Source: a phage
Reading direction: 5' to 3' (one strand)
DNA length: 64,000 bases
Assembly: GCA_019234695.1 (NCBI GenBank)
Contig: GCA_019234695.1_3937.1
In this document: one piece after another, positions 1 through 64,000 of the stretch
How the letters are laid out: the number at the start of each line of letters is the position of its first letter
Position numbering within the stretch: the first letter of the stretch is position 1
Program-made: the position numbers and the translations under genes
The notes under the pieces: model-generated
What the model was told of the DNA's origin: nothing
The model's database searches: none
Seen by the model: the letters and a program-made list of their open reading frames with translations, nothing else

Positions 1-113
1 AAAAAAAGCTTCTACAATCCAAACAAACAGATGCTTGAAAGTAACTTTGCAGTATCTACAAGTATCGTCCATGACAGAAGCTTTATCCTTTACAAAAATA
101 TGAGAGGTGAGTC

Positions 114-290
114 ATGCAAGCATATTGGGTAGAAATTTTACTGTCACTTGGTAGTGTAGCAGTCTTTGTTTATCTTCTTTGTAAGTACTTTGCAGAACAC
201 AAGAAGTGTGACTACTGTAACGGAGAAGGGTATACAAGAGCAGGTTGTTGCCCTATGTGTGGTGGTTCTGGTAAAATGTTTAATAAGTAA
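114..290 (+). CDS. small membrane-anchored Cys4 zinc-ribbon protein (58 aa, below ORF-track cutoff)
   Basis: ATG at 114 after GAGAGGTGAG RBS; reads without stop to TAA at 288-290; hydrophobic N-terminus then CDYC...CPMC. Confidence 0.35.
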   Translation: MQAYWVEILLSLGSVAVFVYLLCKYFAEHKKCDYCNGEGYTRAGCCPMCGGSGKMFNK

Positions 291-318
291 TTTAACAGTA
301 AACTAAGAGGAAAGTATT

Positions 319-2685
319 ATGCGCATGGTAAATGACCACGCAGAAGTGATTAAGAGTTCAACTTCTTTAGAGACGTCTCAAGCACAGATTACAATGACAC
401 CTGAGATGTTCAGCCTTTTGAGTTCTGGTGTGTATACCTTTAAAGAAAGGGCAGTGATTCGTGAACTGTCATGTAACGCAGTAGATGCTCAGAAAGAAGC
501 TGGAAAAGAGAACATCCCGTTCCATGTGCATTTACCTACTCGTTTTGAGCCTTACTTTGAAGTTCGTGATTTTGGAACTGGATTGACTCATGATAAAGTT
601 ATGAGTTTGTACCTAAACTACGGGGCTTCTACGAAGAATGACTCTAATGACTACATTGGTGCAATGGGTATCGGCTCAAAATCACCATTTGCAATTGCTC
701 AGTCATTCACAGTGTCTAGCTATGTTGATGGTGTTGTTAATAAGTACTCTGTTTATCTTGAGAATGGTATCCCTCAAGTAACTAAGCTGACCACTAACCC
801 AACAAAAGAACCTAATGGTTTAGCTGTACGTGTGGCAGTTGCTGACCACCGTATCTCAAAGTTCTTTGAAGAAGCTGGAAATGTGTACTCATACTTCACT
901 GTAAAACCAGAAAGTAATATTGAGTACGACGATGTATTAGCAGACATGAACGTCATTGCCCGTGAAGAAGGTGTTTACGATGCCATGATTCATAAGCAAA
1001 GCTGGCGTTCTAGTGGTAACAGGACAGAGTTTAATGTGGTGATGGGTAATATTGCCTATCCAGTGAACATGGAAGCATTACTTGGTGATGATTTCTTCAA
1101 AGTCTTGCCAGAGTTTTTCCGTAGGAGCGTAGACCTTGTAAACATCTACATGCCTATTGGTTCAGTTGCTATAGCAGCTTCTCGTGAAGCATTGCAGATG
1201 AATGATACGACAAAAAATGTTATCATTGAGGCTACTAAAAAGATAACTGAAGCCATTACAAAGGATGTTATCAAGAAAGTTAATAGCCAACCTACACTCA
1301 TGGATGCTGCACAGGCTTATGCTGAGTTACGTTTGAACTCACGAGAGATGTTTAATGCTGTGTGTCCAAAGCTAGAGTGGGGAGGCGTTAAGCTTGATTC
1401 TCTGGAAGAAGAATTGCTAAACATTCGTCGTGGGATTATCTACGCAGAAGACGGCTCAGTCATTTATGAACGTGACGGTAAAGGCAATATTAAGGTTGAT
1501 AGGAACGGGAACAATATCCCTAAAGTAGATTATCTTTATAACCCAGTTGCTTATGTCAAGTTCAACTCTTTAGAGAGTAAGATTCGTGCAACAGCACTTT
1601 CCTACACTCAAGAGGCAAGTATGTTCAATATCTTTGGTGCAATGCGTAAAAGCCAAATTGAACAGTTTTTGTTCGTGATTAATGACCGTCGCAATAAAAA
1701 CGGCACTGAGAAGACTGTAGGACGAAACCAAATCTTGCGTGGTGCATGTCGAGACTACGCTAACGAATCAAGCCTGTTCCACAGATACAATGGTATTGTG
1801 TTTGTATTCTCGACTGAAAAAGAGTTAGATGATTTAATCAATCTACACAAACTTGATAAAAGCTTGTTAAAGATTGTGAAGATGTCTGATAAGGAACACC
1901 ACTATCAGCGTAAAGAAGCTGTAAGGGGTGTTGTAAAACTCTGGAAAGCTGTTCCAGCAGAAACTAAAGCTTCATACAAAGAGGTGTCAGAAGACTTAGA
2001 CACAATTGAAGAGCCTCAGCTTTATATTAAGGCAGTAGGTGACACAGTTGATGGTAGATGTTTTTGCTCATCTCCAGAGGATGTAGCTAAGTCAGTTGCT
2101 AATGTTACAGGCAAGACAGTCTATGTTTTCCGAAAAGCAAATTGGAAAAAGATACCAGAAGACTGGATTGAAGTAGATGAGAAGCTCTTGAACGACAGCT
2201 TAACTGATGTTCATTGGATTAACCATAACAGGTATATGACACGCATCTACATGGATGGTGTCCTCGACCTTACAAGCAGTTGGATTATTGCCAGAAACTT
2301 TACGTTCAATAACAGGAAGATTTCTCGCGGGTATTGTTATTCAAGGGATACTATTAAGACAATCTTCTTAGAAGGGAATGAAGATGCTGTTGAGGCAATG
2401 TTCGGTAAGATTCAGTATGTGGCTGCACCGTTTGCATACACTTACACTATCAGTGTTCTTCAGGATTTGAAGTCATGCCTTGATAATGACACAAAACTGT
2501 ACAAAAAGATTAAAAAAGCAGGTGACCGCATGGTTATCAAGCTGACAAACTATCTTTCAAAAAGAAAACAAGAAAACTTCTTGCTTTCACACTTAGATTG
2601 GAATAAAGTATCACCTATCGAAGTGAGTAAGTTTTTAGGCTTTAATGTGAAATGTGTTCCAGAAGGTACAACAATTTACGATTAA
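319..2685 (+). CDS. rIIA: rIIA protein (GHKL/HATPase-like N-terminus)
   Basis: 788 aa; N-terminal motifs AVIRELSCNAVDA, FEVRDFGTGL, GAMGIGSKSPF colinear with T4 rIIA; RBS AGAGGA. Confidence 0.85.
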   Translation: MRMVNDHAEVIKSSTSLETSQAQITMTPEMFSLLSSGVYTFKERAVIRELSCNAVDAQKEAGKENIPFHVHLPTRFEPYFEVRDFGTGLTHDKVMSLYLNYGASTKNDSNDYIGAMGIGSKSPFAIAQSFTVSSYVDGVVNKYSVYLENGIPQVTKLTTNPTKEPNGLAVRVAVADHRISKFFEEAGNVYSYFTVKPESNIEYDDVLADMNVIAREEGVYDAMIHKQSWRSSGNRTEFNVVMGNIAYPVNMEALLGDDFFKVLPEFFRRSVDLVNIYMPIGSVAIAASREALQMNDTTKNVIIEATKKITEAITKDVIKKVNSQPTLMDAAQAYAELRLNSREMFNAVCPKLEWGGVKLDSLEEELLNIRRGIIYAEDGSVIYERDGKGNIKVDRNGNNIPKVDYLYNPVAYVKFNSLESKIRATALSYTQEASMFNIFGAMRKSQIEQFLFVINDRRNKNGTEKTVGRNQILRGACRDYANESSLFHRYNGIVFVFSTEKELDDLINLHKLDKSLLKIVKMSDKEHHYQRKEAVRGVVKLWKAVPAETKASYKEVSEDLDTIEEPQLYIKAVGDTVDGRCFCSSPEDVAKSVANVTGKTVYVFRKANWKKIPEDWIEVDEKLLNDSLTDVHWINHNRYMTRIYMDGVLDLTSSWIIARNFTFNNRKISRGYCYSRDTIKTIFLEGNEDAVEAMFGKIQYVAAPFAYTYTISVLQDLKSCLDNDTKLYKKIKKAGDRMVIKLTNYLSKRKQENFLLSHLDWNKVSPIEVSKFLGFNVKCVPEGTTIYD

Positions 2686-2690
2686 AGTGT

Positions 2691-2719
2691 TTGACAAGGG
2701 GCTTTGAAGCCCCTTAGAA
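2691..2719 (+). promoter_or_regulatory. sigma70-like promoter with stem-loop in spacer
   Basis: TTGACA-17-TAGAAT; spacer is hairpin AAGGGGC-TTTGAA-GCCCCTT; upstream of rIIB. Confidence 0.4.
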
Positions 2720-2764
2720 TATCCTCACAAAATGATTTATTAACTAACAAGAGAGAGTAATAAG

Positions 2765-3874
2765 ATGACTACTAAAACTAAAGCACAGATTGACGCAGAA
2801 ATTTACAAACTGGTTAAAGAAGGTAAGCTGACTAAAACAGCTATTGCACAGAAATTTAATACTTCAACCCGTTCAGTCGGTCGTGCTGTAGAGCGTCATG
2901 AAGCAACCTTAAAAGGGAATAAGAAGGCAACTTCTACACCAGCTACGAAGTCTTTGAAACAAGTTGCTAAGACTTTTAAAAAGAAAGCTGGCAAACCAGT
3001 TGAAAAGGTTGTTAAAGATGCTGTACAGAAAGCTCCAGTAAATAAACTGCATGAAGCTATGCAGAAAGATGACAAGATTGAGTACATGATTACTGGTGAC
3101 TCTGTAATTATGACTTACGGTTCAGAGTCTGAAATTGTTGAGTCTACTCATCCGAACTATCAAGAGATTGTAGTTCATGTTGTGAAAGGTGAGTTTAAGA
3201 AAGCCTTTGAACTGATGAACATTCGTAAGTCTATCGAAAACTTCACTCAGGGTGCTATCACAATCAAAGGTGACAAACTATTCTACGGTGCTGTTGAGAT
3301 GCGTTCTACTCTGGTTGACCGTATTCTTCACATGATGAAGACTGGAGATAAAGGTTTTGAACGCCTTGTAATGTTCTTTGAAAAACTGATGGAAAACCCA
3401 TCTAAAGACTCTGTAGAACAACTTTGGGGCTTCGTATCTCACCTTGATGTTGAAATTGATGAAGAAGGCTACATCATTGGTTGGAAGAAAGTCTCTACTC
3501 GTGAAGGTAAGCTGGTTGACTCCCACACCTACAAAGTTCCTAACGATTTGGGTAACATTGTAGAGATGCCACGTTGGATGGTTGATAATAACCGTAACGT
3601 GACTTGCTCTCAAGGTCTTCATGTTGGTGCTTGGGATTATGTTCGTTGTTTCTCAGGTGATACAATTCTGAAGGTTCGTGTCCATCCACGAGATGTTGTA
3701 TCTGTTCCAACTGATTACAACGATATGAAGATGCGCTCATCTCGTTATGAAGTTGCAGCAATCGTTGATAATCAACGTAAAGTGTTGAAAGCATGGGATG
3801 GCAAGACTGAAGCTTTACATGTCATCGTTGGTACTGCTGGTGAACTCATCTCTCAGCGTAAACGTGAAATCTAA
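2765..3874 (+). CDS. rIIB: rIIB protein
   Basis: 369 aa; C-terminal half colinear with T4 rIIB (LFYGAVEMRSTLVDRIL, GLHVGAWDY, DVVSVP); directly downstream of rIIA. Confidence 0.85.
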   Translation: MTTKTKAQIDAEIYKLVKEGKLTKTAIAQKFNTSTRSVGRAVERHEATLKGNKKATSTPATKSLKQVAKTFKKKAGKPVEKVVKDAVQKAPVNKLHEAMQKDDKIEYMITGDSVIMTYGSESEIVESTHPNYQEIVVHVVKGEFKKAFELMNIRKSIENFTQGAITIKGDKLFYGAVEMRSTLVDRILHMMKTGDKGFERLVMFFEKLMENPSKDSVEQLWGFVSHLDVEIDEEGYIIGWKKVSTREGKLVDSHTYKVPNDLGNIVEMPRWMVDNNRNVTCSQGLHVGAWDYVRCFSGDTILKVRVHPRDVVSVPTDYNDMKMRSSRYEVAAIVDNQRKVLKAWDGKTEALHVIVGTAGELISQRKREI

Positions 3875-3887
3875 TAAGTAATTTCTT

Positions 3888-3914
3888 AAAAGGCTGCTTC
3901 GGCGGCCTTTTTTA
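3888..3914 (+). terminator. intrinsic terminator after rIIB
   Basis: AGGCTGC-TTCG-GCGGCCT followed by TTTTTT. Confidence 0.65.
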
Positions 3915-3943
3915 TTTGTATTTTGTGCAGAGTGCTGTATAAT
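3915..3943 (+). promoter_or_regulatory. promoter-like element
   Basis: TATAAT at 3938-3943 with weak -35; shares TTGTGCAG motif with 8.1 kb repeats. Confidence 0.35.
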
Positions 3944-3974
3944 TGTTGTCACGATAAACTAAACAGGAGAACCA

Positions 3975-4523
3975 ATGAAGAAATTGATTCTAGGTTTGTG
4001 CTTAATGTTTACAGCACACTTATCTTATGCAGTTGACTGCCCAGAGCTATCAATTAGCCAAAAAGTAAACATGTTAAAAGCTTACCAGTATGGTGAGAAT
4101 AACATGGGTAAAGGTTGGGGTATCACTCTAGCTGCTATAGCCTTACAAGAGTCAGAGTTAGGTCTGAAGGTAGAGAATAAAAAGACACATGATTATGGTA
4201 TTTTCCAGAATCACTTGAAGACTGTTGTAAAGCGTAACAACATTAGTCCTAATGTGGCTAAAAAGAAACTCTTAAAAGACTTTGACTATGCTGCAAAGGA
4301 AACGCACAAAGAACTTGAGTTTTGGACAAAGGTGCATGGTCAGCCAAAGTCAAAGAAGACTTTACAAAAAGTTTTAGCATCATATAATGCTGGGTATTCG
4401 TACAGAATCCCTAAAGCTAAGAAATACTCTCAAGATGTCTATAACAATATGAAAGTTATCGCTCAATGTGAATTTGCAACAAACATTTCTAAGGTAAACC
4501 ATGAAAAAATTAAGAAAGTCTGA
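3975..4523 (+). CDS. secreted lytic transglycosylase-like protein (SLT domain)
   Basis: N-terminal signal peptide MKKLILGLCLMFTAHLSYA; SLT-type motifs ALQESELG, YGIFQ, SYNAG. Confidence 0.55.
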   Translation: MKKLILGLCLMFTAHLSYAVDCPELSISQKVNMLKAYQYGENNMGKGWGITLAAIALQESELGLKVENKKTHDYGIFQNHLKTVVKRNNISPNVAKKKLLKDFDYAAKETHKELEFWTKVHGQPKSKKTLQKVLASYNAGYSYRIPKAKKYSQDVYNNMKVIAQCEFATNISKVNHEKIKKV

Positions 4524-5196
4524 TGAAGTCCTGTGCCACGCTTATGACTTGCATCCTCATGAGTTAGGTCTTGATTCCTGTGTATGGACTCCAGAACAGT
4601 GCAGAGATTTTGAAGACACTGCAAGAGAGGTTGTATGTTCACTTGAAGAGTTCCACACATCAGAACCCATTGTGAACGTTGTGGACAAAGAGACTGGACA
4701 AACTATAGGTGTAAGGCGTGATAGTTTAGTAATAGTCAATAAAGACCTTGTAGAAAAAGGTAACCTCATCTTAGCAGATATTGATGGTGTTCTTACAAAT
4801 TTTAATCACGAAGATTGCTCAACGGAATTGACTGATGGGTCATTCTCACAGTACACTAATCTTCTTGATTCTGTAAGAGCAAAACCAACATATGTTTTCA
4901 ACATTATTGATGCAATTGCAAATCATGCAGCAGTTGGACTCTTGACAGCAAGAGGTGAATCTCAGAGAGTACCTACTGAGATGTTTTTAAGGCATTACAT
5001 AGAGCATGATTACATGCTTTTTATGCGTGGTTTTGGAACTAACTCTATAAGTGCAGAAAGTTTGAAAGTGAGGATGATTCAGTCTTGCATTCTTCCTTAC
5101 TTTAATATAGTATGCTTTATAGAAGATACAGAGAAGAATGTTCAGAAGGTAAACAGAATCCTTCCACACATTAAAACCATGTTAGTTAAACATTGA
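4501..5196 (+). CDS. HAD-like hydrolase/phosphatase candidate
   Basis: ORF track; DxDG motif LADIDGVLTNF typical of HAD motif I; start overlaps preceding gene, exact start uncertain. Confidence 0.35.
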   Translation: MKKLRKSDEVLCHAYDLHPHELGLDSCVWTPEQCRDFEDTAREVVCSLEEFHTSEPIVNVVDKETGQTIGVRRDSLVIVNKDLVEKGNLILADIDGVLTNFNHEDCSTELTDGSFSQYTNLLDSVRAKPTYVFNIIDAIANHAAVGLLTARGESQRVPTEMFLRHYIEHDYMLFMRGFGTNSISAESLKVRMIQSCILPYFNIVCFIEDTEKNVQKVNRILPHIKTMLVKH

Positions 5197-5672
5197 GAGA
5201 AGAACTTATGAACAATATCATTACGGTAGCACTGGACGATACGGCAAACAAATCTGAAGTAGTTCGTAAAATGATTCAAGGTAACTTTGAAGGTAAAATT
5301 TTCCGTGCTGTTAATGTAAAAGCTGATGGCAGTATTCGTGAATACCGTGCATTGTTGAATGTTAAAAAGCACGTAAAAGGTGCTGGTTCAACGACTGCAC
5401 ACAAAGAAAACCTGATGACTATCTATGATATGGGTAAGGCTTCAGAGTTAGGTGCTGAAGGTATCGTTAAAGAAGGTGCTCCGTATCGCTCTTTCAATCT
5501 GGAAACTACTCTTATGCTTTCCTTTACGAGTGGTTCTAAAACAATCACTTATCTCTTTACTGATGCTGCAACGGTATCTGCTATTAAGGATAGCACTGTC
5601 AAAGCTGGCGTAGTTGCTGCTGCAAAAGCTTCTTCGATGGCTGCAAATATCCTTGCTAAAGTCCTCGGTTAA
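5193..5672 (+). CDS. hypothetical protein
   Basis: ORF track; followed by GGCTCC-TTCG-GGAGCC-TTTTT terminator; true start may be the internal ATG at 5208. Confidence 0.5.
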   Translation: MREELMNNIITVALDDTANKSEVVRKMIQGNFEGKIFRAVNVKADGSIREYRALLNVKKHVKGAGSTTAHKENLMTIYDMGKASELGAEGIVKEGAPYRSFNLETTLMLSFTSGSKTITYLFTDAATVSAIKDSTVKAGVVAAAKASSMAANILAKVLG

Positions 5673-5683
5673 GGTTAAGATAC

Positions 5684-5706
5684 AGGCTCCTTCGGGAGCC
5701 TTTTTC
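5684..5706 (+). terminator. intrinsic terminator
   Basis: GGCTCC-TTCG-GGAGCC followed by TTTTT. Confidence 0.7.
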
Positions 5707-5724
5707 ATTTCAGGAGATTGTTAA

Positions 5725-6072
5725 ATGACATTTAAAGAGTTCTGTCAAGCTACTTTCATAATTGTTTTCTTAGTTGGGGCAGGTGTCTGGGGAGGATACT
5801 CTTACAGAGACTACCAAGTTGCTGAAACTGAGCTAAACAACCAGAAGCTAATAAGTGTTGCTAAAGATGCTTATCAGGAAGGATTAGCTACACTGAGCAC
5901 CAATTACAAAAATGATTTGAAAGACGTGCTTGCTAAGAATAAGCACACAAAAGAGGTACTGACATATGAAAAGACTAAGCCAGAGTTTTATAATGTTTGT
6001 GTTACTGATAACTATGTCAGGGTGTTCAACGAACAAAGTGAACAGTACATTCAAAAACTCCCAAGTAAGTGA
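5725..6072 (+). CDS. i-spanin candidate (N-terminal TM, helical periplasmic domain)
   Basis: 115 aa; single N-terminal TM FIIVFLVGAGVWGGY; 3-prime end overlapped out of frame by a lipoprotein ORF. Confidence 0.45.
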   Translation: MTFKEFCQATFIIVFLVGAGVWGGYSYRDYQVAETELNNQKLISVAKDAYQEGLATLSTNYKNDLKDVLAKNKHTKEVLTYEKTKPEFYNVCVTDNYVRVFNEQSEQYIQKLPSK

Positions 6073-6235
6073 GAGTGATAAGTACACTCAAGAAGAGTCA
6101 AGATTCACTGTCAAAGGTAATACTGGTAGTGATGTGGCAGCAGCCCTTGAGTTTTATCGTGATGGTTTTTACCAGTGCACAATCAAAGCTAATAACCTTA
6201 TTGACATGATTTTATTAGGGAATAAGCAGCAATGA
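5966..6235 (+). CDS. o-spanin candidate (small lipoprotein)
   Basis: signal peptide ending ITMSGC (imperfect lipobox); overlaps 5725..6072 by ~107 nt in another frame; start may be the internal ATG near 5993. Confidence 0.4.
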   Translation: MKRLSQSFIMFVLLITMSGCSTNKVNSTFKNSQVSESDKYTQEESRFTVKGNTGSDVAAALEFYRDGFYQCTIKANNLIDMILLGNKQQ

Positions 6236-6501
6236 CAGAGAATCAAGACACTTTCTATGTAGAAGGTTACTTACTGTTGCCACGACCAAAAGAAACTTAT
6301 ATGCGAATCGATTTCTTACCAACCATTATGGATAATGTGATGTGTCATATCTTTATGCAAGGTGTCACAGCACAGCTTAAGCATGTTGGTAAAGATTGCA
6401 AAATAAAGGTTGACACTCATCCAGAAATCAAAGAGAATCACTACACATGGTTCTTACCAGATTCTAAAGAAATCTTAGCAGTTCTTAAAACGAGGAAGTA
6501 A
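6232..6501 (+). CDS. hypothetical protein
   Basis: ORF track; start/stop overlap with neighbours. Confidence 0.45.
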   Translation: MTENQDTFYVEGYLLLPRPKETYMRIDFLPTIMDNVMCHIFMQGVTAQLKHVGKDCKIKVDTHPEIKENHYTWFLPDSKEILAVLKTRK

Positions 6502-6503
6502 CT

Positions 6504-6830
6504 ATGCAGATTAATGGAAGAGACTTTGTAGCCGTTTACTACGAGAAAGATAAAGAAGTTGGCGTAGCACAAGTGTCTTATGGCAATGGTAAGTGGCTAT
6601 ATGGAACAATCGCAGTAGTTGGAACAAGAAGTGATACAAAAACTTTTAAAGATTGTGTTGACCTTCTTGAAGAATCCATTCAGAATCATTGGTGTCTGAT
6701 ATGGATGACTGACAATGAAGTGATAGAACGCTTCAAAAAGATTGATATCAACATTGATAGTATTGAGCATGTTGATTTATATGAGCTAACTGAGAAGGTA
6801 AACTATGAGAGTAATTCTAGCCAGAGATAA
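6504..6830 (+). CDS. hypothetical protein
   Basis: ORF track; tightly packed in same operon. Confidence 0.45.
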   Translation: MQINGRDFVAVYYEKDKEVGVAQVSYGNGKWLYGTIAVVGTRSDTKTFKDCVDLLEESIQNHWCLIWMTDNEVIERFKKIDINIDSIEHVDLYELTEKVNYESNSSQR

Positions 6831-7032
6831 AAAGACACGGAAACTCATCCGGTCAGCAGTATTCATTGGAAGAAATGAAGTCATCCCGTTTACAGCAAAC
6901 GATGTGATAGCCTACAGGAAAAACTTAGTATTTAGTGATTGCTTGCGTGGCTTCATCTCCCAACCGTTGGAAGACTTTAAAAGCCGTTGTGGTAAAGGTA
7001 TCATCATTCAAGAGGCAATTATCAATGGCTGA
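6805..7032 (+). CDS. hypothetical protein
   Basis: ORF track. Confidence 0.4.
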   Translation: MRVILARDKKTRKLIRSAVFIGRNEVIPFTANDVIAYRKNLVFSDCLRGFISQPLEDFKSRCGKGIIIQEAIING

Positions 7033-7225
7033 CTTCTGCAAAGACTGTTCTATAGAAATGTTTGGACGTGATACAGGTGACTTAAAAGGTCTTATCACTG
7101 AGGATGACTTTAAAGCTGGCTACGCAATGCCAGTAATCTGTGAAGGTTGTGGGTGCATCTGGGTAGACCACGAAGGACAGCGTGTAAAACCTTCAGAAGA
7201 TAAAGAATCTTGGGAGAGATGTTAA
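7025..7225 (+). CDS. small Cys-rich zinc-binding protein
   Basis: internal ATG at 7025 (MADFCKDCS...) after AGAGG RBS, trimmed from ORF 6935..7225; CxxC and CEGCGC motifs. Confidence 0.4.
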   Translation: MADFCKDCSIEMFGRDTGDLKGLITEDDFKAGYAMPVICEGCGCIWVDHEGQRVKPSEDKESWERC

Positions 7226-8005
7226 ATGGGTATTGTAAAAGTTGTGAAAGGTAACTTACTAGCTGCCTTCAAAAACACAGACATTGAGTTAATTGCTCAT
7301 GGTTGCAACTGCCGTAACCTCATGGGTGCCGGAATCGCTCAAAAAATTGCTAAGATTTTCCCAAAAGCTGAAGAAGCTGACCGGAAATTCCATAAAAAGT
7401 TTGGCTACAGCGCTCATGATATCGGATACCAGATGGTTGGTGAGGTGTCACATGCTCGAACGGAGTATGGTTACATTTTTAACCTGTATACACAGTTAGA
7501 TGTTGGGAAGTGTGCATCATACCGATACTTAGTGGAGTCACTAGAAAAACTCCGTAAATTTTGCTGGATGCACAACATTCGTAAGATTGGTTTACCCATG
7601 ATTGGTGCAGGTATCGGTGGTTTAGACGCACAAGCTGTGAAAAGCCTCATTAATAGCGTTATGTACAACGTTGATGTGTACCTATACGTCTATGATGAAG
7701 CAATGGCAACTGTAGTTACCCCTAAGTATGCCACCTCAGCACCACAATTCTATGATGGTGTCGTGCTAAGTGACGGTAAGTCTAACCATGTTACCCTCTA
7801 TCAGCTTGTTGATGGTAAGGTCGAGGCTAGTTACCCTCTGGTTAGTGAGATGGGTATGTGTAATAGTGAAATGTTCTCAATTGACCCGTTTGGTAGATAC
7901 GAAGGGGTGTTCTTTGATAACTACCCAGCAGCATACATCTACACAACAAATCAGGATGAAGTTCACTACTTGCTGTATTCTAAAAAGTTCAAATTCATAA
8001 ACTGA
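7226..8005 (+). CDS. macro-domain protein, TARG1/OARD1-like ADP-ribose hydrolase fold, with ~100 aa C-terminal extension
   Basis: IAHGCNCRNLMGAGIAQKIAKIFP and IGLPMIGAGIGGLDAQAVKSLI resemble TARG1 motifs LAHCISEDCRMGAGIA and MPRIGCGLDRL (recalled from memory). Confidence 0.65.
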   Translation: MGIVKVVKGNLLAAFKNTDIELIAHGCNCRNLMGAGIAQKIAKIFPKAEEADRKFHKKFGYSAHDIGYQMVGEVSHARTEYGYIFNLYTQLDVGKCASYRYLVESLEKLRKFCWMHNIRKIGLPMIGAGIGGLDAQAVKSLINSVMYNVDVYLYVYDEAMATVVTPKYATSAPQFYDGVVLSDGKSNHVTLYQLVDGKVEASYPLVSEMGMCNSEMFSIDPFGRYEGVFFDNYPAAYIYTTNQDEVHYLLYSKKFKFIN

Positions 8006-8035
8006 TTAGTGCTTCACAGCACCTATAATTAATCT

Positions 8036-8085
8036 AAAAAGGCCGCCTAACCCATTGAAAAATTTAAGGTAAGGCGGCCTTTTTC
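8036..8085. terminator. large-loop hairpin with A-tract/T-tract flanks
   Basis: AAAAAGGCCGCC ... GGCGGCCTTTTT with ~24-nt loop after macro-domain gene. Confidence 0.45.
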
Positions 8086-8228
8086 ATTTTCAATTTGTGC
8101 AGGTAGCTGTATAGGTCTGCACAGGTGTCTCAAAAAATCTCATCGCCGGATAGAAAAATCATTTTCAAAACGTGCAGACCCCGCTCAGGTCGGGCAAGAA
8201 AAATCATTTTAGAATTGTGCAGGTAGGT
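8081..8228. repeat. three direct repeats (~28 bp) sharing TCATTTT..TGTGCAG core
   Basis: copies at 8081-8106, 8155-8180, 8201-8228; first copy inside palindrome TGTGCAG..CTGCACA; C-rich tract at 8250-8282. Confidence 0.5.
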
Positions 8229-8401
8229 TTTTATGGGGAGCCAGACCAACCCCTCCCCCCCTCTTACTCCACCTCTCCCCAAAAGTCAAGAGAAAAATTT
8301 GTAGCGGGTTGAAAAATAATTCTTGATTTGTGTTCTGTTTTGTGGTAGTCGTGCGCGCACGTTCATTTCCCAACCTTACAAAAAATATTTAATAAAAACC
8401 G

Positions 8402-8430
8402 TTGACACGACAAACAAGTTTACGTACTAT
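8402..8430 (+). promoter_or_regulatory. sigma70-like early promoter
   Basis: TTGACA-17-TACTAT. Confidence 0.55.
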
Positions 8431-8479
8431 TTGCATCAGACGGGCAAGCAAGCCCACTTCCTAAACTGGAGAATCGAAA

Positions 8480-8686
8480 ATGCTTTATAGTCGTGAATTG
8501 ATGGTTACAACTAACGTTAACACAAAGGTAAAACGTTTTTACATGCAAGTATGTGGCGCATGGTCTAGAATATCAGAGGCTGACTATTGCAACTATGTAG
8601 AAACAGCTATAAACTCTAATTGCTACCTTACAAGAAATACAAGAAAGTACATAAGACAGACAGCAGTTTATTACTACGATGTCTAA
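8480..8686 (+). CDS. hypothetical small protein
   Basis: ORF track; conserved leader CTAAACTGGAGA..AAAATG; upstream TTGACA-17-TACTAT promoter. Confidence 0.5.
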   Translation: MLYSRELMVTTNVNTKVKRFYMQVCGAWSRISEADYCNYVETAINSNCYLTRNTRKYIRQTAVYYYDV

Positions 8687-8687
8687 T

Positions 8688-8777
8688 AAAGTACTTTACA
8701 AGGGGCTTAAAAGCTGATATCTTAAGCCCCAGATAAAGAGCTTTACCAAATCAACCCTTAAACTAGGAGATTCAAAA
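8688..8777 (+). repeat. cassette A copy 1 (stem-loop plus conserved leader)
   Basis: GTACTTTACAAGGGGCTTAAAAG...CTTAAGCCCCAGATAAAGAGCTTTACC...AAACTAGGAGATTCAAAAATG. Confidence 0.7.
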
Positions 8778-9161
8778 ATGGCATATCGTGCACCTAAATT
8801 CATCAACAAAGACAATTTCCGCAATGCACTGGAAAAATCACTTGATGAGAATTTTAAAGGTAACGTTATTGTTGTTCACTCGTTTAATTTTAAGTATGAT
8901 ATTAACGGGAATAAAATCAACCATTACACGGCGACAATGCTAGATGGTACTCTTTCAAGTGAAAAAGCCATTTTACATGCACTTGCTGGACGTGGTAAAA
9001 ACCTGATAAGATGCGATAAGAGACGTTATCAGGGTGGCGCATATGGTTACGATGATGCTGTTTATCATCTTGAAAATATGGGCTATCAAGTAGAAAAAGA
9101 TGGAGTGTCTCAAATAATCGGTAGTGATGGTTACGTAACTATCTTCAAAATTAACAAATAA
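8778..9161 (+). CDS. hypothetical protein
   Basis: ORF track; conserved leader AAACTAGGAGATTCAAAAATG. Confidence 0.55.
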   Translation: MAYRAPKFINKDNFRNALEKSLDENFKGNVIVVHSFNFKYDINGNKINHYTATMLDGTLSSEKAILHALAGRGKNLIRCDKRRYQGGAYGYDDAVYHLENMGYQVEKDGVSQIIGSDGYVTIFKINK

Positions 9162-9246
9162 AGTACTTTACAAGGGGCTTATAGTTCGATAAAGTAAGCC
9201 CCAGATAAAGAACTTTACCACTCAATCCTAAATTGGAGATTCAAAA
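9160..9246 (+). repeat. cassette A copy 2
   Basis: same element; stem GGGGCTTA / TAAGCCCC. Confidence 0.7.
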
Positions 9247-9480
9247 ATGGCTACTATCAAAAACGTTGTAATTCCTGTAAAAACTCGTGATGACGCTCGC
9301 ATCATGGCGAAAAAGTTAGGCGGGAAAGTGGTTGACAACGGAAAACAATCTGCTGTAAGATGGGGTGTGAGGGCTGATAAACAGTTGAAGTTAAAAAATT
9401 CACCAATAAATCTTTTTACATGTGTAAACACTATCGGAAAGACAAATGTATACACGATTTACAAGGGGCTTAAAAGTTGA
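9247..9480 (+). CDS. hypothetical small protein
   Basis: ORF track; conserved leader; 3-prime end runs into cassette A hairpin. Confidence 0.5.
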   Translation: MATIKNVVIPVKTRDDARIMAKKLGGKVVDNGKQSAVRWGVRADKQLKLKNSPINLFTCVNTIGKTNVYTIYKGLKS

Positions 9481-9536
9481 TACCTTAAGCCCCAGATAAA
9501 GAGCTTTACCACTAATCCTAAACTGGAGATTCAAAA
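9455..9536 (+). repeat. cassette A copy 3
   Basis: same element; overlaps 3-prime end of ORF 9247..9480. Confidence 0.7.
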
Positions 9537-9833
9537 ATGAAATTATCAAATAAAGTTCGTGAAAATCTAAGCAAATTACTCAACAAAATTGATTTCATTG
9601 AAACATCAAGAAATAGCCATGATGTTATGGAATGGTTACACGGCAAAATAAAAGGTCGTCGTGTAGTGATTTGCTTATGGAATAGTTGCAGGGAGTATAA
9701 AAAACCTGTATTGCAAGTCAATATCTATGATGATACTTTTAAAAGCCCTGTAAAGTCTAAAAGCGATTTATTAGAATCCTATGAGATAACTGTAAATGGC
9801 AAAGTATCACGTAAAGAGGAAACACCATGTTAA
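9537..9833 (+). CDS. hypothetical protein
   Basis: ORF track; conserved leader. Confidence 0.5.
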   Translation: MKLSNKVRENLSKLLNKIDFIETSRNSHDVMEWLHGKIKGRRVVICLWNSCREYKKPVLQVNIYDDTFKSPVKSKSDLLESYEITVNGKVSRKEETPC

Positions 9834-10159
9834 TGACTGGTATCACTGCAATCATTGCCATTTTCGCGCTATATAAGGCATATAAAGCCTATAATCTAGC
9901 AAATAAGGCAATCACACAGCAGGTTAGCAATAACCTTGTAATGAGCTTTCTAGAGCGGTTGAGCGATGAACAATTAAAGCGGTTAGAAATGAGCTTTAGA
10001 TTCAGGGCGAGAACTTATCAAATCAGCGACATTTTCAAAGATGATTTTCAATTAGTCGATGATTATAATTCTCTGATAAATGCTTTAAATATTAGTGACT
10101 TAAAAGACTATCATACTGTAATTGTTCAAGAGTTGAGCAAACGAAAACAAAACTGTTGA
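9827..10159 (+). CDS. hypothetical protein (N-terminal TM)
   Basis: ORF track; GAGGA RBS; hydrophobic N-terminus. Confidence 0.45.
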   Translation: MLMTGITAIIAIFALYKAYKAYNLANKAITQQVSNNLVMSFLERLSDEQLKRLEMSFRFRARTYQISDIFKDDFQLVDDYNSLINALNISDLKDYHTVIVQELSKRKQNC

Positions 10160-10184
10160 CACTGGTTTTTAGATAGATTAAATT
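10156..10184 (+). promoter_or_regulatory. cassette B promoter (copy 1)
   Basis: TTGACA-17-TAAATT, then hairpin and conserved RBS. Confidence 0.55.
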
Positions 10185-10248
10185 ACACATCAACGGGGAG
10201 GCAATAAACACCCCACTAAATAAAGTCCTTAAACTAGGAGATTCTAAA

Positions 10249-10653
10249 ATGGCTATTAATAATCGTGAGTTGTCAATCTTAAAAGCACGTTTAACCGTTA
10301 ATCGAATCAATGTTATCACGTCATCAGCACCGGATGAAACATTGCACAACATTATCGGGAAGATTCAAAGTGTTATCTTAGACGTTGAAAACGTAAAAAA
10401 CTCATTGTCTGACGTTGCAGCAGGCATCACGCTAGACGGTGCACAATATGAAATGGCTGACATGTTAGGCAAATCAAAGGTAATGAATAAAGAGCTTGAT
10501 TTAAAAATGTTTCGTTTTGCTGTTAAAGTGTGGCTATCTGTTGAGTATGACGCAAATTTTGCAATCGCTGACTTTTTCGCAACATGGTTGCAACGTAATT
10601 TGACAAATCATGATTTTCGCGATGTCTGTGATGCAATTTATGCAGAACTTTAA
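10249..10653 (+). CDS. hypothetical protein
   Basis: ORF track; cassette B promoter and conserved leader upstream. Confidence 0.55.
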   Translation: MAINNRELSILKARLTVNRINVITSSAPDETLHNIIGKIQSVILDVENVKNSLSDVAAGITLDGAQYEMADMLGKSKVMNKELDLKMFRFAVKVWLSVEYDANFAIADFFATWLQRNLTNHDFRDVCDAIYAEL

Positions 10654-10661
10654 AAATTTTA

Positions 10662-10690
10662 TTGACACTGATTTTTAGATAGATTAAATT
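10662..10690 (+). promoter_or_regulatory. cassette B promoter (copy 2)
   Basis: TTGACA-17-TAAATT, then hairpin GGGGAGGGAATGACCTTCCCC and conserved RBS. Confidence 0.55.
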
Positions 10691-10754
10691 ACACATCAAC
10701 GGGGAGGGAATGACCTTCCCCACTAAGTAAAGTCCTTAAACTAGGAGATTCAAA

Positions 10755-10952
10755 ATGGCTATTATCAACGGTTTAACCATTGAAACCACGCACATCAAAG
10801 ACATTAAAGTTGGTGATATAGTTCTTTCCCACGGCGTAGAAAAAACAGTCACTGCAAAGGATATCAAAGATGATTCTTTCATGGGTAGAACTCTCTTCGG
10901 TGATTCTTATTGCTTAGGTTATCTTGCAGTTTTAAAAGTTGTCAAAAATTAA
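10755..10952 (+). CDS. hypothetical small protein
   Basis: ORF track; cassette B upstream. Confidence 0.5.
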   Translation: MAIINGLTIETTHIKDIKVGDIVLSHGVEKTVTAKDIKDDSFMGRTLFGDSYCLGYLAVLKVVKN

Positions 10953-10957
10953 CTGAT

Positions 10958-11046
10958 AAAGTACTTTACAAGGGGCTTAAAAGTTCGATAAAGTAAGCCC
11001 CAGATAAAGAGCTTTACCACTAAATCCTTAAACTAGGAGATTCAAA
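10958..11046 (+). repeat. cassette A copy 4
   Basis: same element upstream of ORF 11047. Confidence 0.7.
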
Positions 11047-11589
11047 ATGAAATGCTTTCACGGTACTACTCAAGAAAACTTTATCAACCTGATTAATAAC
11101 GGTGATAAACCATCAGGTGTATGGAATTGTTCGGATATGGACGGCAATTTTTACGTGTACCCAGAAAATAAACTCTATGGTGATGATGAGGAAGAGATAG
11201 CATCGGAAGGTATCCAGCAAGCTCTAGGAAATGCCACTATCACGGCAGCTTTTCAGATGAAAACTCAAAATATTGTTATCTTAGAACTTGACATTCCAGA
11301 GGATGAGCTAAATGATGATTATTCTTGTGATAACATGTCAAATATAGCAAGCTTTACAGAGTACTTTGATGTAAATTGGATTAAAAAGGTCTATACAACA
11401 GAGTTCAACGCTATGTATTCACCTTTTTGTCTCCCTTCACTGGATAACCCAAATTTAAATTATCTTGATGAAACATTGGAGCTACTTGCTAAAAGTATCC
11501 AACAATCCGACAGTATTCAGGTTTTTTGTGACATCATGGATACACTGACAGAAAACATTGTAGAGAGTGATTTAAAGGTCTTTTTCTAA
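11047..11589 (+). CDS. hypothetical protein
   Basis: ORF track; cassette A and conserved leader upstream. Confidence 0.55.
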   Translation: MKCFHGTTQENFINLINNGDKPSGVWNCSDMDGNFYVYPENKLYGDDEEEIASEGIQQALGNATITAAFQMKTQNIVILELDIPEDELNDDYSCDNMSNIASFTEYFDVNWIKKVYTTEFNAMYSPFCLPSLDNPNLNYLDETLELLAKSIQQSDSIQVFCDIMDTLTENIVESDLKVFF

Positions 11590-11655
11590 AAACCTATACA
11601 TTCACCTTATAAACACTGATTAACCCCTTACAGGGGCTTTTAGAGGGCTTAAATC

Positions 11656-11889
11656 ATGCTTACAACCATTTATCTCATCCTTTCTATCTGTAGCGGTCAT
11701 TCATGTGACTTTAAAGGGCTTGAAGAGTTTACAGGAAGTAAAGAAAATGCTATTCAGGTTTGCCAGATAGCAAGACAAGACTATCCCGCCAGTGATGATA
11801 TACAATGCTACTTTAAGACAGAAGATGAAGAAGGAATCTATTTCGACAGTGTTGATGGTCAATATGAAATTATCATTGAAAAAGACTAG
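11656..11889 (+). CDS. hypothetical small protein
   Basis: ORF track. Confidence 0.4.
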   Translation: MLTTIYLILSICSGHSCDFKGLEEFTGSKENAIQVCQIARQDYPASDDIQCYFKTEDEEGIYFDSVDGQYEIIIEKD

Positions 11890-11915
11890 ACAAGCCTGAT
11901 AAAAGTCTGTAAATT
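11887..11915 (+). promoter_or_regulatory. cassette B promoter (copy 3)
   Basis: TAGACA-17-TAAATT, then conserved hairpin and RBS. Confidence 0.45.
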
Positions 11916-11979
11916 ACACATCAACGGGGAGGGAATGACCTTCCCCACTAAATAAAGTCCTAAACTGGAGATTCTAAAA

Positions 11980-12321
11980 ATGGCTTATGTAACCGTAATT
12001 ACTGATAAAGAGAATTCATCTTGGTCAACTCAGGTTAGTGACAAGATGTCACCTATGCAGTGCCTAAAATACTTTGAGCAGTGGAATAAAGGCGAGGATG
12101 TAAGCCCATTTCAAGTGATGCAGGTTATCCATGTAGATAACGAAGGGAATAAAACGGTTTTAAATAGTGAGTACTACGCAAGCCGTTTTGAAACTAGAAG
12201 TAAAACAATGAAGCTTTTACGTGAATCCGGTTATGCCCATATCGCCGCGCTAATCTGGGATGACCTGCTAAAAAGTCAGCGTATCAGCTATGTAAAACCT
12301 GAAAAAATATTCATCAGTTAA
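11980..12321 (+). CDS. hypothetical protein
   Basis: ORF track; cassette B upstream. Confidence 0.55.
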   Translation: MAYVTVITDKENSSWSTQVSDKMSPMQCLKYFEQWNKGEDVSPFQVMQVIHVDNEGNKTVLNSEYYASRFETRSKTMKLLRESGYAHIAALIWDDLLKSQRISYVKPEKIFIS

Positions 12322-12352
12322 TCAATAACTTATAAAAAACTTTTAAAAAGTG

Positions 12353-12381
12353 TTGACAATACCCCTTGACAATAGTACATT
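12353..12381 (+). promoter_or_regulatory. promoter-like element (tandem TTGACA boxes)
   Basis: TTGACA-17-TACATT; second TTGACA at 12366. Confidence 0.35.
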
Positions 12382-12449
12382 TGTTCGAGGGGGTTTATCT
12401 AAAAGGGATTCACTTAAAAGATTCTTTATAGATAAACTTAAAAAATTGC

Positions 12450-12478
12450 TTGCAATCATCTTCCAAAAACTTTATAGT
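12450..12478 (+). promoter_or_regulatory. sigma70-like promoter
   Basis: TTGCAA-17-TATAGT upstream of 12521 ORF. Confidence 0.5.
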
Positions 12479-12520
12479 TTATCTCAAGCAATAATGCTTT
12501 CCTAAACTGGAGATTCAAAA

Positions 12521-13051
12521 ATGAACAAGTTCAAAGCTATCAACTACATTCGCTCAAATAGTGTCATGTCTAAGCCTGTTAAGGATACCTACGAATTCCG
12601 TTGCAATGGTGAACACTTTGCTACCATCACCAAATCAAATAACGGGGCTTATTATATCCATCGTCGTAATGTTTCTACGGTTGTAGTTTCTAACTTTATG
12701 CAAGCTGTAGCGGAACTCCTCCCGCTCTTCTTAGAAAAGTATGCCGTACAGTGTGAAAGTGTTCGTGAATGCACTAAAACAGTGTTAAACGGTTATCGTA
12801 TGGCTTACGAGCGCTCTTTAAAGAATCTCAATAAATACTACAAAGCACCGGAAGGCACTTCATCCACAGCCTACGGGGTAGGGGGCTTCAATGTCAGCCT
12901 TTACGAAGTGGAAGAAATCGAGCTTTATGACCATCGCCCAAATGGTTACGCTAAGACACTGGGAGATGGGTTAATGCTGAATATCAAGAACTTAGAAAAA
13001 ACTTTAAGAGAAATTGAAAAAGATATTGACGAGACAATCAAAAGTCTGTAA
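12521..13051 (+). CDS. hypothetical protein
   Basis: ORF track; TTGCAA-17-TATAGT promoter and conserved leader upstream. Confidence 0.55.
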   Translation: MNKFKAINYIRSNSVMSKPVKDTYEFRCNGEHFATITKSNNGAYYIHRRNVSTVVVSNFMQAVAELLPLFLEKYAVQCESVRECTKTVLNGYRMAYERSLKNLNKYYKAPEGTSSTAYGVGGFNVSLYEVEEIELYDHRPNGYAKTLGDGLMLNIKNLEKTLREIEKDIDETIKSL

Positions 13052-13054
13052 ATT
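13026..13054 (+). promoter_or_regulatory. cassette B promoter (copy 4)
   Basis: TTGACG-17-TAAATT, then conserved hairpin and RBS. Confidence 0.5.
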
Positions 13055-13116
13055 ATCAATCAACGGGGAGGGAATAACCTTCCCCACTAAGTAAAGTCCT
13101 AAACTGGAGATTCAAA

Positions 13117-13380
13117 ATGGAACACGTAGAACTGACCACACTCTTACAAATCGCAACCGACAAGGAAGACGTAGCATTATTTCACCGTATAGAGAGTGAT
13201 TTGTTCAATGGTGAAATCATCAAAGAATCTTACGAAGTTGTCGGATTCAAAGATGGTAAAGCATTTGGCTTTTTTGACCTCGACAAAAGCAAAGCGGTTA
13301 CAAAGTACGATGTTCTATCTTGTGAGATTCTTACAAAATACAACGAAAAAAGGCTTGCAACATACGCCAACATGCAGTAA
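13117..13380 (+). CDS. hypothetical protein
   Basis: ORF track; cassette B upstream. Confidence 0.55.
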   Translation: MEHVELTTLLQIATDKEDVALFHRIESDLFNGEIIKESYEVVGFKDGKAFGFFDLDKSKAVTKYDVLSCEILTKYNEKRLATYANMQ

Positions 13381-13383
13381 ATT
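13355..13383 (+). promoter_or_regulatory. cassette B promoter (copy 5)
   Basis: TTGCAA-17-TAAATT, then conserved hairpin and RBS. Confidence 0.5.
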
Positions 13384-13445
13384 ACTAATCAACGGGGAGG
13401 GATGACCTCCCTACTAAATAAAACCTTAAACTAGGAGATTCTAAA

Positions 13446-13694
13446 ATGGCTACTATCCGCGCAACTGTTAACGAATTCGGCTTTTGCTCTCTGGATGTTA
13501 AATTTGACCTTGTAGGTACTGACAACGCCTTTGAGATGGTGAAAGGTCTTATCAGTCAGACCATCAAAGACTATAACCCTTCTGATGAGTTCTGGAAAGA
13601 AACAAAACAGGAAGTTCTCAAAGATGGTTATTCTTATCACTATTGGGGTGAAAAAATTGTCTCCCTATACTACGACAAAGATGGCACTAACTAA
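13446..13694 (+). CDS. hypothetical protein
   Basis: ORF track; cassette B upstream; followed by stem-loops. Confidence 0.55.
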   Translation: MATIRATVNEFGFCSLDVKFDLVGTDNAFEMVKGLISQTIKDYNPSDEFWKETKQEVLKDGYSYHYWGEKIVSLYYDKDGTN

Positions 13695-13704
13695 TCGACG
13701 CAAC

Positions 13705-13757
13705 GGGGCTAAATAGCCCCAGATACCTTAAAAGCTCCTTCTCATAGGGGCTTTTTT
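13705..13757 (+). terminator. stem-loops and T-tract after last small ORF
   Basis: GGGGCTAAATAGCCCC hairpin, then CATAGGGGCTTTTTT. Confidence 0.4.
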
Positions 13758-13759
13758 AC

Positions 13760-15290
13760 GTCTATAAAGAGACTCTATACAATCTCTTTCCTTCCCTTTC
13801 CAGAATCTATCCCACTGATTCGATAGAATCTATCTCGTACCTTAAAAGCAATAACTCTATAGCTTACTCTATAGCCCCTTATCAAATCAACTTAAATAAA
13901 AGCCAATAACCCCAGAAAGGGGATGGCCCATTTAAACGCTCTATAAAGCCCTATAACAGCCTTATCAACCTAACTTAAGGGATTGCATTACCTAACCATT
14001 AAAAGCCCTTTATAAAGCTTCCTAGAGGCTTAAAAGAATCTTATAAGGGTGTAAGCTTTATCATCTCGTTAGCTATCTTGTGAATAACTCAATAGCCCTT
14101 GATAGTCTCTAAAAAGTATGTTATAGGGGCTGTTAAGTTACTTTGAAGTTACGTAAAAGAGGCTATAAAGTTACGTAAATGCTAGCCCCCTTAACATTTT
14201 CTTAACAATTTCTTAACAAACCCTACATAGTTATGCTTGTTAGAGACTTATTAGCCCCTTGTTAAATCTCTGTTAAGACCACGTAAAAGCCTTGTAAGAG
14301 TCTTTAGCATAGCCTTTAAAGCCTCTGTAAAGCTCTATAAAGAGGTATCTGTACAGTTGGGGTGTAATTACTAGGAAGAGGCTTAAAAGGGCTTACAAGG
14401 AGCTATAGAGAGCTTTTAAGAGGTATGTTTAGAGAATCACTAAGAAAGAGAGGGAACGATAAGAAAAGAGATAGTGACCTTGTTAATAGCTTGTTAAAAA
14501 GATTAAACACTTGTTAGGAACTTGTTAATTATCCCTACAAAATAACTCTTTAAAATTAACTTGTTAGCTCTTGTTAGTCATCTGTTAAGCCTCTGTAAAG
14601 ACTATGTATCAACTGTTAAGAAACTGTTAAGCCCTTGTTAGTTCTGTTAAGAATCTGTTAAGACCTTTGAAGAGTTGTTAAGAAGATGTGAGAACTGTTA
14701 AGAGATTGTTAAGGATATTTTAAAATTTTGCAAAGTACTTGTAAGGGAGCTGTTAAGGGCTACCAAGCAGATATACATCTTCTACAGATATTTTTCAGTT
14801 CCTTCAAAGACCCTAAAAAATGACTTGATAGTCCTATTTTATAAAAATTTTAAAAATCTGAATAATTACCTAGACAGTCTTTTAAAAAATACAGGTAGAA
14901 ACAGGCTTATAAGATACCTTGTTAGTACCGTGTTAGACCTTGTGAGATAAGGTCTGTAAAGATATTCCTGTTAAGTTTGTTAAAACAGTCTATATAGAGG
15001 CTTAGTAATACCTAGTGAACACCTATAGAGAGTATCATAGCTGACATAGAGATTAAGGGGTGTATAGAGGCTTCTAAGAGCGTATAGAGAGATGGTTAAG
15101 GTGATTGTATAGGTTGTTAAGAAGGCTTGTTAGAAGAGTGTTTAGAGGGCTTATTAAAGGGCTAGTTAGAAGGCTTATACAGGGGGGCTATTAAGACCAC
15201 TAGATAGTTACTAAGATACTATATAGTACTATATAACTATATAGAGAGTAAGACTAAGGAGGTTGTTAAGAAGGATAGATATTTTGTTCA
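13760..15290. repeat. ORF-free iteron-rich region (degenerate CTGTTAAG / CTTGTTAG repeats; TATAGAG and TATAAAG motifs)
   Basis: no ORF of 60 aa or more on either strand across ~1.68 kb; about 35 copies of TGTTA(A/G), densest at 14470-14720. Confidence 0.7.
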
Positions 15291-15377
15291 CATATGCTGG
15301 TGACCCAGAGGTTGGGACAACCGATAAAATTTTATAAAAATTAAAAAGCCCCCGATTAAGGAGGCTCTTAAGATATT

Positions 15378-16001
15378 TTAAATCAGTGTTTCCAGAACTG
15401 TTTTAAGGGATGACTTAGTTGTCTGATAAAAATGAGTGAATCCGTTGTTGTTATCGAATATCTGCATCATGATATCATCTCCCTTGATTGGGTATACTCG
15501 GATATCATAGTGAAAACCATTAAAGACACAAGACCCATTACAGAATGCACTAAAGTCATCCACTGAGATATACTCTTCATGTCCTGTGATTTTTATACAA
15601 ACACCTTTACTCGGTCTCTTAGGGTTGATATCTTCCATCACAGACATACTCTGTCCACCAAGAGACACCATAGTGACCACTTTACGGTTCTTCTGTCTAA
15701 AGTACATCTTAACTTTCTGCAAAGTGTCTTCATAGAACGGATAAGACCTTTCTACAAAGATTCCTTCAAGTGGCTCTTTACCATTTTCAACTTCTCTGGT
15801 ATGTCGTACTGCAAAGATAATTTGTTGGAACCAGTCAAGATTTTCTTCGGAGAGTGCTTCTCGAACATCACTCCAGTCAAGGACTAAGTAGTTACCTTCA
15901 ACTTCTTTTAAGTTATCTTTTTCCATATCTATCACACCATTATCGTAAAACTTGATATTCTGGTACTGCGAATTTATTACTATTGTTCTTGATGAGGTCA
16001 T
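15378..16001 (-). CDS. hypothetical protein
   Basis: ORF track; first gene of leftward block; start may be an internal ATG. Confidence 0.5.
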   Translation of the reverse strand: MTSSRTIVINSQYQNIKFYDNGVIDMEKDNLKEVEGNYLVLDWSDVREALSEENLDWFQQIIFAVRHTREVENGKEPLEGIFVERSYPFYEDTLQKVKMYFRQKNRKVVTMVSLGGQSMSVMEDINPKRPSKGVCIKITGHEEYISVDDFSAFCNGSCVFNGFHYDIRVYPIKGDDIMMQIFDNNNGFTHFYQTTKSSLKTVLETLI

Positions 16002-16404
16002 CCCCTGAAACTAAAAATGTAATACCACATAAGTGTCTGTAACGACTATCATACTCGAATATCTTAAACAGATATTTACCATCATGATAAACCTGTTGCA
16101 CTTCACCTTCTGCAACAATCTCGCCTGTAATAAAATTTTTTAGTTTATACACATTACCAACTTTAGGTACTGTTTTCATCTCAGGCTCTTTTAGTGCTAC
16201 ACCTATTTTTGCATCACCGAGTAAATGAGAACTCTCAAAAGCTACGTGTTTCATATAAGCTTCTGAGCATTCCCAAATAAAACAATGTACAAGAACCTTA
16301 GCAGCATGTCTTGAGCAGTTCAACTTATCACAAATTTCTGTGTACATCTCATCTTTAGTAGAATTGTCAAGCATTGCTCTTTGCACTACTTCTTTAATTT
16401 TCAT
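15940..16404 (-). CDS. hypothetical protein
   Basis: ORF track; operon packing. Confidence 0.5.
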   Translation of the reverse strand: MKIKEVVQRAMLDNSTKDEMYTEICDKLNCSRHAAKVLVHCFIWECSEAYMKHVAFESSHLLGDAKIGVALKEPEMKTVPKVGNVYKLKNFITGEIVAEGEVQQVYHDGKYLFKIFEYDSRYRHLCGITFLVSGDDLIKNNSNKFAVPEYQVLR

Positions 16405-16816
16405 AAGCTCTCCGAATAACCCTATTAAGCATCTCTAAAGTCAGCTTTCCAGACTCTAAATGTGGCATAACAAGCTTTAAAGCTTTTTCAACATCATGCA
16501 CAATATCAATTATACCTTCCTCATAGGCTTCTACGAGGATATCTTTTACACCGATATAGCCTTCATTGATAATGATTTGCATATCAAAATCTTCTGATTG
16601 CTTGTTTAACTTACCTCTCCAATACCCATCAGCATTAAAAGATATCACTTCACACTCTTTAAAATCCATACCATCTGCATGGAATGGAGTAATTATTGTG
16701 CATTGGATTGGGTACTCTACACCAGTGGTGTCAACATCAAAGACCTTCACAGAAGTAAGTGGTTTCTTTGTTTTAGAGCAGTAAACTGTCAACCTTTTAC
16801 CAATAAGCTCTTTCAT
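16394..16816 (-). CDS. hypothetical protein
   Basis: ORF track; operon packing. Confidence 0.5.
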   Translation of the reverse strand: MKELIGKRLTVYCSKTKKPLTSVKVFDVDTTGVEYPIQCTIITPFHADGMDFKECEVISFNADGYWRGKLNKQSEDFDMQIIINEGYIGVKDILVEAYEEGIIDIVHDVEKALKLVMPHLESGKLTLEMLNRVIRRAYEN

Positions 16817-16868
16817 TTCGCTACCTTCTAAGTTTCTACAAAGGGGCTATCAAGTAACCCCTAAGTTA

Positions 16869-17093
16869 TTACTCAGACTTTTCAGTCTTCTTATCGGATT
16901 TCTTACTAGTCTTCTTCTCAGCTTTCTGCTCAGGTTCCTTCTCAGGAGTTGCCTTGATAACCATATCAAGAAGCTCTGATAAGTCACTCTTCAGCAAAGT
17001 AACAGGCTGCTCGTTGTAGAAGTTTTTGTCAAGATAAACTTTAAACTCTTCTATAGAAGGAAATCCAAAAATTGGTACAGGTGTCTTAATCAT
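16869..17093 (-). CDS. hypothetical small protein with Lys/Glu-rich tail
   Basis: ORF track. Confidence 0.4.
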   Translation of the reverse strand: MIKTPVPIFGFPSIEEFKVYLDKNFYNEQPVTLLKSDLSELLDMVIKATPEKEPEQKAEKKTSKKSDKKTEKSE

Positions 17094-17169
17094 TACTTAG
17101 TCTCTCCATAGGCATCTTTTAAGATTGCCTTGTTAATCATTTCAGCGATTGCAAAACGAACACATACAG

Positions 17170-17703
17170 CTATAATTGTAGGTTGCATTCTTTACTTACC
17201 TCTTCAAGTTTAACCTCAGAGTCCTTAAGTCGTTTCTTATGAACTCTGAACCTCATTAGTGAGATGATGATACCAGCTAAAGGAACAGCATACAAGTACC
17301 AAACATCATGTACCTTTGCAGTAATCTGTGTAATGGTCAAGTCTTGAGCTATGCAGCTAATTGCTGATACTGTCAGTAACATTGCTAAGAAGAACGCCAG
17401 TACCATAACAATACTTAGGCAGCCTCTGGCATGGTGTTCATGCTTAATACATTTGTTCTTTTCGTCAACAACCCTGTTGTAGTCGTTTGTAAAGTCTCTG
17501 TAGAAAGCTTTCAAGTATTCTTGATTGTAGCCTTCAAAGCAACCTGTACCATACCAATAATCACCACCAAAATGTGCTATGATACCAGTATCTCCATTTG
17601 GTTTGGTTACTCTTAAAGAAGTATGATGACGAGTATCCTGATAATCTATCTTATATCTCTCTTCAAAAATCATTTTCCAACCCCTCTCAATCGTTTGTTC
17701 CAT
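17170..17703 (-). CDS. hypothetical membrane protein
   Basis: ORF track; two C-terminal hydrophobic segments. Confidence 0.5.
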   Translation of the reverse strand: MEQTIERGWKMIFEERYKIDYQDTRHHTSLRVTKPNGDTGIIAHFGGDYWYGTGCFEGYNQEYLKAFYRDFTNDYNRVVDEKNKCIKHEHHARGCLSIVMVLAFFLAMLLTVSAISCIAQDLTITQITAKVHDVWYLYAVPLAGIIISLMRFRVHKKRLKDSEVKLEEVSKECNLQL

Positions 17704-17888
17704 TCAAGGTCAACAAATCTTTGCAGGACTTTCCCTCTAGGTGTTACACCTTTTAAATCTGCATCGTAACAATGGTAAAAGTCACCTTCAGCATGTTTAC
17801 CATAGCATTTTCTGATATTCTGGCTTCTGCGATACTGTTCTAACAAGGACAGTTTGTAGTAATCTTCAACTGTAGTTAGTTTTTTCAT
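17670..17888 (-). CDS. hypothetical small protein
   Basis: ORF track. Confidence 0.4.
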   Translation of the reverse strand: MKKLTTVEDYYKLSLLEQYRRSQNIRKCYGKHAEGDFYHCYDADLKGVTPRGKVLQRFVDLEWNKRLRGVGK

Positions 17889-18430
17889 TCTTTCACCATA
17901 GCATTTCTGAACTGACGTTGTGTTTCTCTTGTAATTTCGTTTGGAGTAAACCCTGCTTTTAGCATATCTCTGAAAAGAATTTCTAAATGGTTCCTCTCAA
18001 TGATGTGAATGGCATTCTGAATAGCTGTTTTGCGCTCCTTCAGGTCACTACTAATCTCTTCGCACTTACTGGTAAGTTCTGTGTCAACTTTCTTATAGAC
18101 TGGCATAACATGTGCGTAGCAACCTTTATTAGTCTCCATGAAAAATTTAAAAGATTCTTCAGAGTCCTTTAGAGCAATCCCTATAAAGTTCTTGTAAGCA
18201 CCTGTGAAAGATAAGGACTCAATCTCAGCAGTTGAGTATACAGTCCCTGCACACAGCCTTGCAGAAGTACTAAATGTGTGGTTTGGTGTCATGTCAAAAT
18301 CTAAGTTCTTCAGTGGCCTGAAATAAACAATACCGTTGTGTGAGATATGTGTTACAACAGCCTCAACATTCTTTGACGGATTCTGTTTAACGTACAAAAT
18401 TATTTTATCTTTTTCTTTCACTGTAGCCAT
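17885..18430 (-). CDS. hypothetical protein
   Basis: ORF track; 4-nt overlap with downstream gene. Confidence 0.5.
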   Translation of the reverse strand: MATVKEKDKIILYVKQNPSKNVEAVVTHISHNGIVYFRPLKNLDFDMTPNHTFSTSARLCAGTVYSTAEIESLSFTGAYKNFIGIALKDSEESFKFFMETNKGCYAHVMPVYKKVDTELTSKCEEISSDLKERKTAIQNAIHIIERNHLEILFRDMLKAGFTPNEITRETQRQFRNAMVKE

Positions 18431-18502
18431 ATCTATTCTCCAGAAACTAAAAAGGGAACTACCTCTCGATAGCTCCCATCATAATTAATGTTGTATACTC
18501 AG

Positions 18503-19084
18503 TCAAGAGTATTTTTTAGGCAGTAATGCACTACGCTTGTTACTTTCCTCACTCAGTAGTGCGATAAATTCATCACCTTTGCCTTTCCACGGGCTAAATG
18601 TAGGGATGTGTTCTCTGATAGCCTCAATCACTGTCTTCAGTGCGTTATTCTTTAACCACCAATCAGATACTGCCGATGCTACAACATAGTAAGCACCATC
18701 ATCTGTGAAGATTGGCTCAGAGATACATGGTGAAATCATAGTGGTAATGATAGAGCCATTATTCATGTAGTATGTTCTTTTTTCAACCTTGTCAAGAAGC
18801 TTATGAAGGTCTGCAAAGAGACTTACCACCTCTTTATGGTCAATATCTTTTTCAAGACTTGCTCTGTACTTTAATAGTGCAGCATCAACCTCTTTATCAT
18901 TGAATTTGAAGTACTGGACTTCTTCATTCACACATACGCTGATATTGTTGGTGTTTATCGTCAATTTGCACAGTTTGACTGGAGAGTTGATGTTGGTCTG
19001 AAAAAGTGCTACACAGCCCTCTACATTCCCGAAATGCTTGACTAATGTAACTTCTGGTTGAATATGCTCATGTTCTTCTGACAT
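18503..19084 (-). CDS. hypothetical protein
   Basis: ORF track. Confidence 0.5.
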   Translation of the reverse strand: MSEEHEHIQPEVTLVKHFGNVEGCVALFQTNINSPVKLCKLTINTNNISVCVNEEVQYFKFNDKEVDAALLKYRASLEKDIDHKEVVSLFADLHKLLDKVEKRTYYMNNGSIITTMISPCISEPIFTDDGAYYVVASAVSDWWLKNNALKTVIEAIREHIPTFSPWKGKGDEFIALLSEESNKRSALLPKKYS

Positions 19085-19428
19085 TATAGTTTCCTCATTA
19101 AATACTTTTTAAGTTGTGTGTTAGGTTTCTCAAAAACTTCTATAGAAGATATCTTGACAGACTCACCACGCATTCCTGTATGTTTGAATATATAGTACTC
19201 TAACATCCCTATGTACTTTGCTGGTAAGTCATGTTTGACATATACCGTTACAGAATCTTCAAATTCAACAACCTTTGTACCATCTTTGTAGTTAAACTCT
19301 TTAGGATGGTTATAGTTGTCAATGTCATACATTAAAAAGAGTCTTTTCCGTTGTAAGTCAAGCTTATTGGTTAAAGACTCTTTGATATCTGAGAAGTTTT
19401 TGTACACTGTGACATGGAGCTTACTCAT
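19084..19428 (-). CDS. hypothetical protein
   Basis: ORF track; start-stop overlap. Confidence 0.5.
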   Translation of the reverse strand: MSKLHVTVYKNFSDIKESLTNKLDLQRKRLFLMYDIDNYNHPKEFNYKDGTKVVEFEDSVTVYVKHDLPAKYIGMLEYYIFKHTGMRGESVKISSIEVFEKPNTQLKKYLMRKL

Positions 19429-19714
19429 CGTTAAACTCTCTGACGAAGAAATAGTTGACTTTATTATTACCTACCATAAGGTCAAAGCAGGTATTCTCAA
19501 AAGGTTTGTTGTAGGCATCGTATGAAGTGTACGTATCAGCTACTTGTTTAGTATTGAGCTTTTTACTTGATGGGTTTAAGAGGCCACCATACAGCTTCTT
19601 GATAGCCTCTTCTACAACAGACCAGATAATTTCGTCAGTAATTTCTTCGTACAGGTCAAGTTCACGCTCTAGTGAGAAGTCACAAATAGGGAAAACAACC
19701 TGTACTTTACTCAT
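19421..19714 (-). CDS. hypothetical protein
   Basis: ORF track. Confidence 0.45.
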   Translation of the reverse strand: MSKVQVVFPICDFSLERELDLYEEITDEIIWSVVEEAIKKLYGGLLNPSSKKLNTKQVADTYTSYDAYNKPFENTCFDLMVGNNKVNYFFVREFNDE

Positions 19715-20112
19715 TAACGAATAACCTGTGAGACTTGAATTGCTTCGGTTACTGACAAGTCACCTACTTTCTCTTCTTTGATAAAGGTGAAGGTAAGTTC
19801 AACAGGTTCTTGCTTTTCTTGCTCAACTGGAATGCCATTAAGCTCATCACGGATTGATTGAGTTGTCCAGTCTTCTCCACCATCTGGATAATGGATGGCG
19901 TAAAGAGGGAACTCCATATCATACCAGCCAAATACAGGACAGCCATCTGCATCATCTCGCATCCTACGTAGTGTGCTACCTGAGCCTGTAAAACGAAGGC
20001 TGATATTACCATTACACTCAAAGATTACTGCATCAGCAAGACCAGCGTCTTCACGGCCATCATGCCCAAACGTGTCAACTTTTACTTGAATATCTCTAAC
20101 ATCTTTATTCAT
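19714..20112 (-). CDS. hypothetical protein
   Basis: ORF track. Confidence 0.5.
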   Translation of the reverse strand: MNKDVRDIQVKVDTFGHDGREDAGLADAVIFECNGNISLRFTGSGSTLRRMRDDADGCPVFGWYDMEFPLYAIHYPDGGEDWTTQSIRDELNGIPVEQEKQEPVELTFTFIKEEKVGDLSVTEAIQVSQVIR

Positions 20113-20503
20113 AAAAACCTCTCTCTGCTTGTTCGATTTTTGCTCTTAAAGCTTCGCAATGCTGTAGATGGTAGTTAGCTTCTTGTTCATGTGTTGCTAA
20201 CTGCCTTTCCAGAACAGTTTTATAGTAACCTGCAAGTTGCTCTTTTGTCAATGGGTGCTCTGAAATAATATCAAGTCCACTTTCACCAAGAGGGTTGAAT
20301 TGTCCATGTTCGTTGACATTGTAAGTCTCAAACTTGAACAGGCCATTGTTCACAGACTCAATAGGTGACAGCTCAACAAGCTCTACAGTAAACCGTGTAT
20401 ATACCTTGTCACCTCTTGAAACCACATTGTTCCCGACAATGCGTACAAGCGAGCCATTACGAGTGTACTTAAAAGTTCCAAAGTCACTAGCCCAAAGTTT
20501 CAT
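20105..20503 (-). CDS. hypothetical protein
   Basis: ORF track; AGGAG RBS after the endolysin terminator. Confidence 0.5.
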   Translation of the reverse strand: MKLWASDFGTFKYTRNGSLVRIVGNNVVSRGDKVYTRFTVELVELSPIESVNNGLFKFETYNVNEHGQFNPLGESGLDIISEHPLTKEQLAGYYKTVLERQLATHEQEANYHLQHCEALRAKIEQAERGFYE

Positions 20504-20523
20504 AGTTTTCTCCTTAGAAAATA

Positions 20524-20546
20524 AAAAAGGCTCCCGAAGGAGCCTA
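20524..20546 (-). terminator. intrinsic terminator downstream of endolysin (minus strand)
   Basis: minus strand reads GGCTCC-TTCG-GGAGCC-TTTTTT. Confidence 0.65.
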
Positions 20547-20554
20547 TGAAGATA

Positions 20555-21019
20555 TTACTTTGGGTATACACTGTCAAGATAAATGTCAGCTTCCATTCTA
20601 CGTCTGTTTTTCAGACCGTTTGAAGTGACCTTCTTACCTTTGACTGTAACCTTGTTCCACCACTGCATAGCTTCTGCACAACCTACCTTATTACCAGCAT
20701 TGTGGCGCTTGATAAATGTGGAATCCTGCATAGCTGTGATACCGATGTTGTATGTTTCACTTACAAGTGCATCGAACTCATTCTGAGTAGTTGGAACCTT
20801 GATAGCTTTGTTCACTGCTGCAACAAACTTCTCAACATCCGCGAGAAGATACTGTTCAGCTTGTTCAGCGGTGATTTTCATTCCCATCTTAACAGGTTTT
20901 CCGTCAATACGAATTGTACCATACCCGATTGTTGGGATTCCGGCAGAGTCTTCGTAAGCCTCTAACTCAAGACCTTCGAAGAACTTAATAGCGTCTAAAC
21001 CTTTTCTTGAGAGTTGCAT
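20555..21019 (-). CDS. endolysin, GH24 lysozyme (T4 e / lambda R type)
   Basis: 154 aa; FEGLELEAYEDSAGIPTIGYG catalytic-region motif; followed by hairpin plus T-tract on minus strand. Confidence 0.85.
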   Translation of the reverse strand: MQLSRKGLDAIKFFEGLELEAYEDSAGIPTIGYGTIRIDGKPVKMGMKITAEQAEQYLLADVEKFVAAVNKAIKVPTTQNEFDALVSETYNIGITAMQDSTFIKRHNAGNKVGCAEAMQWWNKVTVKGKKVTSNGLKNRRRMEADIYLDSVYPK

Positions 21020-21903
21020 TACGCCTCCCCTGCTGGGTTAACTGTAACTGTTGCTGCATTGGATGTTACAGAGCCACCTGCACCAGTAACTACACAGGTG
21101 TAGCTTCCTGCATCAGCAGCGGTTGCACCTTCTTTGGTGTAAGTTGCAGTAGTTGCATCGAGGATGTCTTCCTCACCTTTCTTCCATTGGTAACCTGTCG
21201 CACCTGTTGCCACAACATTCAGTGTTAAGGTCTCACCTTCAGTGATTTCTTGATTGGTTGGTTGCTGAGTGATTACTGGAAGTGCATTCACAGTCACTGT
21301 TGCTGCATCTGAGGTAACACTTGTTCCACCCTCTCCAGATACAACGCAAGTGTATGAACCAGCATCAGAAGGTGCTACTGACTGTTTTGTGTAAGTTGCA
21401 GAATTGGCACTAGGGATATCCTCACCATCCTTCTTCCACTGATATCCAGTGGCGTTAGTTGCTAGAATGCTTAGAGTAAGTGTGCCACCCTCATTGACTG
21501 TTTGACCTGTTGGTTGCTGAGTAATTGCTGGTGGCTTAATAGCATCCTTCAGCTTAGCATTCAACATTGAGAACGGCTTAACTCTTGCCAACCATTCACA
21601 GTAAATAGTGTCAACATCTTTACCATTGATGATTGCATACTGCAAATCCATGAAGAAATCAGCAGTTCTCATCTGTGCACCAACACTGTAAAGGAGTTCA
21701 TCACTAAAAGGAACTTTGTAGTCTGGTTTGTAATCAAACTTCTCAACTTCTGCAATATCAGCTTCAGGCCAATATGAGCTATAGGTGAGTGGTAAAATAG
21801 CCTCTTGATATGTTCTAAAATCATATCTCTTACCAGCTTTTACGTTTGCAATGAAGCCCTTCACAAACTCTTTAAAGTCTGGGTAAGTCTTTGCTTTAAT
21901 CAT
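21019..21903 (-). CDS. protein with two tandem Ig-like domains
   Basis: two repeats of ...TQQPT.Q...EG.TLTL...ATGATGYQWKK.GEDI...ATYTK...AGSYTCVV.G.GG; N-terminal domain paralogous to 21900..22271. Confidence 0.55.
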   Translation of the reverse strand: MIKAKTYPDFKEFVKGFIANVKAGKRYDFRTYQEAILPLTYSSYWPEADIAEVEKFDYKPDYKVPFSDELLYSVGAQMRTADFFMDLQYAIINGKDVDTIYCEWLARVKPFSMLNAKLKDAIKPPAITQQPTGQTVNEGGTLTLSILATNATGYQWKKDGEDIPSANSATYTKQSVAPSDAGSYTCVVSGEGGTSVTSDAATVTVNALPVITQQPTNQEITEGETLTLNVVATGATGYQWKKGEEDILDATTATYTKEGATAADAGSYTCVVTGAGGSVTSNAATVTVNPAGEA

Positions 21904-22271
21904 TTATTTTCAGCCTCTAAATGTGCGTTTAGTCTAAAATAACCTTTGTGATTCGGAGATACATCACCAACAACAATACCTTTAACCTTATAACCTTTAC
22001 CAATTACATACTGGATATCCATAAGGAATCTTCCAAGACCAACAATATGGAACATTGGATATAATAGATTCTCAGAGTCTGGAATATTGATTTCGGGTTT
22101 GTAGGTGCATTGTTCGATTGTTGGTGTAATATCTTCTTCAGGCCATTTACTGAGTCTCCATGTCAAAGGTGTTGGGATAACATCATTAATGTTGTACCTT
22201 TCACCATTTTGCACGGAATTGATATAGGATTGTAGGAAGCAATAAAAGTCTTTTGCACTCTTAGCTTTCAT
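21900..22271 (-). CDS. hypothetical protein, paralog of N-terminal domain of the Ig-like protein
   Basis: shared pattern (FxxFxxxYIxxVxxGxRY..., MDLQYxIxxGK) with 21019..21903 N-terminus. Confidence 0.5.
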   Translation of the reverse strand: MKAKSAKDFYCFLQSYINSVQNGERYNINDVIPTPLTWRLSKWPEEDITPTIEQCTYKPEINIPDSENLLYPMFHIVGLGRFLMDIQYVIGKGYKVKGIVVGDVSPNHKGYFRLNAHLEAENK

Positions 22272-22318
22272 TAAATATCCTTATAAATAGTTAAAGGGGC
22301 ATCAGCCCCTATTCACAC

Positions 22319-22909
22319 TTAAGCTTTGGTCTTAAGTAGGTTCTTAAGTTTTTTAAGATTCATACTCTCATCAAACTTAAAACCAAATCCATTGACATAA
22401 TCAATGAACTCGGATTTCTTACTGAGTGACAATGCGTAACTCATATCAAAGTTCTTACTTGTTTCTGCGTCTGGACTAGAGTTCACATCAAATGAAATTT
22501 CTGTAGGCTCTTGCTTACTTTTTCTCATATTATCAACCAACAAACATGTATAGTTTGCTGGATAGAAATTTACACTACCATCAACGTAGCTGTACTTATT
22601 ATTATGGATAAGGTTGGAAAATACCTTAAGGAATGTTTCTGAGTCGTGGCAAACAAGTTTGAATTGGCTGCTCTCTCCAAGCGCAACTAATGAGTACGGG
22701 CTTTCACTATCAAAGTCATAATTTGGATTCGATGACGTTACTGTTACACGCATCAAGTTATTAGCAATAGTCTTCTGTTTAAAAGAATTTGGAACATAGT
22801 GAAGACCTCTATCACACTGATTAACTAATTCTTTCAATAGGTCATTTGCATATGGTGAGTTAATTGATACAGAGCCATCACTATTGTAATTAAAACTTAC
22901 TGTTAACAT
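22319..22909 (-). CDS. hypothetical protein
   Basis: ORF track. Confidence 0.5.
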   Translation of the reverse strand: MLTVSFNYNSDGSVSINSPYANDLLKELVNQCDRGLHYVPNSFKQKTIANNLMRVTVTSSNPNYDFDSESPYSLVALGESSQFKLVCHDSETFLKVFSNLIHNNKYSYVDGSVNFYPANYTCLLVDNMRKSKQEPTEISFDVNSSPDAETSKNFDMSYALSLSKKSEFIDYVNGFGFKFDESMNLKKLKNLLKTKA

Positions 22910-23136
22910 TTTTCAGTTCTCCTGCGATTTATAATTTTGCTGCAATAGAGAAACGAAGTAAACTCACTGGAAGAAACCATTAAGTGTTGTTCACTAGATT
23001 GAGCCATTGCCCTGAAATACATTCCAGTCAAAGCATCATAGTGACTATTCTTTCCAATTGAGGTTATATAGCCATGACTCTTTGCAGTTTGATATAAATC
23101 TATAATATCTGCGATTTCTAATTGGGAACTACACAT
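22903..23136 (-). CDS. hypothetical small protein
   Basis: ORF track. Confidence 0.4.
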   Translation of the reverse strand: MCSSQLEIADIIDLYQTAKSHGYITSIGKNSHYDALTGMYFRAMAQSSEQHLMVSSSEFTSFLYCSKIINRRRTEKC

Positions 23137-23300
23137 AGATAATCCTCTTGTCTTCTGTAATTTTGAAAGAACAGGTACAGACCAATTTCAGAGGATGAAT
23201 AGTAGATTGACTCTACCCTTTTTGATTCCTTACAGTGATTGGTATTCTTACCTTTCTTCGGTTTATTTGATTTTCTCATTAAGTCTCCTTTGTAGAACAA
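23118..23300 (-). CDS. hypothetical small basic protein
   Basis: ORF track; first gene of leftward operon. Confidence 0.3.
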   Translation of the reverse strand: MFYKGDLMRKSNKPKKGKNTNHCKESKRVESIYYSSSEIGLYLFFQNYRRQEDYLCVVPN

Positions 23301-23528
23301 GGCAGACCTACAGCTTTAAGTAAGATGGTACAGTAATCCATACAACAAGTCAAGAACTATTGCAAGTTAAAAAAGTTGTTGACAAAGTACTTGACAAGGT
23401 GTAGGCTTATAAATACTTAGAAGATAACTTAAAAGGTTCCTCTAAAAAGGCTATTTAAACAGATATCTTTCTGGATATCTATCTTTTATCTTAAAAGCCT
23501 TTTAAGAGGTCTTATAAGAGGCATACCA

Positions 23529-23900
23529 ATGAAAAACAGAACAAACAAAGGCCAGTTTAAAAAAGGCCAGTCTGGAAACCCATCTGGAAGACCAAAAGGC
23601 TCTCGTAACAAAAGCTCACTTGTAAAAGCTCAACTGACCATTGATAATTCTGCTGAGTTTGCTGCAAAGTTGTTTGAAGCAATTGTTACAAGGGATGCTG
23701 CTAAGCTTGCAGAGTTCGGGTTAAACACAGACGACGTAACCATCAAGAGCATGATTGAGGTCGGTAAAACTATCATGACTCACTCAGCAGGTGAGATGAA
23801 AGCCATTGCAGCAGACACTAAGAAGACTCCTGATAACGGTGGTCAGTCTCAGACAGATAACAAACCAACGTTCTCTGCTGTTGCAACCCTCAAAAAATAA
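23529..23900 (+). CDS. hypothetical protein with GNPSGRPKG motif
   Basis: ORF track; AAGAGG RBS; N-terminal KGQSGNPSGRPKGSRNK basic motif. Confidence 0.5.
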   Translation: MKNRTNKGQFKKGQSGNPSGRPKGSRNKSSLVKAQLTIDNSAEFAAKLFEAIVTRDAAKLAEFGLNTDDVTIKSMIEVGKTIMTHSAGEMKAIAADTKKTPDNGGQSQTDNKPTFSAVATLKK

Positions 23901-23912
23901 TTTTAAAAGATG

Positions 23913-23942
23913 TTGACAGACTCTACAAAGTTGCTCTAAAGT
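23913..23942 (+). promoter_or_regulatory. promoter embedded in inverted repeat, upstream of Ro60-like gene
   Basis: TTGACA-18-TAAAGT; flanked by inverted repeat TGACAGACT / AGTCTGTCA. Confidence 0.4.
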
Positions 23943-23981
23943 CTGTCACATCAAACAACAAATGAGAGAAGAGAGTAAAAT

Positions 23982-25397
23982 ATGAGCGAATTATTTAAAC
24001 ATGCGAACCTTCATGCAGGTCGAACTGAAAATGGTGCTGTAAACCATACTTCATCAATGTCTGCTCTTGTAGACTTTTACAAAGCTGCTGGTTCAAGCCG
24101 TAGCAACGTAGAAATCTTACCAGACCTGTTCTACAAAGCTTTGCGTGAGGATGTTGATGTTGCAGTTCGTATTTTGCTTCATATGCGAGATGTACGAGAA
24201 GGTATGGGTGAGCGTAAAGCCTTCAGAACTGTTTTGCTTCAAGCAATTGAAGATAAAGTTTTAGAGCCTACACAGGTTCTTCGCATTATGGATAAGATTG
24301 CAGAACTTGGTCGTTTTGATGACTTCAAAATCTTCGTGGGTACTTGTTTCGAGACAGATGCCTTCAAACATTTAGAAGCAGCATTACTAGACCCTGCAAC
24401 AGCAGGTTTGGCGGCTAAGTGGTTACCACGAGTCAAACCACGTCATAAGCAGTTTGTAAAACGTTTCTGCAAGTTTGCCAACTTGAGTGAGAAAGAGTAC
24501 CGCACACTGTTGTCTGCACTATCTGATACAGTTGAGCAAAAAATCTCTGCTAATGAGTTTGGTAAGATTGACTACAGTAAGATTCCTTCACTTGCTGCTG
24601 CACGTTACCAAAAACTGTTTAACCGTAAAGATGGAGAGCGTTACAAAGCTTACATCGAGTCCTTATCAAAAGGTGAGACTAAGATTAGCGCTGGTGCTGT
24701 TTACCCATACGATGTGATTAAATCCGTCAAGCATGGTAATGCAGATGTTGCTAATGAGCAGTGGAAAGCACTACCAAACTGGATGGCAGAAGGTGAAAAC
24801 ATCTTGTGTATGTCTGATGTATCAAGTTCAATGTCTTGGGTGAATTTTGGCTCCATTACTGCTCTGGATATTGGTGTATCACTTGCCTTGTATGTAGCAG
24901 AACGCAATACAGGTTGCTTTAAGAATGAGTTGATGGTTTATTCAACAAACCCTCACTTCATCGAACTGAGTGGTGATTTACGAAACCGTCATCGTCAGGT
25001 GATGCGACACGTTGAATATGGCTCAACTAACTTACAAGCAGCTTTTGACCGCATTCTTGAGACAGGCAAAAGAAACAACTTGACTCAGAAAGATATGCCA
25101 AGTAAGCTTATCATCTTCTCCGATATGGAGTTTAATCAGGTTGATGGGGCTAACGGTCGTACAAACTTTGAAGCAATTCAGAGTAAGTACAAAAAAGCTG
25201 GATATGAGATGCCACAACTGGTATTCTGGTACTTAGCAAACCGTAATGGTACTTGCGAAGTATCTGTTAAGGATAACGGTGTAGCAATGGTATCAGGGTT
25301 CTCTCCAGCCACTTTAAAAGCTCTGCTTGGTGGTGAGAAGTTTGACCCAATCAGTGTAATGCTCAAAGCAGTAATGATTGACCGTTATATCTGGTAA
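23982..25397 (+). CDS. Ro60-like protein (helical N-terminal domain plus vWA/MIDAS domain)
   Basis: 471 aa; SDVSSSM (DxSxS MIDAS), LIIFSDMEFN and GFSPATLKAL align by eye with human Ro60 vWA segments DVSASM, FIVFTDNETF, GFDTGAL (recalled). Confidence 0.5.
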   Translation: MSELFKHANLHAGRTENGAVNHTSSMSALVDFYKAAGSSRSNVEILPDLFYKALREDVDVAVRILLHMRDVREGMGERKAFRTVLLQAIEDKVLEPTQVLRIMDKIAELGRFDDFKIFVGTCFETDAFKHLEAALLDPATAGLAAKWLPRVKPRHKQFVKRFCKFANLSEKEYRTLLSALSDTVEQKISANEFGKIDYSKIPSLAAARYQKLFNRKDGERYKAYIESLSKGETKISAGAVYPYDVIKSVKHGNADVANEQWKALPNWMAEGENILCMSDVSSSMSWVNFGSITALDIGVSLALYVAERNTGCFKNELMVYSTNPHFIELSGDLRNRHRQVMRHVEYGSTNLQAAFDRILETGKRNNLTQKDMPSKLIIFSDMEFNQVDGANGRTNFEAIQSKYKKAGYEMPQLVFWYLANRNGTCEVSVKDNGVAMVSGFSPATLKALLGGEKFDPISVMLKAVMIDRYIW

Positions 25398-25415
25398 AAA
25401 GTTTTAAAAAGGGTA

Positions 25416-25444
25416 TTGACAATGTGTTTAATACCCTTTAATAT
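25416..25444 (+). promoter_or_regulatory. sigma70-like promoter upstream of tRNA cluster
   Basis: TTGACA-17-TAATAT; -35 flanked by inverted repeat GGGTATT / AATACCC. Confidence 0.55.
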
Positions 25445-25506
25445 GTTCTACATAGAAACGAAATGAGAGCTTTTCTAAGATACTGAAAAATATTTTAAAA
25501 AAGTTC

Positions 25507-25536
25507 TTGACAACCACTAAAAAATAATGTTAAAGT
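25507..25536 (+). promoter_or_regulatory. second promoter upstream of tRNA cluster
   Basis: TTGACA-18-TAAAGT with inverted repeat AACCACT / AGTGGTT; ~25 nt upstream of first tRNA. Confidence 0.4.
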
Positions 25537-25560
25537 GGTTACATAGAGTTTGAAAAGTTT

Positions 25561-25637
25561 ATCTCTGTTTAGCTCAGCTTGGTAGAGCGTTCCGTTTGGG
25601 GCGGTAAGGCCGGAGGTTCAAGTCCTCCAACAGAGAC
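25561..25637 (+). tRNA. tRNA-Pro (anticodon TGG)
   Basis: manual cloverleaf; acceptor CTCTGTT/AACAGAG, T-arm GGAGG-TTCAAGT-CCTCC, CCA encoded. Confidence 0.65.
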
Positions 25638-25644
25638 CAAATTA

Positions 25645-25722
25645 ATGTTCCAGTGGACAAAATGGTAAAGTCACCACTCTTTCAAAGTGGATATTTGAGG
25701 GTTCAAATCCCTTCTGGAACGC
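25645..25722 (+). tRNA. tRNA-Glu (TTC)
   Basis: manual fold; anticodon arm CCACT-CTTTCAA-AGTGG; T-loop TTCAAAT. Confidence 0.7.
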
Positions 25723-25728
25723 CAGTTT

Positions 25729-25802
25729 TGACAGAAGACCAATTACAGCAAACTTAATCTTATTCATCTGAAGGTAAATCGGACAAAGAAGAGATTTGGT
25801 CT
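25729..25802 (+). ncRNA. structured hairpin RNA E1 (Y RNA-like family)
   Basis: 5-prime ACAGAAGACCAATTACAGCAA pairs with 3-prime TTGGTCTGG; between tRNA-Glu and tRNA-Met. Confidence 0.45.
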
Positions 25803-25813
25803 GGTCATTAAGA

Positions 25814-25890
25814 ATTGCGGGTATAGAGAAAGGGCGTCTCACATGTCTCATTAGCATGGTATCGGCAGGTTCGACTCCTGCACCCGCCTC
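25814..25890 (+). tRNA. tRNA-Met (CAT), atypical
   Basis: anticodon arm CATGT-CTCATTA-GCATG; 1-72 mismatch and 3-nt connector before D-stem. Confidence 0.5.
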
Positions 25891-25895
25891 CAAAT

Positions 25896-25960
25896 TTACA
25901 GAAGACCGTTTACAGCAATATTTATTAAATTTTTAGCGGAAAAATTGAAAGATACGGTCT
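25896..25960 (+). ncRNA. structured hairpin RNA E2 (Y RNA-like family)
   Basis: 5-prime ACAGAAGACCGTTTACAGCAA pairs with 3-prime ACGGTCTGG; compensatory change relative to E1/E3. Confidence 0.45.
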
Positions 25961-25973
25961 GGTAATACTAAAC

Positions 25974-26050
25974 ATGGTTAGGAAGCACATAAGGTATGTG
26001 CGGTCGCCTGTTAAGCGAATGGCACAGGGTTCGAATCCCTGACTAACCGC
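25974..26050 (+). tRNA. tRNA-Asn (GTT)
   Basis: anticodon loop CTGTTAA; D-stem GCAC/GTGC; T-arm CAGGG-TTCGAAT-CCCTG. Confidence 0.7.
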
Positions 26051-26119
26051 CAAATTTAGGAGAGAAGCGATTGCTCACCGATTTGTAAGGTTCAAGTCCT
26101 TAGCCTGAATAGAAATCAA

Positions 26120-26207
26120 ATGTGTCGTTATCCCGTAGATGGTAGCGGTGGGGACTGTAAATCCCTTGTCATTGAGACTCGGTAGGTTCGACTCCTACAC
26201 GGCACAC
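26120..26207 (+). tRNA. tRNA-Tyr (GTA), long variable arm
   Basis: 88 nt; anticodon loop CTGTAAA; T-arm GTAGG-TTCGACT-CCTAC. Confidence 0.7.
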
Positions 26208-26213
26208 CAAATA

Positions 26214-26291
26214 AAGGTTATGTAGTTTAATCTGGTTAAAATACTCCCCTGTCACGGGAGATGATGAGGGTTCAAATCCCTTCATAACCGC
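26214..26291 (+). tRNA. tRNA-Asp (GTC)
   Basis: perfect acceptor GGTTATG/CATAACC; anticodon arm CTCCC-CTGTCAC-GGGAG. Confidence 0.8.
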
Positions 26292-26352
26292 CAATTTTGA
26301 GAGGGCTATTTAGCCCCTCCCTTAAAGAGTTCTTACGAGTATTCTTTAAAGG

Positions 26353-26426
26353 AGCAGAAGACCAAATACAGCAAGCATGTATGAAATTTCAAACCAATTC
26401 AATTTTGAAAATTTAAAACTTGGTCT
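26353..26426 (+). ncRNA. structured hairpin RNA E3 (Y RNA-like family)
   Basis: 5-prime CAGAAGACCAAATACAGCAA pairs with 3-prime TTGGTCTGG. Confidence 0.45.
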
Positions 26427-26438
26427 GGCTCAACAAAT

Positions 26439-26571
26439 TTACAGAAGACCGTTTACAGCAAAACTTAAACAATCTATTTCTCCGGTAAAGAAAAGGCGAG
26501 GGTTCGATTCCTTCACTCGGCAGATGTCGAGTTGGTGTAATGGTAGCACTTAAGATGATAAACAACGGTCT
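26439..26571 (+). ncRNA. candidate Y RNA (YrlA-like) with permuted tRNA-like module
   Basis: terminal stem AGACCGTT / AACGGTCT; internal order T-arm (GAGGG-TTCGATT-CCTTC), ACTCGGC, 4-nt loop, GTCGAGT, D-arm (GTGTAATGGTAGCAC). Confidence 0.5.
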
Positions 26572-26573
26572 GG

Positions 26574-26716
26574 TAATTATCTTTGTAGATAAGTTATTAA
26601 GCTTACCTGTGAGTATGCGACCACAAAGGGTGAATGGGTAAATTCTAGATTTAAACCCAAAAAGGCACATCGCTACAGACCTTAAGCAAGTCTGGGTAGC
26701 TTATCTACAAAGATAA
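26574..26716 (+). ncRNA. long hairpin element with 18-bp terminal inverted repeat
   Basis: ATTATCTTTGTAGATAAG (26574-26591) is the exact reverse complement of CTTATCTACAAAGATAAT (26699-26716); ~107 nt interior with sub-hairpins. Confidence 0.4.
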
Positions 26717-26720
26717 TTTA

Positions 26721-26796
26721 ATGGAAGTGTAGCAGAATGGTGATGCGGCAGACTTTTAATCTGACAGGCGATGGGTTCGAATCCCTCCACTTCTAC
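26721..26796 (+). tRNA. tRNA-Lys (TTT), weak T-stem
   Basis: anticodon loop CTTTTAA; acceptor GGAAGTG/CACTTCT; T-stem has two mismatches. Confidence 0.55.
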
Positions 26797-26800
26797 CAAT

Positions 26801-26877
26801 ATGGTTCAGTCGCAGATAAGGTAATGCAAGGGTCTCATAAGCCCTATGAATGTGGGTTCGATTCCCATCTGAACCTC
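26801..26877 (+). tRNA. tRNA-Met (CAT)
   Basis: perfect acceptor GGTTCAG/CTGAACC; anticodon arm AGGGT-CTCATAA-GCCCT. Confidence 0.7.
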
Positions 26878-26878
26878 C

Positions 26879-26954
26879 AAGCTGGTATAGTTAAGAAGGT
26901 TATAACACTCCCCTGATAAGGGAACATCGGTGGTTCGATTCCACCTACCAGTAC
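26879..26954 (+). tRNA. tRNA-Ile (GAT)
   Basis: anticodon loop CTGATAA; T-arm GGTGG-TTCGATT-CCACC. Confidence 0.75.
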
Positions 26955-26969
26955 CAATTTCAATAAAGT

Positions 26970-26998
26970 TGTTGACATTGAGATGTGACTACTTTATA
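26970..26998 (+). promoter_or_regulatory. internal sigma70-like promoter within tRNA cluster
   Basis: TTGACA-17-TATAGT after tRNA-Ile; precedes ~200 nt tRNA-free structured segment. Confidence 0.55.
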
Positions 26999-27200
26999 GT
27001 AACCTTAGTTTTCGTTGCGTAGCGTCTATTTTGCAAATTTAAAATAAATGCAAACGACAATGTTTTTCTGGCAGTAGCTTGATAGGCTAAACACCAGTGA
27101 GGTCTTCCAATCCCTCATCAAAGAATTTGGCGTACTCGCCCACGGTATGATTAATAAGGTGGGCATCTTTAAGGGCTTTCTAAGAGAGTCTTTAAAGATA

Positions 27201-27277
27201 ATGCACCCTTAGTTCAATTGGATAGAGCAACGGTCTTCTAAATCGTTAGTTACAGGTTCGAATCCTGTAGGGTGTAC
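27201..27277 (+). tRNA. tRNA-Arg (TCT)
   Basis: anticodon arm ACGGT-CTTCTAA-ATCGT; T-arm ACAGG-TTCGAAT-CCTGT. Confidence 0.8.
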
Positions 27278-27419
27278 CAAATAGTTAGCAGATTACTTAG
27301 ACGGCCTTAGCGGGTCTTCCTGTAGGGAGGTGGTCTGTATCTCATGTTTTCCAGAACATGTAAATAATCTGAGAAGGAGCTTGACAGTGTTGAGATAACA
27401 GGGTAAGCTTCGAATTATA

Positions 27420-27502
27420 ATATGGGACGATGTTAAGACTCTAAGGCATGAGCAACGGCCTCCAAAACCGTTTCAAAGGGGTTCAACTCCTCCGTCCCAT
27501 GC
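27420..27502 (+). tRNA. tRNA-Trp (CCA)-like, atypical
   Basis: perfect acceptor ATGGGAC/GTCCCAT; anticodon loop CTCCAAA; ~7 extra nt between acceptor and D-arm. Confidence 0.45.
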
Positions 27503-27515
27503 CAAAGTCTTATTA

Positions 27516-27603
27516 GGGGTAGGTAGCGGCTAATGGTAGCCAAACTGTCTTGAAAACAGTTGCCACTGTAGAGATACGGTGAGGGTTCGACTCCTTTACT
27601 TAC
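27516..27603 (+). tRNA. tRNA-Ser (TGA), long variable arm
   Basis: anticodon arm ACTGT-CTTGAAA-ACAGT; 20-nt variable arm; CCA not encoded. Confidence 0.75.
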
Positions 27604-27757
27604 CGCCTAATAAGATTTACTCCGTCCATGCTTGTTCGCATTGTCGGTTTATCCCTCGTGTATTGTCGTACACTGTCAAAGCACCTAGTAGGTGTCACGG
27701 AGAAGAGATAATATCAAGCTCTCCAAAGGTTCTAGTCACCGGATTAAACAAGACTAT

Positions 27758-27780
27758 GCAAAGACCTATTTAGGTCTTTT
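27758..27780 (+). terminator. terminator-like hairpin inside tRNA cluster
   Basis: AGACCTA-TT-TAGGTCT followed by TTTTT. Confidence 0.45.
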
Positions 27781-27859
27781 TAGAGGGCTTCTAAGGTTAT
27801 TAGTCGCTTGTTGTGGAACCTTGTTGCTTAGGTTCTTAGAAGTTCTCTAAAAAGATTTA

Positions 27860-27937
27860 ATGGGAGATTGACGGTAATTGGTAAACCTACCATCCTTAGA
27901 AGTTGGTGTTTGAGGGTTCGAATCCCTTGTCTCCTAC
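27860..27937 (+). tRNA. tRNA with anticodon TAG (Leu by anticodon), short variable arm
   Basis: acceptor GGGAGAT/GTCTCCT; anticodon loop CTTAGAA; discriminator A; 5-nt variable region. Confidence 0.5.
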
Positions 27938-27944
27938 CAAATTA

Positions 27945-28020
27945 ATGCAGGTGTAGCAAAATGGTTATGCGGCTGACTCTTAATCAGTAAGACGATGGGT
28001 TCAATTCCCTCCACCTGTAC
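27945..28020 (+). tRNA. tRNA-Lys (CTT), weak T-stem
   Basis: paralog of 26721..26796; anticodon arm GCTGA-CTCTTAA-TCAGT. Confidence 0.55.
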
Positions 28021-28026
28021 CAAACA

Positions 28027-28102
28027 TTGGGGATGTAGTTTACATGGTTAAAACATAAGTTTTGCAAACTTAAGTACAGGGTTCAATTCCCTGCTTCTCC
28101 AC
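28027..28102 (+). tRNA. tRNA-Ala (TGC)
   Basis: anticodon arm TAAGT-TTTGCAA-ACTTA; T-arm CAGGG-TTCAATT-CCCTG. Confidence 0.7.
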
Positions 28103-28108
28103 CAATTA

Positions 28109-28183
28109 GTGCATCCATAGTTTAAACGGGAAAATTACAGTCTTCCAAACTGAGGTTGAGGGTTCGATTCCCTCTGGATGCTC
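28109..28183 (+). tRNA. tRNA-Gly (TCC)
   Basis: perfect acceptor GCATCCA/TGGATGC; anticodon loop CTTCCAA; 75 nt. Confidence 0.7.
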
Positions 28184-28189
28184 CAAACA

Positions 28190-28266
28190 ATGCTGCTTTC
28201 GTATAATTGGCTATTACACATCCCTTGTAAGGATGGAAATGCAGGTTCGAGTCCTGTGAGCAGCAC
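28190..28266 (+). tRNA. tRNA-Thr (TGT)
   Basis: anticodon arm CATCC-CTTGTAA-GGATG; T-arm GCAGG-TTCGAGT-CCTGT. Confidence 0.8.
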
Positions 28267-28269
28267 CAA

Positions 28270-28357
28270 TTCAGAGGTCAAGTGAAAGACCGCTTTGAGT
28301 CAACTGAAGACCGTAACAAATACCACGGAGTTGAGTTAGCGGCACAACTTCAGACCT
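28270..28357 (+). ncRNA. structured hairpin RNA E5 (divergent member)
   Basis: outer stem CAGAGGTC / GACCTCTG; internal CTGAAGACCGTAACAAA resembles the E-family 5-prime motif. Confidence 0.35.
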
Positions 28358-28362
28358 CTTTC

Positions 28363-28437
28363 ATACTCGCTTAGTTTATATGGTAAAACATCACCCTTAC
28401 AAGATGAAGAAAAAGGTTCAAGTCCTTTAGTGAGTAC
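28363..28437 (+). tRNA. tRNA-Val (TAC)
   Basis: anticodon loop CTTACAA; T-arm AAAGG-TTCAAGT-CCTTT. Confidence 0.7.
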
Positions 28438-28438
28438 C

Positions 28439-28516
28439 ATGTTCCAGTATCCCAATTGGCAGAGGATGCAAGCTCAAACCTTGTATTAGTGACGGTTCGA
28501 ATCCGTCTTGGAACAC
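28439..28516 (+). tRNA. tRNA with anticodon CAA (Leu by anticodon), short variable arm
   Basis: acceptor GTTCCAG/TTGGAAC; anticodon arm GCAAG-CTCAAAC-CTTGT; discriminator A. Confidence 0.5.
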
Positions 28517-28521
28517 CAATT

Positions 28522-28597
28522 TTGCAGGATTAGTTCAAATGGAAAGAGCAACAGTCTACGAAGCTGTTAATAGGGGTTCGAATCCCTTATCCTGCGC
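28522..28597 (+). tRNA. tRNA-Arg (ACG)
   Basis: perfect acceptor GCAGGAT/ATCCTGC; anticodon loop CTACGAA. Confidence 0.8.
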
Positions 28598-28616
28598 CAG
28601 ATAAAAAGGTGATACT

Positions 28617-28859
28617 ATGCAAACATTAACAGTAGTTGAACATGAAAACTGTGAGAGTATTGAGTTTGTCAGGGTCATTGGTGTTGAACACCACATTTTC
28701 TTAAAAGTGGGATACTTATGCGACCCCGCTAGAGTAGAAAGATTTATACGTGATTGTTTTGGTGGTAGACATCTGAAGAGTGTTATTTTTGAGACAGTTT
28801 TACCAGAAGGTTTAGAAACGAATAATAACATTTACCTCCTTACGAGGATTAGACAATGA
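28617..28859 (+). CDS. hypothetical small protein embedded in tRNA cluster
   Basis: ORF track; AAAGGTG RBS-like upstream. Confidence 0.4.
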   Translation: MQTLTVVEHENCESIEFVRVIGVEHHIFLKVGYLCDPARVERFIRDCFGGRHLKSVIFETVLPEGLETNNNIYLLTRIRQ

Positions 28860-29413
28860 GATACTTAAAGTATGCTTCATGGATTTTCTTAGCTTTGTTA
28901 GAGCCATTTGCAGCAATCTTAGCAGTTATCTTAGCACCTTTTGTAGTTCCATTCTACAGTGAGAAGAAAGGACACTTACCTTTCGGGTTCAGATGGATGG
29001 AGACATATGACAACCCAATTGATGGTGATGAAGGTCACGTTAAAAGATGGGCTAATATTAGATGGATTGGTAAACTAGGTGTCTACATGCAAAGAGTCGG
29101 ATGGCTCTGGAGAAACAAAGCTTATAACTTCTCTTACCATGTATTAGGAAGAGATGTAAGAGATGTTACTAAGTGGAAAGGTAATATCAACGTAAGTTCT
29201 AACCCTGAAGATAATCAGACTGGTTATCTCCTAATGTGGAACAGTAATGCTTGGGGATTATTCGCTTTTATCCCATCAATTAAAGTCTTCGGTAAACAGT
29301 TTTACTGGAGAATTTATGTTGGATGGAAACTTAAAAGTGTTGTCCCAGAAGAAAGAGCATTCTCAAGGGAAAGAGTTATGTTGGCATTCTTTATTCATCC
29401 ACTGAGAAAGTAA
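28856..29413 (+). CDS. hypothetical membrane protein embedded in tRNA cluster
   Basis: ORF track; hydrophobic N-terminus; 4-nt start/stop overlap with upstream ORF. Confidence 0.5.
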   Translation: MRYLKYASWIFLALLEPFAAILAVILAPFVVPFYSEKKGHLPFGFRWMETYDNPIDGDEGHVKRWANIRWIGKLGVYMQRVGWLWRNKAYNFSYHVLGRDVRDVTKWKGNINVSSNPEDNQTGYLLMWNSNAWGLFAFIPSIKVFGKQFYWRIYVGWKLKSVVPEERAFSRERVMLAFFIHPLRK

Positions 29414-29420
29414 AGATTTA

Positions 29421-29496
29421 AAGGGGATTAGTTTACAAGGTTAAAACCTCGGTCTTTGAAATCGAAGAAGTTGGTTCAATTCCAACATCCCCCGCC
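29421..29496 (+). tRNA. tRNA-Gln (TTG)
   Basis: anticodon arm TCGGT-CTTTGAA-ATCGA; T-arm GTTGG-TTCAATT-CCAAC; weak 1-72 pair. Confidence 0.65.
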
Positions 29497-29498
29497 AA

Positions 29499-29577
29499 TG
29501 CTCCATTACTCCAATTGGCAGAGAGGCCAGACTTAAAATCTGTGTTATGTATCGGTTCGAATCCGATATGGAGTACC
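29499..29577 (+). tRNA. tRNA with anticodon TAA (Leu by anticodon), short variable arm
   Basis: acceptor GCTCCAT/ATGGAGT; anticodon loop CTTAAAA; 7-nt variable region; discriminator A. Confidence 0.5.
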
Positions 29578-29582
29578 AAATT

Positions 29583-29658
29583 TAGCGGTATAGCATAACT
29601 GGCAATGCAGCAGTCTCTGAAGCTGTCCTATTAAGGTTCAAATCCTTATGCCGCTGCC
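29583..29658 (+). tRNA. tRNA-Gln (CTG)
   Basis: D-stem GCAT/ATGC; anticodon loop CTCTGAA; T-arm TAAGG-TTCAAAT-CCTTA. Confidence 0.6.
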
Positions 29659-29689
29659 ACTTCTAAGGATTCTTACGAGAGTCCTTAAA

Positions 29690-29765
29690 TGTGGCCTTAT
29701 CATAAATGGTAATGCCCCATGCTGTGAACATGGTCTATACGGGTTCAAATCCCGTAGGTCACCCC
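29690..29765 (+). tRNA. tRNA-His (GTG)
   Basis: perfect anticodon arm CCATG-CTGTGAA-CATGG; T-arm ACGGG-TTCAAAT-CCCGT. Confidence 0.75.
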
Positions 29766-29771
29766 AATTTA

Positions 29772-29847
29772 TAGTCCAAGTAGCTTATATGGTTAAAGCG
29801 CGTGTCTGAAAAACATGAGAAGAGGGTTCAAATCCCACTGGACTACC
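29772..29847 (+). tRNA. tRNA-Phe (GAA)
   Basis: anticodon loop CTGAAAA; D-stem GCTT/AAGC; acceptor register ambiguous by 1 nt. Confidence 0.65.
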
Positions 29848-29864
29848 AATTTCAAAGGTGCTTA

Positions 29865-30599
29865 ATGAAAGAGATGACAGAACAAGGTAAGGAGATTTTC
29901 AATCTCTTAAAAACCGGTAAAGGGTTTTCTAACCCCCTTATTACTGGTGCAGCAGTTCTCGGTGGAACCGTAGCTGCCTCTACATCACTTGTAAGCTCTA
30001 TTAGCTCTGTATCAGACCCTACAGTAAAGGATAAGCTTGTTGCTGCTGGACTTACAACAGTTCTGCTTAACAGCTTTACCACGAGTCTGACAAGCACTAC
30101 ATCAACTACCAAAACACTAACAGATTACGGTCAAAAGTCCATTGATGAGTTTTCATCACGTATGCAGGTAGCAAAAGGTTACTCTAATGTTATGGGTGCA
30201 GCAGGTGAACAAGTTGGCTGTACACCATTTAGTGGTATTATGGGTGTTGCTACAGAGTATGGTCAAAAAACTATTGATACGATTAACAGTGCACTAGATA
30301 GTGTTAATGGTGTGTTAAGTGACTTACAAGATGCTATTGACAAAGGTCTTGATACTATTTCTGATTTAGCTGAGCAAGCTGTTAGTAAGATTAATGAAGG
30401 TATTTCAAAAATTACAGCTTATGCAGATGAAGTTGTGCAGATGATTGAAGAAGAAGCTGCTCTTATTGCAGAGTACCTTAAAACGAATATCAATGGGTTC
30501 TTAGCAGGTATCTTACCAGACTGGTTTGATGATGCTTGTAAAACTGGTGTAATTGACACTATTGCAACACCAGAAATGAAGAACGCATTACAGAAATAA
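29865..30599 (+). CDS. hypothetical Ser/Thr/Ala-rich protein embedded in tRNA cluster
   Basis: ORF 29802..30599 trimmed to internal ATG at 29865 because upstream part overlaps tRNA-Phe. Confidence 0.5.
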   Translation: MKEMTEQGKEIFNLLKTGKGFSNPLITGAAVLGGTVAASTSLVSSISSVSDPTVKDKLVAAGLTTVLLNSFTTSLTSTTSTTKTLTDYGQKSIDEFSSRMQVAKGYSNVMGAAGEQVGCTPFSGIMGVATEYGQKTIDTINSALDSVNGVLSDLQDAIDKGLDTISDLAEQAVSKINEGISKITAYADEVVQMIEEEAALIAEYLKTNINGFLAGILPDWFDDACKTGVIDTIATPEMKNALQK

Positions 30600-30601
30600 A
30601 T

Positions 30602-30694
30602 GGAAGATTAACCCTAAAAGGTAAGGGAGCAGTTTGCTAAACTGCCAGTAGCTGAGAAATCGGTGTACCAGTTCAAGTCTGGTATCTTCCTCCA
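30602..30694 (+). tRNA. tRNA-Ser (GCT), long variable arm
   Basis: 93 nt; perfect acceptor GGAAGAT/ATCTTCC; perfect anticodon arm GCAGT-TTGCTAA-ACTGC. Confidence 0.8.
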
Positions 30695-30698
30695 ATTT

Positions 30699-30774
30699 GA
30701 ATCCGTGACAGAAACGGCTATGTGCCTGTCTGCAAAACAGGTTTATAAGGGTTCGAGTCCCTTCGGATTCTCCA
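30699..30774 (+). tRNA. tRNA-Cys (GCA)
   Basis: perfect acceptor GAATCCG/CGGATTC; perfect anticodon arm CCTGT-CTGCAAA-ACAGG. Confidence 0.8.
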
Positions 30775-30811
30775 AGTTATTTTACTCTCTCTCAATTAAA
30801 ATAATAATAAT

Positions 30812-30871
30812 GCCCTGCTATAAGTATTCTTCCTTTCGCTACCGAAGAGTATTTTTAGACAGGGCTTTTTT
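30812..30871 (+). terminator. compound hairpin terminator after tRNA-Cys
   Basis: GCCCTG ... CAGGGC with nested hairpin, then TTTTTT. Confidence 0.5.
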
Positions 30872-30926
30872 ACAGAGTTATACTTTATAGGAAGACTTAT
30901 ACAGTATGTCTCTGACGTACATTGTG

Positions 30927-30951
30927 GTTTCTCCTTGACGGTCTCTGTGCC
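30927..30951 (+). terminator. intrinsic terminator
   Basis: GACGG-TCTCTGTG-CCGTC followed by TTTTTT. Confidence 0.55.
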
Positions 30952-30996
30952 GTCTTTTTTAAGGGGAAACATGATTAACTATTTGGAGAAAACATA

Positions 30997-31197
30997 ATGA
31001 GCGAGACCGTTTATAAAGAACTTTATGAAGCTAATAAAAAGCTAGAATTTATGCAGAATACTATCATGGCAATTGCAGACAGATTGTCTGTAGCAACAGG
31101 TATTGATATTAAAGAAGCATCTATGGATGCACTTCTTGATGCTGTTGATGCAAAGTTCGAAGTTAAGAAAGAAGAGACTGCTACAGACTCTGAATAA
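30997..31197 (+). CDS. hypothetical small acidic protein upstream of terminase
   Basis: ORF track; 66 aa; too small to call a small terminase confidently. Confidence 0.4.
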   Translation: MSETVYKELYEANKKLEFMQNTIMAIADRLSVATGIDIKEASMDALLDAVDAKFEVKKEETATDSE

Positions 31198-31218
31198 TTC
31201 TATTTGCGGAGGTGCTTA

Positions 31219-32820
31219 ATGGACTTAAATGCTGTTAAGCAGAAGCGAGTGGAAGATGTTAGGAAAGTCCTAGCTGGAGAGTTGGGGCTTTCTGATGAAG
31301 TAAAAGAAATTATTAAATCATTCGGTAAAGACCCCTCTAAATTCCTTCCAACTCAAATTCTGACTTTATTAAGATACACACCAGACCAAGTTCGCCTTAT
31401 CTTTAAATTGATGACTGATAAGAATTATGTAGCCCCTCAGCCGGGTTCTCAAGAGGTCTTTTTAAATACTAATGCTGACTTGGTTCTCTATGGTGGTGCT
31501 GCGGGTGCTGGTAAGACTGCTGCATTGTTAATGGACTCTTTAAGGTTTATTGATGACCCTAATTATAATGCTGTATATTTCCGTCGAAATACAACACAGC
31601 TACAAGGTGGTTTGTGGCCTGCTGCAAAGAAACTATTTGGTAAGTTTGGTGGGGTTCCTCACGAGCAGAAGATGACTATCACATTCCCTTCTGGGGCAAC
31701 TATCAAGTTTACCTATCTAGAGCTTGAAAAGCACGCTGAAGGTCATCAGGGTATTGAGTATTCAGCTATTTACTTTGACGAAGGTACTCACTTCTCTGCT
31801 TCACAGATTTCATACCTACAGACTCGTCTACGTTCTGGGGCTGAAGGTGATTCATACATGAAGATTTCTATGAACCCAGACAGAGACCACTTTATTTACG
31901 ATTGGGTAGAACCATTCTTAGATGAAGAAGGTTACCCAGACCCTGAAAAGTGTGGTCGTATTCGTTGGTATGTAATGAATGATGGTGTTATGGTTTCTGA
32001 TTGGGAGAGAGACAAGATTCTTGAAATGTTTCCTCTTGAGATTCCTCAAACATATACATTCATCTCTGGTACGATTGATGATAACCCAATTCTTGACTTC
32101 TTAGAACCTAAATATCGTGGTAAGTTGGAAAACAACACCCCTGTAAACGTTGCAAGACTTCGTTTCGGTAACTGGAAGGCTCGTGCAGAAGGTTCAAACT
32201 ATTGGCAAAGACAATGGTGTGAAATTGTTGATTCACTCCCAGAAGATGTATTCGATGTCAGAGCATGGGACTTAGCAGCAACTTTACCATCTGAGATTAA
32301 CCCTAACCCAGACTGGACAGCAGGTGTTAAGATGGGTAAATCTAAAAAAGACGGTTGCTATTATATCATTGATGTAGTAAGATTTAGAGATAGACCCTCT
32401 GGAGTCGAAACACAAATTAATTTGACTGCTGAAAGTGACGGTAAGCGAACTGGTATTTTTATCCCTCAAGACCCAGGCGCTGCTGGTAAATCCTACGCAA
32501 CATCCCTCATCAGGAAACTTGCCGAGAAAGGTTATCGAGCAAGAGCTAAACCAACAAATAAAGACAAAGTTACCCGATTTGCGGGGTTTTCTGCTGCTTC
32601 TGAAGCTGGACTTGTAAAAGTCTTGAGAGGTAGTTGGAACGAAGCTTACTTTCAAGAACTTGAAGGTTTTTGTGGTGATGGTAAAACTAAAGATGACCAA
32701 GTGGATGCTACCAGTGATGCTTTCAACAGTCTTAACGAAGTTAAATTATTCAAGCCACCATCAATGGGTGCTCACACAGACTTAGTGAGAGGAAACCCAT
32801 ATGAGGGGCTTAGACGTTGA
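31219..32820 (+). CDS. terminase large subunit
   Basis: Walker A-like LVLYGGAAGAGKTAAL; size and position before portal; start moved to ATG 31219 after GGAGGTG RBS. Confidence 0.8.
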   Translation: MDLNAVKQKRVEDVRKVLAGELGLSDEVKEIIKSFGKDPSKFLPTQILTLLRYTPDQVRLIFKLMTDKNYVAPQPGSQEVFLNTNADLVLYGGAAGAGKTAALLMDSLRFIDDPNYNAVYFRRNTTQLQGGLWPAAKKLFGKFGGVPHEQKMTITFPSGATIKFTYLELEKHAEGHQGIEYSAIYFDEGTHFSASQISYLQTRLRSGAEGDSYMKISMNPDRDHFIYDWVEPFLDEEGYPDPEKCGRIRWYVMNDGVMVSDWERDKILEMFPLEIPQTYTFISGTIDDNPILDFLEPKYRGKLENNTPVNVARLRFGNWKARAEGSNYWQRQWCEIVDSLPEDVFDVRAWDLAATLPSEINPNPDWTAGVKMGKSKKDGCYYIIDVVRFRDRPSGVETQINLTAESDGKRTGIFIPQDPGAAGKSYATSLIRKLAEKGYRARAKPTNKDKVTRFAGFSAASEAGLVKVLRGSWNEAYFQELEGFCGDGKTKDDQVDATSDAFNSLNEVKLFKPPSMGAHTDLVRGNPYEGLRR

Positions 32821-32836
32821 TAGCTAGGTGAGAAGA

Positions 32837-34303
32837 ATGGCAGATATTACAGAAACACAAGAAAGCTTACCACCATTTAGAATGGGTGAAGTAGGTTCTT
32901 TGGGTCTGAAGGTTAAGAATGGAAGAATCTATGAAGAACCTCGTCAGGCACTAAGGTTCCCTGAAAGTATTAAAACTTTCCAATTAATGATGCGTGACCC
33001 TGCTGTAGCAGCATCTGTAAATATTATTAAGATGTTTGTCAGAAAAGTCAACTGGAGATTCGTACCTCCAAAGGGAAAAGAGCAAGACCCTAAAATGCTT
33101 GAAAGAGCAGACTTCTTTAATTCTTTAATGGATGACATGGAGCATGATTGGGCAGATTTTATTAATTCTGTAATGTCATTCTGCACTTATGGGTTCTGTG
33201 TTAACGAGAAAGTTTATAAGAAGCGTCAGGGTAAAAAAGGAAAGTACCAGTCTAAATTTGATGATGGTCTAATTGGATGGGCTAAATTACCAATCAGAAA
33301 CCAATCAACACTTGATAAGTGGTATTTTGACGAAGACTTTAGAAAAGTTACAGGTGTTAGGCAGAATCTGAGAAATGTTTCACATATTGCTGGAGCAATT
33401 AATCTCGGAGAAAGACCACTAACAAGAAAACTTCCACGAGCTAAATTCATGCTGTTCAAGTATGACGATGAATATGGAAATCCAGAAGGTCGTTCACCAT
33501 TACTTAATGCTTATGTACCGTGGAAGTATAAAGTACAGATTGAAGAGTATGAAGCTGTTGGTGTTTCAAGAGACTTGGTAGGTATGCCAAAGATTGGTTT
33601 ACCACCAGATTATCTGGATGAAAATGCAGAACCTGAAAAGAAAGCTTTCGTACAATACTGCAAAACTGTTGTCAACGATATGATTGCTAATGACAGAGCA
33701 GGTTTAATCTGGCCTAGATATATCGACCCAGATACTAAAGAGGATATTTTCGAGTTCTCATTAGTTTCTAGACAGGGTGCTAAAGCATACGATACAGGTT
33801 CTATTATTGACAGATATTCCAAGCAGATTATGATGGCATTTATGTCAGATGTTCTTGCTATGGGTCAGTCAAAATACGGTTCATTCTCTCTTGCAGATTC
33901 TAAGACAAGCTTACTAGCGATGTCGGTAGATATTCTGCTGAAGCAAATTAAGAACGTAATTAACCGTGACTTAGTTGCACAGACTTATGCTCTTAATATG
34001 TGGGACGATGAAGAACATGTACAAATTACATATGATGATATCGAAACTCCAGACCTTGAAGCAATTGGTTCTTATATCCAGAAGACTGTTGCAGTAGGTG
34101 CTTTGGAAGTTGACAAAGAGCTATCTAACAAGCTTAGAGAGCATATTGGTCTTCCTCCTGCTGATGAGTCTCAGCCAGTATCTGAAAAGCTTTCTCCAAA
34201 TAGCCAAAGCCGTTCAGGAGATGGTTATAAGACCGCTGGAGAAGGTACTGCAAAGACACCTTCAGCGAAAGACCCAAGCACAGCAAATAAGGCAAATAAA
34301 TAA
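32837..34303 (+). CDS. portal protein
   Basis: ~490 aa immediately downstream of large terminase; start moved to ATG 32837 after AGGTGAG RBS. Confidence 0.65.
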   Translation: MADITETQESLPPFRMGEVGSLGLKVKNGRIYEEPRQALRFPESIKTFQLMMRDPAVAASVNIIKMFVRKVNWRFVPPKGKEQDPKMLERADFFNSLMDDMEHDWADFINSVMSFCTYGFCVNEKVYKKRQGKKGKYQSKFDDGLIGWAKLPIRNQSTLDKWYFDEDFRKVTGVRQNLRNVSHIAGAINLGERPLTRKLPRAKFMLFKYDDEYGNPEGRSPLLNAYVPWKYKVQIEEYEAVGVSRDLVGMPKIGLPPDYLDENAEPEKKAFVQYCKTVVNDMIANDRAGLIWPRYIDPDTKEDIFEFSLVSRQGAKAYDTGSIIDRYSKQIMMAFMSDVLAMGQSKYGSFSLADSKTSLLAMSVDILLKQIKNVINRDLVAQTYALNMWDDEEHVQITYDDIETPDLEAIGSYIQKTVAVGALEVDKELSNKLREHIGLPPADESQPVSEKLSPNSQSRSGDGYKTAGEGTAKTPSAKDPSTANKANK

Positions 34304-34803
34304 TGGCTGAAGTTATCTCTATTTCAAATGCTACACGAGTGCATTCGTATAGGGGTGTTCTTATTATCACTGACAAATTATCTGTAGAGGCTGGCTCAAG
34401 GGTCAGCCTTTCAGGTTATGTAAGTGATGGTGGAACCTCTGACGTTTTCACTATTTGCAGGTTACTTGATGCACCAATGAGTGGAAAACCGTTTATTTTA
34501 GGAAATTGTAGTGAAATTGTTAAAATTCCATTTGACAGTTCATGCCTTTTGGGTGTAAAGTTATATAACTGCGAGAATAAACGTATCAATGTTAATAGCA
34601 TTGAAGCCGCTTTCATTACCCTCGACACTGCATTTCAATCTCCAATGACAGTTAATAAAGAAACAAACAGACTTGAGTACATTTTTTCACAAAATGATTA
34701 CAAAGTACTTGTCAAAGGTAAAGTATATGATATGATTGTAAATGTGGTAGATGAATCTGGTAACCATTCAACAGTCCTTAAACAAAAAGTAAGGTTTAAT
34801 TAA
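34303..34803 (+). CDS. hypothetical head-module protein
   Basis: ORF track; start overlaps portal stop. Confidence 0.45.
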   Translation: MAEVISISNATRVHSYRGVLIITDKLSVEAGSRVSLSGYVSDGGTSDVFTICRLLDAPMSGKPFILGNCSEIVKIPFDSSCLLGVKLYNCENKRINVNSIEAAFITLDTAFQSPMTVNKETNRLEYIFSQNDYKVLVKGKVYDMIVNVVDESGNHSTVLKQKVRFN

Positions 34804-35135
34804 TGGGAACATTAACTATTGATGGTAAGAATAAAATCCTCGCCACGCTAACCCCAACGACTATTATTTTACACAATGTAGACCCAACGGCAGACCCTAC
34901 AGCAAATAAGGTTACTCAGCCAGTGGCTATTTATTTTTCTGAACCGGATAATGGCTTAATTGCCTCAGAAGATACAGTTAATATTACTGTTCCAGCTTCT
35001 GCAACGGTCTCACACTATAGCTTGTGGGATGCTAACGATAAATGCGTGGCAACTGGTGCTCTTAGCAAACCTCAATTCTTTGCTGAAGAAGGTATCTATG
35101 TTATCTCTTCAGTCTCTGTAGATTTAAACAAATAG
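34803..35135 (+). CDS. hypothetical head-module protein
   Basis: ORF track; start/stop overlap. Confidence 0.45.
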   Translation: MGTLTIDGKNKILATLTPTTIILHNVDPTADPTANKVTQPVAIYFSEPDNGLIASEDTVNITVPASATVSHYSLWDANDKCVATGALSKPQFFAEEGIYVISSVSVDLNK

Positions 35136-35146
35136 GGTGAGTAAAA

Positions 35147-36493
35147 ATGAGTTCGAATATCTTCAGACTTGCTGATAGATTATTCAACCAACCTTTACTA
35201 GCCACTGAATCATTAGCTCACTCAGCAGCAACTTATGTGAATAACAGATTGCTGGGTGATGTCCAAGCGGCAGTAAACTTTGATAAACCCAAAGGTGACG
35301 CAAGAAGTCTTTTAAAAGTAAAAGATGACATTGCTATTATCCCTATTATGGGTGGTTTAACTCATCGTATGACGTTCATTGATGCAATGTGTACAGGTGG
35401 ATTAAGCTCTTATGAGGGTTTACGTAGAGGCTTTGACGAAGCTTTAGCAGATGAGTCAATCAAGACTATTGTTCTGCATATTGATTCTGGTGGTGGTGAA
35501 GCTTCAGGTTGCTTTGAATTAGCACGTCACATTATGGCTTCAAGAGGCCAAAAGAAAATTATTGCTTATGTAGATGAGTTCGCTTGTTCCGCTGCATACG
35601 CTCTTGCATCTTCTGCTGAAGAAATTATTGCATCACCAGATGCAGATGTTGGTTCTATTGGTGTAATCATGGTTCATCAGGAATTAACTAAGGCATTTGA
35701 AAAGAATGGCGTAACAATTAACGTCATCAAAGCTGGTGAGTTTAAAGGTATGGGTTCACCATTCCAAGCACTCTCAGAAGAAAGCAAAGAAAGACTTCAA
35801 AAGAGAATTAATGATACCTACGCAACCTTTACAGGTTTTGTAGCCGAATCTCGTAATCTCTCTGAAGAAGCTGTAAAGAATACTGAGGCGAATGTTTATT
35901 CTGCTCAGGAAGCTCTTGAACTTGGTTTAATTAACTCAATCATGTCTCAAGATGATTTCTTAAATTACTTACAAGGTTCTGAAGAGGCTCCTGTAAGTTT
36001 AAACGTTAACAATTCAGGTGAAGAAATGACTGAACAAGAAAAGCAAGAACTAGAGGCTTTGCGTCTTCAGGTTGCTCAAATGAAAGCCAAAGAACAGGAA
36101 GCTGCTTTGTCAGATTTGACTAATAAGATTTCTGCTTCTGCTGAAGCTTTTGGGTTTGATGCAAAAGAAGCTGCAACGACTATTTTAGGTGCTGGTCTTG
36201 ACAACCCTCTGAGTGTTCTGTTTATGAATGCTATGGAAGGTGCTAACCAGAAACTTAATGAAACTATCGCGTCCCATGCTTCTGCAATGGAAGAAAAAGA
36301 ATCAGAAATTACCAAGCTGAAAGAAACTGCTGGTGCTGTTCTTGAACATTCCAACGCTATGGAAGAAGTGGGTAATGACGGCGAAGCTGATTTGGTTGAA
36401 GAAGAAAAAGAACCAGCTAAGAATGCTTCCGAAGACACCGCTGAACAACGCAAACTGGCTCTCCAGAATGCTCTAAAATCTCTTATCAAATAA
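35147..36493 (+). CDS. prohead protease (S49/ClpP-like) fused to Ala/Glu-rich scaffold-like C-terminal domain
   Basis: 448 aa; peptidase-like core with GSIG; C-terminal ~150 aa coiled-coil-like; position between portal and capsid genes. Confidence 0.65.
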   Translation: MSSNIFRLADRLFNQPLLATESLAHSAATYVNNRLLGDVQAAVNFDKPKGDARSLLKVKDDIAIIPIMGGLTHRMTFIDAMCTGGLSSYEGLRRGFDEALADESIKTIVLHIDSGGGEASGCFELARHIMASRGQKKIIAYVDEFACSAAYALASSAEEIIASPDADVGSIGVIMVHQELTKAFEKNGVTINVIKAGEFKGMGSPFQALSEESKERLQKRINDTYATFTGFVAESRNLSEEAVKNTEANVYSAQEALELGLINSIMSQDDFLNYLQGSEEAPVSLNVNNSGEEMTEQEKQELEALRLQVAQMKAKEQEAALSDLTNKISASAEAFGFDAKEAATTILGAGLDNPLSVLFMNAMEGANQKLNETIASHASAMEEKESEITKLKETAGAVLEHSNAMEEVGNDGEADLVEEEKEPAKNASEDTAEQRKLALQNALKSLIK

Positions 36494-36504
36494 GGAACAC
36501 AATA

Positions 36505-36882
36505 ATGGCATATCAAGGTTTTACTAAGTTAGGTAACAGAGAACCTCTGAATGATATCATTCTTTGGGAACAGATTACCCCAACAGGCCACTCTCGTAAA
36601 GAGTACACTCCAGTTGCTTCAACAGAATACCGTGTAGGTGAAGTTCTGAAAGCAGATGGTACTAAGGTACAAGCTGGAGAAGAAGCCCAAGCAGACTCTG
36701 TATGTATCGTTAATTTCTACGCAGACCTGCAACTGTCTTATCATGGTCAGTTGAAAGTGGTAGGTATCCACCGTGATGCAGAACTGAAAGACCTGCTTAC
36801 TCTTGAAGCGAGCGTTGATGCTGCTGCCGTCAAGACAGCTCTGGCTGCTAAAGGTATTGATTTCGTACCAACTGGCCTGTAA
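36505..36882 (+). CDS. head decoration protein (lambda gpD-like)
   Basis: 125 aa, immediately upstream of major capsid gene; lambda-like order C/Nu3-D-E. Confidence 0.5.
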   Translation: MAYQGFTKLGNREPLNDIILWEQITPTGHSRKEYTPVASTEYRVGEVLKADGTKVQAGEEAQADSVCIVNFYADLQLSYHGQLKVVGIHRDAELKDLLTLEASVDAAAVKTALAAKGIDFVPTGL

Positions 36883-36915
36883 TAACAATAATAAGACATT
36901 CTGGAGAATTTTACA

Positions 36916-38022
36916 ATGTTGACTAATTCTGAAAAAAGCAGATTTTTCCTTGCTGACCTTACTGGTGAAGTCCAGTCTATCCCAAATACTTATGGGTATA
37001 TTTCCAACTTAGGTCTGTTCCGTTCAGCACCAATCACCCAAACTACTTTCCTTATGGACTTGACTGATTGGGATGTTAGCTTGCTTGATGCGGTAGACCG
37101 CGATAGCCGTAAAGCAGAGACTAGCGCACCTGAGCGTGTTCGTCAAATCAGCTTCCCAATGATGTACTTCAAAGAAGTTGAAAGCATTACTCCTGATGAG
37201 ATTCAGGGTGTACGTCAGCCAGGAACTGCAAACGAACTGACTACTGAAGCTGTAGTACGTGCTAAGAAGCTGATGAAGATTCGTACCAAGTTCGATATTA
37301 CTCGTGAGTTCCTGTTTATGCAAGCTCTGAAGGGTAAAGTTGTTGATGCTCGTGGTACTCTGTATGCTGACCTGTACAAGCAGTTCGACGTTGAGAAGAA
37401 GACTGTTTACTTCGACCTTGACAACCCTAATGCTGACATTGACGCTGCTATTGAAGAACTGCGTATGCACATGGAAGACGAAGCTAAGACTGGCACTGTA
37501 ATCAACGGTGAAGAAATTCACGTAGTTGTTGACCGCTTATTCTTCAGCAAACTGGTTAAACACCCTAAGATTCGTGACGCTTATCTTGCACAGCAGACTC
37601 CGCTGGCTTGGCAACAGATTACTGGTTCTCTGAGAACTGGTGGTACTGACGGCGTTCAGGCTCACATGAACACTTTCTACTACGGTGGTGTTAAGTTTGT
37701 CCAGTACAACGGTAAGTTCAAAGACAAGCGTGGTAAGGTTCACACTCTGGTGAGCATTGATAGTGTAGCAGCAACTGTTGGTGTAGGTCATGCTTTCCCT
37801 AACGTTTCTATGCTGGGTGAAGCTAACAACATCTTCGAAGTGGCATATGGTCCATGCCCTAAGATGGGTTATGCAAATACACTTGGTCAGGAACTGTACG
37901 TATTCGAATACGAAAAAGACCGTGACGAAGGTATTGACTTTGAAGCTCACTCTTACATGCTGCCATACTGCACACGTCCTCAGTTGCTGGTAGACGTTCG
38001 TTCTGACGCTAAACCAGACTAA
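36916..38022 (+). CDS. major capsid protein (lambda gpE-like)
   Basis: 368 aa following decoration gene; strong GGAG-containing RBS region. Confidence 0.6.
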   Translation: MLTNSEKSRFFLADLTGEVQSIPNTYGYISNLGLFRSAPITQTTFLMDLTDWDVSLLDAVDRDSRKAETSAPERVRQISFPMMYFKEVESITPDEIQGVRQPGTANELTTEAVVRAKKLMKIRTKFDITREFLFMQALKGKVVDARGTLYADLYKQFDVEKKTVYFDLDNPNADIDAAIEELRMHMEDEAKTGTVINGEEIHVVVDRLFFSKLVKHPKIRDAYLAQQTPLAWQQITGSLRTGGTDGVQAHMNTFYYGGVKFVQYNGKFKDKRGKVHTLVSIDSVAATVGVGHAFPNVSMLGEANNIFEVAYGPCPKMGYANTLGQELYVFEYEKDRDEGIDFEAHSYMLPYCTRPQLLVDVRSDAKPD

Positions 38023-38043
38023 TATTCTTAAGGAGGGTTATGA

Positions 38044-38493
38044 ATGTGCTATACAGGCGACCCAGCCAATAACCCTCTTGATAGAGTAAGAATCCTCTGC
38101 ACAGACACCAATAATGATGAAATTCTTATTGAGCAGTCTGTGCTAGAGTGGTTCTATCTAGAATCTGGAAAGGATGAAAAGAAAGCAGCCATCAAAGCTC
38201 TTAAATATTTACTCTTTCAAGTAGCCAAGATGGGAGATGAGAAGGTTGGTGGTGTTTATTTACGTAACTCTTCCAGATTCAAATCTCTGAAAGCTGTTTA
38301 TGACGACCTTGTTAAAAGCTCTGTTTCAGGACTACCCTATGCAGGTGGTATTAATCAGTGCGACATTGATATGCGTCGTCAAAATCCTTGCTCTGTCAAG
38401 AAATACACAGAATATGGTGATGCTGCCAGATACGAAGGCAGAGATTACTGCAACCGTGTTAATGGCGTATTTATTATCGAGCGAGATGAATAA
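38044..38493 (+). CDS. head completion/connector candidate
   Basis: ORF track; AGGAGGG RBS. Confidence 0.4.
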   Translation: MCYTGDPANNPLDRVRILCTDTNNDEILIEQSVLEWFYLESGKDEKKAAIKALKYLLFQVAKMGDEKVGGVYLRNSSRFKSLKAVYDDLVKSSVSGLPYAGGINQCDIDMRRQNPCSVKKYTEYGDAARYEGRDYCNRVNGVFIIERDE

Positions 38494-38975
38494 TGGTTAA
38501 AAGGGTTATTCACCCCGCTAGAGCAAAATTAGTCGGGGCTATGAAGAACTTGCAAACGGCTAATGCTCAAGTTGGGTATTTTCAAGAACAAGGTCAACAT
38601 AGCTCTGGTTTTTCTTATCCTGCTTTAATGTATTTACAAGAAGTTATTGGGGTTCCTTCAGCTTCTGGTAAAGTATATCGTAGGTTGTTTGAAATCACTA
38701 TGATGCTAAACAGACAGACCTTGTTAGAGCAGACTAAGAAGAATCTCTATAAGCAACTTAGCAGTCTCAACACAGACCCTTCAAATACTTTAGAAGCATT
38801 TGCAAAGAATGCTCAGAAGGCAATTAAAAGGGGTTTTGGTAATTCTGCTATCCTCCCTCCTAACGCACCTTCCACAGTCAAGAAAAAAGGCTTTAACGCA
38901 CCTCTTGTTGAGACAGGTGACTTAAGAGATAACCTTGCTTATAAAATTTCTACTAAGAAGGGTATTAAGAAATGA
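38493..38975 (+). CDS. head-tail connector candidate
   Basis: ORF track; overlapping start/stop. Confidence 0.4.
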   Translation: MVKRVIHPARAKLVGAMKNLQTANAQVGYFQEQGQHSSGFSYPALMYLQEVIGVPSASGKVYRRLFEITMMLNRQTLLEQTKKNLYKQLSSLNTDPSNTLEAFAKNAQKAIKRGFGNSAILPPNAPSTVKKKGFNAPLVETGDLRDNLAYKISTKKGIKK

Positions 38976-39373
38976 GACTCTTAAACAGACACAGCTTTGT
39001 AGTAAAGCGTAAAGTCTCTGAAGACGGTTATTACAATGATGATGGTGATTGGGTAGCTTCACAAGATATTGTAGAGGTTAACTGCAAAGGTAATATCCAG
39101 CCATATATCAAAGGTTCTGTAAAGAACGGTACACAGATTGCTTTACCGGAAGGTATCAGGCTTACCGATACAAGAATCCTGTATACTACATATAAACTTA
39201 GAACTTCAGATGATGTAGAGTGGAATGAGTCTGACATTGTTATGATTGATGGTCATGAGTATGAAGTATTTATGACTATGGATTGGTCACAGCAATTAGC
39301 CCATACGTCCCATTATGAATATATCATTATTAGAAGGGATAAAATGAATGCAGTTAGAAACAGCAGAACTTGA
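38972..39373 (+). CDS. head-tail connector candidate
   Basis: ORF track. Confidence 0.4.
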   Translation: MRLLNRHSFVVKRKVSEDGYYNDDGDWVASQDIVEVNCKGNIQPYIKGSVKNGTQIALPEGIRLTDTRILYTTYKLRTSDDVEWNESDIVMIDGHEYEVFMTMDWSQQLAHTSHYEYIIIRRDKMNAVRNSRT

Positions 39374-39947
39374 AAAAGGTCTAGTTAGAACCTTAGTGGA
39401 TGTTATTGGTCACAGACTAGCTCGTGATAAAAATAATAGACCAAATGTAATTAGAGCTTACCCTTCTGATAACTCAAATGACAAAGGTTTAAAACCTGAC
39501 CAGCCATTTATTACCGTATATTGTCAAGATGCTGCAACACCTTATGGTTGGGTTCTTGATAAGTTTGTTGAGGATGATGTAGTTTGCTACAGAATTGCTT
39601 TTCAGATTCCAGTATTAATTACGGTAAATGGTAAAGGTGCTCACAGTATTATGCTTGAGCTTAAACAACGATTAGAGATGAGTTCAGTCAGAGATTTAAT
39701 TCTTGAAGAGACAGGAGCTACAGTTTTAGACACTGGAGCTATCCCGAATGACTATACCTATCTCAATACAGATTTCGAAAATTCTGCGCCTCTTGTTGTA
39801 ACTCTTGTAAAAAATTCAGTCCTGAAAGATGAACGTGGGGGAATTATTGAACGTGTCATTGTTGATGGTGAATTAGTTTACGAAGAAGGACAAGAGCCAC
39901 CAGAATATACTATCCATCTAGATGTAGACTCCAAAGGGGTAAAATAA
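39348..39947 (+). CDS. tail completion candidate
   Basis: ORF track; precedes sheath gene. Confidence 0.4.
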   Translation: MQLETAELEKGLVRTLVDVIGHRLARDKNNRPNVIRAYPSDNSNDKGLKPDQPFITVYCQDAATPYGWVLDKFVEDDVVCYRIAFQIPVLITVNGKGAHSIMLELKQRLEMSSVRDLILEETGATVLDTGAIPNDYTYLNTDFENSAPLVVTLVKNSVLKDERGGIIERVIVDGELVYEEGQEPPEYTIHLDVDSKGVK

Positions 39948-41300
39948 ATGTGGAATCCAATTGTTAATGTAGATATTACATTGAACACCGCAGGAACTAC
40001 AAGAGAAGGTTTTGGGCTACCACTATTTTTAGCTTCAACAGATAACTTTGAAGAAAGAGTCCGTGGTTACACTTCCTTAACTGAAGTTGCTGAAGATTTC
40101 GATGAAAACTCTGCTGCATATAAGGCTGCTAAACAACTTTGGAGTCAGACTCCTAAAGTAACTCAGCTTTATATTGGTAGACGTGCTATGCAGTACACTG
40201 TATCAATTCCTGATGAGGTTACTGAGAGCACCGACTATTCTTTAACTGTAGCTGTGAGCGGTGGAGTTTCTCAGCCATTCCAGTACACTTCACAGTCAGA
40301 AGATACTGCTGAGAAGGTGCTACAGCAGCTTAAAACTCAGATTGAAGCAGAGCCTTCTGTAAAAGACCTTGTTACCGTCAATGTAACTGGTGCTGGTGGT
40401 TCAGCAACAATGGTAATCACCAAAGCGGGTGACAATGACTTCGTGAAGGTTACCACTACAGCACAAACAGTGTCAATTGCAAGTACAACTGCTGACACAG
40501 CATCGACTGCTCTGGCAGCTATTGAGGCTTATTCAACTGACTGGTATTTCATTGCAGCAGAAGATAGAACTCAACAGTTTGTCTTAGCAATGGCTTCTGA
40601 GATTCAAGCTCGTAAGAAGATTTTCTTTACAGCTAACTCTGATGTAACAGCCCTACAAGGTACAGAATTAGCCAGTGCAAATGATGTTCCAGCACAGCTT
40701 GCTAAGAGTCAGTACACTCGTACCGTTTGCTTGTGGCATCACACAGCAGCAGAAGACTATCCAGAAATGGCATACATTGCTTATGGCGCTCCGTATGATG
40801 CAGGTTCGATTGCTTGGGGTAACGCACAGTTAACTGGCGTAGCTGCTTCTCTACAGCCATCTAATCAGAGACCTCTGACAAGTATTCAGAAGTCAGCTTT
40901 AGATGCACGTCGCTGTAACTTTATTGACCTTGATGGTGGTGTTCCAGTGGTTCGTAGAGGGATTACTTCTGGTGGGGAATGGATTGATATCATCCGTGGT
41001 GTTGACTGGTTAGAATCAGACCTGAAAACTTCTCTGAGAGACTTGCTAATTAACCAGAAGGGTGGTAAGATTACTTATGATGATACTGGTATTACCCGTA
41101 TTCGTCAAGTCATTGAAACCTCTCTGCAAAGAGCAGTCAACAGAAACTTCCTGTCATCTTACACAGTTAATGTTCCTAAAGCCTCTCAAGTTGCTTTAGC
41201 AGACAAGAAAGCTCGTATCCTGAAAGACGTTACCTTCTCAGGTATCTTAGCAGGGGCTATCTTGGATGTTGACTTGAAAGGTACAGTGGCTTACGAATAA
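39948..41300 (+). CDS. tail sheath protein
   Basis: 450 aa followed by 148 aa tube-size gene, two chaperone-size ORFs and tape measure (myovirus order). Confidence 0.55.
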   Translation: MWNPIVNVDITLNTAGTTREGFGLPLFLASTDNFEERVRGYTSLTEVAEDFDENSAAYKAAKQLWSQTPKVTQLYIGRRAMQYTVSIPDEVTESTDYSLTVAVSGGVSQPFQYTSQSEDTAEKVLQQLKTQIEAEPSVKDLVTVNVTGAGGSATMVITKAGDNDFVKVTTTAQTVSIASTTADTASTALAAIEAYSTDWYFIAAEDRTQQFVLAMASEIQARKKIFFTANSDVTALQGTELASANDVPAQLAKSQYTRTVCLWHHTAAEDYPEMAYIAYGAPYDAGSIAWGNAQLTGVAASLQPSNQRPLTSIQKSALDARRCNFIDLDGGVPVVRRGITSGGEWIDIIRGVDWLESDLKTSLRDLLINQKGGKITYDDTGITRIRQVIETSLQRAVNRNFLSSYTVNVPKASQVALADKKARILKDVTFSGILAGAILDVDLKGTVAYE

Positions 41301-41315
41301 TAGAGGTAAATTGGA

Positions 41316-41762
41316 ATGGCTATGTATCAGCAATATTCCCCTAAAGACGTTGTGTGTAGCTGGAATGGTATTGCCATTGAAGGCTTTGCCCCAGACTCAT
41401 TCTTACGTCTACAGAGAACATCACCACTTGTGACACCAGTTGTAGGTGCGGGTGGTCAAGTTGCTCTGACAAGAAATGCAGACAAGACAGGTACTATTGA
41501 GATTGAGTTAATGCAGACTTCTCTCTCTAATCAGATGCTTTCTGCAATTCAAGCTAAACAAGACAATATGGAACTTGAAGAAGATATCTCTTCTAACTTC
41601 GTAATCTACGACCCATCAGGCTCTGTTCTGGCAACTGGTATTAATGCTTGGTTGCAGGAATTACCGCAGATTGAACTTGGTCGTGACCAGAACTCTAAAA
41701 CTTGGATTTTTGGTTGTGAGAAGCTAGACTACACTTCTACAATTCCAGCGTCAAGTGTTTAA
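41316..41762 (+). CDS. tail tube protein
   Basis: 148 aa directly after sheath; followed by terminator hairpin. Confidence 0.5.
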   Translation: MAMYQQYSPKDVVCSWNGIAIEGFAPDSFLRLQRTSPLVTPVVGAGGQVALTRNADKTGTIEIELMQTSLSNQMLSAIQAKQDNMELEEDISSNFVIYDPSGSVLATGINAWLQELPQIELGRDQNSKTWIFGCEKLDYTSTIPASSV

Positions 41763-41774
41763 TAAATCCTATAA

Positions 41775-41806
41775 GGGGGAGACTTTAAAAGGTCTTCCCC
41801 TTTTTT
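41775..41806 (+). terminator. intrinsic terminator after tail tube gene
   Basis: GGGGGAGAC-TTTAAAAG-GTCTTCCCC followed by TTTTTTG. Confidence 0.65.
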
Positions 41807-41835
41807 GTTTCTTTTAAAAGTATTAAGGAATCACA

Positions 41836-42234
41836 ATGAAAACAGAATCTAGAGTAATTAATGGTAAGAAAGTAAATATCGTTCTGCTTGGGGCAAGAGA
41901 TGGTATTAAGATGTCTATGAAGTTGGGTAAAATTGTTGTTCCAACCTTTGCACAGATGCTGTCAAGTCTGACTGATAAAGGCAAGAAAGAAGCTCCAATG
42001 GTTCCATTTAAAGAACTTGTTGAAGCTTGTTTTGACAGAATTGAAGAAATTAACCTTGAAGAAATGGCTACATTACTATTTCAAGGGGCAACTGTCGATG
42101 ACTTCCCACTTAATATTGATACGTACTTCCAAGCAAACTACGGTGAGTTTATTGATTACTTAGCATTTGCGCTGGAGGCAAACTTCGGAAGTTTTTTCGA
42201 AGCAAGCATTTTCAAAAGCCTAACTTCTCAGTAA
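41836..42234 (+). CDS. tail assembly chaperone candidate
   Basis: position upstream of tape measure. Confidence 0.4.
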   Translation: MKTESRVINGKKVNIVLLGARDGIKMSMKLGKIVVPTFAQMLSSLTDKGKKEAPMVPFKELVEACFDRIEEINLEEMATLLFQGATVDDFPLNIDTYFQANYGEFIDYLAFALEANFGSFFEASIFKSLTSQ

Positions 42235-42236
42235 AC

Positions 42237-42475
42237 ATGGGTAACACTCTACAGACACCACTAACTGATGCTGCTGTAGAGGCAACCTATGAAGAAGCAG
42301 ACGAGATGAAATTTGTGCTTGCTATTTATGGTATGGAAGGGTGTAAAGAAACACTTGACCAACTCTTTGCTATGACATTCTCTGATTTATTATCATTGAG
42401 ACAATTTCTTGAGATTCAGAGGTCGTATAAAGAGGAAATTGCTTACAACGAACTTAGAAGAGCAGGAAAAATGTA

Positions 42476-42476
<1 letters not shown>
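42237..42476 (+). CDS. tail assembly chaperone candidate (second ORF)
   Basis: 79 aa between chaperone and tape measure. Confidence 0.35.
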
Positions 42477-47860
<5,384 letters not shown>

Positions 47861-47861
<1 letters not shown>

Positions 47862-49330
47862 TGGCAGGATTAACTACAACAGGATTACAAACTCTAAGAT
47901 ATCAGGAAATTTTTGATAATATCAAATCAAGACTTCTTAGAGATATTTCACCAAACCTTGACGTTTCTGAAGATAGCCAATTAGGTCTCTTCCTAGCTTC
48001 AATTGCAAGGTCTTTAGCAGATACACATGAGATTCTATCAGAAATCTATGACGGCGGGACAATTGACAAGGCTGAAGGATTTAACCTTGATGATATTACA
48101 GCTTTGAATGCTGTATACAGATATGTTGCTCAGGCAACAAGGGGTCAGGTTGAGTTTACTGGAACAACTGGTGCTACCATCTCTTCAACAACAAGATTGA
48201 GAAGTACTGCTGGAAATATCTTTTATCCAGTTAACAATATTACCCTTACCCCATCATATTGTGTTGAAGCTGTTCTTGAAGTTAACTCTTTACGAACTTA
48301 TGCAGATTATGTTATTATTATTGATAACGTTATTTTCTCGTATAAACCAACCTCATCAGACACAATTACCACACTACTAACTAAATTAGCAGAGGCTATT
48401 AATGGTGGTATTGTAGCAAAAGCAGAAGTTATCAATGATGGAGCCTCATTAAGAATCTATAAAGATGAGGGTGATATTATTGCAAGAACAAACCCTATGG
48501 TTGTTACTGCGACAACGTTTCTGACATTTACAAAGATTACAACTATCTCAGATGTAGTAGCTGAAGAGGTTGGTGCTATTCCTGCTTTAGCTGGGACTCT
48601 TATTGAGATTGAAACCACTGTTGATGGCCTTGACAGCATCTATAACAGGTATGACTTAACAACTGGTAGAAACGAAGAAACTGACACAGAACTTAGACAG
48701 AGATATTTAGAATCCTTAGCAGTTACTGGTGTAGGGACTTTGGATGCAATTGTAGCTGCTGTTAAAAGAGTTCAAGGGGTCTCAGATGCTTCAGGTGTTG
48801 AAAATGATACTGAAGAGACGAACTCAGAAGGTCTTCCACCAAAATCTTTTAAGATTGTCGTAGTTGGTGGTCAAAATGATAATGTTGCTCAAGCAATCTG
48901 GGATACAAAACCTGCTGGTATTAGGGCTTATGGCTCGATTTTTGGCACAGCCTATGATTTAGGTGGTTTAGCACATAATATTTATTTTAGCAGACCAACA
49001 CCAAAATACGCATTTGTTAAAGTCTCTTACTCTTTATATGACGAAGAAAGCTTGACAATCCCTGAAGAGGATATCAGAGACAGTATTGTACAAGGTATTA
49101 ATGCCTACGGAAGAACTCTTAAGGTTGGTAATGACGTTATCCCTAACAGAATTTATGGGTACATCTATGACGTAATCAAAGGTATTGAGATTAATGAGGT
49201 GAAAGTAGCATTATCAAACAGCCAATCAGTTCCACCTAGTGACGGACAATATACTACAGCAAGAATTACTGTTGACGGTGACCAATATACTGTTTGGGAA
49301 AGTAGCCAGTATACCATCACTAAGGAGTAA
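47861..49330 (+). CDS. baseplate J-like protein candidate
   Basis: 489 aa; gene order. Confidence 0.4.
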
Positions 49331-49332
49331 TA

Positions 49333-50187
49333 ATGTTTGAAAAGATTGATAGTGTTTATTATAAAACACTTGATGAAAGGACTGTAACACAGTTTAAAGA
49401 TAAATTTATCTATACAAGTATCTTGAAAGCAATCACTGATGAGCTACAAACACTAGAGGATGTTTGCTGGCAGATGCACACAGAGAGAAATATCAGGACG
49501 TCAGTAGGTCAACAACTTGATAATATTGGCTCACTGATTAAAGTTCCTAGACCTTTAGGTGCTGATGATGAAACATACAGAGCTATGCTTTATATCCAAA
49601 TCTTCCTAAGACGCTCTGACACCACCCCAACATTCTTGCAAAAAGCAATTATGACGCTATACGGTGCAACTTTCTCTCAGATTTTTGAGCATATTACTCC
49701 TAAGACTGGTGGTATCGTTATCCGTATCAACACTAGAAAAAGCGTTCTAGATGCTGCATATACACTATCAAAGATTTCTGCAACAACTACTGGCTCCGCT
49801 GTTATCTTAAGAGATGTTACTTTAAATGGAACTGCTTGGACTCCTGTAGAGGTTGCTGATTCATCACTTGCTATTGTTGATGATAAAGAGAACTGGTTTG
49901 TAACTGATGCTAACAGAGGTCTTGTCACAAATAACACTGGCGGCTCTCTGGAGTCCAACTTAGTAGGTAGTCTTGCAGATGCTGATGTTATTGATGGTTA
50001 CTTTAGGGTTGACAGAACAGCAAACTCACAGAGTGATGATTATATGACTGTAGATAGGTCCAATAATAGTGGCTATTTCATCGTTGGTAAAGAAGCTATT
50101 GCAGGTGGTGCATATGGAATCATGGCTGAGGTTGCACAAATTGTCAAAGGCAGAAAAGATAAATCACAACAAGAAGGAAATTCTTAA
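49333..50187 (+). CDS. baseplate/tail-fibre attachment protein candidate
   Basis: 284 aa between baseplate genes and tail fibres. Confidence 0.35.
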
Positions 50188-50489
50188 TGGCAGTTTTAAA
50201 TTGGTCTACAAATGAAGTAGATACTGATGGTAACCAGTTAAAAGTTTTACCACCACCGGAAGTTCAAGAGACAGGTCTTTTAAAGGGTGAACCTATGGGT
50301 AGACAGTGGTTCAACTATATTATCAACTACCTGCTTAATAAAGTAAACGGCACTGTTGGTGAAGTTCGCTCATATGCAACTGAGCAACCAGATTTAGTGG
50401 CTAATGGCTGGAATCTGATTAAATCTGAGACAGGGACTGCATCAACAAGTACAGGAAACCTTTACACATATGAATATGTAGGAGCTTAA
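50187..50489 (+). CDS. hypothetical tail protein
   Basis: ORF track; overlapping start/stop. Confidence 0.4.
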
Positions 50490-50491
50490 TA

Positions 50492-51667
50492 ATGGCAGTA
50501 GGTGAAATTCAAATTAGTGCCTTGCCACAAGCGGCCTTACCAGTTGATTTAAGTGATATCTTCCACCTTAAGCAAGGTGTTGAGGATAAAAGATGTACGC
50601 TTGAACAGTTGTTAGCACCTCACGCATCTCTGAGGAATAATCCTCATGGTGTAACCAAATCGCAAGTGGGTCTTGATAATGTTATTAACTCTCTCCAATT
50701 AGTTGCAGCCAATAACTTGTCAGACATTGTGAATGTTGCTGAGGCAAGAGCAAATCTACAAATTATGTCGTCAGAGGAAGTGAATAACTTAATTCAGCAG
50801 CATGTTGACGACAAAAGTAACCCACACAATACAACGAAAGCGCAGGTCGGTTTAAGTAATGTTCAGAACTGGACAACATCTAATCTGTACAATGAAGATG
50901 CTGATAAGTATGCTACCGCGAAAGCAGTTAATAATTTATACAAAGCTATCCAAGCGTCATATCCAGTAGGGACTATTCATCTATCTGTTAACTCTGCTAA
51001 CCCATCCACTTACTTGCTTTGTGGAGGTACTTGGGAGTTAGTTTCTAAAGGTAGAGCACTAGTTGGTTATGATACAGATTCTAGACCTGTTGGTTCAACG
51101 TTTGGTTCTCAGACTGTAGCATTAACAAATAATAATTTACCAGCACATACTCACTCTATCTATCTAACAGGTGGTGGTCATACACACTCTGCAAGTGTAT
51201 CTATCTCTAGTTTTGATTATGGTTCAAAAAGTACATCAACTTTTGATTACGGTACAAAAACGACTAATAGTGCTGGTGCTCACACTCACACGTTTAGTGG
51301 CACAACAAGTAATGCTGGTAACCACAACCATAGAGTCCCTATGAGGGGTAATGATAGGGGTGGCACAAACGCTATTACTGCATCTGCTGATGCTGGTGTT
51401 GGTAATGCTATGTATACTGATTTAGCTGGTGCTCACACCCATAGCTTCTCAGGTACAACTGCATCATCTGGTGCTCATAGCCATACTGTCGCAATTGGTG
51501 CTCACAGCCACACTGTTAATATTGGTTCGCACAGTCATACAGGTACTGTTACTGTTTCTAGCTCTGAGCATACACACTCAGGGACATCTGGTTCTGTTGG
51601 TGGTGGTCAAGCTTTCAGTGTTGAGCAGCCATCTTTTGTAGTGTATGTGTGGCAGAGAACAGCTTAA
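50492..51667 (+). CDS. tail fibre protein with His-X-His repeat C-terminal domain
   Basis: NPHG..K.QVGL.NV repeats near N-terminus; C-terminal GAHTHSFSGTT, GAHSHTVAIGAHSHTVNIGSHSHTG; tail ...WQRTA shared with next gene. Confidence 0.65.
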   Translation: MAVGEIQISALPQAALPVDLSDIFHLKQGVEDKRCTLEQLLAPHASLRNNPHGVTKSQVGLDNVINSLQLVAANNLSDIVNVAEARANLQIMSSEEVNNLIQQHVDDKSNPHNTTKAQVGLSNVQNWTTSNLYNEDADKYATAKAVNNLYKAIQASYPVGTIHLSVNSANPSTYLLCGGTWELVSKGRALVGYDTDSRPVGSTFGSQTVALTNNNLPAHTHSIYLTGGGHTHSASVSISSFDYGSKSTSTFDYGTKTTNSAGAHTHTFSGTTSNAGNHNHRVPMRGNDRGGTNAITASADAGVGNAMYTDLAGAHTHSFSGTTASSGAHSHTVAIGAHSHTVNIGSHSHTGTVTVSSSEHTHSGTSGSVGGGQAFSVEQPSFVVYVWQRTA

Positions 51668-51713
51668 TTTCTTTACAGGGGCTATAAAGCCCCTTTTAAG
51701 AGGAAAATTCATA

Positions 51714-54263
51714 ATGGCAGATTACAAATTGAGTCAATTAAACTCAATCGACACAATTCGTTCAGAAGACCTATTGCACATCAGAGTTAAGAAAAGACCT
51801 GAAATGTTGGGTGACGAAGACCGTAGAATGACCTATCAAGACTTCTTAGCTTCCTTCAAACTAGAAAGGTTTGTTCAGATTGCTGGGAGTACTATGGTTG
51901 GGGATTTAGGTATTGTCAAGTTACTTTACGGTGGTAAGGCAGTATTTGACCCAACAGGCTCTTCTGAGATTACTATTGGGGATATTTTAAAGACTTTTAA
52001 AATTAACTCAAATGGGCTTAAACTCACTATTGCAGATGCCACAAGGTCGGCAACTGTTTATCATACTTTGAATAAACCAAGCCCTAATGAACTTGGTATG
52101 AGAACTAATGAAGAGAATGATGCAAGATATGCAAGGCTTGCTGTTACAAACACATTCTCTGGAACTCAGAACATTCAAGGTGATGCTAACTTACTTCGTC
52201 TTAGAAACCAGAATGCAAATAATGCGCAATATATTGAGGGTGTGAACTTAGATGGTTCAGCTAGATGGTGGGTTGGTATTGGTAGTAATGGCTCTGATGA
52301 AGTAAAACTGTACAATAACAAATACAACTCAGCTTTGACTATTGCAAGCAATATCTCTGTTAATAAGTCTTTAGCAATCACTGGACAAGTTCAACCTTCA
52401 GATTTCTCTAACTTAGATGCTAGATACTTCACTCAGACAGTTGCTAATCAGAGATTTGCACAGTTAGCTGGCAATAATACTTTTACAGGTGCTAACACAT
52501 TTAGGACTATGAGTGTTATTTCAAATGCTGCTGCTATCACACTGCAATGTGCATCAGCAAACGAATCCCTGTATCTACTTGCAAAAGATTATGAAGGTGG
52601 AAACTTATGGTATCTTGGTAAAGGTAGTTCAGGTGCTGGTGTAACTATCTACAACTATACCACTAACACCTCTTTGGTCTTAGATGCTGCTGGAGTATCA
52701 GCAAATAAAAATGTCAGAATCACTGGACAAGTTCAACCTTCAGATTGGGCTAACATTGACTCTAGATATATTCCGGCAGCAACATTAAGTACAATTGCAA
52801 GAACTAATGCAAGGAATACTTTTAATGGTGTACAGACAGTTGTTACGGATAATGAAGGTCTGATTGTTAAAAACTCTACTCAGAATAGACCATTATATAT
52901 TCGTGGTGTGGACACTACTAATGTATCAAGATGGTGGATTGGTGTTGGTGGTGCTGATACGAATGATGTTACCCTAAATAACAGTTATTCTGGAACCCAA
53001 TTGGTTCTCGGAAATACAACATCATACATTAACAAAACATTGACTATTGCTGGACAAGTTCAACCTTCAGATTTCTCTAACTTAGATGCTAGATACTTTA
53101 CGCAAAGTGCTAGTGATAGCAGATACCTAAGAATCAGAAGTACTAGTTTTAATTTAGGAAACGGTGAAAAGTGGGCTAAAATCGCTACTGTTGTAATGCC
53201 ACAATCAACATCTACGGCAGTCATTGAGGTTTTTGGAGGTGCTGGTTTTAATGCGAATAACCCATACCAAGCAGGTAAGTGTGAAATTGTTTTACGAACG
53301 TCAAATAATAATCCAAAGGATTTAAATGCTGTAGCTTGGAGAACAGCAGATAATGCCCTCATCACGGATATTGGTTATATTAACACTTCTGGTGACACTT
53401 ATGATATTTACTGTAAGGTTGGTGGCTACCAAAATTCTACGGTATCTAGGGTTCAATCTTCTAGTAATGCAAGTGTACAGTTGTTTGAAGTACCGCAAAC
53501 ATTTGATGATGCTCCACAAGGTATTGTGAAGGGTACACTTGCAAGGTACTACACAAGTTTGCAAAAACCAACCCCTTCAGATATTGGTGCATACACTAAA
53601 GCAGAGACTGACCAGAAAATTGCAGAAGCAATTAGTGACTCTACAGACCTGAATAAAATCTATCCAGTAGGTATTGTGACGTGGTTTAACAGTAATGTCA
53701 ACCCAAACACAGCACTTCCTGGGTTAACTTGGACGTACCTGAATAATGGTGTTGGTAGAACTATTAGAATTGCAGCAGCAAACGGTTCAGATGTTGCTAC
53801 AACTGGTGGTTCAGACTCTGTAACGTTGTCTGTTGGTAACTTACCTTCACACACGCACAGCTTCTCTGCTACTACTTCATCATTTGACTATGGTACTAAG
53901 ACTTCTAGCACAACTGGTAACCACAACCACAACAGAGGTACTATGGAGATTACTGGTTCATTTGGTTACTTCAGAAGTGACGCTAGTAGCTTCTACACAG
54001 CAAGTGGTGCATTCTACCTCGGTAGTCAGGCAGGTTCTAAAGGGTATACTGGTAACAACTTTACTAATGGTATCCCTGTCAACTTCAACGCATCAAGAAA
54101 CTGGTCTGGTGTAACGAATACAACAGGTAACCACAGCCACACTGTTGGTATTGGTGCTCACAGCCACACAGTTAGCGGTAACACAGGTGGTACTGGTTCT
54201 GGTTCAGCATTTAGTGTTACTAACCAGTTCTATAAGTTAATGGCTTGGGTAAGAACTGCTTAA
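51714..54263 (+). CDS. large tail fibre protein with triplicated internal repeat and His-X-His C-terminus
   Basis: start moved to ATG 51714 (MADYKLSQ) after AAGAGGA RBS; three copies of ITGQVQPSDFSNLDARYFTQ; C-terminal GNHSHTVGIGAHSHTVSG ... WVRTA. Confidence 0.65.
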   Translation: MADYKLSQLNSIDTIRSEDLLHIRVKKRPEMLGDEDRRMTYQDFLASFKLERFVQIAGSTMVGDLGIVKLLYGGKAVFDPTGSSEITIGDILKTFKINSNGLKLTIADATRSATVYHTLNKPSPNELGMRTNEENDARYARLAVTNTFSGTQNIQGDANLLRLRNQNANNAQYIEGVNLDGSARWWVGIGSNGSDEVKLYNNKYNSALTIASNISVNKSLAITGQVQPSDFSNLDARYFTQTVANQRFAQLAGNNTFTGANTFRTMSVISNAAAITLQCASANESLYLLAKDYEGGNLWYLGKGSSGAGVTIYNYTTNTSLVLDAAGVSANKNVRITGQVQPSDWANIDSRYIPAATLSTIARTNARNTFNGVQTVVTDNEGLIVKNSTQNRPLYIRGVDTTNVSRWWIGVGGADTNDVTLNNSYSGTQLVLGNTTSYINKTLTIAGQVQPSDFSNLDARYFTQSASDSRYLRIRSTSFNLGNGEKWAKIATVVMPQSTSTAVIEVFGGAGFNANNPYQAGKCEIVLRTSNNNPKDLNAVAWRTADNALITDIGYINTSGDTYDIYCKVGGYQNSTVSRVQSSSNASVQLFEVPQTFDDAPQGIVKGTLARYYTSLQKPTPSDIGAYTKAETDQKIAEAISDSTDLNKIYPVGIVTWFNSNVNPNTALPGLTWTYLNNGVGRTIRIAAANGSDVATTGGSDSVTLSVGNLPSHTHSFSATTSSFDYGTKTSSTTGNHNHNRGTMEITGSFGYFRSDASSFYTASGAFYLGSQAGSKGYTGNNFTNGIPVNFNASRNWSGVTNTTGNHSHTVGIGAHSHTVSGNTGGTGSGSAFSVTNQFYKLMAWVRTA

Positions 54264-54342
54264 TCACTTGTTGACTGATTGTTAAGATGGTGTTAATATT
54301 CTTTATGGGTATTCTCACCATCTTGGCTGATGAGGTGATTAA

Positions 54343-54537
54343 ATGCCTACAATCCTAGCAATTCTTCTAAAAAATCTAGGTAGCTTCTTCTGGAAACTCA
54401 TTTTATCCCTTCTAAGTGAATACATGATTGAGAAAGTGTTCTTTAAGCTTGCAAGATACCTTGCGAGTAAAACAGATACACCTATTGATGATGAGTTCGT
54501 AGATAACTTAGAAAAAGCTTTTAAGGGGGAGAAATAA
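54343..54537 (+). CDS. small membrane protein (possible lysis-associated)
   Basis: 64 aa with hydrophobic N-terminus; function not established. Confidence 0.35.
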   Translation: MPTILAILLKNLGSFFWKLILSLLSEYMIEKVFFKLARYLASKTDTPIDDEFVDNLEKAFKGEK

Positions 54538-54909
54538 ATGAAGTGGCTAGAGGAAGCTTTTAAAAATAATATTGGTGCAATTGTAGTTGGTATTTTTAGT
54601 GTTATTGGGATGTATACCACTATGCAAGTCTCAAGTGGTAAGCAGGAAGTGTCTGTCACAACAAAGTTACAGCAGCTAGATAATTATTCCAAAAGTAACT
54701 ATTCAGCTATTCGTGATTTACAGTCTGACATGAGATTGATTCAGCTAGGGATGGAGAACCAGAAAGTTCAGTTAGAGAATGTTAAGGGTGAAAACGCAAA
54801 ACTTACCAAAACCCTTGATAAATTCTCTGACAGTGTGAACAATCTGGCTCAATCAGTATCAGCCTTGCAAGCTATTACTGAAAAGAACACAAAGAATACT
54901 GAAAAATAA
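54538..54909 (+). CDS. small membrane-anchored coiled-coil protein
   Basis: N-terminal TM IGAIVVGIFSVIGMY then helical region; followed by bidirectional terminator. Confidence 0.45.
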   Translation: MKWLEEAFKNNIGAIVVGIFSVIGMYTTMQVSSGKQEVSVTTKLQQLDNYSKSNYSAIRDLQSDMRLIQLGMENQKVQLENVKGENAKLTKTLDKFSDSVNNLAQSVSALQAITEKNTKNTEK

Positions 54910-54915
54910 AATTTA

Positions 54916-54943
54916 AGGCTCCCGTAAAAAGGAGCCTTTTTTG
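54916..54943. terminator. bidirectional terminator between convergent blocks
   Basis: GGCTCC-CGTAAAAA-GGAGCC followed by TTTTTT. Confidence 0.65.
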
Positions 54944-54946
54944 TTT

Positions 54947-55846
54947 TTACTTACCTACTGACAGAGGTGCTTCAATCTTTCCTGCATGTTGGTAGTTGTA
55001 AATGCCACCAATAAAATCACTTGCAGTAAGGTGTTTTAGGTCACTTAGTGTGTTAAGTGGTACACCAATCTCAAAAGTAGGTGCATGGAACTCTTCATTG
55101 TTCATCAGTTCATAAACCTGCTTCATATGGTTCTGATAAATCTGGGTATCCCCAAAGACACCTATCAAGTACCGTGGAGTGTATCCAGTCATCTTGCAAA
55201 GAACTTCTAAGATGAAGCCATAAGACGCAATGTTAAATGGAAGCCCTAAAAAGGTGTCTACAGAACGTTGATACCATTGCAAGTCAACTTCACCTTCGTT
55301 AGTGATATAAATCTGAAACAGAACATGACAAGGTGCTAAAGCCATTGAGTTTGCTGCGATATCTGCTGCATTCCAAGCATTAACAAGCATGTATCGGTCT
55401 GTGATATCACCATTCATCTTCGTTACTAAGGTCTCTAGCTGGTCTACAACACAACCGTTATGCCCTTCAAAGTTTCTCCACTGAACTCCATAGATTCTCC
55501 CACCTGCATCCTCTAACCAATCTTGTTCAGAAGAATAATTAGAGCTTAACCAACGTTTAAAATCATCTGACCAGATAGTCCAGCGTTCTCCGTCATTTTC
55601 ATCCCAAGTACGGTAACGAAGTTCACCCAGCTTATTCTCACCATTCAGGAACCATAAAGCCTCCCCAATAACTTGCCGTGTAAACACCTGTTTAGATGTT
55701 AAGAGCGGGAAACCAGTCCTCATATCAAAACGAAACTGAGGTGGAGCAAAAGCAGAGATAACATCTCCAGTTCGTGTAGTACGCAGTTCACCAACGGATA
55801 AAACATGGTTCAGGATATTTTTGTAACTTGTATCTGCTTGTGACAT
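54947..55846 (-). CDS. thyA: thymidylate synthase (ThyA family)
   Basis: FPLLTSKQVFTRQVIGEALWFLNGENK and active-site-like ALAPCHVLFQIY match ThyA motifs; adjacent to DHFR. Confidence 0.75.
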   Translation of the reverse strand: MSQADTSYKNILNHVLSVGELRTTRTGDVISAFAPPQFRFDMRTGFPLLTSKQVFTRQVIGEALWFLNGENKLGELRYRTWDENDGERWTIWSDDFKRWLSSNYSSEQDWLEDAGGRIYGVQWRNFEGHNGCVVDQLETLVTKMNGDITDRYMLVNAWNAADIAANSMALAPCHVLFQIYITNEGEVDLQWYQRSVDTFLGLPFNIASYGFILEVLCKMTGYTPRYLIGVFGDTQIYQNHMKQVYELMNNEEFHAPTFEIGVPLNTLSDLKHLTASDFIGGIYNYQHAGKIEAPLSVGK

Positions 55847-55847
55847 A

Positions 55848-56393
55848 TCAAAAGTGTCCTTTTACTTGTGGAACATAAATTTCAAAAGTTGCTTTACCAT
55901 CCTCTGATGGTTTTGACTGTACCTTTGTAAACACACGGTTATCATACAGCTTCTCAAAGAAGTTTTCAAAAGGTAAATGCACAGTGGCCTCTTCAGTAAC
56001 TTTATGGAAAACAGTATGGAACACCACACTAGCATATGGTAAAGCATTGACAAGGATACCTGCACCACCAATTACAAAGACATCTTCATCAATAGAGCTA
56101 TCAAGATACTTCAAAAATGCTCCAAATGACTCTTTACTGGCTTTAGCATACATTACATCATCTTTGCCAAAGTCTATGCCTAAGTATGGTACAGAATTTG
56201 TTAAGATGAGGTTTGCACGTTCTGGTAAAGGTTTACTACCCAGAGTCTTAAAAGTCTCATTACCCATGACTACTAAGTTATTTTTAGTGAGTCTCTTAAA
56301 CTCTTGCATGTCCTGTTTATGTCGAGGCCACGGCATACCAGTCGGTGTACCAAATTCACCGTTTTCACCACTTGCAAATATTAGCTTAATCAT
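55848..56393 (-). CDS. frd: dihydrofolate reductase
   Basis: MIKLIFASGENGEFG...MPW...LVVMGNETF DHFR N-terminal signature; 2-nt spacing to thyA. Confidence 0.8.
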   Translation of the reverse strand: MIKLIFASGENGEFGTPTGMPWPRHKQDMQEFKRLTKNNLVVMGNETFKTLGSKPLPERANLILTNSVPYLGIDFGKDDVMYAKASKESFGAFLKYLDSSIDEDVFVIGGAGILVNALPYASVVFHTVFHKVTEEATVHLPFENFFEKLYDNRVFTKVQSKPSEDGKATFEIYVPQVKGHF

Positions 56394-56650
56394 TTTGTAA
56401 ACCCTTTCTTAATGAACCAGTTGATAACATTCTTCACAGCTTTATTGCTGTGGTAGATTAAGTGTGGTGTAGGTTGGTATGAACCATAGGCCCAGAATGA
56501 TAGATGCTCACCACAACCAACACATGTAGTACTTTCTTCAGCTATATGGCCATTAACAATCACATGAACTTCACCTTGTAAGTCTGTACACCCACAATGT
56601 GGACATCGGATAGGTGTTCCGTCAGGCTCATAGCAGTGTTCAATTTTCAT
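56390..56650 (-). CDS. small zinc-ribbon protein
   Basis: CPHCGC ... CVGCGEH. Confidence 0.45.
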   Translation of the reverse strand: MKIEHCYEPDGTPIRCPHCGCTDLQGEVHVIVNGHIAEESTTCVGCGEHLSFWAYGSYQPTPHLIYHSNKAVKNVINWFIKKGFTK

Positions 56651-57166
56651 TTATTTAACCTCAAAAACTGGTTCAAGAACCAATATAAAGTCTACACAGT
56701 CATCTTCTTCATCCAGAATACCATCAAAGTTCTTAGGAACGAAGTCGAAGAGGCTCATCACAAAACAGTCAGAAGTAACCCTGATAGTTCCTCCAATGTT
56801 CTCTACAGTCAATACTGTACGACTTTCTTTCACCTCCCGAAGAAGATTACTCACAAAGTCATCTAAGAAGTACTTCATCAGCGACTTGAAACCTTTAGGG
56901 TAATCTGTACCAGAGTATGTTTCAATCTGAGGGACAAGCTTAACATTTATGCTAGTCTTTGTTAAGAATGCACTAGAGAACATACTGTCAGGTAGTTTAC
57001 AAACAATCTTTCCAGTACCTTCATGTTCAATCTCAACAAAACCAGCTTCATCGCCACATGTAACTATTTTAAAAGACGCTTCATTCTCACCCTGTGAAGC
57101 CATAAACTTTTTAAGCATCACTTTAAGGAAGTCTGCATGAGCATCTTGTAAGTAGATATCAATCAT
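56651..57166 (-). CDS. hypothetical protein
   Basis: ORF track. Confidence 0.5.
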   Translation of the reverse strand: MIDIYLQDAHADFLKVMLKKFMASQGENEASFKIVTCGDEAGFVEIEHEGTGKIVCKLPDSMFSSAFLTKTSINVKLVPQIETYSGTDYPKGFKSLMKYFLDDFVSNLLREVKESRTVLTVENIGGTIRVTSDCFVMSLFDFVPKNFDGILDEEDDCVDFILVLEPVFEVK

Positions 57167-57179
57167 AGTTAATCACCTA

Positions 57180-57539
57180 TTAAGGGAACAAACACTTAAT
57201 GTCATCGTTTTTGAAAACGAAACTTGTATAGTTGTGACCGTCAACATCCAGCCAAACAGCCTGAACATCTACACCATCAAGATTGTGGTAAAGTTCTTTG
57301 ATGAAGTGGTCTTTCACAATCTGGCTGCTAGTTGTTTCCAGCTTAATATTTGAGATTGCTGAACCTACAGCCATATAACCCATGACACGTTTCTTCTCAG
57401 TATGCTTAATCTTACCATCTTTGTAAGCCATAATGAGATTGGAAAGAATTTTTACACCGTAGTACTTTTCAAGGTGAGTAGGTGCACCATAAAAGCCTAA
57501 TGCGAAGTTTTCAGAGTGGATAATGTTTTCACGTTTCAT
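57180..57539 (-). CDS. hypothetical protein
   Basis: ORF track. Confidence 0.5.
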   Translation of the reverse strand: MKRENIIHSENFALGFYGAPTHLEKYYGVKILSNLIMAYKDGKIKHTEKKRVMGYMAVGSAISNIKLETTSSQIVKDHFIKELYHNLDGVDVQAVWLDVDGHNYTSFVFKNDDIKCLFP

Positions 57540-57540
57540 A

Positions 57541-57870
57541 TTAATCTGCCAACCTTAAATTGAAATTAACACCAAATTTTTCACACACTTCCAACATATA
57601 CTCAAGAGAGACATTCCCAGTGAGGTGGATTATGTTGGATACACGAGCTTGAGAGATACCACAAATTTTAGCGACTTGCTCTTGAGAAAGACCTCTGGAT
57701 TTAATCTCTCTCTTAAAACGATGTGCAACGAAGTCTCTCATTTCGTCTACATCCATTGGACAAATATAACTCTCCATTTCAGCCTCTCTATCAGCCTCCC
57801 AATCATCTTGTGGAGCATAAGGGTCAAAAACCTCATTCATCTTTCTTCTTCCGTTTACGTGGAGTATCAA
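57541..57870 (-). CDS. HTH (XRE-like) DNA-binding protein
   Basis: LSQEQVAKICGISQARVSNI helix-turn-helix signature. Confidence 0.5.
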   Translation of the reverse strand: MILHVNGRRKMNEVFDPYAPQDDWEADREAEMESYICPMDVDEMRDFVAHRFKREIKSRGLSQEQVAKICGISQARVSNIIHLTGNVSLEYMLEVCEKFGVNFNLRLAD

Positions 57871-58045
57871 TTAATGAGTCTATGTTTGTAGCTCTGACCT
57901 TTTCACGTTCATCATTAAGATAATCATCAAGAGCCTTTTCAATCTGTGAATCATCTTGACAGATGACTGTAAAGACTGTAAAGCCGTCTGTATCGTCAAT
58001 TATCTTACCATAACCGCTTCTGGGATGTAACTTTTTAAGAGCCAT
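57833..58045 (-). CDS. hypothetical small protein
   Basis: ORF track. Confidence 0.35.
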   Translation of the reverse strand: MALKKLHPRSGYGKIIDDTDGFTVFTVICQDDSQIEKALDDYLNDEREKVRATNIDSLIDTPRKRKKKDE

Positions 58046-58046
58046 A

Positions 58047-58430
58047 TCAAATACCTGTGCAGCTTCTGTTTTCTAAGAAATACTCAACACCATACATAGC
58101 TTTTTGCATCAAATCTTCTTTAAACTGGATACGGTGGCTGAGCATCGCCTGTACATCAATATCATCATGGTGCTTCTCTTTAATATTTGCAGATTGCAGG
58201 AAATACTCTGCAAGAACGCGATATTGATAGTCAGTCACCTTATCAGTCATCTCTGTCAAAGACTCTTCAGAGATTGGTTTCAGTAGCTCACCATTAGCTA
58301 GAGCAACACCTTTTACAATCTGACAAGTATCCTCTGGGACACCTGATAAGTTCACATTTGGCAGTTCTGTTGCATTGACTGGTAAATTCATTGCCATAAC
58401 CATTGCAGCAGCTAATAAAATCTTTTTCAT
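58047..58430 (-). CDS. secreted/periplasmic hypothetical protein
   Basis: signal peptide MKKILLAAAMVMAMNLPVNA. Confidence 0.5.
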   Translation of the reverse strand: MKKILLAAAMVMAMNLPVNATELPNVNLSGVPEDTCQIVKGVALANGELLKPISEESLTEMTDKVTDYQYRVLAEYFLQSANIKEKHHDDIDVQAMLSHRIQFKEDLMQKAMYGVEYFLENRSCTGI

Positions 58431-58544
58431 AATGACCTCAAAGTTATATTAAATTTTGTATTACATTGAGTATAAAAATAAGCTATAACACCTGACTTGT
58501 CAACAGATTTTATAGCTTATTTGGCAGATTTTTTATAAGGCTAC

Positions 58545-58930
58545 TGCCATCCTTCCATACCTTACTTTACCACACCTAACCATACCTAACCAAACTATAC
58601 CATACAATACCTTGTTAAAAGACCCTTTTAAAGACCTTTTAAAAAGGTAAGTCTCATTTTAATGTAGCTGAGACTAACTACCCATACATTACCTTACCAT
58701 ACCAGACCTCACCCTACCTTAACTTACCTTACTCTATCCTACCAAACACCACTTAAAAACCCTCTTAGAAGACTCTTAAGTGATGTAATCGGATTTTTAT
58801 GTAGCTCCGATTAACTACCCATACCAAGCCTAACCTGACCGCACCAAACCTTACAACACCACACCATACCTGACCATACCAAACCTCATTAAAAGACCCT
58901 CTTAAAGACCTTTTAAAAAGGAGCCTCCGA
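58545..58930. repeat. G-depleted (C/A/T-rich) tracts with conserved-loop hairpins, region 1
   Basis: plus strand nearly lacks G over long CCATACC-type runs; hairpins at ~58660-58687 and ~58787-58814 share loop TTTWATGTAGC. Confidence 0.6.
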
Positions 58931-58941
58931 AGAGGCTACCT
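58914..58941 (-). terminator. terminator-like hairpin downstream of 58949..59389 (minus strand)
   Basis: minus strand reads AGCCTCTTCGGAGGCT then CCTTTTT. Confidence 0.45.
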
Positions 58942-58948
58942 AGTCAAC

Positions 58949-59389
58949 TTAGAAAGGTTTTCTACGTTGCTTGTTAATGTTAGCTTTCATAGCAGCTAAA
59001 TGGTTTTGCTGTTCAATCAGTCGTGAGCGTTCTTGATGGCTAAGTGCCATAGTGTTCACATTCTCAATTGCTTGAGTGGCTTGCTTTAAAGCGCGACCAA
59101 TCTTACCAGACATTTTACGTTTTGCAATAGTTGCTTGATGCTTAGGTTCAACCACACGATAACCAACACCCATTGAAGCAACCAGATAAATCTTCTCTTC
59201 TTTAAGAAGCTTCTCAATAAACTTCTCAAGTCGGTTTAGACGTGTAAGCGCATAAGCCTTCATTTCATCTTCGTACTTAACAATGTCACCTTGATAAGTT
59301 GGCTTCACAATACCTAAGAAGGTGTCCATCTCAGAGTGTGATACAGTGTCACCGTAACTAAACTTTGCTGCTAATGCTTTTGTATTCAT
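58949..59389 (-). CDS. hypothetical protein
   Basis: ORF track; followed on minus strand by hairpin plus T-tract. Confidence 0.5.
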   Translation of the reverse strand: MNTKALAAKFSYGDTVSHSEMDTFLGIVKPTYQGDIVKYEDEMKAYALTRLNRLEKFIEKLLKEEKIYLVASMGVGYRVVEPKHQATIAKRKMSGKIGRALKQATQAIENVNTMALSHQERSRLIEQQNHLAAMKANINKQRRKPF

Positions 59390-59391
59390 AA

Positions 59392-59997
<606 letters not shown>

Positions 59998-60074
59998 TTA
60001 GTTGATTGTTAAGTTGTTTGTAAAGAACCCTCAACAGAAGACTCTTTAGAAACTTGGTAGATTTTTAACGTGGC

Positions 60075-60360
60075 TACTACCATCCACCCATACCATACCG
60101 AACCTTACCTTACCAAACCAGACCGCGCCTTACCAAACCAGACCAAACATTACTTTACCCTACCTCATTAAAAAACCCTCTTAAAGACCTTTTAAAAAGG
60201 TAAGTCTCATTTTAATGTAGATGAGACTAACTACCCATACTGTACCGCACCTGACCCGACCTGACCAGACCTAGCATTACCGTGCCACACCGTACCGAAC
60301 AGAACACTACCATACCTCACATCACTTAAAAACCATCTTAGAAGACTCTTAAGTGATGCT
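60075..60360. repeat. G-depleted tracts with conserved-loop hairpin, region 2
   Basis: 60165-60240 near-identical to 58615-58687; CACTTAAAAACC.TCTTAGAAGACTCTTAAGTG at 60322-60358 matches 58749-58787. Confidence 0.6.
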
Positions 60361-60573
60361 GGTGAGTACCCGTTGGTTTATGCTGCTCAGTATACTCACC
60401 AAATTTTCTATGTCAACAACTTTTTATAAAAAAGTTCTGATAGCTATATGTGTCACGAAACAAAAGATTGTAAACAAGACACCCATTGCAAAAGATGTGT
60501 CCAAAAGCTTACTTGCAACGTATGACAATACAAAGACAACCAGTATAAACAGAATGACTGTACTGAACATAGT

Positions 60574-61674
60574 TTATTCATAATCCCTAATAACTAGCCC
60601 GACAGGGAACTGTAAAGAACCCTTACGAGTCATCTTCTGGAACTGTACCGTTAAAGGCTTCCCGATAAACTCTTCAGGATGCTCAGCAAGATACTGTTTC
60701 TTCTCGTGTGTAGTTTTCCATGAAACATCTACAAAGACGTTAGGAAGAGTCTCTACAACGAACTTACCATGACCACGTTTATCAGTCTTTACACCAGTCA
60801 CTTTAAACTCTTCAGTGTGCATCTTCTTGTGCTTAATCAAGAAGTATGAACGGTGACCGCACTCATAGAATGAGTTTTCAGAGATTGAACGGTACATTGC
60901 ACCTTCAAACTTAGCTTCAACCCACTTATCATGAGCTTCATCAAACTCTTCCCAAGAGTTAACACGGCGAGACTTGACAGGAACAACTTTACAGCCATCT
61001 CTAAAGTCATTCAATGGTGAAGTCTCAATAATATCTCTACGCTCAGGCCACGTCTTAGTACTGTCACAGATATCGTACCAGTAGAACTGGAGTAGATGTC
61101 GGTCTGGATTGTCAGCATTCTTAATCATAGACACAATATCTTCTAAGTCCCAACCGTGAGCATAAATCTCACCATCAAAGTCTTCGACTTGTGGGTGCAA
61201 TTTAAGCAACAAAAGCAAATCTGGGATTAGTTCTGCTGGGACGTTGTAAACAGTATTCTCACGAGAGTAAGCCGTGAAACTAACTGAGTCATTATTTCTT
61301 GAAATTCTACAACGGACACCATCAAGTTTTGGTTGAGCATCAGCAGGAAATATCAAATACTTTGCATGACTAACCTTTGCAGCATCATGAGCAAGCTGTA
61401 CACCTACCTTCTCAGTATTCTGTGCAGACTCTTTCGTGTAAGCATAACCTTTACGGTCAACTTGCTTTTTATACTTAGCAGCAACTTCAAAGAGAGCTTG
61501 CTGTTCAGCATTACGTTCATTCTTTTTACCGATGTTTTTAGGTTCTGCTGTATACTCTTCAAACATCATCTTGCCATTTTCTTTACCATAGGTTGTAATA
61601 ACTTTGTTACCTATAGCACCGCATGACCAGATGTTGAAGGAACCGTCTTTATTTTGTTTGTACAGTGTTGTCAT
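60574..61674 (-). CDS. ATP-dependent DNA ligase
   Basis: KxDGxR adenylation motif PKLDGVRC; start moved to ATG (MTTLYKQ) after AGAGGA RBS. Confidence 0.7.
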   Translation of the reverse strand: MTTLYKQNKDGSFNIWSCGAIGNKVITTYGKENGKMMFEEYTAEPKNIGKKNERNAEQQALFEVAAKYKKQVDRKGYAYTKESAQNTEKVGVQLAHDAAKVSHAKYLIFPADAQPKLDGVRCRISRNNDSVSFTAYSRENTVYNVPAELIPDLLLLLKLHPQVEDFDGEIYAHGWDLEDIVSMIKNADNPDRHLLQFYWYDICDSTKTWPERRDIIETSPLNDFRDGCKVVPVKSRRVNSWEEFDEAHDKWVEAKFEGAMYRSISENSFYECGHRSYFLIKHKKMHTEEFKVTGVKTDKRGHGKFVVETLPNVFVDVSWKTTHEKKQYLAEHPEEFIGKPLTVQFQKMTRKGSLQFPVGLVIRDYE

Positions 61675-61675
61675 T

Positions 61676-61867
61676 TTATTCCTCTGAGTGATACCAAGTA
61701 TTGCAAGCATTACATGCGTAAAGTTCTAAGTCATTTTTATCTGGTTTATGGAAACAGTTTGCTCCGCAGTGGCAACGAAACGGCTTTCCACCAACTGTCA
61801 GGATGAAGGATTGAACCTTTCCATCTGGAGTTCGTATAGCATTTTTATACTTATCTTCTTTGTTCAT
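61676..61867 (-). CDS. small zinc-ribbon protein
   Basis: CHCGANC ... CNACNTW. Confidence 0.4.
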   Translation of the reverse strand: MNKEDKYKNAIRTPDGKVQSFILTVGGKPFRCHCGANCFHKPDKNDLELYACNACNTWYHSEE

Positions 61868-62022
61868 TTATCTCTTACCTTTGTCAGATTTCATATATGA
61901 CATGTTACTACGCCTTTTAATGAAATGCACAACGCATTTTGGTGTATCTTTTGCATCTTTAATGTACAGCCTTTCGAAACTGTGTACTGTGAAGATTGCA
62001 TCTGTCATTGTTTGCTTGGATT

Positions 62023-62232
62023 TCATTTTCTTTTACCACCAATCTCTACGTCAATAACTTGAACATCGCCAGCAACATCAAACTTATGAATGATGCTTTC
62101 CACAGTGTAAGTCCAACCCTCGATGCGAACCAACTCACCTTCTCGTGGGACGATTGGGTTACGTTGAGCTACGGTTGTAGTGGAGTGAACAACATCATAA
62201 CAATAGATATAGTTTACTAGGACTTCCATCGT
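62023..62232 (-). CDS. hypothetical small protein
   Basis: ORF 62023..62328 trimmed to ATG (MEVLV) after GAGG RBS to avoid overlap. Confidence 0.35.
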   Translation of the reverse strand, partial: TMEVLVNYIYCYDVVHSTTTVAQRNPIVPREGELVRIEGWTYTVESIIHKFDVAGDVQVIDVEIGGKRK

Positions 62233-62239
62233 GAAAACC

Positions 62240-62497
62240 TCACTCAATAACCGTAGTGTGTGATTGACCATTTTTCCCATAACTATAAGATGTTGTTGTT
62301 TGAGAGTTTGGACATCTGACAACAACAATATCTCTGCTTATGGCATCACCATGTAACTTATAGACTTTGCAATCTTGCATCTCTGGTGGGAGGCTATAAG
62401 AAGCGTTTTTGTCCTCGTAAGAGGGGTTGCAGCCAGATAGAAAAATTACTCCAAGTGCAACCATTACTTTCACACAACTCTTAACCTTATTGTTCAC
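62240..62497 (-). CDS. lipoprotein
   Basis: signal peptide with lipobox LSGC. Confidence 0.55.
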   Translation of the reverse strand: MNNKVKSCVKVMVALGVIFLSGCNPSYEDKNASYSLPPEMQDCKVYKLHGDAISRDIVVVRCPNSQTTTSYSYGKNGQSHTTVIE

Positions 62498-62629
62498 GAT
62501 AGTCTACCTCTCTGTATGTTTTTAAATAGTGGGTAATGAGTTCTGGTAATTCACTACGTTTAACGTTTGAACGAAGAAGTGTCCAGTCAAAACCTTTACC
62601 AACCCTTCCCCAGAGACTGTACATTTTCT

Positions 62630-62863
62630 TCATAGCAACTCCAGAATATCAATACGTTCACCTTTAAGTACTCCAGTACGGTCTTTTGCAATCTTACCGT
62701 CAACGATAAGGATGTGTGTAGACCTTAAAGCGTCGTTGTTAAAGGTTTTTACGAACTTGCTAGGCATGACTACAATGGACATCTCCTGAATTAACTCTGG
62801 AGTGTAGCAGTTATCATGAAGTTGCTGAATAACGTCTGCAAGTGTCATTTTTGATGTCTCCAA
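62630..62863 (-). CDS. hypothetical small protein
   Basis: ORF track. Confidence 0.4.
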   Translation of the reverse strand: METSKMTLADVIQQLHDNCYTPELIQEMSIVVMPSKFVKTFNNDALRSTHILIVDGKIAKDRTGVLKGERIDILELL

Positions 62864-63054
62864 TATTCAATATCTACAAGTTCTTGTGCAATGCTTTTCA
62901 GATTACCTTTCAAGAAAACCTTCTCAGAACCTGAAAGAGATGAATTGTCAATCAACCTGTTTATTCTCTCAAACAACTTCTGCTTACGATTCTTGATAGT
63001 TTCCTTTGAAGCACCTTTCATCATTGCTGCATGGGTTCTTCCACGGTGGCTCAT
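62845..63054 (-). CDS. hypothetical small basic protein
   Basis: ORF track. Confidence 0.35.
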   Translation of the reverse strand: MSHRGRTHAAMMKGASKETIKNRKQKLFERINRLIDNSSLSGSEKVFLKGNLKSIAQELVDIEYWRHQK

Positions 63055-63115
63055 AAGCCCTCCTATATAAGATATTGTATAAGGTACTCTTCCATGAGTA
63101 CCTTGTCAATACTAA

Positions 63116-64000
63116 TTAGTGCACTTCAAGCCAGCTTTTACCAACCTTACCAGTACCTGTTACAAGTGTTTCTTTCTTAAGACCTAAATTCTTAGAAGCT
63201 TGTCCATAATACCAGTCAGTAACTGCTTTCACTTCTGCCGTCATACTTTCTGGACATTCCCAGCTTGTTTCATCGTGATATGCGCAGAGCAAACGAGCAC
63301 CAATAGCTGGTTTACGACCATTTAACTTCATCAAACCTTCGTCAATCATACGACGACAAGCAAGGTTAATTGCCTCATTTTGAATCTGAGCCTCTGAACC
63401 CATCAAAAGATAGTTCAACAGTTTGTGTGGAGATTTACACCACAACCAAGCTCCAGCAACCTTTACAAATCCCCCTTTAGAGATTGCAGCGGTCTTACCA
63501 AAAACCTCTTCAAGTGCCTTTTTAGTCGCTTTGTAGTCAGCTTCCAAGTCATCTAGCAACTTCTTAATTTTAGGCAAACGAATAAAGTAAGTCTGTTTAG
63601 TCAGTGCACCTTCCTGAGTAGTTGCAGCTTTAATTGTCTTAGCAAACTTCTCATCACCTGCACCGAACAGCAGTGCATAGATACCATTCTTAGCTTTCTT
63701 ACGACCTTTGCTAATCTCATGAAGAAGATTCTCATCCTGAGTAGCTCGACAAGTCAAGATATCCTGCTCATCATTCAAGCTAAAGTAAATACTGTTCAGT
63801 GTATGTGCATCAGTCCCTGAATAGACAACGTACAGGTCATTCTCAGAGTCATAGCGAAGGTACTTATCAATCTCTGGGTTTAGGTACTCATCAAAATGTT
63901 TGCAGTAATAGCGTCCATCTTCTTGACGAATAAACTCAATCTCTTCTTTACCTTGCGTTACCGCTTTGGTGAAGTCTTTGTCACCCATAAAGTTACAAAG
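63116..64000 (-). CDS. family-A DNA polymerase, C-terminal part (N-terminus beyond window edge)
   Basis: motif B-like RKKAKNGIYALLFGAG, motif C-like LLCAYHDE, C-terminal VTGTGKVGKSWLEVH resembling Klenow end; frame stays open to position 64000. Confidence 0.6.
   Translation of the reverse strand, partial: LCNFMGDKDFTKAVTQGKEEIEFIRQEDGRYYCKHFDEYLNPEIDKYLRYDSENDLYVVYSGTDAHTLNSIYFSLNDEQDILTCRATQDENLLHEISKGRKKAKNGIYALLFGAGDEKFAKTIKAATTQEGALTKQTYFIRLPKIKKLLDDLEADYKATKKALEEVFGKTAAISKGGFVKVAGAWLWCKSPHKLLNYLLMGSEAQIQNEAINLACRRMIDEGLMKLNGRKPAIGARLLCAYHDETSWECPESMTAEVKAVTDWYYGQASKNLGLKKETLVTGTGKVGKSWLEVH

What the first reader, a model, noticed from the sequence alone, without database searches (positions are those of the whole stretch)
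50492..54263. Two tail-fibre genes share a His-X-His repeat C-terminal domain; the larger has a triplicated internal repeat
Both end in arrays of G-(A/N)-H-(T/S)-H-(T/S) and a related tail (...QRTA / ...VRTA). His-X-His arrays coordinate metal ions in the receptor-binding needle of T4 long and short tail fibres. The 849-aa fibre has three copies of ITGQVQPSDFSNLDARYFTQ (DNA at ~52380, ~52725, ~53045), a likely substrate for recombinational host-range variation.
Basis: partly seen in the sequence, partly recalled or inferred. Interest (0 to 1): 0.4.

Follow-up and report, generated by a model that had tools for sequence, protein, structure and literature searches.

The report
Felix-O1-type phage tail fibre pair
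These are the short and long tail-fibre genes of a wV8/Felix-O1-like E. coli O157 phage, both ending in the metal-studded, T4-gp37-type receptor-binding needle already seen by cryo-EM in close relatives, so the finding is correct but ordinary.

Summary
The window is a Felixounavirus, 96-97% identical in DNA to phage KEP3 and about 96% to wV8.

- **Genes.** 50492-51667 encodes a 391-aa short fibre. 51714-54263 encodes an 849-aa long fibre.
- **Shared tip.** Both end in a tip homologous to the T4 gp37 tip (PDB 2XGF; E 1.7e-26 and 5.5e-7). It has a gp10-like collar, a His-x-His needle and a hypervariable head. The short fibre has 9 HxH motifs and the long fibre 4.
- **Internal repeat.** The "triplicated 20-mer" is the conserved joint that ends each of three tandem 108-114-aa domains (Pfam gp37_trimer x3, T7-gp17-pyramid-like).
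- **Prior work.** Cryo-EM papers on Bas63 (2025) and Sf14 (2025) already describe this fibre pair and its HxH tips.
- **Recombination.** The three domain cores, a middle knob and the head behave as independently reassorting cassettes. They are about 50% identical in DNA but sit between 91-99% identical joints.
- **Copy number.** Three units occur in 233 of 234 Felixounavirus-type fibres returned by two homologue searches. Rare natural variants have 2, 4 or 5 units.
- **Host.** Isolation host tracks the tip allele, not the repeats.

Metal binding, trimer structure and any host-range effect remain inferred.

The parts
50492..51667 (+). Short tail fibre gene (391 aa; orthologue of wV8 gene 82, Bas63 gp26-type STF and Sf14 gp52)
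   Evidence: ORF. 96-97% DNA identity to KEP3/wV8-type phages. phrog_2097 tail fibre, E 9e-139. wV8 annotation.
50912..51145 (+). STF collar domain (aa 141-218), gp10 C-terminal-like fold
51146..51331 (+). STF needle, outgoing strand with 4 HxH motifs (aa 219, 230, 264, 278)
   Evidence: Residues 219, 264 and 278 align to T4 gp37 H883, H915 and H929. Residue 230 lies in an insertion.
51332..51433 (+). STF head (tip) domain (aa 281-314), hypervariable
   Evidence: 3-29% identity in 47 of the 50 homologues tabulated, while the N-terminal 70 residues stay at 64-99%. AF2 pLDDT is below 50 at residues 287-307.
51434..51664 (+). STF needle, returning strand with 5 HxH motifs (aa 315, 329, 338, 347, 360), plus the C-terminal strand ending WQRTA that returns to the collar
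   Evidence: Alignment to T4 H966, H980, H989 and H998, with residue 360 in an insertion. The AF2 model contains long strands 222-241 and 347-365 at the positions expected for the outgoing and returning needle strands; their pairing was not checked.
51678..51697 (+). Intergenic hairpin GGGGCT-ATAA-AGCCCC followed by TTTT, then RBS AAGAGGA and ATG at 51714
   Evidence: Read directly. Annotated as a rho-independent terminator in wV8. My own consensus scan did not call it.
51714..54263 (+). Long tail fibre gene (849 aa; orthologue of wV8 gene 83, Bas63 gp27-type LTF and Sf14 gp53)
   Evidence: phrog_4277, full length; 100% identical proteins in public data.
51714..52112 (+). LTF N-terminal baseplate-binding region (aa 1-133), conserved
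   Evidence: 90-100% identity across 120 homologues. Role inferred from Bas63 cryo-EM.
52113..52436 (+). Shaft unit 1 (aa 134-241); variable core about aa 142-227
   Evidence: Pfam gp37_trimer stretch. Own unit HMM. Cassette swap in L006 and L010 at 49-51% DNA identity.
52437..52778 (+). Shaft unit 2 (aa 242-355); variable core about aa 258-338
   Evidence: Cassette swap in L007, L004, L005 and L011 at about 55% DNA identity between 97-99% identical flanks.
52779..53105 (+). Shaft unit 3 (aa 356-464); variable core about aa 360-451
   Evidence: Cassette swap in L008 and L010.
52377..52436 (+). Joint 1, ITGQVQPSDFSNLDARYFTQ
   Evidence: Short helices in the AF2 model at residues 228-231 and 236-238. 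Lies inside the conserved island aa 224-258.
52719..52778 (+). Joint 2, ITGQVQPSDWANIDSRYIPA
   Evidence: Conserved island aa 338-360.
53046..53105 (+). Joint 3, IAGQVQPSDFSNLDARYFTQ; shares 49 nt of exact DNA with joint 1
   Evidence: The SP22 homology breakpoint falls at 53097.
53106..53561 (+). Middle knob domain (aa 465-616); swappable cassette with an alternative Pfam gp37_C-type allele in other phages
   Evidence: 10-18% identity in the 788-790-aa variants, with flanks at 94% or more in P0055 and P0056. P0056 carries gp37_C at 98.6 bits. tblastn matches to T-even gp37. AF2 pLDDT 70-87.
53562..53849 (+). LTF helix plus collar region (aa 617-712), conserved
   Evidence: 91-100% identity. 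Pfam Gp10_C at 25.0 bits, just under the cutoff of 27.
53850..53930 (+). LTF needle, outgoing strand with HxH at aa 713 and 737
   Evidence: Both His pairs are invariant in 37 homologues.
53931..54131 (+). LTF head (tip) domain (aa 740-806), hypervariable cassette
   Evidence: Identity falls to 9-21% in other alleles. 49% DNA identity in L011 between 95-98% flanks.
54132..54260 (+). LTF needle, returning strand with HxH at aa 807 and 816, plus the C-terminal strand ending WVRTA
   Evidence: H807, H809, H816 and H818 are invariant.

Best explanation
The two genes encode the two side fibres of a Felix-O1-type myovirus.

- **Overall form (inferred).** By homology with T4 gp37 and the Bas63/Sf14 cryo-EM structures, each product forms a homotrimer. 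It is anchored to the baseplate by its N-terminus and ends in a T4-gp37-type tip.
- **Tip architecture (inferred from homology).** A gp10-like collar is followed by a needle in which each chain runs out and back, giving six strands. His-x-His motifs from the three chains meet on the three-fold axis and bind a column of metal ions (iron in T4). That gives up to 9 sites in the short fibre and 4 in the long fibre. A small head at the hairpin turn contacts the receptor, which for this genus is lipopolysaccharide.
- **Shaft (shown).** The long fibre also carries three tandem pyramid-like beta domains. They are separated by a conserved short helical joint (ITGQVQPSD-x-x-N-x-D-x-RY), followed by a middle knob.
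- **Recombination (shown).** The joints and the HxH boxes are near-identical in DNA among phages. They mark the edges of independently exchanged cassettes: the three unit cores, the knob and the head.
- **Function of exchange (inferred).** Homologous recombination at these patches is what reassorts the cassettes, and head exchange retargets the phage.
For: **Identity**
- 96-97% DNA identity to wV8-type phages.
- Same synteny of wedge genes, 100-aa platform, STF and LTF.

**Tip**
- phmmer against 2XGF gives E 1.7e-26 for the short fibre and 5.5e-7 for the long fibre.
- Pfam Gp10_C hits both.
- HxH motifs align position by position with the seven T4 motifs.
- His residues are invariant or at least 90% conserved while the head varies.
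- Bas63 cryo-EM describes the same collar, HxH needle and head in both fibres.
- T4 has seven irons, described as critical for fibre folding and structure (PMC6957217).

**Shaft**
- Pfam gp37_trimer matches three times, 256.7 bits.
- Foldseek hits T7 gp17 (4A0U) at E 1.4e-4.

**Recombination**
- The per-segment identity matrix is mosaic.
- DNA breakpoints fall at the joints.
- There are 65 distinct five-cassette combinations in 118 proteins. All four gametes are present for 6 of 10 segment pairs.
- Some unit types appear at the wrong position: P0053 has U1 and U3 90% identical.
- Variants with 2, 4 and 5 units occur in the same synteny.

**Host**
- All 12 phage records with at least 99% identical tips were isolated on O157:H7. 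They include HY02 and MET-P1-301, whose shaft cassettes differ.
Against: - **No trimer model.** Only monomer AF2 was available. The short-fibre model has pLDDT 69. The long-fibre tip is below 50.
- **Metal not tested.** Metal identity and occupancy are untested.
- **Long fibre partly diverged.** It keeps only 4 of the 7 T4 HxH positions, and its Gp10_C score (25.0 bits) is just under Pfam's cutoff.
- **Host association is weak evidence.** It is a correlation among related isolates and depends on which strains were used for isolation.
- **Codon test is only suggestive.** The joints share 15 of 19 codons where 8.8 are expected, but the unit cores share 13 of 26. Structural constraint alone could therefore conserve the joints.
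Confidence: 0.88

Rival explanations
1. The shaft units are inert spacers. Their diversity is old neutral divergence. The joints are conserved only because they form the helical trimer junction, so recombination there is incidental and has no effect on host range.
For: - Host tracks the tip allele rather than the shaft cassettes. HY02 and MET-P1-301 share a 100% identical tip with divergent shafts.
- Copy number is almost fixed at 3.
- The codon-identity excess in the joints is modest.
Against: - Unit cores fall into discrete alleles: 11-17 clusters at 75% identity. They are about 50% identical in DNA between 95-99% identical flanks and reassort freely.
- That pattern is typical of loci under diversifying selection.
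- Cores are as variable as the head.
Confidence: 0.4
2. The 2-, 4- and 5-unit fibres are assembly artefacts of repeat-containing metagenomic contigs, so copy number is truly invariant.
For: - P0241 (5 units) and P0072 (2 units) are each known from a single contig.
- P0072's contig has only about 6.7x coverage.
- The Bas63 paper reports no variation in repeat number among ICTV Felixounavirus species.
Against: - The five units of P0241 are only 34-62% identical to each other, and one is a novel type, so repeat mis-joining is unlikely.
- The 4-unit gene was found through its neighbour: the adjacent short-fibre protein is on 3 contigs in the ENA and Logan collections, and the 4-unit protein itself is on 2. 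The one locus read has an intact ORF, RBS and normal synteny.
- P0072's hybrid unit is not a chimera of neighbouring P2-like sequence.
Confidence: 0.12
3. The 391-aa protein is a gp10-like baseplate structural protein rather than a receptor-binding fibre.
For: - The only Pfam hit above threshold is Gp10_C.
- The best structure matches are to T4 gp10.
Against: - The gp10 similarity covers only the collar (residues about 143-240).
- The 2XGF match extends through the whole HxH needle to residue 362, at E 1.7e-26.
- The head is hypervariable.
- Cryo-EM shows the orthologue is a 430-Å fibre.
Confidence: 0.03

Closest known systems
T4 gp37 long-tail-fibre receptor-binding tip (PDB 2XGF; domains D10-D11)
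   Same: - Collar, six-stranded needle with axial HxH metal sites, head at the hairpin turn, and a C-terminal strand returning to the collar.
- Direct sequence homology.
   Different: - Here the tip ends a single-protein fibre of 391 or 849 aa, not a four-protein jointed fibre.
- The short fibre has 9 HxH motifs and the long fibre 4, against 7 in T4.
- The long-fibre head is larger (about 67 aa).
- No gp38 homologue is present in the 64-kb window.
Felixounavirus/Ounavirinae fibre pair: Bas63 gp26 (STF) and gp27 (LTF); Sf14 gp52/gp53; wV8 genes 82/83; Felix O1 'gp37-like' fibres
   Same: - Orthologous genes in the same synteny.
- Same lengths (391 aa, and about 780-850 aa).
- Same tip and repeated beta-domain shaft with helix-and-turn joints.
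   Different: - Allelic differences only.
- This phage carries the O157:H7-associated tip allele with 4 HxH and a long head. Bas63's LTF is reported with 6 HxH, and its STF with 7 in the needle.
T7 gp17 C-terminal pyramid domain (PDB 4A0T/4A0U); Pfam PF20744 gp37_trimer
   Same: - The shaft unit matches PF20744 three times.
- The model hits 4A0U by Foldseek at E 1.4e-4 and weakly by sequence, E 0.01.
   Different: - It is present as three tandem copies in mid-shaft, rather than once before a tip domain.
- The overall model confidence is low.
Conserved-motif ('His box') recombination in T-even gp37/gp38 adhesin loci (Tétart and colleagues, late 1990s; recalled from memory, not retrieved here)
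   Same: - Short conserved motifs, including GxHxH boxes, flank hypervariable segments and act as crossover points that swap specificity.
   Different: - Here the same logic extends to the shaft. A 20-aa joint repeated three times within one gene allows both in-register allele exchange and rare out-of-register changes in unit number.

Membership tests
T4 gp37-type receptor-binding tip | Significant sequence homology to the solved gp37 tip across collar and needle | tested here: met
   Short fibre: E 1.7e-26, residues 145-362 against 2XGF residues 17-227. Long fibre: E 5.5e-7, residues 707-828.
T4 gp37-type receptor-binding tip | HxH motifs on both the outgoing and returning strands at positions homologous to the T4 iron ligands | tested here: met
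   Alignment. The short fibre matches all 7 T4 motifs plus 2 extra in paired insertions. The long fibre matches 4 (equivalents of T4 883, 915, 980 and 989). The His residues are conserved.
T4 gp37-type receptor-binding tip | gp10/gp11/gp12-like collar domain before the needle | tested here: met
   Short fibre: Pfam Gp10_C at 67.4 bits against a cutoff of 27, with 2FKK structural matches. Long fibre: borderline only, 25.0 bits.
T4 gp37-type receptor-binding tip | Intertwined homotrimer with a hairpin topology and the head at the turn | tested here: inconclusive
T4 gp37-type receptor-binding tip | Octahedral metal (Fe) coordination by His triads | not testable with these tools
   Needs metal analysis or a structure.
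T4 gp37-type receptor-binding tip | Dependence on the gp38/gp57A chaperones | tested here: not met
   No gp38 homologue in the 64-kb window (tblastn). The two ORFs downstream of the long fibre have no chaperone family hit. gp57A was not searched. The Sf14 authors also report no fibre chaperone. This is a feature of T4 assembly rather than of the fold.
Felixounavirus STF/LTF pair | Orthology and synteny with the wV8/Felix O1/Bas63/Sf14 fibre genes (wedge genes, about 100-aa platform, STF, LTF) | tested here: met
   100% identical LTF proteins exist in public data.
Pfam PF20744 gp37_trimer / T7 gp17 pyramid-like shaft domain | Profile match above the gathering score, in tandem copies | tested here: met
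   256.7 bits with 3 stretches. Own HMM finds 3 units at E 1e-51 to 5e-58. Foldseek hits 4A0U at E 1.4e-4.

The most novel reading that the evidence does not exclude
The three shaft-unit cores are not inert spacers. They are discrete-allele cassettes under diversifying selection. They reassort independently through the repeated 20-aa joints and occasionally change in number (2, 4 or 5 units). This would imply a second layer of specificity along the fibre shaft, for example lateral glycan contacts or sheath docking in the retracted state, which the published Felixounavirus structures did not recognise.
Probability: 0.3. Interest if true: 0.45.

Novelty: already known. Interest (0 to 1): 0.2.

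Why it matters
As a finding it mainly confirms the annotation. These are the receptor-binding fibres of a Felix-O1-type O157 phage, with a tip architecture already solved in T4 and seen by cryo-EM in Bas63 and Sf14.

Its practical value is a cassette map for engineering or predicting host range in phages used for O157 and Salmonella biocontrol:
- joints at residues 222-241, 336-355 and 445-464;
- knob at residues 465-616;
- head at residues 740-806, flanked by HxH boxes.

The modest new points are:
- each shaft unit reassorts independently;
- rare 2-, 4- and 5-unit fibres exist, which qualifies the published statement that repeat number does not vary.

Tried and rejected
- **Apparent breakpoint at query position 3427.** For SUT_S720 this is just the end of the GenBank record, not a recombination point.
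- **Codon-identity test for gene conversion between joints.** The joints share 15 of 19 codons against 8.8 expected, but the cores also share 13 of 26. This is only suggestive. The within-genome GGA/GGT covariation among joints rests on too small a sample.
- **Own 3-unit HMM against T4 gp34, gp36 and gp37.** No significant match. The Pfam name 'gp37_trimer' therefore does not mean T4 gp37 carries this unit.
- **Self-BLASTP of the long fibre.** It returned only the identity hit, so the repeat was dissected with an alignment and an HMM instead.
- **Papers not held.** The primary T4 tip paper (PMC2996694) and the T4 fibre review (PMC5899708) are not in the library. T4 facts are taken from PMC6957217 and PMC12609058.
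- **'His box' recombination literature.** A search did not retrieve it, so it is cited from memory only.
Full report
**What the window is.** The region is 96.6% identical in DNA to Escherichia phage KEP3 and about 96% identical to wV8 and the O157 typing phages. 235 phage records match it, almost all of them Felixounavirus. Upstream lie the Mu/P2-type wedge genes (489 aa and 284 aa) and a 100-aa protein. Downstream lie two small ORFs and a convergent thyA-frd operon. The two genes are therefore wV8 genes 82 and 83, which are annotated as tail fibres.

**Checking the observation.**
- ORF 50492-51667 encodes 391 aa.
- The larger gene starts at ATG 51714 and encodes 849 aa. The start is preceded by the RBS AAGAGGA and by a hairpin, GGGGCT-ATAA-AGCCCC-TTTT, at 51678-51697. 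wV8 annotates that hairpin as a terminator. The 872-aa reading from 51645 is spurious.
- The 391-aa protein has 9 HxH motifs and the 849-aa protein has 4. None of 20000 shuffles reached either count. No other ORF in the window has 2 or more.
- The two C-terminal regions are homologous: 31.7% identity over 221 aa, E 6e-17.
- The 20-aa motif occurs at 52377, 52719 and 53046. Copies 1 and 3 share 49 nt of exact DNA. Copy 2 is diverged.
- The true repeat is a tandem domain of 108-114 aa (residues 134-241, 242-355, 356-464). The units are 33-44% identical, and the 20-mer is the C-terminal joint of each unit.

**What the C-terminal domains are.**
- phmmer against all PDB sequences places the short fibre (residues 145-362) on the T4 gp37 receptor-binding tip 2XGF at E 1.7e-26. 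It also matches T4 gp10 at E about 1e-5 to 1e-6, over the collar only.
- The long fibre (residues 707-828) hits 2XGF at E 5.5e-7.
- Pfam gives Gp10_C at 67.4 bits for the short fibre and 25.0 bits for the long fibre, against a cutoff of 27.
- A three-way alignment shows how the motifs correspond. The short-fibre motifs at 219, 264 and 278, then 315, 329, 338 and 347, match T4 H883, H915 and H929, then H966, H980, H989 and H998. Two further motifs (230 and 360) sit in insertions on the outgoing and returning strands.
- The long fibre keeps only the equivalents of T4 883, 915, 980 and 989. It has a 67-aa segment between them.
- In T4 these seven HxH triads bind seven irons along the needle, and this is described as critical for fibre folding and structure. 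The collar has the gp10/gp11/gp12 fold (PMC6957217).
- The His residues are invariant or nearly so among homologues, while the segment at the turn is hypervariable.
- Monomer AlphaFold2 models were not decisive. The short-fibre model (pLDDT 69) has long strands at 222-241 and 347-365, flanking a disordered head; whether they pair was not checked. The long-fibre tip was below pLDDT 50.

**What is already published.**
- Cryo-EM of Bas63 (Felixounavirus) describes a 430-Å STF (gp26) and a 630-Å LTF (gp27). Both have a T4-gp37-like collar, HxH needle and head. [quoted passage not shown]
- The Sf14 structure describes fibres of 391 and 792 aa with gp10-C-like, T7-gp17-like and gp37-like parts, and no chaperone (PMC11821841).

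**The shaft repeat.**
- Pfam PF20744 (gp37_trimer) matches three times, 256.7 bits in total.
- The better-predicted cores (pLDDT 70-87) give Foldseek hits to T7 gp17 (4A0U, E 1.4e-4) and to N-terminal domains of tailspikes.
- The joints are predicted as short helices at residues 228-231, 342-345 and 451-454. This fits the helix-and-turn motif described for Bas63.

**Recombination.** I split 120 homologues into segments and measured identity to this protein.
- The N-terminus (90-100%) and the collar (91-100%) are conserved.
- Unit 1, unit 2, unit 3, the middle knob (465-616) and the head (740-806) each switch independently between discrete alleles:

| Homologue | Diverged segment | Identity | Other segments |
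|---|---|---|---|
| P0027 | unit 1 | 54% | 86-100% |
| P0018 | unit 2 | 61% | 84-100% |
| P0030 | unit 3 | 42% | 84-100% |
| P0055 | knob | 16% | 81-100% |
| P0044 | head | 21% | 60-100% |

- At DNA level the variable cassettes are the unit cores (residues about 142-227, 258-338 and 360-451). They are 49-55% identical. They are separated by islands of 91-99% identity that contain the joints (residues 224-258, 338-360, 450-476). The head cassette (733-809) is bounded by HxH boxes.
- Clustering gives 11, 13, 17, 4 and 17 alleles for the five segments. There are 65 distinct combinations in 118 proteins. All four gametes are present for 6 of 10 segment pairs.
- Unit types are mostly position-specific, but some appear out of register. 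In P0053, units 1 and 3 are 90% identical. The figures are 72% in P0071 and 65% in P0011, against 44% here.

**Copy number.**
- 119 of the 120 best homologues have 3 units. One, P0072 (740 aa), has 2, with a junction at the RWWxGxG motif.
- A profile of the three units was searched against 1.84 billion representative proteins. It found orthologues with 5 units (P0241, 1015 aa) and 4 units (P0242).
- Both lie in the same synteny on 77-87-kb contigs.
- The 4-unit gene is really 931 aa, with an MAEYNL start and an RBS. The 4-unit protein is on 2 contigs, and its neighbouring short-fibre protein is on 3.
- P0241's five units are only 34-62% identical to each other, and its nearest relatives have 3 units. 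It is therefore not a collapsed or expanded assembly of identical repeats. Pfam also counts 5 stretches.
- All 114 other relatives of P0241 that were returned have 3 units.
- Copy number is thus strongly held at 3 but is not invariant. This qualifies the statement in the Bas63 paper.

**Host association.**
- A tblastn search with the tip (residues 725-849) shows that all 12 records at 99% identity or more were isolated on E. coli O157:H7 (one is listed under strain ATCC 35150, which I know to be O157:H7).
- They include HY02 and MET-P1-301, whose shaft cassettes differ strongly.
- Shigella and Citrobacter phages sit at 60-70% identity.
- Only one Salmonella phage appears among the 60 best, as a partial match.
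- This is a correlation only, but it points to the head rather than the repeats as the host-linked module.

**Verdict.** This is a correct reading of an ordinary and already characterised feature. The incremental content is the cassette map and the rare copy-number variants.

Noticed in passing
window 50636-50683 and 50816-50863: The short fibre's N-terminal half has its own two-copy motif, NNPHGVTKSQVGLDNV and SNPHNTTKAQVGLSNV (aa 49-64 and 109-124). It probably corresponds to the helix-and-turn joints that the Bas63 authors note in the STF.
   Followed up: no
window 51645-51713: The mechanical ORF for the long fibre opens 69 nt too early. The real start is ATG 51714, after a terminator-like hairpin (51678-51697) and the RBS AAGAGGA. 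A terminator between two co-directional fibre genes could set their expression ratio.
   Followed up: partly
window 54343-54909: Two small ORFs (64 and 123 aa) follow the long fibre. By eye both have hydrophobic N-termini (not tested). A homologue of the 64-aa ORF carries Pfam PF26925 (Phage_PM2_GpI). Neither resembles a gp38- or Tfa-type fibre chaperone, and no gp38 homologue is found anywhere in the window.
   Followed up: partly
window 54915-54938: A strong bidirectional terminator hairpin (AAGGCTCC...GGAGCCTT, flanked by T-runs on both strands) lies between the late structural genes and the convergent thyA-frd operon.
   Followed up: no
L013 3001-6048; L012 6311-9106; L009 1501-3723: Natural long-fibre variants have 5, 4 and 2 shaft units in otherwise syntenic Ounavirinae-like contigs. 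The 5-unit fibre contains a unit type not seen in its 3-unit relatives.
   Followed up: yes
public records MG065664.1 and protein P0426: Felixounavirus fibre genes appear in records labelled Campylobacter phage A132 and Methanobrevibacter gottschalkii, and in one Staphylococcus-labelled record. These are most likely mislabelled or contaminated entries.
   Followed up: no
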